Below, piece after piece: positions 1-15,204 of a DNA stretch of 15,204 nucleotides. The DNA lies in the IMG/VR virus record IMGVR_UViG_3300038974_000388, positions 1 through 15,204 of that record. One strand, written 5' to 3'. The position numbers and the translations under genes were made by a program. The notes under the pieces were generated by a model. The model did no database searches. It was not told the DNA's origin and saw nothing but the letters and a program-made list of their open reading frames with translations. Origin of the DNA: a virus. The number at the start of each line of letters is the position of its first letter. Within the stretch, counting starts at the first letter, position 1.

Positions 1-55
1 GGTTGAACTTCTCGCTCCAGGTATTTTCAGCCGATACGGAAATTTGCTTGATGAT
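1..55. repeat. Terminal direct overlap identical to 15150..15204 (circular closure of the sequence)
   Basis: The first 55 nt (GGTTGAACTT...GCTTGATGAT) recur exactly as the last 55 nt. A minus-strand ORF reads in frame across the join. Confidence 0.95.
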
Positions 56-61
56 CGCCAT
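1..61 (-). CDS. 5' end (ATG at 61..59) of a wrap-around 100-codon gene whose remainder is 14908..15204; small virion-module protein of unknown function
   Basis: AAGGAAGG RBS lies 6 nt upstream of the ATG (62-75). The frame continues into 15204..14908 once the 55-nt overlap is collapsed. Hand translation: MAIIKQISVSAENTWSEKFNLSGDTDGF...GPCLITVEQ. Confidence 0.7.
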   Translation of the reverse strand, partial: MAIIKQISVSAENTWSEKFN

Positions 62-106
62 TTTTTACCTTCCTTTTGGGATGGCGGGAGCCGTAGCCCC
101 CGCCTA

Positions 107-140
107 TATGGTATCATACCGTACCGTCCGGTATGGTATG
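107..140. repeat. GGTAY/GTACC motif cluster A in the intergenic gap between the 138-aa gene and the wrap-around gene
   Basis: ATGGTATCATACCGTACCGTCCGGTATGGTATG. The 13-mer GTACCGTCCGGTA (121-133) is identical to 8400-8412. Confidence 0.6.
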
Positions 141-149
141 TTTCACCTT

Positions 150-563
150 CTAGGCCTGGATATGGGCCTTGAAGTTGATGCCCGTCGCCACGGTGCCGGC
201 TACGGTCGTGTAGAGGCGGACATAAGGGTAAATGGTGCCCTTGTACTCGTTGCGGAAGGGGACCATGTACCGGCCCACGGTGCTGTCAGCATTGCCGCCG
301 ATGACCTCATTCGCCCCGAGGTTCAGACAAGCAAGCTCGACGATCACTTCGTCCCCGGTGGAGAAGTCGGACACGTCGCTTCCCTGAAGCGCAATGGAAT
401 AAAGCTCGGTCGCGTCGACCTCGATGGCGGACACGTCCACCACAAGGAAGCCTTCGACCAGGCCGGCGCCCACGTTGACGATCACGGCTTCGGAATCCAC
501 GGTTCCCGCTGCGGACTCGGCAACCAGGCCCGCGTCCTTCAGGATCATAGTGCTATCAATCAT
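150..563 (-). CDS. 138-aa head-module protein, possibly a capsid decoration/cement protein (function uncertain)
   Basis: Start trimmed to the ATG at 563, preceded by TAGGAGGTGG, in which the TAG is the capsid-gene stop. It lies immediately downstream of the major capsid gene. The sequence looks beta-rich, and I recognise no family motif. Confidence 0.45.
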   Translation of the reverse strand: MIDSTMILKDAGLVAESAAGTVDSEAVIVNVGAGLVEGFLVVDVSAIEVDATELYSIALQGSDVSDFSTGDEVIVELACLNLGANEVIGGNADSTVGRYMVPFRNEYKGTIYPYVRLYTTVAGTVATGINFKAHIQA

Positions 564-573
564 GGTCCACCTC

Positions 574-1491
574 CTAGGCGTTCTTGATGCCGCGCAGACG
601 TGCGGCGGCCTTCGGGTGAAAGACACCCATGCCACAAATCCACTCGATCAGGGTTTCGTACTTGGTGGAGTTCAGGCCCAGGTCCACCACGTCCATGGCT
701 CCCGCCTGGAGGCCGGACACCCACTCAGCCGCGCCGAAGCGGACGGCATAGATGGAGGTGCAAACGCTCTTGTCGCCGTTGTCCAGGTCGGGTTCGGTGA
801 AGCCGAGGATCTCGGCGCCGTCCTTGTCCTGCTCGATCACGGCAATGGGAATGCCCGCGTAGGCCGCAATCTGACGCCCGAAAGCATCGGAAACGGTTTC
901 CGTGGCCTGTCCAGCCGCCCGCATGAGCGCGTTCACCTTGCGGCGCATGGTCTTGTTCATGAACAGGACGTCCGGGGTTCCCTGGACTGCGTCGATCATT
1001 TCATCGAGCTTTGCCAAGGTCAGGGTGTCGCCGCCGTCGCTCGATCCCATGCTGATAAGCTGGTTCCCGGTCAGGCGCTCTTCAAGACCGTCGAACTCGT
1101 TGGGGTCGGTTTCGGAAGATCCCTTGAAGAACTTCTTCGTGAACTCCAGAGCCGCCGCCTTCGCCTTCATGCCGTCATAGGTGGCGCGAAGGTCGTTCAC
1201 GTTGCCCTGAGTCTTCACCAGGGCACGGTCCACGGCGCTGATGCCGCCCAGGACATACAGACGTTCGGTGACGGGGTTCAGAACGCCCGTGGACTCGGTA
1301 TAGCTGCCGTTGATGCCACGGAAGCCGATACCGGGAAGGGTCTTCTCCTGATTGTAGACGTAGGCCTGACCGTTCACGTTGAAGAACGGGAGGCGCTCCA
1401 GAACCGGAGACACTCGGGGGAAGATCTCGATCACGCCGCGCTGAAGCGGGTTCTGAACCAGCTTTGCGGCTTCCAAAAGAGTAATGCTCAT
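574..1491 (-). CDS. Major capsid protein (presumed HK97 fold)
   Basis: 305 aa, sitting directly after a scaffold-like gene and the portal. The stop of the upstream gene is embedded in its RBS (TGAGG). Size and synteny are typical of small-phage major capsid proteins. No search was run. Confidence 0.75.
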   Translation of the reverse strand: MSITLLEAAKLVQNPLQRGVIEIFPRVSPVLERLPFFNVNGQAYVYNQEKTLPGIGFRGINGSYTESTGVLNPVTERLYVLGGISAVDRALVKTQGNVNDLRATYDGMKAKAAALEFTKKFFKGSSETDPNEFDGLEERLTGNQLISMGSSDGGDTLTLAKLDEMIDAVQGTPDVLFMNKTMRRKVNALMRAAGQATETVSDAFGRQIAAYAGIPIAVIEQDKDGAEILGFTEPDLDNGDKSVCTSIYAVRFGAAEWVSGLQAGAMDVVDLGLNSTKYETLIEWICGMGVFHPKAAARLRGIKNA

Positions 1492-1502
1492 GTGAAATTA
1501 CC

Positions 1503-1898
1503 TCACTTTTTGCCGTATCCCTGCGCCATAATGGCTTGCGGGGACATGCCGTCGAAATTTACAGGCGGTTTCCCGCCAGGCCTCTTACTGTCTGGTCCAT
1601 TGGCTTGCTGATTCCCGCCGAAGACGCCCTTCTTGATCGCGGCCCGAAGCCACTTGATCTTCTGAGCCGGGGGAAGGTCCGGGATCACGTCGCGCATGTC
1701 CTCGGGGACCTCTTCCGCCAGCTCGACCGCGATTTCTTCGAGCGCCGCTTCCGCCACCTTCCGCTGATTGACCACCTGGTCGAAGCGGGACTTCGGAATC
1801 ATGTGTTCGCCTTTTTGGTCGGGTGCGTTTCCCGTGTTGCCTTGGACCTGGTCATTCACGCCGCTATCGGGGGCGCCGCCGTTCTGATCTTGAGTCAT
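1503..1898 (-). CDS. Scaffolding protein
   Basis: 131 aa, charged and helix-prone, lying between the portal and capsid genes. The IPKSRFDQVVNQRK segment resembles scaffold/GP20-type proteins. RBS AAAGGGGAAG. Confidence 0.6.
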   Translation of the reverse strand: MTQDQNGGAPDSGVNDQVQGNTGNAPDQKGEHMIPKSRFDQVVNQRKVAEAALEEIAVELAEEVPEDMRDVIPDLPPAQKIKWLRAAIKKGVFGGNQQANGPDSKRPGGKPPVNFDGMSPQAIMAQGYGKK

Positions 1899-1925
1899 GT
1901 CTTCCCCTTTTTCGCCGGGTAGGCG

Positions 1926-3230
1926 CTAAATTTTCGTTTCCAGAAATTCGCGGTTCTCGTCCTGGATCTCGACCAGGCGGACCTTGGCTTCATCCCGGGT
2001 CATGTCCGGGTTGCGCTCCAGCATGATGTCCACGGGACTGATGACGCCCATGGTCAAGAGCTGGTCCCAGGTCGCCGCCTGTTTATCCGCTGAAATGTTC
2101 GGCTTCTGGTCGAAGAAGTCGATCACGAGTTCGGCCTTCTCGCTAAACTTCCGTCCGGGGTTGTGATGGTTCCAGACGGTCTTGATCAGGCGGAAAAGCC
2201 GCCGTTCGTAGGCCCTGAAAAGTTCCACGTCGTCCCGACGCAATTCTTCCAGCTCGATGTTCCCGGCCACCTTCGCCACGCCGCTTTCATCGGTCGGGTC
2301 CGTGGTCAGGCTCGAAGCCGGAAGGCCATTGGACACCGCCGCTTGCTTCAGGAGGAAGTCCAGGACCTCCAAGGCCTCGGTCACGGGAGCGGACGTCTTC
2401 GCATAGCCAAGTTCACCGTCTGCGGGCAGATTGAAGAATCTCCCCGGGTCCACGTTCGTGAGTTCGCCCTTCATGCCCTTGACGTATCCGACGCCGAAGC
2501 CCTGCATCCGGAGCACATAGAGAAGGTCGGTCAGCTTCTCGTTGAAGGCCTCCTGGAGACTGACCAGGTCCGCCGCCCCCGGCGTCCAGTATGAATCAGT
2601 AGGAACGCGGTTCCATACGGTTTGATACGGTATGGTACCATACGGGTTGGGTTCGTTCTGTACCGGGTGCCCCCTGTAGTCGAGCCGCTGAAATTCCTTC
2701 GGCGTCCACAAGGAGTAGGTCAGTTCGTCTTCACGCCCGCTTTCCGGGTAGTGCGTGACCATGAAGGACTTCAGGTCCTCGGGAGAGTCCCCGACCGTTA
2801 CGTCGAGAATGTCCGGGGTCACCAGGTCCACGTCCAAGGCCCCATTTCGCCAGACGGGACGAAGCGCCACCAAGCCCAAGAGCTTGCTGTACCGGTTCGC
2901 CAGCTTCCACTTGGCCCCGAGCCAGGCCCCGCGCTCGATCTCCTGAAAGATCTCGTTGTCCCTGTCCGTCCCCTCGACCTTGCGCCGCGCATCCTGGACA
3001 TAGACCATTGCCAGACGGTTGATGACCTTCCGGACGATGTTCACAAAGCAAGGTGTCAGCTTGTCGGGGTCCGTGAAATGGAGCGCCAACGCTTCCTTGA
3101 TGTAGTCCGTCTGGAAGTCGTGGTAATAGTCCAGCCGCTTGGCCGCTTCCGTCTTCCGCTGTCTGGTGGCTTCCTGTATCGCCGCATTGAACGAGTCCCG
3201 GACCAGGTTTCCGGCTTGGGAAAAAATCAT
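1926..3230 (-). CDS. Portal protein
   Basis: 434 aa from the ATG at 3230 (RBS AGGAAGG). The 16-codon upstream extension in the ORF track lies in the repeat-rich intergenic region. The gene sits between terL and the scaffold gene, and its size is typical of a portal. Confidence 0.8.
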   Translation of the reverse strand: MIFSQAGNLVRDSFNAAIQEATRQRKTEAAKRLDYYHDFQTDYIKEALALHFTDPDKLTPCFVNIVRKVINRLAMVYVQDARRKVEGTDRDNEIFQEIERGAWLGAKWKLANRYSKLLGLVALRPVWRNGALDVDLVTPDILDVTVGDSPEDLKSFMVTHYPESGREDELTYSLWTPKEFQRLDYRGHPVQNEPNPYGTIPYQTVWNRVPTDSYWTPGAADLVSLQEAFNEKLTDLLYVLRMQGFGVGYVKGMKGELTNVDPGRFFNLPADGELGYAKTSAPVTEALEVLDFLLKQAAVSNGLPASSLTTDPTDESGVAKVAGNIELEELRRDDVELFRAYERRLFRLIKTVWNHHNPGRKFSEKAELVIDFFDQKPNISADKQAATWDQLLTMGVISPVDIMLERNPDMTRDEAKVRLVEIQDENREFLETKI

Positions 3231-3245
3231 GTTTGACCTTCCTTT

Positions 3246-3276
3246 GGTACCACTTGGTACCATACCATATAGTACC
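3246..3276. repeat. RGTACY motif cluster C upstream of the portal gene
   Basis: GGTACC at 3246 and 3256 (10-bp spacing) and AGTACC at 3271. A further GGTACG at 3306 falls inside the terL 3' end. Confidence 0.6.
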
Positions 3277-3293
3277 ATTCAACACCGTGTCAA
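3266..3293 (-). promoter_or_regulatory. Candidate sigma70-like promoter for the portal/head genes
   Basis: On the minus strand: TTGACA (3293..3288), a 16-nt spacer, then TATATG (3271..3266). RGTACY motifs overlap the -10 and the downstream region. Confidence 0.35.
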
Positions 3294-3294
3294 C

Positions 3295-4962
3295 CTATAT
3301 GGAACGGTACGATTTCACACCGCCGACATTCACCAAAGACTTGAAGAATTCCGGTAATGTAAGATCACTTTCTTCACGAATGGAACGGTGTTGAAGATAC
3401 ATTCCCTCACAACGCACATGAGCCGGACACTTCACGGCACAAGGAAGGATCAAGTCCCCCTGGCGAAGATAGCACATTGGCGCATGTCTTGACCGACTGT
3501 CGCAAATTATGTCCGGCAATTCATAGACCGCAAGTTCCCTTGCCCGAAGACTGTAAACCGCCCACGCCAACGAATAGACGCGGTCGTCGTGGTGCTTGTC
3601 CGTCCCGAACTTCGGCTTGTCGCCCTTGAGTTCATAGAAAAATGTCTCCATTTCCCGAACCAATTCTTCGTTCTTATCCGAGAAATGCAACCGCCCTTCC
3701 CGCACAATACGGTAAAGCTCCATGAAGGCCGGGACCTGAGCCGTAGAGGTCGCGTGAATGATCTCCGAGGGAATCCGCTGTTCCATGGCCCAGGTGGCTA
3801 TATCCTGCGCGTTGTAGGCCTCGATGACCACGTTCTTCAGGTCGTACTTCTCGAAGTCCCCTTGGATCTCCTTCTTGATCGACCGGCCCAAGCTCCCCAG
3901 GACGTTCTTCTGGTTCAATATCCAGAAATGAGGCTCCCCGCCGTCTGCGTCCGCCACCTTCGCAACCGAAGTCCATATCGTCGCGTCACCGTGGAGGCTC
4001 CCGAAATAGGCACGGTCAAGACCGCCGCCCGTCGCGTATTTCCGGCCCGCCGCTATGTCCTGCAAGCCCTCAGCCGTGAGAGGGTGCGGGATCTTCTCCC
4101 GGCAAGCCTGAATGTCCGGGACCGCGAAAAGACTATTCGCCGCCGCGCTGCGCTGGTTCAAATGCTGAGTTGCAAAGACCGCCGGCAAAAGCTGTTTCTG
4201 ACGGCTCCGGAGCCAAGCCCGATCAATCCAAGGCGGAGACTTCTCGACCGCCTCTTCGACGTCCCGGTACTCGATCCGGCGAACAAAGACCGTAGGGTCT
4301 TCCCCGGACTCCTGGAGCTGTTCCAGCCGATGAAGGGGACCGCCCACGCCGTCCACCGTCGAGTCGAGGAGCAACCAAGATCCTTCCGTATCGCCAAGAG
4401 ACGACGCCAAGACCTGCATAGGGTCTTCAGACGCCGCCGCGTGAATCTCCGACACCCAACCGCATGTCACCTTTTCGCCGTACAGGCCCGACACGTTGCA
4501 GGACACGGCCTGAATCACGTTCTGAAGTTTCGGGTGAAGGATGTCATAGGCCCTCAGGTTCTCCCGCCCGACCTGTCCCAGAAGGAAGGGGGTGTTCAGG
4601 ATGACCTTCTTGACCAGGTTGAAGCCTACGGAAAGGGTCTGGCGTTCGCTGTTCGCCATAACCTTGATGTTCTCGTTCGGCCCAAACAGGGTGAAGCGCC
4701 ATACAACCAGGAGCGCGTTCAAGGTCGTCTTCGAATGGCGCCGGGGGAAAGAGAAGGCTATCGTCTGGTGAAGCCACTTGCCCGAGTCGTCCCGCGCCAA
4801 CGCATCCCGGACCGCTTCGACCTGGAAGACCGCCGGCTTGAAGATCTCGAAGCCCCCCTTCTTGGACGGGATACGCGGCTTCACGTCTTCCACCCATTTG
4901 AGGAAGCCCTCAGCCCCCTGACGCCACGCTAGGACGTCCTTGGAGGTGAAGCCGGTACTCAT
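3295..4962 (-). CDS. terL: Terminase large subunit
   Basis: 555 aa from the ATG at 4962, which overlaps the stop of the upstream 58-codon ORF (ATGA). There is a Walker-A-like PRRHSKTT (4723-4746), and the C-terminal half is typical of a nuclease domain. The gene lies upstream of the portal. Confidence 0.9.
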   Translation of the reverse strand: MSTGFTSKDVLAWRQGAEGFLKWVEDVKPRIPSKKGGFEIFKPAVFQVEAVRDALARDDSGKWLHQTIAFSFPRRHSKTTLNALLVVWRFTLFGPNENIKVMANSERQTLSVGFNLVKKVILNTPFLLGQVGRENLRAYDILHPKLQNVIQAVSCNVSGLYGEKVTCGWVSEIHAAASEDPMQVLASSLGDTEGSWLLLDSTVDGVGGPLHRLEQLQESGEDPTVFVRRIEYRDVEEAVEKSPPWIDRAWLRSRQKQLLPAVFATQHLNQRSAAANSLFAVPDIQACREKIPHPLTAEGLQDIAAGRKYATGGGLDRAYFGSLHGDATIWTSVAKVADADGGEPHFWILNQKNVLGSLGRSIKKEIQGDFEKYDLKNVVIEAYNAQDIATWAMEQRIPSEIIHATSTAQVPAFMELYRIVREGRLHFSDKNEELVREMETFFYELKGDKPKFGTDKHHDDRVYSLAWAVYSLRARELAVYELPDIICDSRSRHAPMCYLRQGDLILPCAVKCPAHVRCEGMYLQHRSIREESDLTLPEFFKSLVNVGGVKSYRSI

Positions 4963-5135
4963 AGACCGAACCTCATGCAAAGACGCCCTAGGAAGCCCAG
5001 GCGCTTAAATAAGGCTATCTGGACGTGTCGAAGGATGATCTTGGTTGCAGGGGTCAGGAGGCGCTTAGGTACGCCCAAGGCGCGAAGCTCCCGTTCCATG
5101 TCCCGCTTCTCGAAGGTGTCCATGATCTTGATCAT
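4959..5135 (-). CDS. Untracked 58-aa ORF translationally coupled between terS and terL
   Basis: Hand translation: MIKIMDTFEKRDMERELRALGVPKRLLTPATKIILRHVQIALFKRLGFLGRLCMRFGL. Its ATG overlaps the terS TGA (ATGA at 5132-5135), and its TGA overlaps the terL ATG (ATGA at 4959-4962). A GGGGGG run lies 3 nt upstream of the start. Confidence 0.55.
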   Translation of the reverse strand: MIKIMDTFEKRDMERELRALGVPKRLLTPATKIILRHVQIALFKRLGFLGRLCMRFGL

Positions 5136-5620
5136 TCGCCCCCCTGGTTGCTGGCAATGTCCAGGACCGCGTCCGCCACATCGAGGACGCCGCCGTTCGA
5201 CTTCTGTTTCCGCTCGATCTTGATCAAGGCTTCAAGCGCCTTTGTCTGAGCCGCTTGGAACTTCGGGAAGTCCCGTGTCAGCATTTCGGGAATGACGCCG
5301 CCCTTCGAGACAAGCTCCCCTTGGTTCTCCTGGACGAAGTCGAGTATGGCCCTGTTCACCGTGGCATAGATCGCTATGTCGTGACGAAGGAGCGCCGCCG
5401 CCACCTTCTCGGGATCTTCTCCCAAGGCTTCCTTGACCGCGTTGAACTGCATCGCCGTCTTCGTGCGCTGGTCGAGGGTTCCTTCCTGAAGCGCCGCTAG
5501 GATACCGTCCACGTCCCGAGGCTTGCGCTTATTTCGGCCCACCTCTTCAGGAGCGCCCGCGCCGCGCCAAGTTCCATCCGGATTCCGAAGGCGTTCTTTT
5601 GGTTTCTTCCTGTTCGCCAT
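5132..5620 (-). CDS. terS: Terminase small subunit (putative)
   Basis: 162 aa from the ATG at 5620 (RBS AAAGGAAA). It has a basic N-terminus (MANRKKPKERLRN), lies directly upstream of terL, and is of typical size. The 83-codon upstream extension in the ORF track runs through the repeat region. Confidence 0.6.
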   Translation of the reverse strand: MANRKKPKERLRNPDGTWRGAGAPEEVGRNKRKPRDVDGILAALQEGTLDQRTKTAMQFNAVKEALGEDPEKVAAALLRHDIAIYATVNRAILDFVQENQGELVSKGGVIPEMLTRDFPKFQAAQTKALEALIKIERKQKSNGGVLDVADAVLDIASNQGGE

Positions 5621-5706
5621 GGTCGATAATTTCCTTTCCCTTCTGGTGTCAGTATTTTGACATAAGCCATTGAAATTCAAATTTAAATGATTGGTCCATC
5701 GTTTAA

Positions 5707-5995
5707 GGTATTTCCACTTTTCTTTCAGGTACTTGCGGAGTCGTGGCCCTTCGACCTGATCCGGGGGGACAAGGACACCTTTTTTCCTGTCCTTCTGGTG
5801 AAGGTACTCTTCCCGTCCTTCGGTACTCTGAAAGGTACTCAGTACTTTGGTACCTAAGTCCCTTCCCATTTCCCCTTCCCGTCCCCCTCTTAGGTACTCT
5901 GAAGGTACTCTGAAGGTACTCTGAAGGTACTATTCCCGAAAGGTACTGAAGGTACTCTCCCCTATAGGGGAGTACCGTACCTAACTCTGAGTACT
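5707..5995. repeat. Iteron-like RGTACY array with an 11-bp tandem block, a 16-bp palindrome and a C-run tract; candidate ori and/or pac region
   Basis: RGTACY hexamers start at 5728, 5803, 5822, 5834, 5841, 5849, 5893, 5904, 5915, 5926, 5942, 5951, 5971 and 5990. GGTACTCTGAA is repeated tandemly in 5893-5931. The perfect palindrome CTCCCCTATAGGGGAG is at 5957-5972. An AT-rich stretch at about 5640-5700 adjoins the array. Confidence 0.7.
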
Positions 5996-6006
5996 TAACG
6001 GAGTTC

Positions 6007-7971
6007 CTAGTCTTCATCGGTGTCGTGCTCCACTGGTACCCAGATACCGCGCCCGATTCCCTTCTTGATCAAACCGAGGTCTTTCAGCTTCATGACGATT
6101 CGCTTCATGCACTGGACGACCGCTTCTTCGTTGGGACCGAAGACCAGACCTTCCGCCGCGCATTTATTCCGCCATTCCGCAAGGCTTGGGTAGGATGACT
6201 GAGAAAGGTCCTTCAGGATCGCCAGGGACTTCATTTCCCGCGCTCCAGCCTCTTTTCCGTCCATAGACACCTCAACCTGACTTAGAACGCCTGAGTCGCC
6301 GCGTCTGAACCATACGGGGACGTATGCCGCCGGGGGGAGTCGGTTGCCCTTTGTGGCTACGAACTGGACAAGGCGCTTCCGTTCTTCCACGTCCTCGATG
6401 CCGGCCTTTTGGGCCTCCTTCGCGGTCATGTTCCGAAGCGCGTATTCGCCGCGTACCGCGTCGGTGATGGCGCCGCCGCCTCGGGAATTGTGGCTTGTGA
6501 TTTCGTCCGCGCTGTTGCTGGCCTTGGTGGCATGGGAGACAAGGACGCACGTTGCGCCGGTACGAACGGCCATGTCGTCAACCATTTTGCCAAGGCGGCG
6601 CTGTTCGTCCTGTTTGAGTTCGTCACCCTCGCTCAGGGACAAGGCGGGGTCGAATCCGACGAAGACCACGTCGCCAAGATCCAGGACTTCTTTCACGAAG
6701 GAGTTGAACAGATCCGACTTTACCAAGACGCCCTTGTCGTCCTTCACAAGAAAGAGGCAGTCTTCCCCGGCCTTGGGGTGAATGATCAAGTTTTGGTCAA
6801 GGATGTCGATCTCTTCATCGGTGCAGTTCAAGGCCTTGCACATATTGAAAATGGAGTCGTGGACGTCGTCCGCCGTGTCCTCGGTCAAGACCAGGACGGC
6901 CTTTCCTGTCTTGACGATCTCCCATTCCCAAGGGACGCGGCCCAGGACTGCGCCTATTGCCATTTGCTTCAAGAGGGTCGTCTTCGAAGATCCGCCGATA
7001 CCGGTCAAAAGAAGGCCTCGGCCCTGCGGCATTCGCTGTTTGGCGAACCACGGGAACGGTGGCGGCGCTGTCGTCGCCATTCGCTTGATGGATACCGGGG
7101 AGTCCCACGGCCCTTTTGGTTTGGTTTCCTCGGGGACTTTGGCGACGATCTCCCGGAGCTGGTCGATGGTGCCGCCGGCGTCGAGCCAATCGGACACGTC
7201 CCCCTTCTGGGGAAGCCCGGGGAGTTCAACCAGGCGGACGGAGTCCACGAACGGCTTGATCTTGATCCGGACGTCCTCGGCATGGTCACGGCCTGGCTTG
7301 TCGTTGTCGGGAATGATGATGACCTTCTTTCCCTTCAGAAATTGGCCGTACTCGTCCCGCCACTTGCCTGAACCCATGGGGTTGCATGTCGCCACCAAGC
7401 CCAAGTCCTTGAGCCGGAGAACGTCCTTCTCGCCTTCGACGATGAAGACCGTCTTCGCGGTCAGGACTTCGGGAAGGTTGAAGGGAACAAGGCGGACGCC
7501 CTGGACGTTCTCGATCCACTTTTCGGCCTGGAAGTCATAGTGCCATTGGCGGAAGGTCTTTTCACGCCCTTCTTCCTCGAACCTGAGGACGCTAAAGGCA
7601 TAGGTCCCGTCTTCAAAGGTGTAGTCGTACCGGTCTGTCTGGTTTGCTTCGACCGCCCGCGCTTTTTCCTTTTTCTTCCCGTCACCATTCCCATTCAGTC
7701 CGACCAGGTGGGCGAGTTCGCCTAAGGCCTCCTGGAAGGTGACGCCGCGCCGCTCCTGGACGAAGGAGAAGACGTCGCCCTTGGCCCCACATCCTTGGCA
7801 GAAATACAAGCCGGTCTTGACGTTGCAGTACAGGCTTGGGGTGTCGTCGTCGTGGAATGGACAACGGGCCGGGAGTTCATCCCCATTCAACCGCTGTTCA
7901 CAGTCGAGTTCGGACCTGTAGAACGATTCGAAATTGATCTTATCAAGGACGTCTGACTTTTCGATGGTCAA
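6007..7971 (-). CDS. Bifunctional DNA primase / replicative helicase (CHC2 zinc finger + TOPRIM + RecA-like AAA_25/RepA-type NTPase + C-terminal DNA-binding-like tail)
   Basis: The zinc finger is CPFHDDDTPS...CQGCG and the TOPRIM segment is FIVEGEKD...IIIPDNDKPGRDH. The Walker A is GIGGSSKT (6979-7002), with Walker-B-like VLVLTED. The start is TTG at 7971, preceded by GGGAGGTG and overlapping the upstream TGA. Confidence 0.9.
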   Translation of the reverse strand: MTIEKSDVLDKINFESFYRSELDCEQRLNGDELPARCPFHDDDTPSLYCNVKTGLYFCQGCGAKGDVFSFVQERRGVTFQEALGELAHLVGLNGNGDGKKKEKARAVEANQTDRYDYTFEDGTYAFSVLRFEEEGREKTFRQWHYDFQAEKWIENVQGVRLVPFNLPEVLTAKTVFIVEGEKDVLRLKDLGLVATCNPMGSGKWRDEYGQFLKGKKVIIIPDNDKPGRDHAEDVRIKIKPFVDSVRLVELPGLPQKGDVSDWLDAGGTIDQLREIVAKVPEETKPKGPWDSPVSIKRMATTAPPPFPWFAKQRMPQGRGLLLTGIGGSSKTTLLKQMAIGAVLGRVPWEWEIVKTGKAVLVLTEDTADDVHDSIFNMCKALNCTDEEIDILDQNLIIHPKAGEDCLFLVKDDKGVLVKSDLFNSFVKEVLDLGDVVFVGFDPALSLSEGDELKQDEQRRLGKMVDDMAVRTGATCVLVSHATKASNSADEITSHNSRGGGAITDAVRGEYALRNMTAKEAQKAGIEDVEERKRLVQFVATKGNRLPPAAYVPVWFRRGDSGVLSQVEVSMDGKEAGAREMKSLAILKDLSQSSYPSLAEWRNKCAAEGLVFGPNEEAVVQCMKRIVMKLKDLGLIKKGIGRGIWVPVEHDTDED

Positions 7972-8363
7972 GCGGACACCTCCCGTCTGAGGTCCAAAAG
8001 TTGCTTGGTCACCTCGATTGCTCGGGGATCGTTGCCGCCGTGGCGGTCAGGATGGCAAAGGACGATCAGGTCCTTGATGAATGGCTTTATGCGGTCGAGG
8101 ACTTTTGATCCTGCGCTTGGAGGTGGCTCCGGGCTGTACCCGTTCTGCTTCGCCAGAAGGGAAAAATATAAGCCTCGGTAGAACTCGGAATCACGCCGAA
8201 GACGGTTCAGCTCGTCACGGTCAACGAAGACGCTGTCGGGGTCCGACTCGCCGCGCTCCATGGACTTTCGACGCTTGAAGCATTTGATGCAGACGGTCTT
8301 CCACTCTTCGCCATAGTCGTGGTGGAAGGACTCTCCGCAGTCTGAACAATATTTGTAGGGCAT
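7968..8363 (-). CDS. Zinc-ribbon protein with a C-terminal J-domain-like segment (HPD motif)
   Basis: 131 aa from the ATG at 8363 (RBS AGGAGG). The N-terminus has CSDCG...CIKC. The C-terminus, IKDLIVLCHPDRHGGNDPRAIEVTKQLLDL, matches helix II-HPD-helix III of DnaJ J domains, with the HPD codons at 8046-8054. Confidence 0.55.
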   Translation of the reverse strand: MPYKYCSDCGESFHHDYGEEWKTVCIKCFKRRKSMERGESDPDSVFVDRDELNRLRRDSEFYRGLYFSLLAKQNGYSPEPPPSAGSKVLDRIKPFIKDLIVLCHPDRHGGNDPRAIEVTKQLLDLRREVSA

Positions 8364-8398
8364 AGGGGTTGCCTCCTGAGGCTTCCCCAAGCTGACGT

Positions 8399-8448
8399 GG
8401 TACCGTCCGGTACTGAATGGTACCGTTTAGTACCGTTTGGTACTGTAT
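8399..8448. repeat. Five RGTACY units at exact 10-bp phasing (cluster D) upstream of the replication operon
   Basis: GGTACCGTCC GGTACTGAAT GGTACCGTTT AGTACCGTTT GGTACTGTAT, with units starting at 8399, 8409, 8419, 8429 and 8439. Confidence 0.8.
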
Positions 8449-8451
8449 GGT

Positions 8452-8478
8452 TTGACTTCTGGCGGGAGAGGGTAAAAT
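8452..8478 (+). promoter_or_regulatory. Candidate plus-strand promoter (the only one facing against the genes)
   Basis: TTGACT (8452-8457) and TAAAAT (8473-8478). The spacer is only 15 nt, which is a weakness. The -35 overlaps the degenerate last unit of the 10-bp array. Confidence 0.3.
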
Positions 8479-8484
8479 ATCAAG

Positions 8485-8558
8485 GTTACCACGCCGAGAG
8501 AATTTTATTTCTCTCCCCCCAGAAGCCCAAGTACCATGTCGCTTGGGCTTTTCTTTAT
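8485..8558 (+). ncRNA. Candidate ~70-nt countertranscript RNA with two stem-loops
   Basis: Hairpin 1 is GAGAGAA/TTCTCTC (8496-8515). Hairpin 2 is AAGCCCAAG/CTTGGGCTT (8523-8550), followed by TTCTTTAT, so it has an intrinsic-terminator shape only on the plus strand. No plus-strand CDS lies nearby. Confidence 0.3.
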
Positions 8559-8755
8559 CTCATGGTGATTGGCGTCGAGGTTGTCTTCCTGTCCCTCGGC
8601 GCGTACTCGCCGCAAAAATTATTCGCCGCCGACATAGGCCACGCCTCTTTTCCCGCCCTCGGGGATCTCCGGTGACATTCGCCAAGATCCTTCCCTTCTT
8701 CCGTCTGGGGCGCGAACCAGTAACGACATTTCCGGCATTCCATTCCGTTACTCAT
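8555..8755 (-). CDS. 66-aa Cys-rich miniprotein (CxxC...C...C), function unknown
   Basis: ATG at 8755, with AAGGAG 9 nt upstream. The pattern ECRKCRYW...GECHRRSP...WP...NFCGEY recalls small hypothetical phage proteins. Confidence 0.6.
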   Translation of the reverse strand: MSNGMECRKCRYWFAPQTEEGKDLGECHRRSPRAGKEAWPMSAANNFCGEYAPRDRKTTSTPITMR

Positions 8756-8803
8756 GAGATAGACTCCTTGGGCATCTTGCCCTGTATATGGTTGTCTTCG
8801 GCA

Positions 8804-9313
8804 CTATGCCTCAGACGGGACATTCTCGTATTTAATTTTCAGTTTATCGGCAATTTCTCTAAGTATTTCTGAAATATTATAGAACGCAACAAACTTGCTT
8901 TTGTTGACGCATTCTTCCGAAATTAAAAATTCATATTTTCCATCTTCAAGAGTATATTTGATATATGGTCCATTACCGAATTTTTGATATGACCTAACAA
9001 AATTAATTTTGTTATACATATACATGATCCAGTAACTTTCATCTGTATTTTCAAATGCACAATATAAATGATTGTCTAAGTTTTGAAATATAACATTCGT
9101 TATTGCTTCCGAAACTTCAATCGAAAAGCCCATTTCTTCGAAAAAGAAAAAGACGCCGGCCTTCATGGCGGTTTCCGGCGAAAATGTATTCGCTTTGCCC
9201 TGCCCCGAAGTTGGCGTCTCGGGAACAATGTTCCCGCGCTTCACCAGGAAGCGGAATCTGTCGGGGTTGACCCCGAGGGGAAGATAAATGTCTTTCGGTT
9301 TGAGTCTCTTCAT
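8804..9313 (-). CDS. 169-aa protein: N-terminal excisionase/MerR-like HTH fused to an AT-rich-encoded domain of unknown function
   Basis: The N-terminus, LKPKDIYLPLGVNPDRFRFLVKRGNIVPE, resembles HTH_17/AlpA-type motifs. DNA from about 8804 to 9110 is visibly far more AT-rich than the rest of the element. RBS GGGAGC. Confidence 0.55.
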   Translation of the reverse strand: MKRLKPKDIYLPLGVNPDRFRFLVKRGNIVPETPTSGQGKANTFSPETAMKAGVFFFFEEMGFSIEVSEAITNVIFQNLDNHLYCAFENTDESYWIMYMYNKINFVRSYQKFGNGPYIKYTLEDGKYEFLISEECVNKSKFVAFYNISEILREIADKLKIKYENVPSEA

Positions 9314-9381
9314 TCGTGCTCCCGCGTTGACTTCGAAATAAACTTAGTTTTTTTACGAAGTCATGTCAAGCGGGAATGTGA

Positions 9382-9645
9382 TTATTTTTTTTCTTCGATA
9401 ATTGCTTGAATTTCCTTATCAATCGCCGCCAAGACAACCTTTTTGATAAAGCCCTGAATGCTACCTGGTCTGTGCTCTTTGATGAACTGGAGCTTCGCCA
9501 GCTCGACTTCGGACAGTCTCAGGTTGAAGCCCTTCATCACTCTGGGGTCAAGGTCGGCCCACGGAAGACGATCATATTCTTCCTCAGCCGCGCCGATGAA
9601 TTTTTCGGCCTGGTCCAGGGTAGGACGGGGGTTGAACTTCGTCAT
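9382..9645 (-). CDS. Ribbon-helix-helix partition/centromere-binding protein (ParG/omega-like partner of ParA)
   Basis: 87 aa. Its ATG overlaps the ParA TGA (ATGA at 9642-9645). FNLRLSEVELAKLQFIKEH...SIQGFIKKVVLAAI fits a strand-helix-helix pattern. Confidence 0.6.
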   Translation of the reverse strand: MTKFNPRPTLDQAEKFIGAAEEEYDRLPWADLDPRVMKGFNLRLSEVELAKLQFIKEHRPGSIQGFIKKVVLAAIDKEIQAIIEEKK

Positions 9646-10289
9646 TTGAAAAGCTCCTTGTAAAGCTGTCGGATTTCGTGCGCCGCATAGGACGCCGCTT
9701 CGAACTCGGGGACCGACTTTCCCGCGCCGCTGGCCCGCCGGTATGCAATCCGTTCTGACAAGGTGGTCCTGATCAGTGTCATGTCGGGGAACTCGCCTTC
9801 GATGAATTCCCGGGCCTCCTCGGCTTCCTTCACGGAAGGGTTCGTACTGGCGAAGTTGAGGACCACGAAGACGGCAATCTCCGGGTTGATGACACGGGCC
9901 TCATTCACCAGGCGGTCAATGGTCGAAAGGCTCCACAAGTCGAACTGAGAAGGCCTGACCGGGACCAGAAGGACGTCCGCCACCAGGAGCGCCGCTCGGA
10001 GTTCGACCGAGTCGCGCCCGCCGGCGTCGATCACTATGTCCGAAAATTTTGGAGCAAGGGTCTTGATCTCCTGATGAAGGCCCTTCCCTGTCAGTTGTAC
10101 CGTGGTCACCTTCGGGAGCTGGTCGTCATTCAAGCCCTTCCTGAGCGCCGCCCACATGGAGCTTGAAAGCTGTTTGTCCGCGTCCACCAAGAGGACGTCA
10201 CGGCCCTTGCTGGAGGCCTGAGCCGCCATGTTCACGGCAATGGTACTCTTGCCAACTCCGCCCTTCTCCGCGCCGCATAGAAGAATCAT
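9642..10289 (-). CDS. parA: ParA-family partition ATPase (small, type Ib)
   Basis: It carries the deviant Walker A GAEKGGVGKST. It is about 215 aa from the ATG at 10289 (GAGGTG 5 nt upstream) and has no N-terminal HTH extension. Confidence 0.9.
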   Translation of the reverse strand: MILLCGAEKGGVGKSTIAVNMAAQASSKGRDVLLVDADKQLSSSMWAALRKGLNDDQLPKVTTVQLTGKGLHQEIKTLAPKFSDIVIDAGGRDSVELRAALLVADVLLVPVRPSQFDLWSLSTIDRLVNEARVINPEIAVFVVLNFASTNPSVKEAEEAREFIEGEFPDMTLIRTTLSERIAYRRASGAGKSVPEFEAASYAAHEIRQLYKELFK

Positions 10290-10304
10290 ATCCACCTCAA
10301 AGAA

Positions 10305-10322
10305 GGCGGGGTTTCCCCCGCC
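10305..10322 (-). terminator. GC hairpin with a T-rich tail between orf109 and parA (partial terminator/attenuator)
   Basis: GGCGGGG-tttc-CCCCGCC. On the minus strand it is followed by TTCTTTGAGG, which runs straight into the parA RBS. Confidence 0.35.
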
Positions 10323-10328
10323 CTATAT

Positions 10329-10658
10329 TCAAGACGCCTGAGCGCGTTCATTCCCGATCAACCGCGCATCGCAGAATTTTCCCGCCACGCCTTCCTTCTC
10401 GTTCTCTTCCGCGTAGGTGTATCGGGTGACGCTGATGCTCCCGACCTTGCGGTCGATAATCTCGAAGGCTTCGTCCATAACTCGCTTCTGGTTGAGAAGG
10501 AGAACGTCGAGGACGCGGGCACAAAGAGCGGGGTGTCCTTCCCCGGGGACGAACTGTCCGTCCACGCCTTCAAGGATCTGGGTGAAGGCCACGATAGGCT
10601 TGAAGGAGTCTTCCAGAATGTCTTTCAGGTCTTCGGACCAGGTGTCTCTTGGTTCCAT
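10329..10658 (-). CDS. 109-aa acidic protein, function unknown
   Basis: The ATG at 10658 is preceded by GGGGGAG, with the upstream TAA stop between the SD and the ATG. It has a clear excess of Asp/Glu, and I recognise no motif. Confidence 0.6.
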   Translation of the reverse strand: MEPRDTWSEDLKDILEDSFKPIVAFTQILEGVDGQFVPGEGHPALCARVLDVLLLNQKRVMDEAFEIIDRKVGSISVTRYTYAEENEKEGVAGKFCDARLIGNERAQAS

Positions 10659-10660
10659 GG

Positions 10661-10954
10661 TTACTCCCCCAACCTGTCAGACAGATTTTCCATGATTTCG
10701 AAAATATGGTCGGCTTCCTGCCGAAGCATGATCGCCAGGGTCCCGCGCTCTTCCTTGTCGAAGTCCTCGAATTCCCAAAGGGTCCGGCCCATGAACTTCA
10801 GCCGGTTCACGGATTCCAGAAGACGATCAAGGTCTTCCTGATCGACCTTGCGCCGCGTTTCCCGGTTGCTGTCGCAATTCGCGCATGAACGGTTCCCGAC
10901 GCACATTTCAGCCTTGCGTTCCGCCTGAGCCGCCAATACTTGTACTTCAGCCAT
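10661..10954 (-). CDS. 97-aa acidic, coiled-coil-prone protein with a CxxxxxCxxC patch, function unknown
   Basis: ATG at 10954, with AGGAGG 8 nt upstream. Confidence 0.6.
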   Translation of the reverse strand: MAEVQVLAAQAERKAEMCVGNRSCANCDSNRETRRKVDQEDLDRLLESVNRLKFMGRTLWEFEDFDKEERGTLAIMLRQEADHIFEIMENLSDRLGE

Positions 10955-11024
10955 TGCATGAACCTCCTGTCGGTTCTGTTGTGGTTAGGCGTTGGTCTGG
11001 TGTTCCCGCACCAGGCCGGCGCCG

Positions 11025-11315
11025 CTATTCGACTCTAAGGACCTTCTCCATTTCGCTGGTGGGGATGAACCATCTTCTCGGACCGATCTTCTTGCCCTTG
11101 ATGACGCCTTCCTTCAGCCATTTTCTGACCGCCGCCGGGGTGACACCGATTCGAGAAGCGAACTCGATTGTCGTTATCATTTCCGGCTTCGGCTGTTCGG
11201 CCTTTGTCTTTTGTTCCATCATATTTCTGAATGCCTCCTGACGTTCTGGGTCCATCCCCTGAAGGGATCTCTTCAGCTCGATGAAGTCCGGGTCATTGAT
11301 CAAATCGTCTTTCAT
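11025..11315 (-). CDS. Excisionase-family HTH DNA-binding protein (possible RDF or AlpA-like regulator)
   Basis: 96 aa from the ATG at 11315. Its RBS TAGGAGG contains the recombinase stop codon. The C-terminus, ITTIEFASRIGVTPAAVRKWLKEGVIKGKKIGPRRWFIP, matches the HTH_17/excisionase pattern. Confidence 0.7.
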   Translation of the reverse strand: MKDDLINDPDFIELKRSLQGMDPERQEAFRNMMEQKTKAEQPKPEMITTIEFASRIGVTPAAVRKWLKEGVIKGKKIGPRRWFIPTSEMEKVLRVE

Positions 11316-11326
11316 GTCGTGGCCTC

Positions 11327-11998
11327 CTACGCGGCCTTTTTCAGCACGTTCGCCACGGTACCGAAGGACCACGGCTTGCCCGTCTTGGTGAAGACGCCGT
11401 CCCGGTTCAGGGTGTCGGCAATCCGTTGAAAACTGTATCCCTTGGCCCGAAGGTTCAGGATCTTGGTCATGGTGGCTTGTTCTTCTGGGTTCTCAACCAG
11501 GCGTCCGTCCTCGGTCACGTTGAAGCCGAAGGGGACCTTCCCCCCGAGCTTCTCCCCCTTGGACTTCTTCACCGTCAACGCGGCCCTGGTCCGCTCCCCG
11601 ATGGTTTCCCGCTCCCACTCGGCAACCGAGGTCAGGAGGTTGAGAACGAAGCGCCCCGAGGCGGTCCGGGTATCGATTTGCTCGGCCACGACAAACAGGT
11701 CGAAGGCGTCCCTGAAGTATTCGTCCAGAAGACCGCCCATGTCTCGGACGGACCGTGTCAGACGGTCGAGCTTCGCCACGACAAGCCCTTCGGCTTCGCC
11801 CCGCCTGAGCGCCGAAAGCGCATCCTGAAGGCCTGAGCGCAGGAGGTTCTTGCCGCTGGCCGCGTCCTTGTGAATCTCGACCAGCTCCAGGTCATAGAGG
11901 GAGCAATAAGCCCGGATCTTCTCCGTCTGGTCGGTAAGGCCAAGACCTGAGGCCTCTTGTCCGTCCGTACTGACTCGAATATATCCCATGACTTTCAT
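11327..11998 (-). CDS. Serine recombinase, short form (resolvase catalytic domain + 'recombinase' domain, no zinc-ribbon/coiled-coil)
   Basis: 223 aa from the ATG at 11998 (RBS AAGGAGGGGGAG). The catalytic motif is YIRVSTDGQ, and the E-helix segment is GRFVLNLLTSVAEWERETIGERT. The segment GGKVPFGF...GKPWSFGTVANVLKK is typical of the large-serine-recombinase RD domain, but the protein ends there. Confidence 0.9.
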   Translation of the reverse strand: MKVMGYIRVSTDGQEASGLGLTDQTEKIRAYCSLYDLELVEIHKDAASGKNLLRSGLQDALSALRRGEAEGLVVAKLDRLTRSVRDMGGLLDEYFRDAFDLFVVAEQIDTRTASGRFVLNLLTSVAEWERETIGERTRAALTVKKSKGEKLGGKVPFGFNVTEDGRLVENPEEQATMTKILNLRAKGYSFQRIADTLNRDGVFTKTGKPWSFGTVANVLKKAA

Positions 11999-12032
11999 TT
12001 TCTCCCCCTCCTTGGGTTGCCCTTTCGCCACC

Positions 12033-12061
12033 TCTATGTTCTTCCGTTGCGTTAATGTCAA
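12033..12061 (-). promoter_or_regulatory. Candidate promoter for the recombinase-led gene string
   Basis: On the minus strand: a perfect TTGACA (12061..12056) preceded by an AT-rich tract, a 17-nt spacer, then a weak -10 CATAGA (12038..12033). Confidence 0.25.
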
Positions 12062-12154
12062 TAAATATTTTTGATCTCTTCAGATTTCCCACAAGGCGTA
12101 GGATGCTGAATTTTGTTCTATTTCAATTATTTCGAAGACTTGTCTAAATTCTCC

Positions 12155-12190
12155 AAAAAAAGGTGGCGCAATAGTGAACTATTGCGCCAC
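12155..12190 (-). terminator. Intrinsic terminator T2 formed by a 28-bp perfect palindrome
   Basis: GTGGCGCAATAGT-GA-ACTATTGCGCCAC (12163-12190). On the minus strand the stem is followed by CTTTTTTT (12155-12162). Confidence 0.6.
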
Positions 12191-12267
12191 GTCGGCTATT
12201 TTTTCCCATGTAATTTTCGCCGGAAGAATGAATTTTCTTCAGTAAAAAATACACTGGATTTTATTTG

Positions 12268-12284
12268 CTATTGCGCCATGTCGG
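12268..12284. repeat. Third copy of the palindrome half-site plus flank
   Basis: CTATTGCGCCATGTCGG matches CTATTGCGCCACGTCGG (12179-12195) at 16 of 17 positions, in the same orientation, 89 bp away. Confidence 0.7.
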
Positions 12285-12303
12285 AAGAAATAGATCGTTG
12301 CTG

Positions 12304-12351
12304 AATAAAAATCCCCCACAAGACCAGAGGGCGGAATGTCTTGCGGGGGAT
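12304..12351 (-). terminator. Intrinsic terminator T1 after the RuvC-like gene
   Basis: The minus-strand RNA reads AUCCCCCGCAAGAC-13 nt-GUCUUGUGGGGGAU, a 14-bp stem with one G-U pair, followed by UUUUUAUU. Confidence 0.8.
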
Positions 12352-12388
12352 CATGGGCCTTTTGTTGCGGCCTAAATCTATGTCGGGT

Positions 12389-12844
12389 TTATTTGGATTG
12401 TCGTCTGGCCCACCATGCCAAGAGCAAGGCGTCTGCTCGGCCGTGGTCCTTTTTTCTGGAAAGCTCCACGTCAGGGAAAAGACGCCTTGCCACGGTGATA
12501 GCGCGGGCCTTTGTGTCTGCTCCATCTGAAGTGGTCACCAGGCCCTTTTGCCACTCCTGCGGTCTTGTCATGACGTAGGGGACAAATAGCGCAGACAGGA
12601 CGCCTTGCCACTGCCCGAGGTTCTGCCCGAAGGTGAACATGCTTTTCACTCCCTGCCCCGGCATGGCGTGAACGCTCTCCAGGGCCGCGAGTTCGATATT
12701 GAATTCGGTGCGCCACTCCAGCAGCAGTTCAGCAGCCCCGGCCGCGTCTCCCGGCCAATCCTCGACAAGCTGACCGTCACGATGAACGAGGGCGATTGCT
12801 CCGTTCTTGCCGGGATCAATCCCGATCCATGCACATGGCTTCAT
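12389..12844 (-). CDS. RuvC-like Holliday junction resolvase (phage type)
   Basis: 151 aa. It has WIGIDPGKNGAIAL at the N-terminus, an internal acidic E, and HGRADALLLAWWA near the C-terminus, matching the RuvC-fold catalytic pattern. Its ATG overlaps the upstream TGA (ATGA at 12841-12844). Confidence 0.75.
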   Translation of the reverse strand: MKPCAWIGIDPGKNGAIALVHRDGQLVEDWPGDAAGAAELLLEWRTEFNIELAALESVHAMPGQGVKSMFTFGQNLGQWQGVLSALFVPYVMTRPQEWQKGLVTTSDGADTKARAITVARRLFPDVELSRKKDHGRADALLLAWWARRQSK

Positions 12845-13026
12845 CCTCTAGGCTCCTTGGCGGTTATCGTGGCCGGTCCTGTTCGTTCCCGCAGTTCCTT
12901 GACCTCGGCCTGTAGTTTCTGGATCTCGGACCATAACTTGCGCGTCCGGCTGTCGATCATGCTTTCGAGTCCATGAACCTCATCTTCGAGCGTCTGGACG
13001 CGGTCGGGAAGGTCGGGGTGTCTCAT
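12841..13026 (-). CDS. 61-aa coiled-coil protein, function unknown
   Basis: Heptad-like LEDEVHGLESMIDSRTRKLWSEIQKLQAEVKELRE. It is translationally coupled to the resolvase gene, but its own RBS is weak. Confidence 0.5.
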   Translation of the reverse strand: MRHPDLPDRVQTLEDEVHGLESMIDSRTRKLWSEIQKLQAEVKELRERTGPATITAKEPRG

Positions 13027-13044
13027 GGTCTGCCTTTGGAGAAA

Positions 13045-13082
13045 GTCCCCTTCTGGCCGGTGGTGGTAAACCAGAAGGGGAC
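13045..13082 (-). other. 12-bp perfect stem-loop in the gap between the Zn-ribbon and coiled-coil genes
   Basis: GTCCCCTTCTGG (13045-13056), a 14-nt loop, then CCAGAAGGGGAC (13071-13082). The minus-strand tail is TTTCTCC. Confidence 0.5.
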
Positions 13083-13095
13083 GGTGCTCAGGAGG

Positions 13096-13326
13096 TTAAG
13101 CACTGAAATTTTCTGAATGGACGACTTTGACGCCGCCCTTGGGCCTGTCGTTGTACTCCCTGAGGAAGGAGCATTCCCAATGACCAAGGAACTTCTGGCC
13201 GCACTGCCGGCACTGATACCGCTGTTCATAGAGGAAAGAGGTCAATGCCCTTGGCCCGTGGATCTTGTATGTCTCTTCACTGCCGCAAGACAGACATGGT
13301 ATTCGTGGCCGGCGTCCTTCCACCAT
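13096..13326 (-). CDS. 76-aa zinc-ribbon protein (CxxC...CxxC), function unknown
   Basis: CLSCG...CRQCG. The ATG at 13326 is preceded by TGAGGGA, which contains the MuF-like gene stop. Confidence 0.6.
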   Translation of the reverse strand: MVEGRRPRIPCLSCGSEETYKIHGPRALTSFLYEQRYQCRQCGQKFLGHWECSFLREYNDRPKGGVKVVHSENFSA

Positions 13327-13333
13327 TATTCCC

Positions 13334-14428
13334 TCACAATTCCGAAAGTCTCTTGATTCGACCGTCCGCGCTCATGTTCTTGAGTTCGAGCTTCCCGGCC
13401 TTGAACAATTCGAACCTGGTCTTCCCCAGGACCGACTTCACGAAGTCCGGGTCCTTCTCCACCTGGCGCTTCATCCACGCCTGATAGGTTAGGCTTTGCG
13501 GGACATGCTCCACGGACTCGACCTTGAACTTGGTACTGGTGCTTCCGTCCCGGTGATGAACGGTTCGGCCTGAATGCTTGACCGCCGGACGGGTCCCTTC
13601 TTCCATTTCGTCCTTGTCGATCCCGAGTTCCCGCCATGTCGGTGGAAGGGGAATGTAGACGCATCGGCAAGCCCAATGACGCGGGAGTACAGGCCGGGAC
13701 TCATCCTTCTTGAAGATCCGACCGTCTGTCGGCCCACAGACAAGACAGGTCCGTCTGTCCAAGGTGGCGCTGTACTTCCAGCCGACCACGAAGTCGTCAA
13801 AGTCCCTCTTGATGACCTCTTCCTTGGCGTAGTGCGCCGCCGACTGAAGCCAGGTCCGAGCAAGGCCATTCAAGCCCGGTACGCTGCCTTCTATGCCCTT
13901 CTGGCGCATGAGCCGCGCCGTTGCCTGAGCGCCGAGGCCTTCGACCATGGCTTGACGTCCTGACGATACGATACGGTCAACCGCCAACTGTTCGAGCTTC
14001 TTCAGCCAATCATTCACCAGGAGGCCTTCCACCTGGCTCATCTCGAACCAGGAGGTGACCGCGTCCTTGGGGAGCTTGGCGAAGGATACCGAAAGGCCGA
14101 GCGCCGCGTTCATGGTGGCCGTGGTCGAGGCTCCAGCCGCTTGAATGACGTCTTCCCCGGCTTCCCTGATCTTCTCCCCGACCTCGACATATATGTCTTC
14201 AAGTAGGCGTTCGATCTCCGTCTTCTGAGCGGTCAGAAGCGCCTTCCTGCGGCTTGCGGGTTCGTCCTGGTACTCGCCCTTCAGGATCTTGTCCTGAAGC
14301 CTGGAGAGCTTGCCCAGGATGGAAACGCGGGAGGCCTCCAGGACCTCGACCATTTCCTTGGCAAGCTGGTTGCCCCGCTGCTCGATCCGGTGGTGAAGTT
14401 TCAGGGTGTCGTCCAGGATCTCTTCCAT
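13334..14428 (-). CDS. Head morphogenesis / minor capsid protein, Mu F / SPP1 gp7 family
   Basis: 364 aa, with the family-typical DRRTCLVCGPTDGRIF...LPRHWACRCVYIP core. Confidence 0.85.
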   Translation of the reverse strand: MEEILDDTLKLHHRIEQRGNQLAKEMVEVLEASRVSILGKLSRLQDKILKGEYQDEPASRRKALLTAQKTEIERLLEDIYVEVGEKIREAGEDVIQAAGASTTATMNAALGLSVSFAKLPKDAVTSWFEMSQVEGLLVNDWLKKLEQLAVDRIVSSGRQAMVEGLGAQATARLMRQKGIEGSVPGLNGLARTWLQSAAHYAKEEVIKRDFDDFVVGWKYSATLDRRTCLVCGPTDGRIFKKDESRPVLPRHWACRCVYIPLPPTWRELGIDKDEMEEGTRPAVKHSGRTVHHRDGSTSTKFKVESVEHVPQSLTYQAWMKRQVEKDPDFVKSVLGKTRFELFKAGKLELKNMSADGRIKRLSEL

Positions 14429-14433
14429 GGTCC

Positions 14434-14898
14434 CTACCTGGTCACGCTGAAGGACGCGGCTTCACCGCGAAGGCTTCCGAGGCTCGAAAGCATGAAGACG
14501 ACATGGTCCGGAATGACCTTGACCTTGGTCGTCTGGTCGAAGGCCATACTGACCGAGCCAACCGACATGGAAGCCAGGCCCGCCCCGTCCGGAAGCGCCG
14601 TGGTGTCCGTCCCCTGGAGGACAAGCGCAAGTTCGAGTTGAGCCGCCTTGACCGCTTCGGGGATCTCGTCGGTTTCGACTCCGGAGACACCGCTTCGAGG
14701 CCAGCCCAAGGACTGCCCACTGGTTGCCGGAGTCCCCCTCCACTGAATGTAGAGGTCCAGCATTCGCCGGGACATGAGAAGGACCTTCTCTTTTTCGTCG
14801 TCGGTCGCGTCTTCCCAGGTGTCGGAATAGAGCCGCGCCGCGAAATAGGCGTTCGCTTCTTCGAGGGTCACATAACTATTCGAGGTGTCCAGGGTCAT
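14434..14898 (-). CDS. Head-tail connector/adaptor-like protein (gp6-like / DnaT-like family pattern)
   Basis: 154 aa. The pattern SYVTLEEANAYFAARL...W...EKEKVLLMSRRMLD...GQSLGWPRSG is typical of phage head-tail adaptors. It lies in the head-completion position. Confidence 0.55.
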   Translation of the reverse strand: MTLDTSNSYVTLEEANAYFAARLYSDTWEDATDDEKEKVLLMSRRMLDLYIQWRGTPATSGQSLGWPRSGVSGVETDEIPEAVKAAQLELALVLQGTDTTALPDGAGLASMSVGSVSMAFDQTTKVKVIPDHVVFMLSSLGSLRGEAASFSVTR

Positions 14899-14907
14899 GG
14901 CTTCCCC

Positions 14908-15204
14908 CTACTGCTCGACCGTGATCAAACAGGGTCCGCTTCCGAAGTTGCCCGTCGCAATACCGACGTCATAAAGGCCTTCGACCGGGATGGAGAGGTC
15001 TGTCATGGAGTCCGTGATTTCAATCGCGCTGATAATGGTGGTTCCGTCCGCCGGACTGTAACGCCTAATGGTGACGGTATTGTCCGCGCCGCCGTATTGC
15101 GAAACAAGAGCACGCCTGGCGGGGGTGAAGCCGTCCGTGTCCCCGGAGAGGTTGAACTTCTCGCTCCAGGTATTTTCAGCCGATACGGAAATTTGCTTGA
15201 TGAT
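14908..15204 (-). CDS. 3' part (98 codons + TAG) of the wrap-around 100-codon gene that starts at 61
   Basis: Hand translation gave an open frame from 15204 down to the TAG at 14910..14908. That TAG sits inside the RBS (TAGGGGGAAG) of the adaptor gene. Confidence 0.7.
   Translation of the reverse strand: MIKQISVSAENTWSEKFNLSGDTDGFTPARRALVSQYGGADNTVTIRRYSPADGTTIISAIEITDSMTDLSIPVEGLYDVGIATGNFGSGPCLITVEQ
15150..15204. repeat. Terminal direct overlap identical to 1..55
   Basis: Exact 55-nt identity with the window start. Confidence 0.95.

Follow-up and report, generated by a model that had tools for sequence, protein, structure and literature searches.

Short iterons beside a primase-helicase gene as the candidate replication origin of a 15-kb capsid-forming element, with a predicted winged-helix reader

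The window analysed here is the whole stretch of 15,204 nucleotides of viral DNA; the element it represents is circular, tail-less and capsid-forming, with a length of 15,149 bp. Its primase-helicase gene lies on the minus strand and ends in a stop codon at 6007-6009, and the next minus-strand gene begins with an ATG at 5620. These ORF ends leave a gap at 5621-6006 and bear out an earlier, preliminary description of this DNA, which had placed a 386-bp non-coding interval 3' of the primase-helicase gene. The features discussed below are the following.

5132..5620, minus strand: 162-aa 'TerS' candidate, named by position alone
5640..5712, no strand: AT-rich stretch upstream of the terS-like gene, GC 0.27-0.33
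5728..5733, minus strand: single GGTACT copy, possibly a chance match
5759..5787, minus strand: conserved block, sense GGAAAAAAGGTGTCCTTGTCCCCCCGGAT, terS-linked, independent of iteron class and outside the iteron system
5803..5854, minus strand: second iteron cluster, five RGTACY, in the ~15-kb family only
5858..5890, no strand: C-run, G/A-rich on the sense strand, between the proposed core origin and the second iteron cluster
5892..5931, minus strand: four forward iterons in 11-bp phase, sense unit AGTACCTTCAG, detected by TRF
5942..5956, minus strand: two 'forward' iterons on the far side of the palindrome, sense AGTACC..AGTACC
5957..5972, no strand: 16-bp palindrome CTCCCCTATAGGGGAG with a TATA centre, proposed centre of origin melting and loading
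5971..5995, minus strand: Rep-proximal iterons in 'reverse' orientation, sense AGTACT..GGTAC GGTAC, the first repeats past the stop codon
6007..7971, minus strand: primase-helicase gene, 654 aa, with CHC2 zinc ribbon, Toprim, RepA/AAA_25 helicase and C-terminal tail
6010..6276, minus strand: coding region for residues 566-654, the C-terminal tail, with a predicted winged-helix fold and proposed as iteron reader
9642-10295: ParA gene, with the RHH-like p87 encoded after it at 9382-9645

All 14 RGTACY hexamers attributed to the gap by the preliminary description were located, starting at 5728, 5803, 5822, 5834, 5841, 5849, 5893, 5904, 5915, 5926, 5942, 5951, 5971 and 5990. The rate outside the gap predicts 0.44 per 386 bp (Poisson P ~8e-17), and the whole window holds 31 such hexamers, against 5.3 +/- 2.3 in shuffled sequences. 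The other repeat and composition claims also proved accurate. The tandem 11-bp units are recovered at 5892-5931 (TRF period 11, 3.6 copies, 100% matches), and the 16-bp palindrome is perfect, with arms of 8+8 that are 100% complementary and with GGTACT (5951-5956) and AGTACC (5971-5976) as its flanks. The central C-run at 5858-5890 is 58% C, and the GC content of the AT-rich stretch, taken over 5640-5700, is 0.33 versus a contig value of 0.567; of all 60-nt windows in the contig, 5653-5712 ranks third from the lowest in GC. Folded as single-stranded DNA, the extended dyad around the palindrome reaches -11.8 kcal/mol (z -2.5).

Clusters of GGTAC are not confined to the gap: GGTACYGT arrays in 10-bp phase lie at 8398-8451 and 3244-3276. 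These arrays share the core sequence but are independent of the origin class in relatives, and a second protein that reads GTAC may therefore exist. No ORF in the gap is conserved among the relatives, a 104-aa ORF at 5703-6017 being without counterpart in L001 and L026. Rfam, tRNA, promoter and terminator scans of the gap returned nothing, that is, neither a terminator nor a sigma-70 promoter. Cumulative GC skew drops nearly monotonically over the element; because all genes are on the minus strand, it is uninformative on the origin.

The primase-helicase matches PF01807, PF13155 and PF13481 in Pfam and PHROG 239, 'DNA primase/helicase', and its closest solved chains are RSF1010 RepA (1g8y, E 1e-13) and DnaG zinc domains. 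AF2 models the tail, taken as residues 552-654, as three successive helices followed by a beta hairpin (pLDDT 75.7). The informative Foldseek matches of this model are winged-helix domains, none of them below E 1e-3 (best E 0.06), and they define the fold class alone. The tail is thus a predicted winged helix, and we propose it as the reader of the iterons.

The layout of the gap is kept in the same place in six close relatives, whose primase-helicases are 77-81% identical. Two types of iteron occur among them, GTACC or GTCC(C): the window, L026 and L030 belong to the GTACC class, L001 and L027 carry GTCC, and L029 carries GTCCC. The distant relatives L032, L033, L036, L037 and L038 have primase-helicases that are 37-48% identical and contain other primase domains. 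They lie in integrase/AlpA islands with no terS downstream, and in them the same core begins at most ~30 nt past the helicase stop codon. In the window the first iteron (5990-5995) is 12 nt past the stop, an equal placement is found in 11 related loci, and the relatives too have two or three reverse-oriented iterons 7-33 nt past the stop codon. All relatives have a palindrome with an AT centre at the equivalent place, with differing arms (CCCC/GGGG, AGCAT/ATGCT, CACCT/AGGTG). Equivalents of the phased array, at 11-12 bp, are present in L001, L026, L027, L029, L030, L032, L033 and L036-L038. In L001, L027 and L029 the second cluster is built from the GGACA motif proper to those elements; the region of the C-run is purine-rich in relatives and poorly conserved.

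The two iteron classes made it possible to compare the repeats with the proteins that might read them. Tails of one iteron class are 64-73% identical to each other and 34-54% identical to those of the other class, and the rest of the primase-helicase is discordant with this division. L030 (GTACC) and L027 (GTCC) are 98, 94 and 93% identical in their zinc, Toprim and helicase parts and 44% identical in the tail. At the DNA level these two are 92% identical up to the boundary between helicase and tail and 53% beyond it, with a breakpoint at nt ~1700 of the primase-helicase gene, and identity stays low onward through the field. By these sequence comparisons, the only segment, among those compared, that tracks iteron class is the C-terminal ~90 residues of the primase-helicase. 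Because tail and field are physically adjacent, their covariation would also be expected from co-inheritance by recombination; against co-inheritance as the whole explanation, the breakpoint coincides exactly with the edge of the domain, and distant lineages show the association again. Candidate field readers encoded elsewhere, namely 'TerS', p87, ParA and the Zn protein, were rejected, their similarity patterns being discordant with iteron class.

Within the tail, Gln620 in the third helix is a candidate specificity residue. Position 620 is Gln in five of five GTACC-type or predicted-GTACC tails (four with iterons read, plus P0015, which is predicted to be GTACC-type from its Gln620 and has no relatives in IMG/VR). 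It is Lys or Arg in 13 of 13 GTCC(C)-type tails, five of which come from loci recovered with a DNA pattern only.

Those loci came from scanning IMG/VR for the GGGACA dyad (GGGACA - palindrome - TGTCCC) as a DNA pattern and nothing else. The scan returned 27 loci, 23 of them beside an AAA_25-like helicase ORF as called by a helicase-domain HMM and Pfam; the 23 ORF ends lie -77 to +393 nt from the pattern, 16 of them within 150 nt, and all ten upstream ORFs examined by Pfam contain PF13481. A tblastn search (E<=1e-5) for a C-terminus like that of the primase-helicase found none at 35 pattern loci and was too insensitive for the purpose. The GTACC version of the pattern gave eight IMG/VR loci, mainly coding sequence or GC-rich GGTACC repeats, none beside an AAA_25 gene; the GTACC class is therefore documented in only four loci.

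Taken together, these data lead us to conclude, with a probability of roughly 80%, that 5892-5995 is the core origin of the 15,149-bp element and that its (A/T)GTACC iterons are read by the winged helix of the primase-helicase. The preliminary description had guessed that the C-terminal tail reads the field, and both the covariation and the predicted fold support it. Its proposal of an origin gains from a layout that recurs just past homologous helicase genes whose genomic surroundings are unrelated, and that agrees with SaPI origins (PMC9371898). The second cluster (5803-5854) probably belongs to this origin as an accessory, possibly made up of auxiliary or copy-control iterons.

From the anatomy, conservation, covariation and fold class of the locus we infer a succession of binding, melting, loading and priming. 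Read from the stop codon, the origin would consist of two or three iterons, the 16-bp palindrome with TATA, two iterons of opposite orientation, and four in 11-bp phase. Since 11 bp is one helical turn, these four would share a face of the helix. The phased and inverted iterons would be the docking sites for the winged helices of a primase-helicase oligomer, and the DNA would melt at the palindrome with its TATA centre, possibly with extrusion of a hairpin. The helicase would then load itself, probably with one ring on each side of the centre, and the fused primase would begin synthesis. The outcome would be theta-type replication that dispenses with a separate initiator. The AT centre measures 4-8 nt, versus an AT-rich region of ~80 bp in SaPIs; the long AT-rich stretch of the window lies ~200 nt off, beside terS. 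A sigma-70 consensus was not found in this stretch (5640-5712), and a sub-block, TTGAATTTCAA..CTTA.GTCAA.AT, is partly conserved in close relatives. The stretch could be either a terS promoter or leader, or an unwinding element of the origin.

A role of the iterons mainly in transcriptional control would have the bound tail, or another protein, gate terS and the late operon, with origin function additional or absent. The genes are co-oriented and the field divides those for replication from those for packaging; the failure to find a terminator or sigma-70 promoter in the gap can be counted on the same side, as can the common autoregulation by the iteron-binding initiators of iteron plasmids. 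However, the genes 3' of the field in the distant relatives are unrelated to one another, and the conserved partner of the field is therefore the upstream helicase gene and no downstream operon. The dyad about an AT centre is, moreover, a layout of the origin type. We consider this explanation unlikely.

The hexamer field could instead be the pac site, with the small terminase binding RGTACY and terL cutting nearby, in the manner of the P1 hexamer clusters. The packaging operon and the terS-like gene follow directly on the field, and the pac sites of many phages are within or beside terS. Here, the name 'terS' is itself positional. The gene is upstream of a 58-aa ORF and of terL, identified as PHROG 9, a position that fits the label; the 162-aa product has no match in Pfam, PHROG or NCBIfam even with relaxed thresholds, and its AF2 model, helical with pLDDT 64, has Foldseek matches to generic coiled coils only. 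Its family comprises 16 proteins, mostly on contigs of 13.6-15.6 kb. The similarities within this family run counter to the iteron classes: the 'TerS' of the window (GTACC) is 80% identical to that of L001 (GTCC) and 69% to that of L026 (GTACC), and the L026 protein is 80% identical to those of L027 and L029 (GTCC). The terS, terL, portal and capsid genes recur as homologues in L041 and L042, but there terS is not preceded by a GTMCC field, and the field follows homologous helicase genes in islands devoid of terS. L041, which shares the terS/head module and has another replication gene, carries different iterons of its own directly after that gene, two genes distant from terS. The preliminary description had offered an origin, a pac site or both. 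The origin is supported by covariation, predicted fold, layout and likeness to SaPIs; pac, as a function of the hexamer field, finds no support and is very unlikely.

What does travel with terS is the short block at 5759-5787. It has an invariant core, AAA.GGT.....TGTC, in seven elements, among them L041 and L042, whose replication genes are unrelated. This block is a better candidate than the hexamers for pac, or for a late promoter or other control of the late operon. Its separation from the iterons narrows the hunt for the packaging or late-control site.

The remaining explanations fare worse. The field might act as a centromere for partition, with the RHH-like p87 as its binding protein, comparable to type Ib par systems or the omega heptad arrays of pSM19035. 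ParA is encoded, as is a small protein whose N-terminal strand is RHH-like, and short phased direct and inverted repeats are typical of such centromeres. The par genes, however, are 3.4 kb from the field, which also occurs in islands that lack a called ParA gene in the stretch fetched, and the p87 of L029 (GTCCC) is 77-88% identical to those of the window and L030 (GTACC) but 55-67% to those of L001 and L027 (GTCC). We judge a centromere highly improbable. Slippage products in a non-functional spacer might explain why the 11-bp units of the array show 100% identity, as recent slippage would give, and why the assemblies of two relatives break within the array, but this is a negligible prospect given a layout kept at 37-48% protein identity and over two motif classes, the stereotyped orientation and spacing, and the RGTACY enrichment (P ~1e-16).

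Returning to the origin reading, these results assign a candidate origin and reader in a ~15-kb family of tail-less, capsid-forming, plasmid-like elements that is found in bioreactor and wastewater metagenomes and has no cultured member. A broader reading is tentative, and we place it slightly short of even odds: the tail and the field would form a swappable specificity cassette of a very large RepA/AAA_25 initiator-helicase group, with a code in which one base pair corresponds to one residue. The group would comprise self-loading initiator-helicases of phages, satellites and islands that are so far undescribed. Under the code, Gln would serve for A:T and Lys or Arg for C:G, switching between GTACC and GTCCC, and near-identical elements that occur together would exchange the cassette. 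If so, cassette exchange would let elements escape replicon incompatibility or the cross-hijacking of their initiators. With classes that differ by one base and one residue, winged-helix recognition can be put to a compact test, as can replicon incompatibility among satellites, and the GGGACA - palindrome - TGTCCC signature is a handle with which such origins can be sought from DNA pattern alone.

A near-identity search of GenBank phages and PLSDB plasmids gave no match to the element, and searches at the protein level found distant RepA-type helicases only, all of them devoid of the tail. Several known systems share parts of the arrangement. T7 gp4 combines a Zn ribbon, Toprim and a RecA-fold hexameric helicase, but has no origin-binding domain, and promoters rather than iterons define the T7 origin; the domain order of gp4 is that of the present primase-helicase, which differs in its proposed origin-binding tail. 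SV40 large T and papillomavirus E1 are initiator-helicases that act on pairs of inverted repeats about a dyad with AT elements, as two head-to-head hexamers. Inverted short repeats about an AT-centred dyad are common to those origins and to the present one; the eukaryotic viral proteins differ in being SF3 helicases with unrelated DNA-binding domains.

The alpha protein of P4 reportedly joins a primase and an SF3 helicase to a C-terminal winged helix that reads short iterons. Those iterons are octamers of the TGTTCACC type, the P4 gene is not immediately followed by its ori, and crr is kilobases away. The likeness lies in the union of primase, helicase and C-terminal winged helix in one polypeptide and in two iteron-bearing cis regions. 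Here, however, the helicase is of another family, the second cluster is 40 nt from the core rather than kilobases, and no sequence similarity to P4 alpha was detected, nor was 1KA8 among the best 50 fold matches of the tail model.

RepA of the IncQ plasmid RSF1010 belongs to the same helicase family, and its origin is likewise based on iterons. In IncQ, the family's best-studied form, RepA depends on a separate initiator: the iterons are 20-mers read by RepC, and a separate primase, RepB', acts at ssi sites. RSF1010 RepA has no winged-helix tail, unlike the present protein. A 'helicase RepA family protein' with 25% identity occurs in 676 plasmids, with matches that end at query residue ~290 of 364. 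Pfam and PHROG annotation of the element gave no RepC-like gene; its primase is fused, and its iterons are 5-7 nt long and track the helicase's own tail.

The literature on this combination of helicase and origin yielded SaPI and pRN1 analogues and no account of the present family, which is not proof of absence. ORF904 of pRN1 combines several functions in a primase-helicase that includes a winged-helix region, and the cis element needed for replication, just 3' of the rep gene, is a dyad or stem-loop whose integrity matters (PMC4234260). The pRN1 protein differs in pairing an archaeal prim-pol with an SF3 helicase, and its origin is a 100-nt stem-loop with no iteron field.

The layout follows that of the SaPI origin, which comprises 6-12 iterons of 5-6 nt directly downstream of rep. 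An AT centre is flanked left and right by at least two of them, in opposite orientation, and the iterons are read, with element-specific specificity, by the C-terminal winged helix of Rep (PMC9371898). SaPI Reps are self-loading initiator-helicases of SF3-like or MCM-like AAA+ type with 3'-5' polarity (PMC9371898). The position directly downstream of the rep or pri-rep ORF is common to SaPI/PICI elements and the present one. The iteron number is matched by nine copies in the core at 5892-5995 and 14 RGTACY in the gap. In the arrangement about an AT centre the agreement is partial: the iterons do oppose one another, with three reverse copies, the palindrome and 2+4 forward copies, but the AT centre is just the TATA of the 16-bp palindrome, and the AT-rich stretch of 60-70 bp is ~200 nt distant. 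Specificity through a C-terminal winged helix is matched in silico by the AF2 fold, by the covariation of tail and class, and by Gln versus Lys/Arg at position 620. The fused PriRep of SaPI5 likewise has its primase in the same polypeptide. The present element differs from SaPIs in its additional 11-bp phased array and the second iteron cluster of the 15-kb family, and in its motor, which belongs to PF13481/AAA_25, with RSF1010 RepA as the nearest solved structure, and is neither SF3 nor MCM-like. The proposed design is a known, SaPI-like one on a different helicase family, a convergence in which the layout of the SaPI Rep systems also appears on the RecA-fold RepA/AAA_25 family.

The window's first 55 bases are repeated exactly at 15150-15204, and this terminal overlap shows the assembly to be circular or concatemer-derived, with a unit of 15,149 bp; relatives of the element measure 15.2-15.7 kb. 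Every credible gene lies on the minus strand:

Gene content of the window and position of the gap
14434-14898, minus: head-tail adaptor (Ad1)
13334-14428, minus: MuF-like head morphogenesis protein
12389-12844, minus: RuvC-like resolvase
11327-12061, minus: small serine recombinase/resolvase
11025-11372, minus: HTH_17 protein
9642-10295, minus: ParA
9382-9645, minus: p87, RHH-like, 87 aa
8804-9313, minus: low-GC ORF, 169 aa
7968-8363, minus: small Zn protein
6007-7971, minus: primase-helicase
5621-6006: iteron-bearing gap
5132-5620, minus: TerS candidate, 162 aa, identified by position
3295-4980, minus: terL
1926-3230, minus: portal
1503-1898, minus: scaffold
574-1491, minus: major head protein

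The set includes head and packaging genes only, with no tail or lysis genes in the window, and the element is therefore tail-less, capsid-forming and plasmid-like; with ParA, the RHH-like protein and the two resolvases also present, it looks like a capsid-forming satellite kept as a plasmid. Its source is a bioreactor metagenome and its relatives come from wastewater and activated sludge, with no near matches in GenBank phages or PLSDB. The ORF at 8804-9313 has a GC content of 0.28-0.39, against 0.567 for the contig, and is 81% identical in the close relative L001; no family match was found for its 169 residues, which may represent acquired cargo. In the window, the RuvC-like gene and its preceding small ORF (12389-13026) are placed between recombinase and head genes; in L001 (9141-9739) their place is between terS and terL. 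This module has been transposed within the family. At 8521-8550, a hairpin, AAGCCCAAG...CTTGGGCTT, precedes TTTCTTT on the plus strand, a strand without credible genes; a similar hairpin occupies the same place in L001 (5436-5466). Either a terminator-like role or an effect on the minus strand is possible.

The repeats, palindrome, C-run and AT-rich stretch reported for the gap in the preliminary description were confirmed. RGTACY occurs 14 times, where its frequency elsewhere in the contig predicts 0.44. Read from the primase-helicase stop codon along the sense (minus) strand, the elements are ordered as follows:

Order of elements in the gap
5971-5995: three iterons in one orientation
5957-5972: perfect 16-bp palindrome, with GGTACT and AGTACC on its flanks
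5942-5956: two iterons in the opposite orientation
5892-5931: four iterons with 11-bp phasing (tandem array, 3.6 perfect copies of an 11-bp unit)
5858-5890: purine-rich tract (the C-run on the other strand)
5803-5854: second cluster, five iterons
5759-5787: conserved block
5640-5700: AT-rich stretch (GC 0.33), then the terS-like start codon

Relatives were located by protein and pattern searches. The same layout is kept at the same place in six close relatives whose primase-helicases are 77-81% identical to that of the window, namely L001 (also L028), L026, L027, L031 (almost identical to L027 around the gap), L029 with L039, and L030. Their iterons fall into two classes, essentially one base apart. 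The GTACC class, known from four loci in two lineages, includes the window, L026 and L030, with units AGTACCTTCAG or GCGTACCTTCA and palindrome CTCCCCTATAGGGGAG; the GTCC(C) class comprises L001, L027/L031 and L029, with units TGTCCCTGAAA and palindrome TTCCCCCTATAGGGGAA or TTCCCCTTAAAGGGGAA.

A per-domain comparison indicates which protein follows this division. Identity among the Zn ribbon, Toprim and helicase parts of the primase-helicase groups independently of iteron class, while its tail of about 90 residues, encoded by DNA physically adjacent to the field, is 64-73% identical inside a class and 34-54% across classes. For example, L030 (GTACC) and L027 (GTCC) are 98, 94 and 93% identical in Zn ribbon, Toprim and helicase, respectively, but 44% in the tail. 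Their nucleotide identity falls from 92% to 53% at about nucleotide 1700 of the gene, i.e., at the helicase/tail boundary, and is still 42-55% through the iteron field; tail and field were therefore swapped as one cassette. Other candidate readers were rejected: TerS is 80% identical between the window and L001, whose classes differ, and 69% between the window and L026, which share one; p87 of L029 (GTCCC) is 77-88% identical to that of the GTACC-class window and L030; and the similarity of ParA and the Zn protein has no class pattern.

The preliminary description had proposed an origin, a packaging site or both. Its first part is supported: iteron class tracks the tail and the field follows the helicase gene, and we put at about 80% the probability that the field is an origin read by the primase-helicase tail; that it is mainly regulatory seems unlikely. 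The hexamers are very unlikely to be a pac site, since TerS similarity is discordant with iteron class, and since L041 and L042, two elements whose terS, terL, portal and capsid modules are homologous but whose replication genes are unrelated (DUF6371 in L041, NrS1-like primpol/DUF3987 in L042), lack a GTMCC field upstream of terS. Instead, L041 has its own iterons directly after its rep gene, two genes from terS (7067-7190), in an origin-like arrangement of three copies of GGGGGACTT, an AT-rich centre and three copies of AGTCCCCC. On sequence comparison, the iteron field goes with the helicase gene, not with terS. What does lie upstream of terS in seven of seven elements, with any replication module, is the block GAAAAAAGGTGTCCnTGTC (5759-5787 in the window, 7835-7860 in L041, and 4328-4420 in L042, there within a 62-bp direct repeat in two copies), which is a better candidate than the hexamers for pac or for late-operon control or a promoter. 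A partition centromere is a very improbable role for the field, as p87 and ParA similarity are likewise discordant with iteron class.

A second repeat system consists of TGGTACYGTW arrays phased at 10 bp, one placed close upstream of the Zn-protein/primase-helicase operon (8398-8451) and one in the terL/portal gap (3244-3276). Relatives from either origin class retain such arrays (L001 11690-11770 and 9113-9137; L029 8847-8879; L030 2373-2405), which, being independent of class, are probably read by another conserved protein; p87, the Zn protein and the HTH_17 protein are candidates.

That the tail is the iteron reader, as also proposed earlier, is supported by its covariation with class and, in silico, by its predicted fold. 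Residues 552-654, modelled by AF2 from a 37-sequence alignment (pLDDT 75.7), are predicted to form three helices and a beta hairpin. The informative Foldseek matches were winged-helix domains (cullin WHB, ScpA, Fur/Mur, KAT6A WH bound to DNA, ORC2, MecI, RTP); because none reached E<1e-3, the model establishes fold class alone. The tail is thus predicted to be a DNA-binding winged helix, with position 620, in the third helix, as a candidate specificity residue. This position is Gln in 5/5 tails that are GTACC-type or predicted to be, four with iterons read and a fifth (P0015, similar to P0009) with class predicted, and Lys or Arg in 13/13 GTCC(C)-type tails, five of them from loci found by DNA pattern only. 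In protein-DNA contacts, Gln tends to prefer A, and Lys and Arg to prefer G; the same preference may apply to residue 620 and iteron class.

Homologues at 37-48% identity are found in islands that also carry tyrosine integrase and AlpA/HTH_17 genes, and have different primase domains and unrelated downstream genes. Among these, at loci L032, L036, L037 and L038, the stop codon is closely followed by two GGGACA, an AT-centred palindrome, two TGTCCC and four to five phased TGTCCC; L033 has the same core with GGTACA/TGTACC. The palindrome arms change with lineage (CCCC/GGGG, AGCAT/ATGCT, CACCT/AGGTG) yet remain complementary, which argues for selection on the dyad itself. Additional GGGACA/TGTCCC clusters, possibly further iterons, lie inside the winged-helix tail coding region of L037 (4428-4464) and L038 (4655-4713). 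When 2.9 million IMG/VR contigs were scanned by DNA pattern alone, GGACA-N0-2-GGGACA-N10-22-TGTCCC-N-TGTCCC matched at 27 loci, and in 23 of these an AAA_25-like ORF ends -77 to +393 nt from the pattern (16 within 150 nt). PF13481 was present in all 10 upstream ORFs tested, fused to Prim-Pol/PriCT_1, PriCT_2 or Toprim_3, or without a primase domain. Six full-size phage contigs of 38-42 kb from IMG/VR (L053, L059, L060, L065, L067, L068) carry a GGGACA/TGTCCC field of more than 10 copies 110-175 nt past an AAA_25 helicase ORF of about 760 aa; the proposed origin design is therefore used by complete phages as well as satellites.

In the proposed mechanism, the winged helices of the protein hexamer would dock onto the inverted and phased iterons, the TATA/palindrome centre would melt, helicase rings would be loaded on either side, and the fused primase would start synthesis. 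As single-stranded DNA, the dyad has a folding energy of -11.8 kcal/mol (z -2.5). The second iteron cluster may, purely by analogy with iteron plasmids, serve as copy control or enhancer.

SaPI Reps are initiator-helicases that load themselves and read penta- or hexanucleotide iterons through a C-terminal winged helix; their origins have 6-12 iterons directly 3' of the rep ORF, with an AT-rich region at the centre and at least two iterons per side in opposite directions (PMC9371898). The window matches these published origin features in silico except for the AT centre, which is a 4-8-nt core inside the palindrome rather than a central AT-rich region. SaPI Rep motors are SF3- or MCM-like, whereas that of the window is PF13481/AAA_25, which places it outside the SaPI Rep protein family; RSF1010 RepA is the nearest solved structure to this motor, and the window's primase is DnaG-type. 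In IncQ plasmids this helicase family lacks the tail, and the RepA-type helicase depends on a separate initiator, RepC. P4 alpha and pRN1 ORF904 (PMC4234260) are further analogues. By these analogies, the primase-helicase would function like a self-loading initiator of the SaPI/P4 type with a 3' iteron origin, a known design; what sets it apart is the RepA-type helicase base and the stereotyped dyad-plus-phased-array core.
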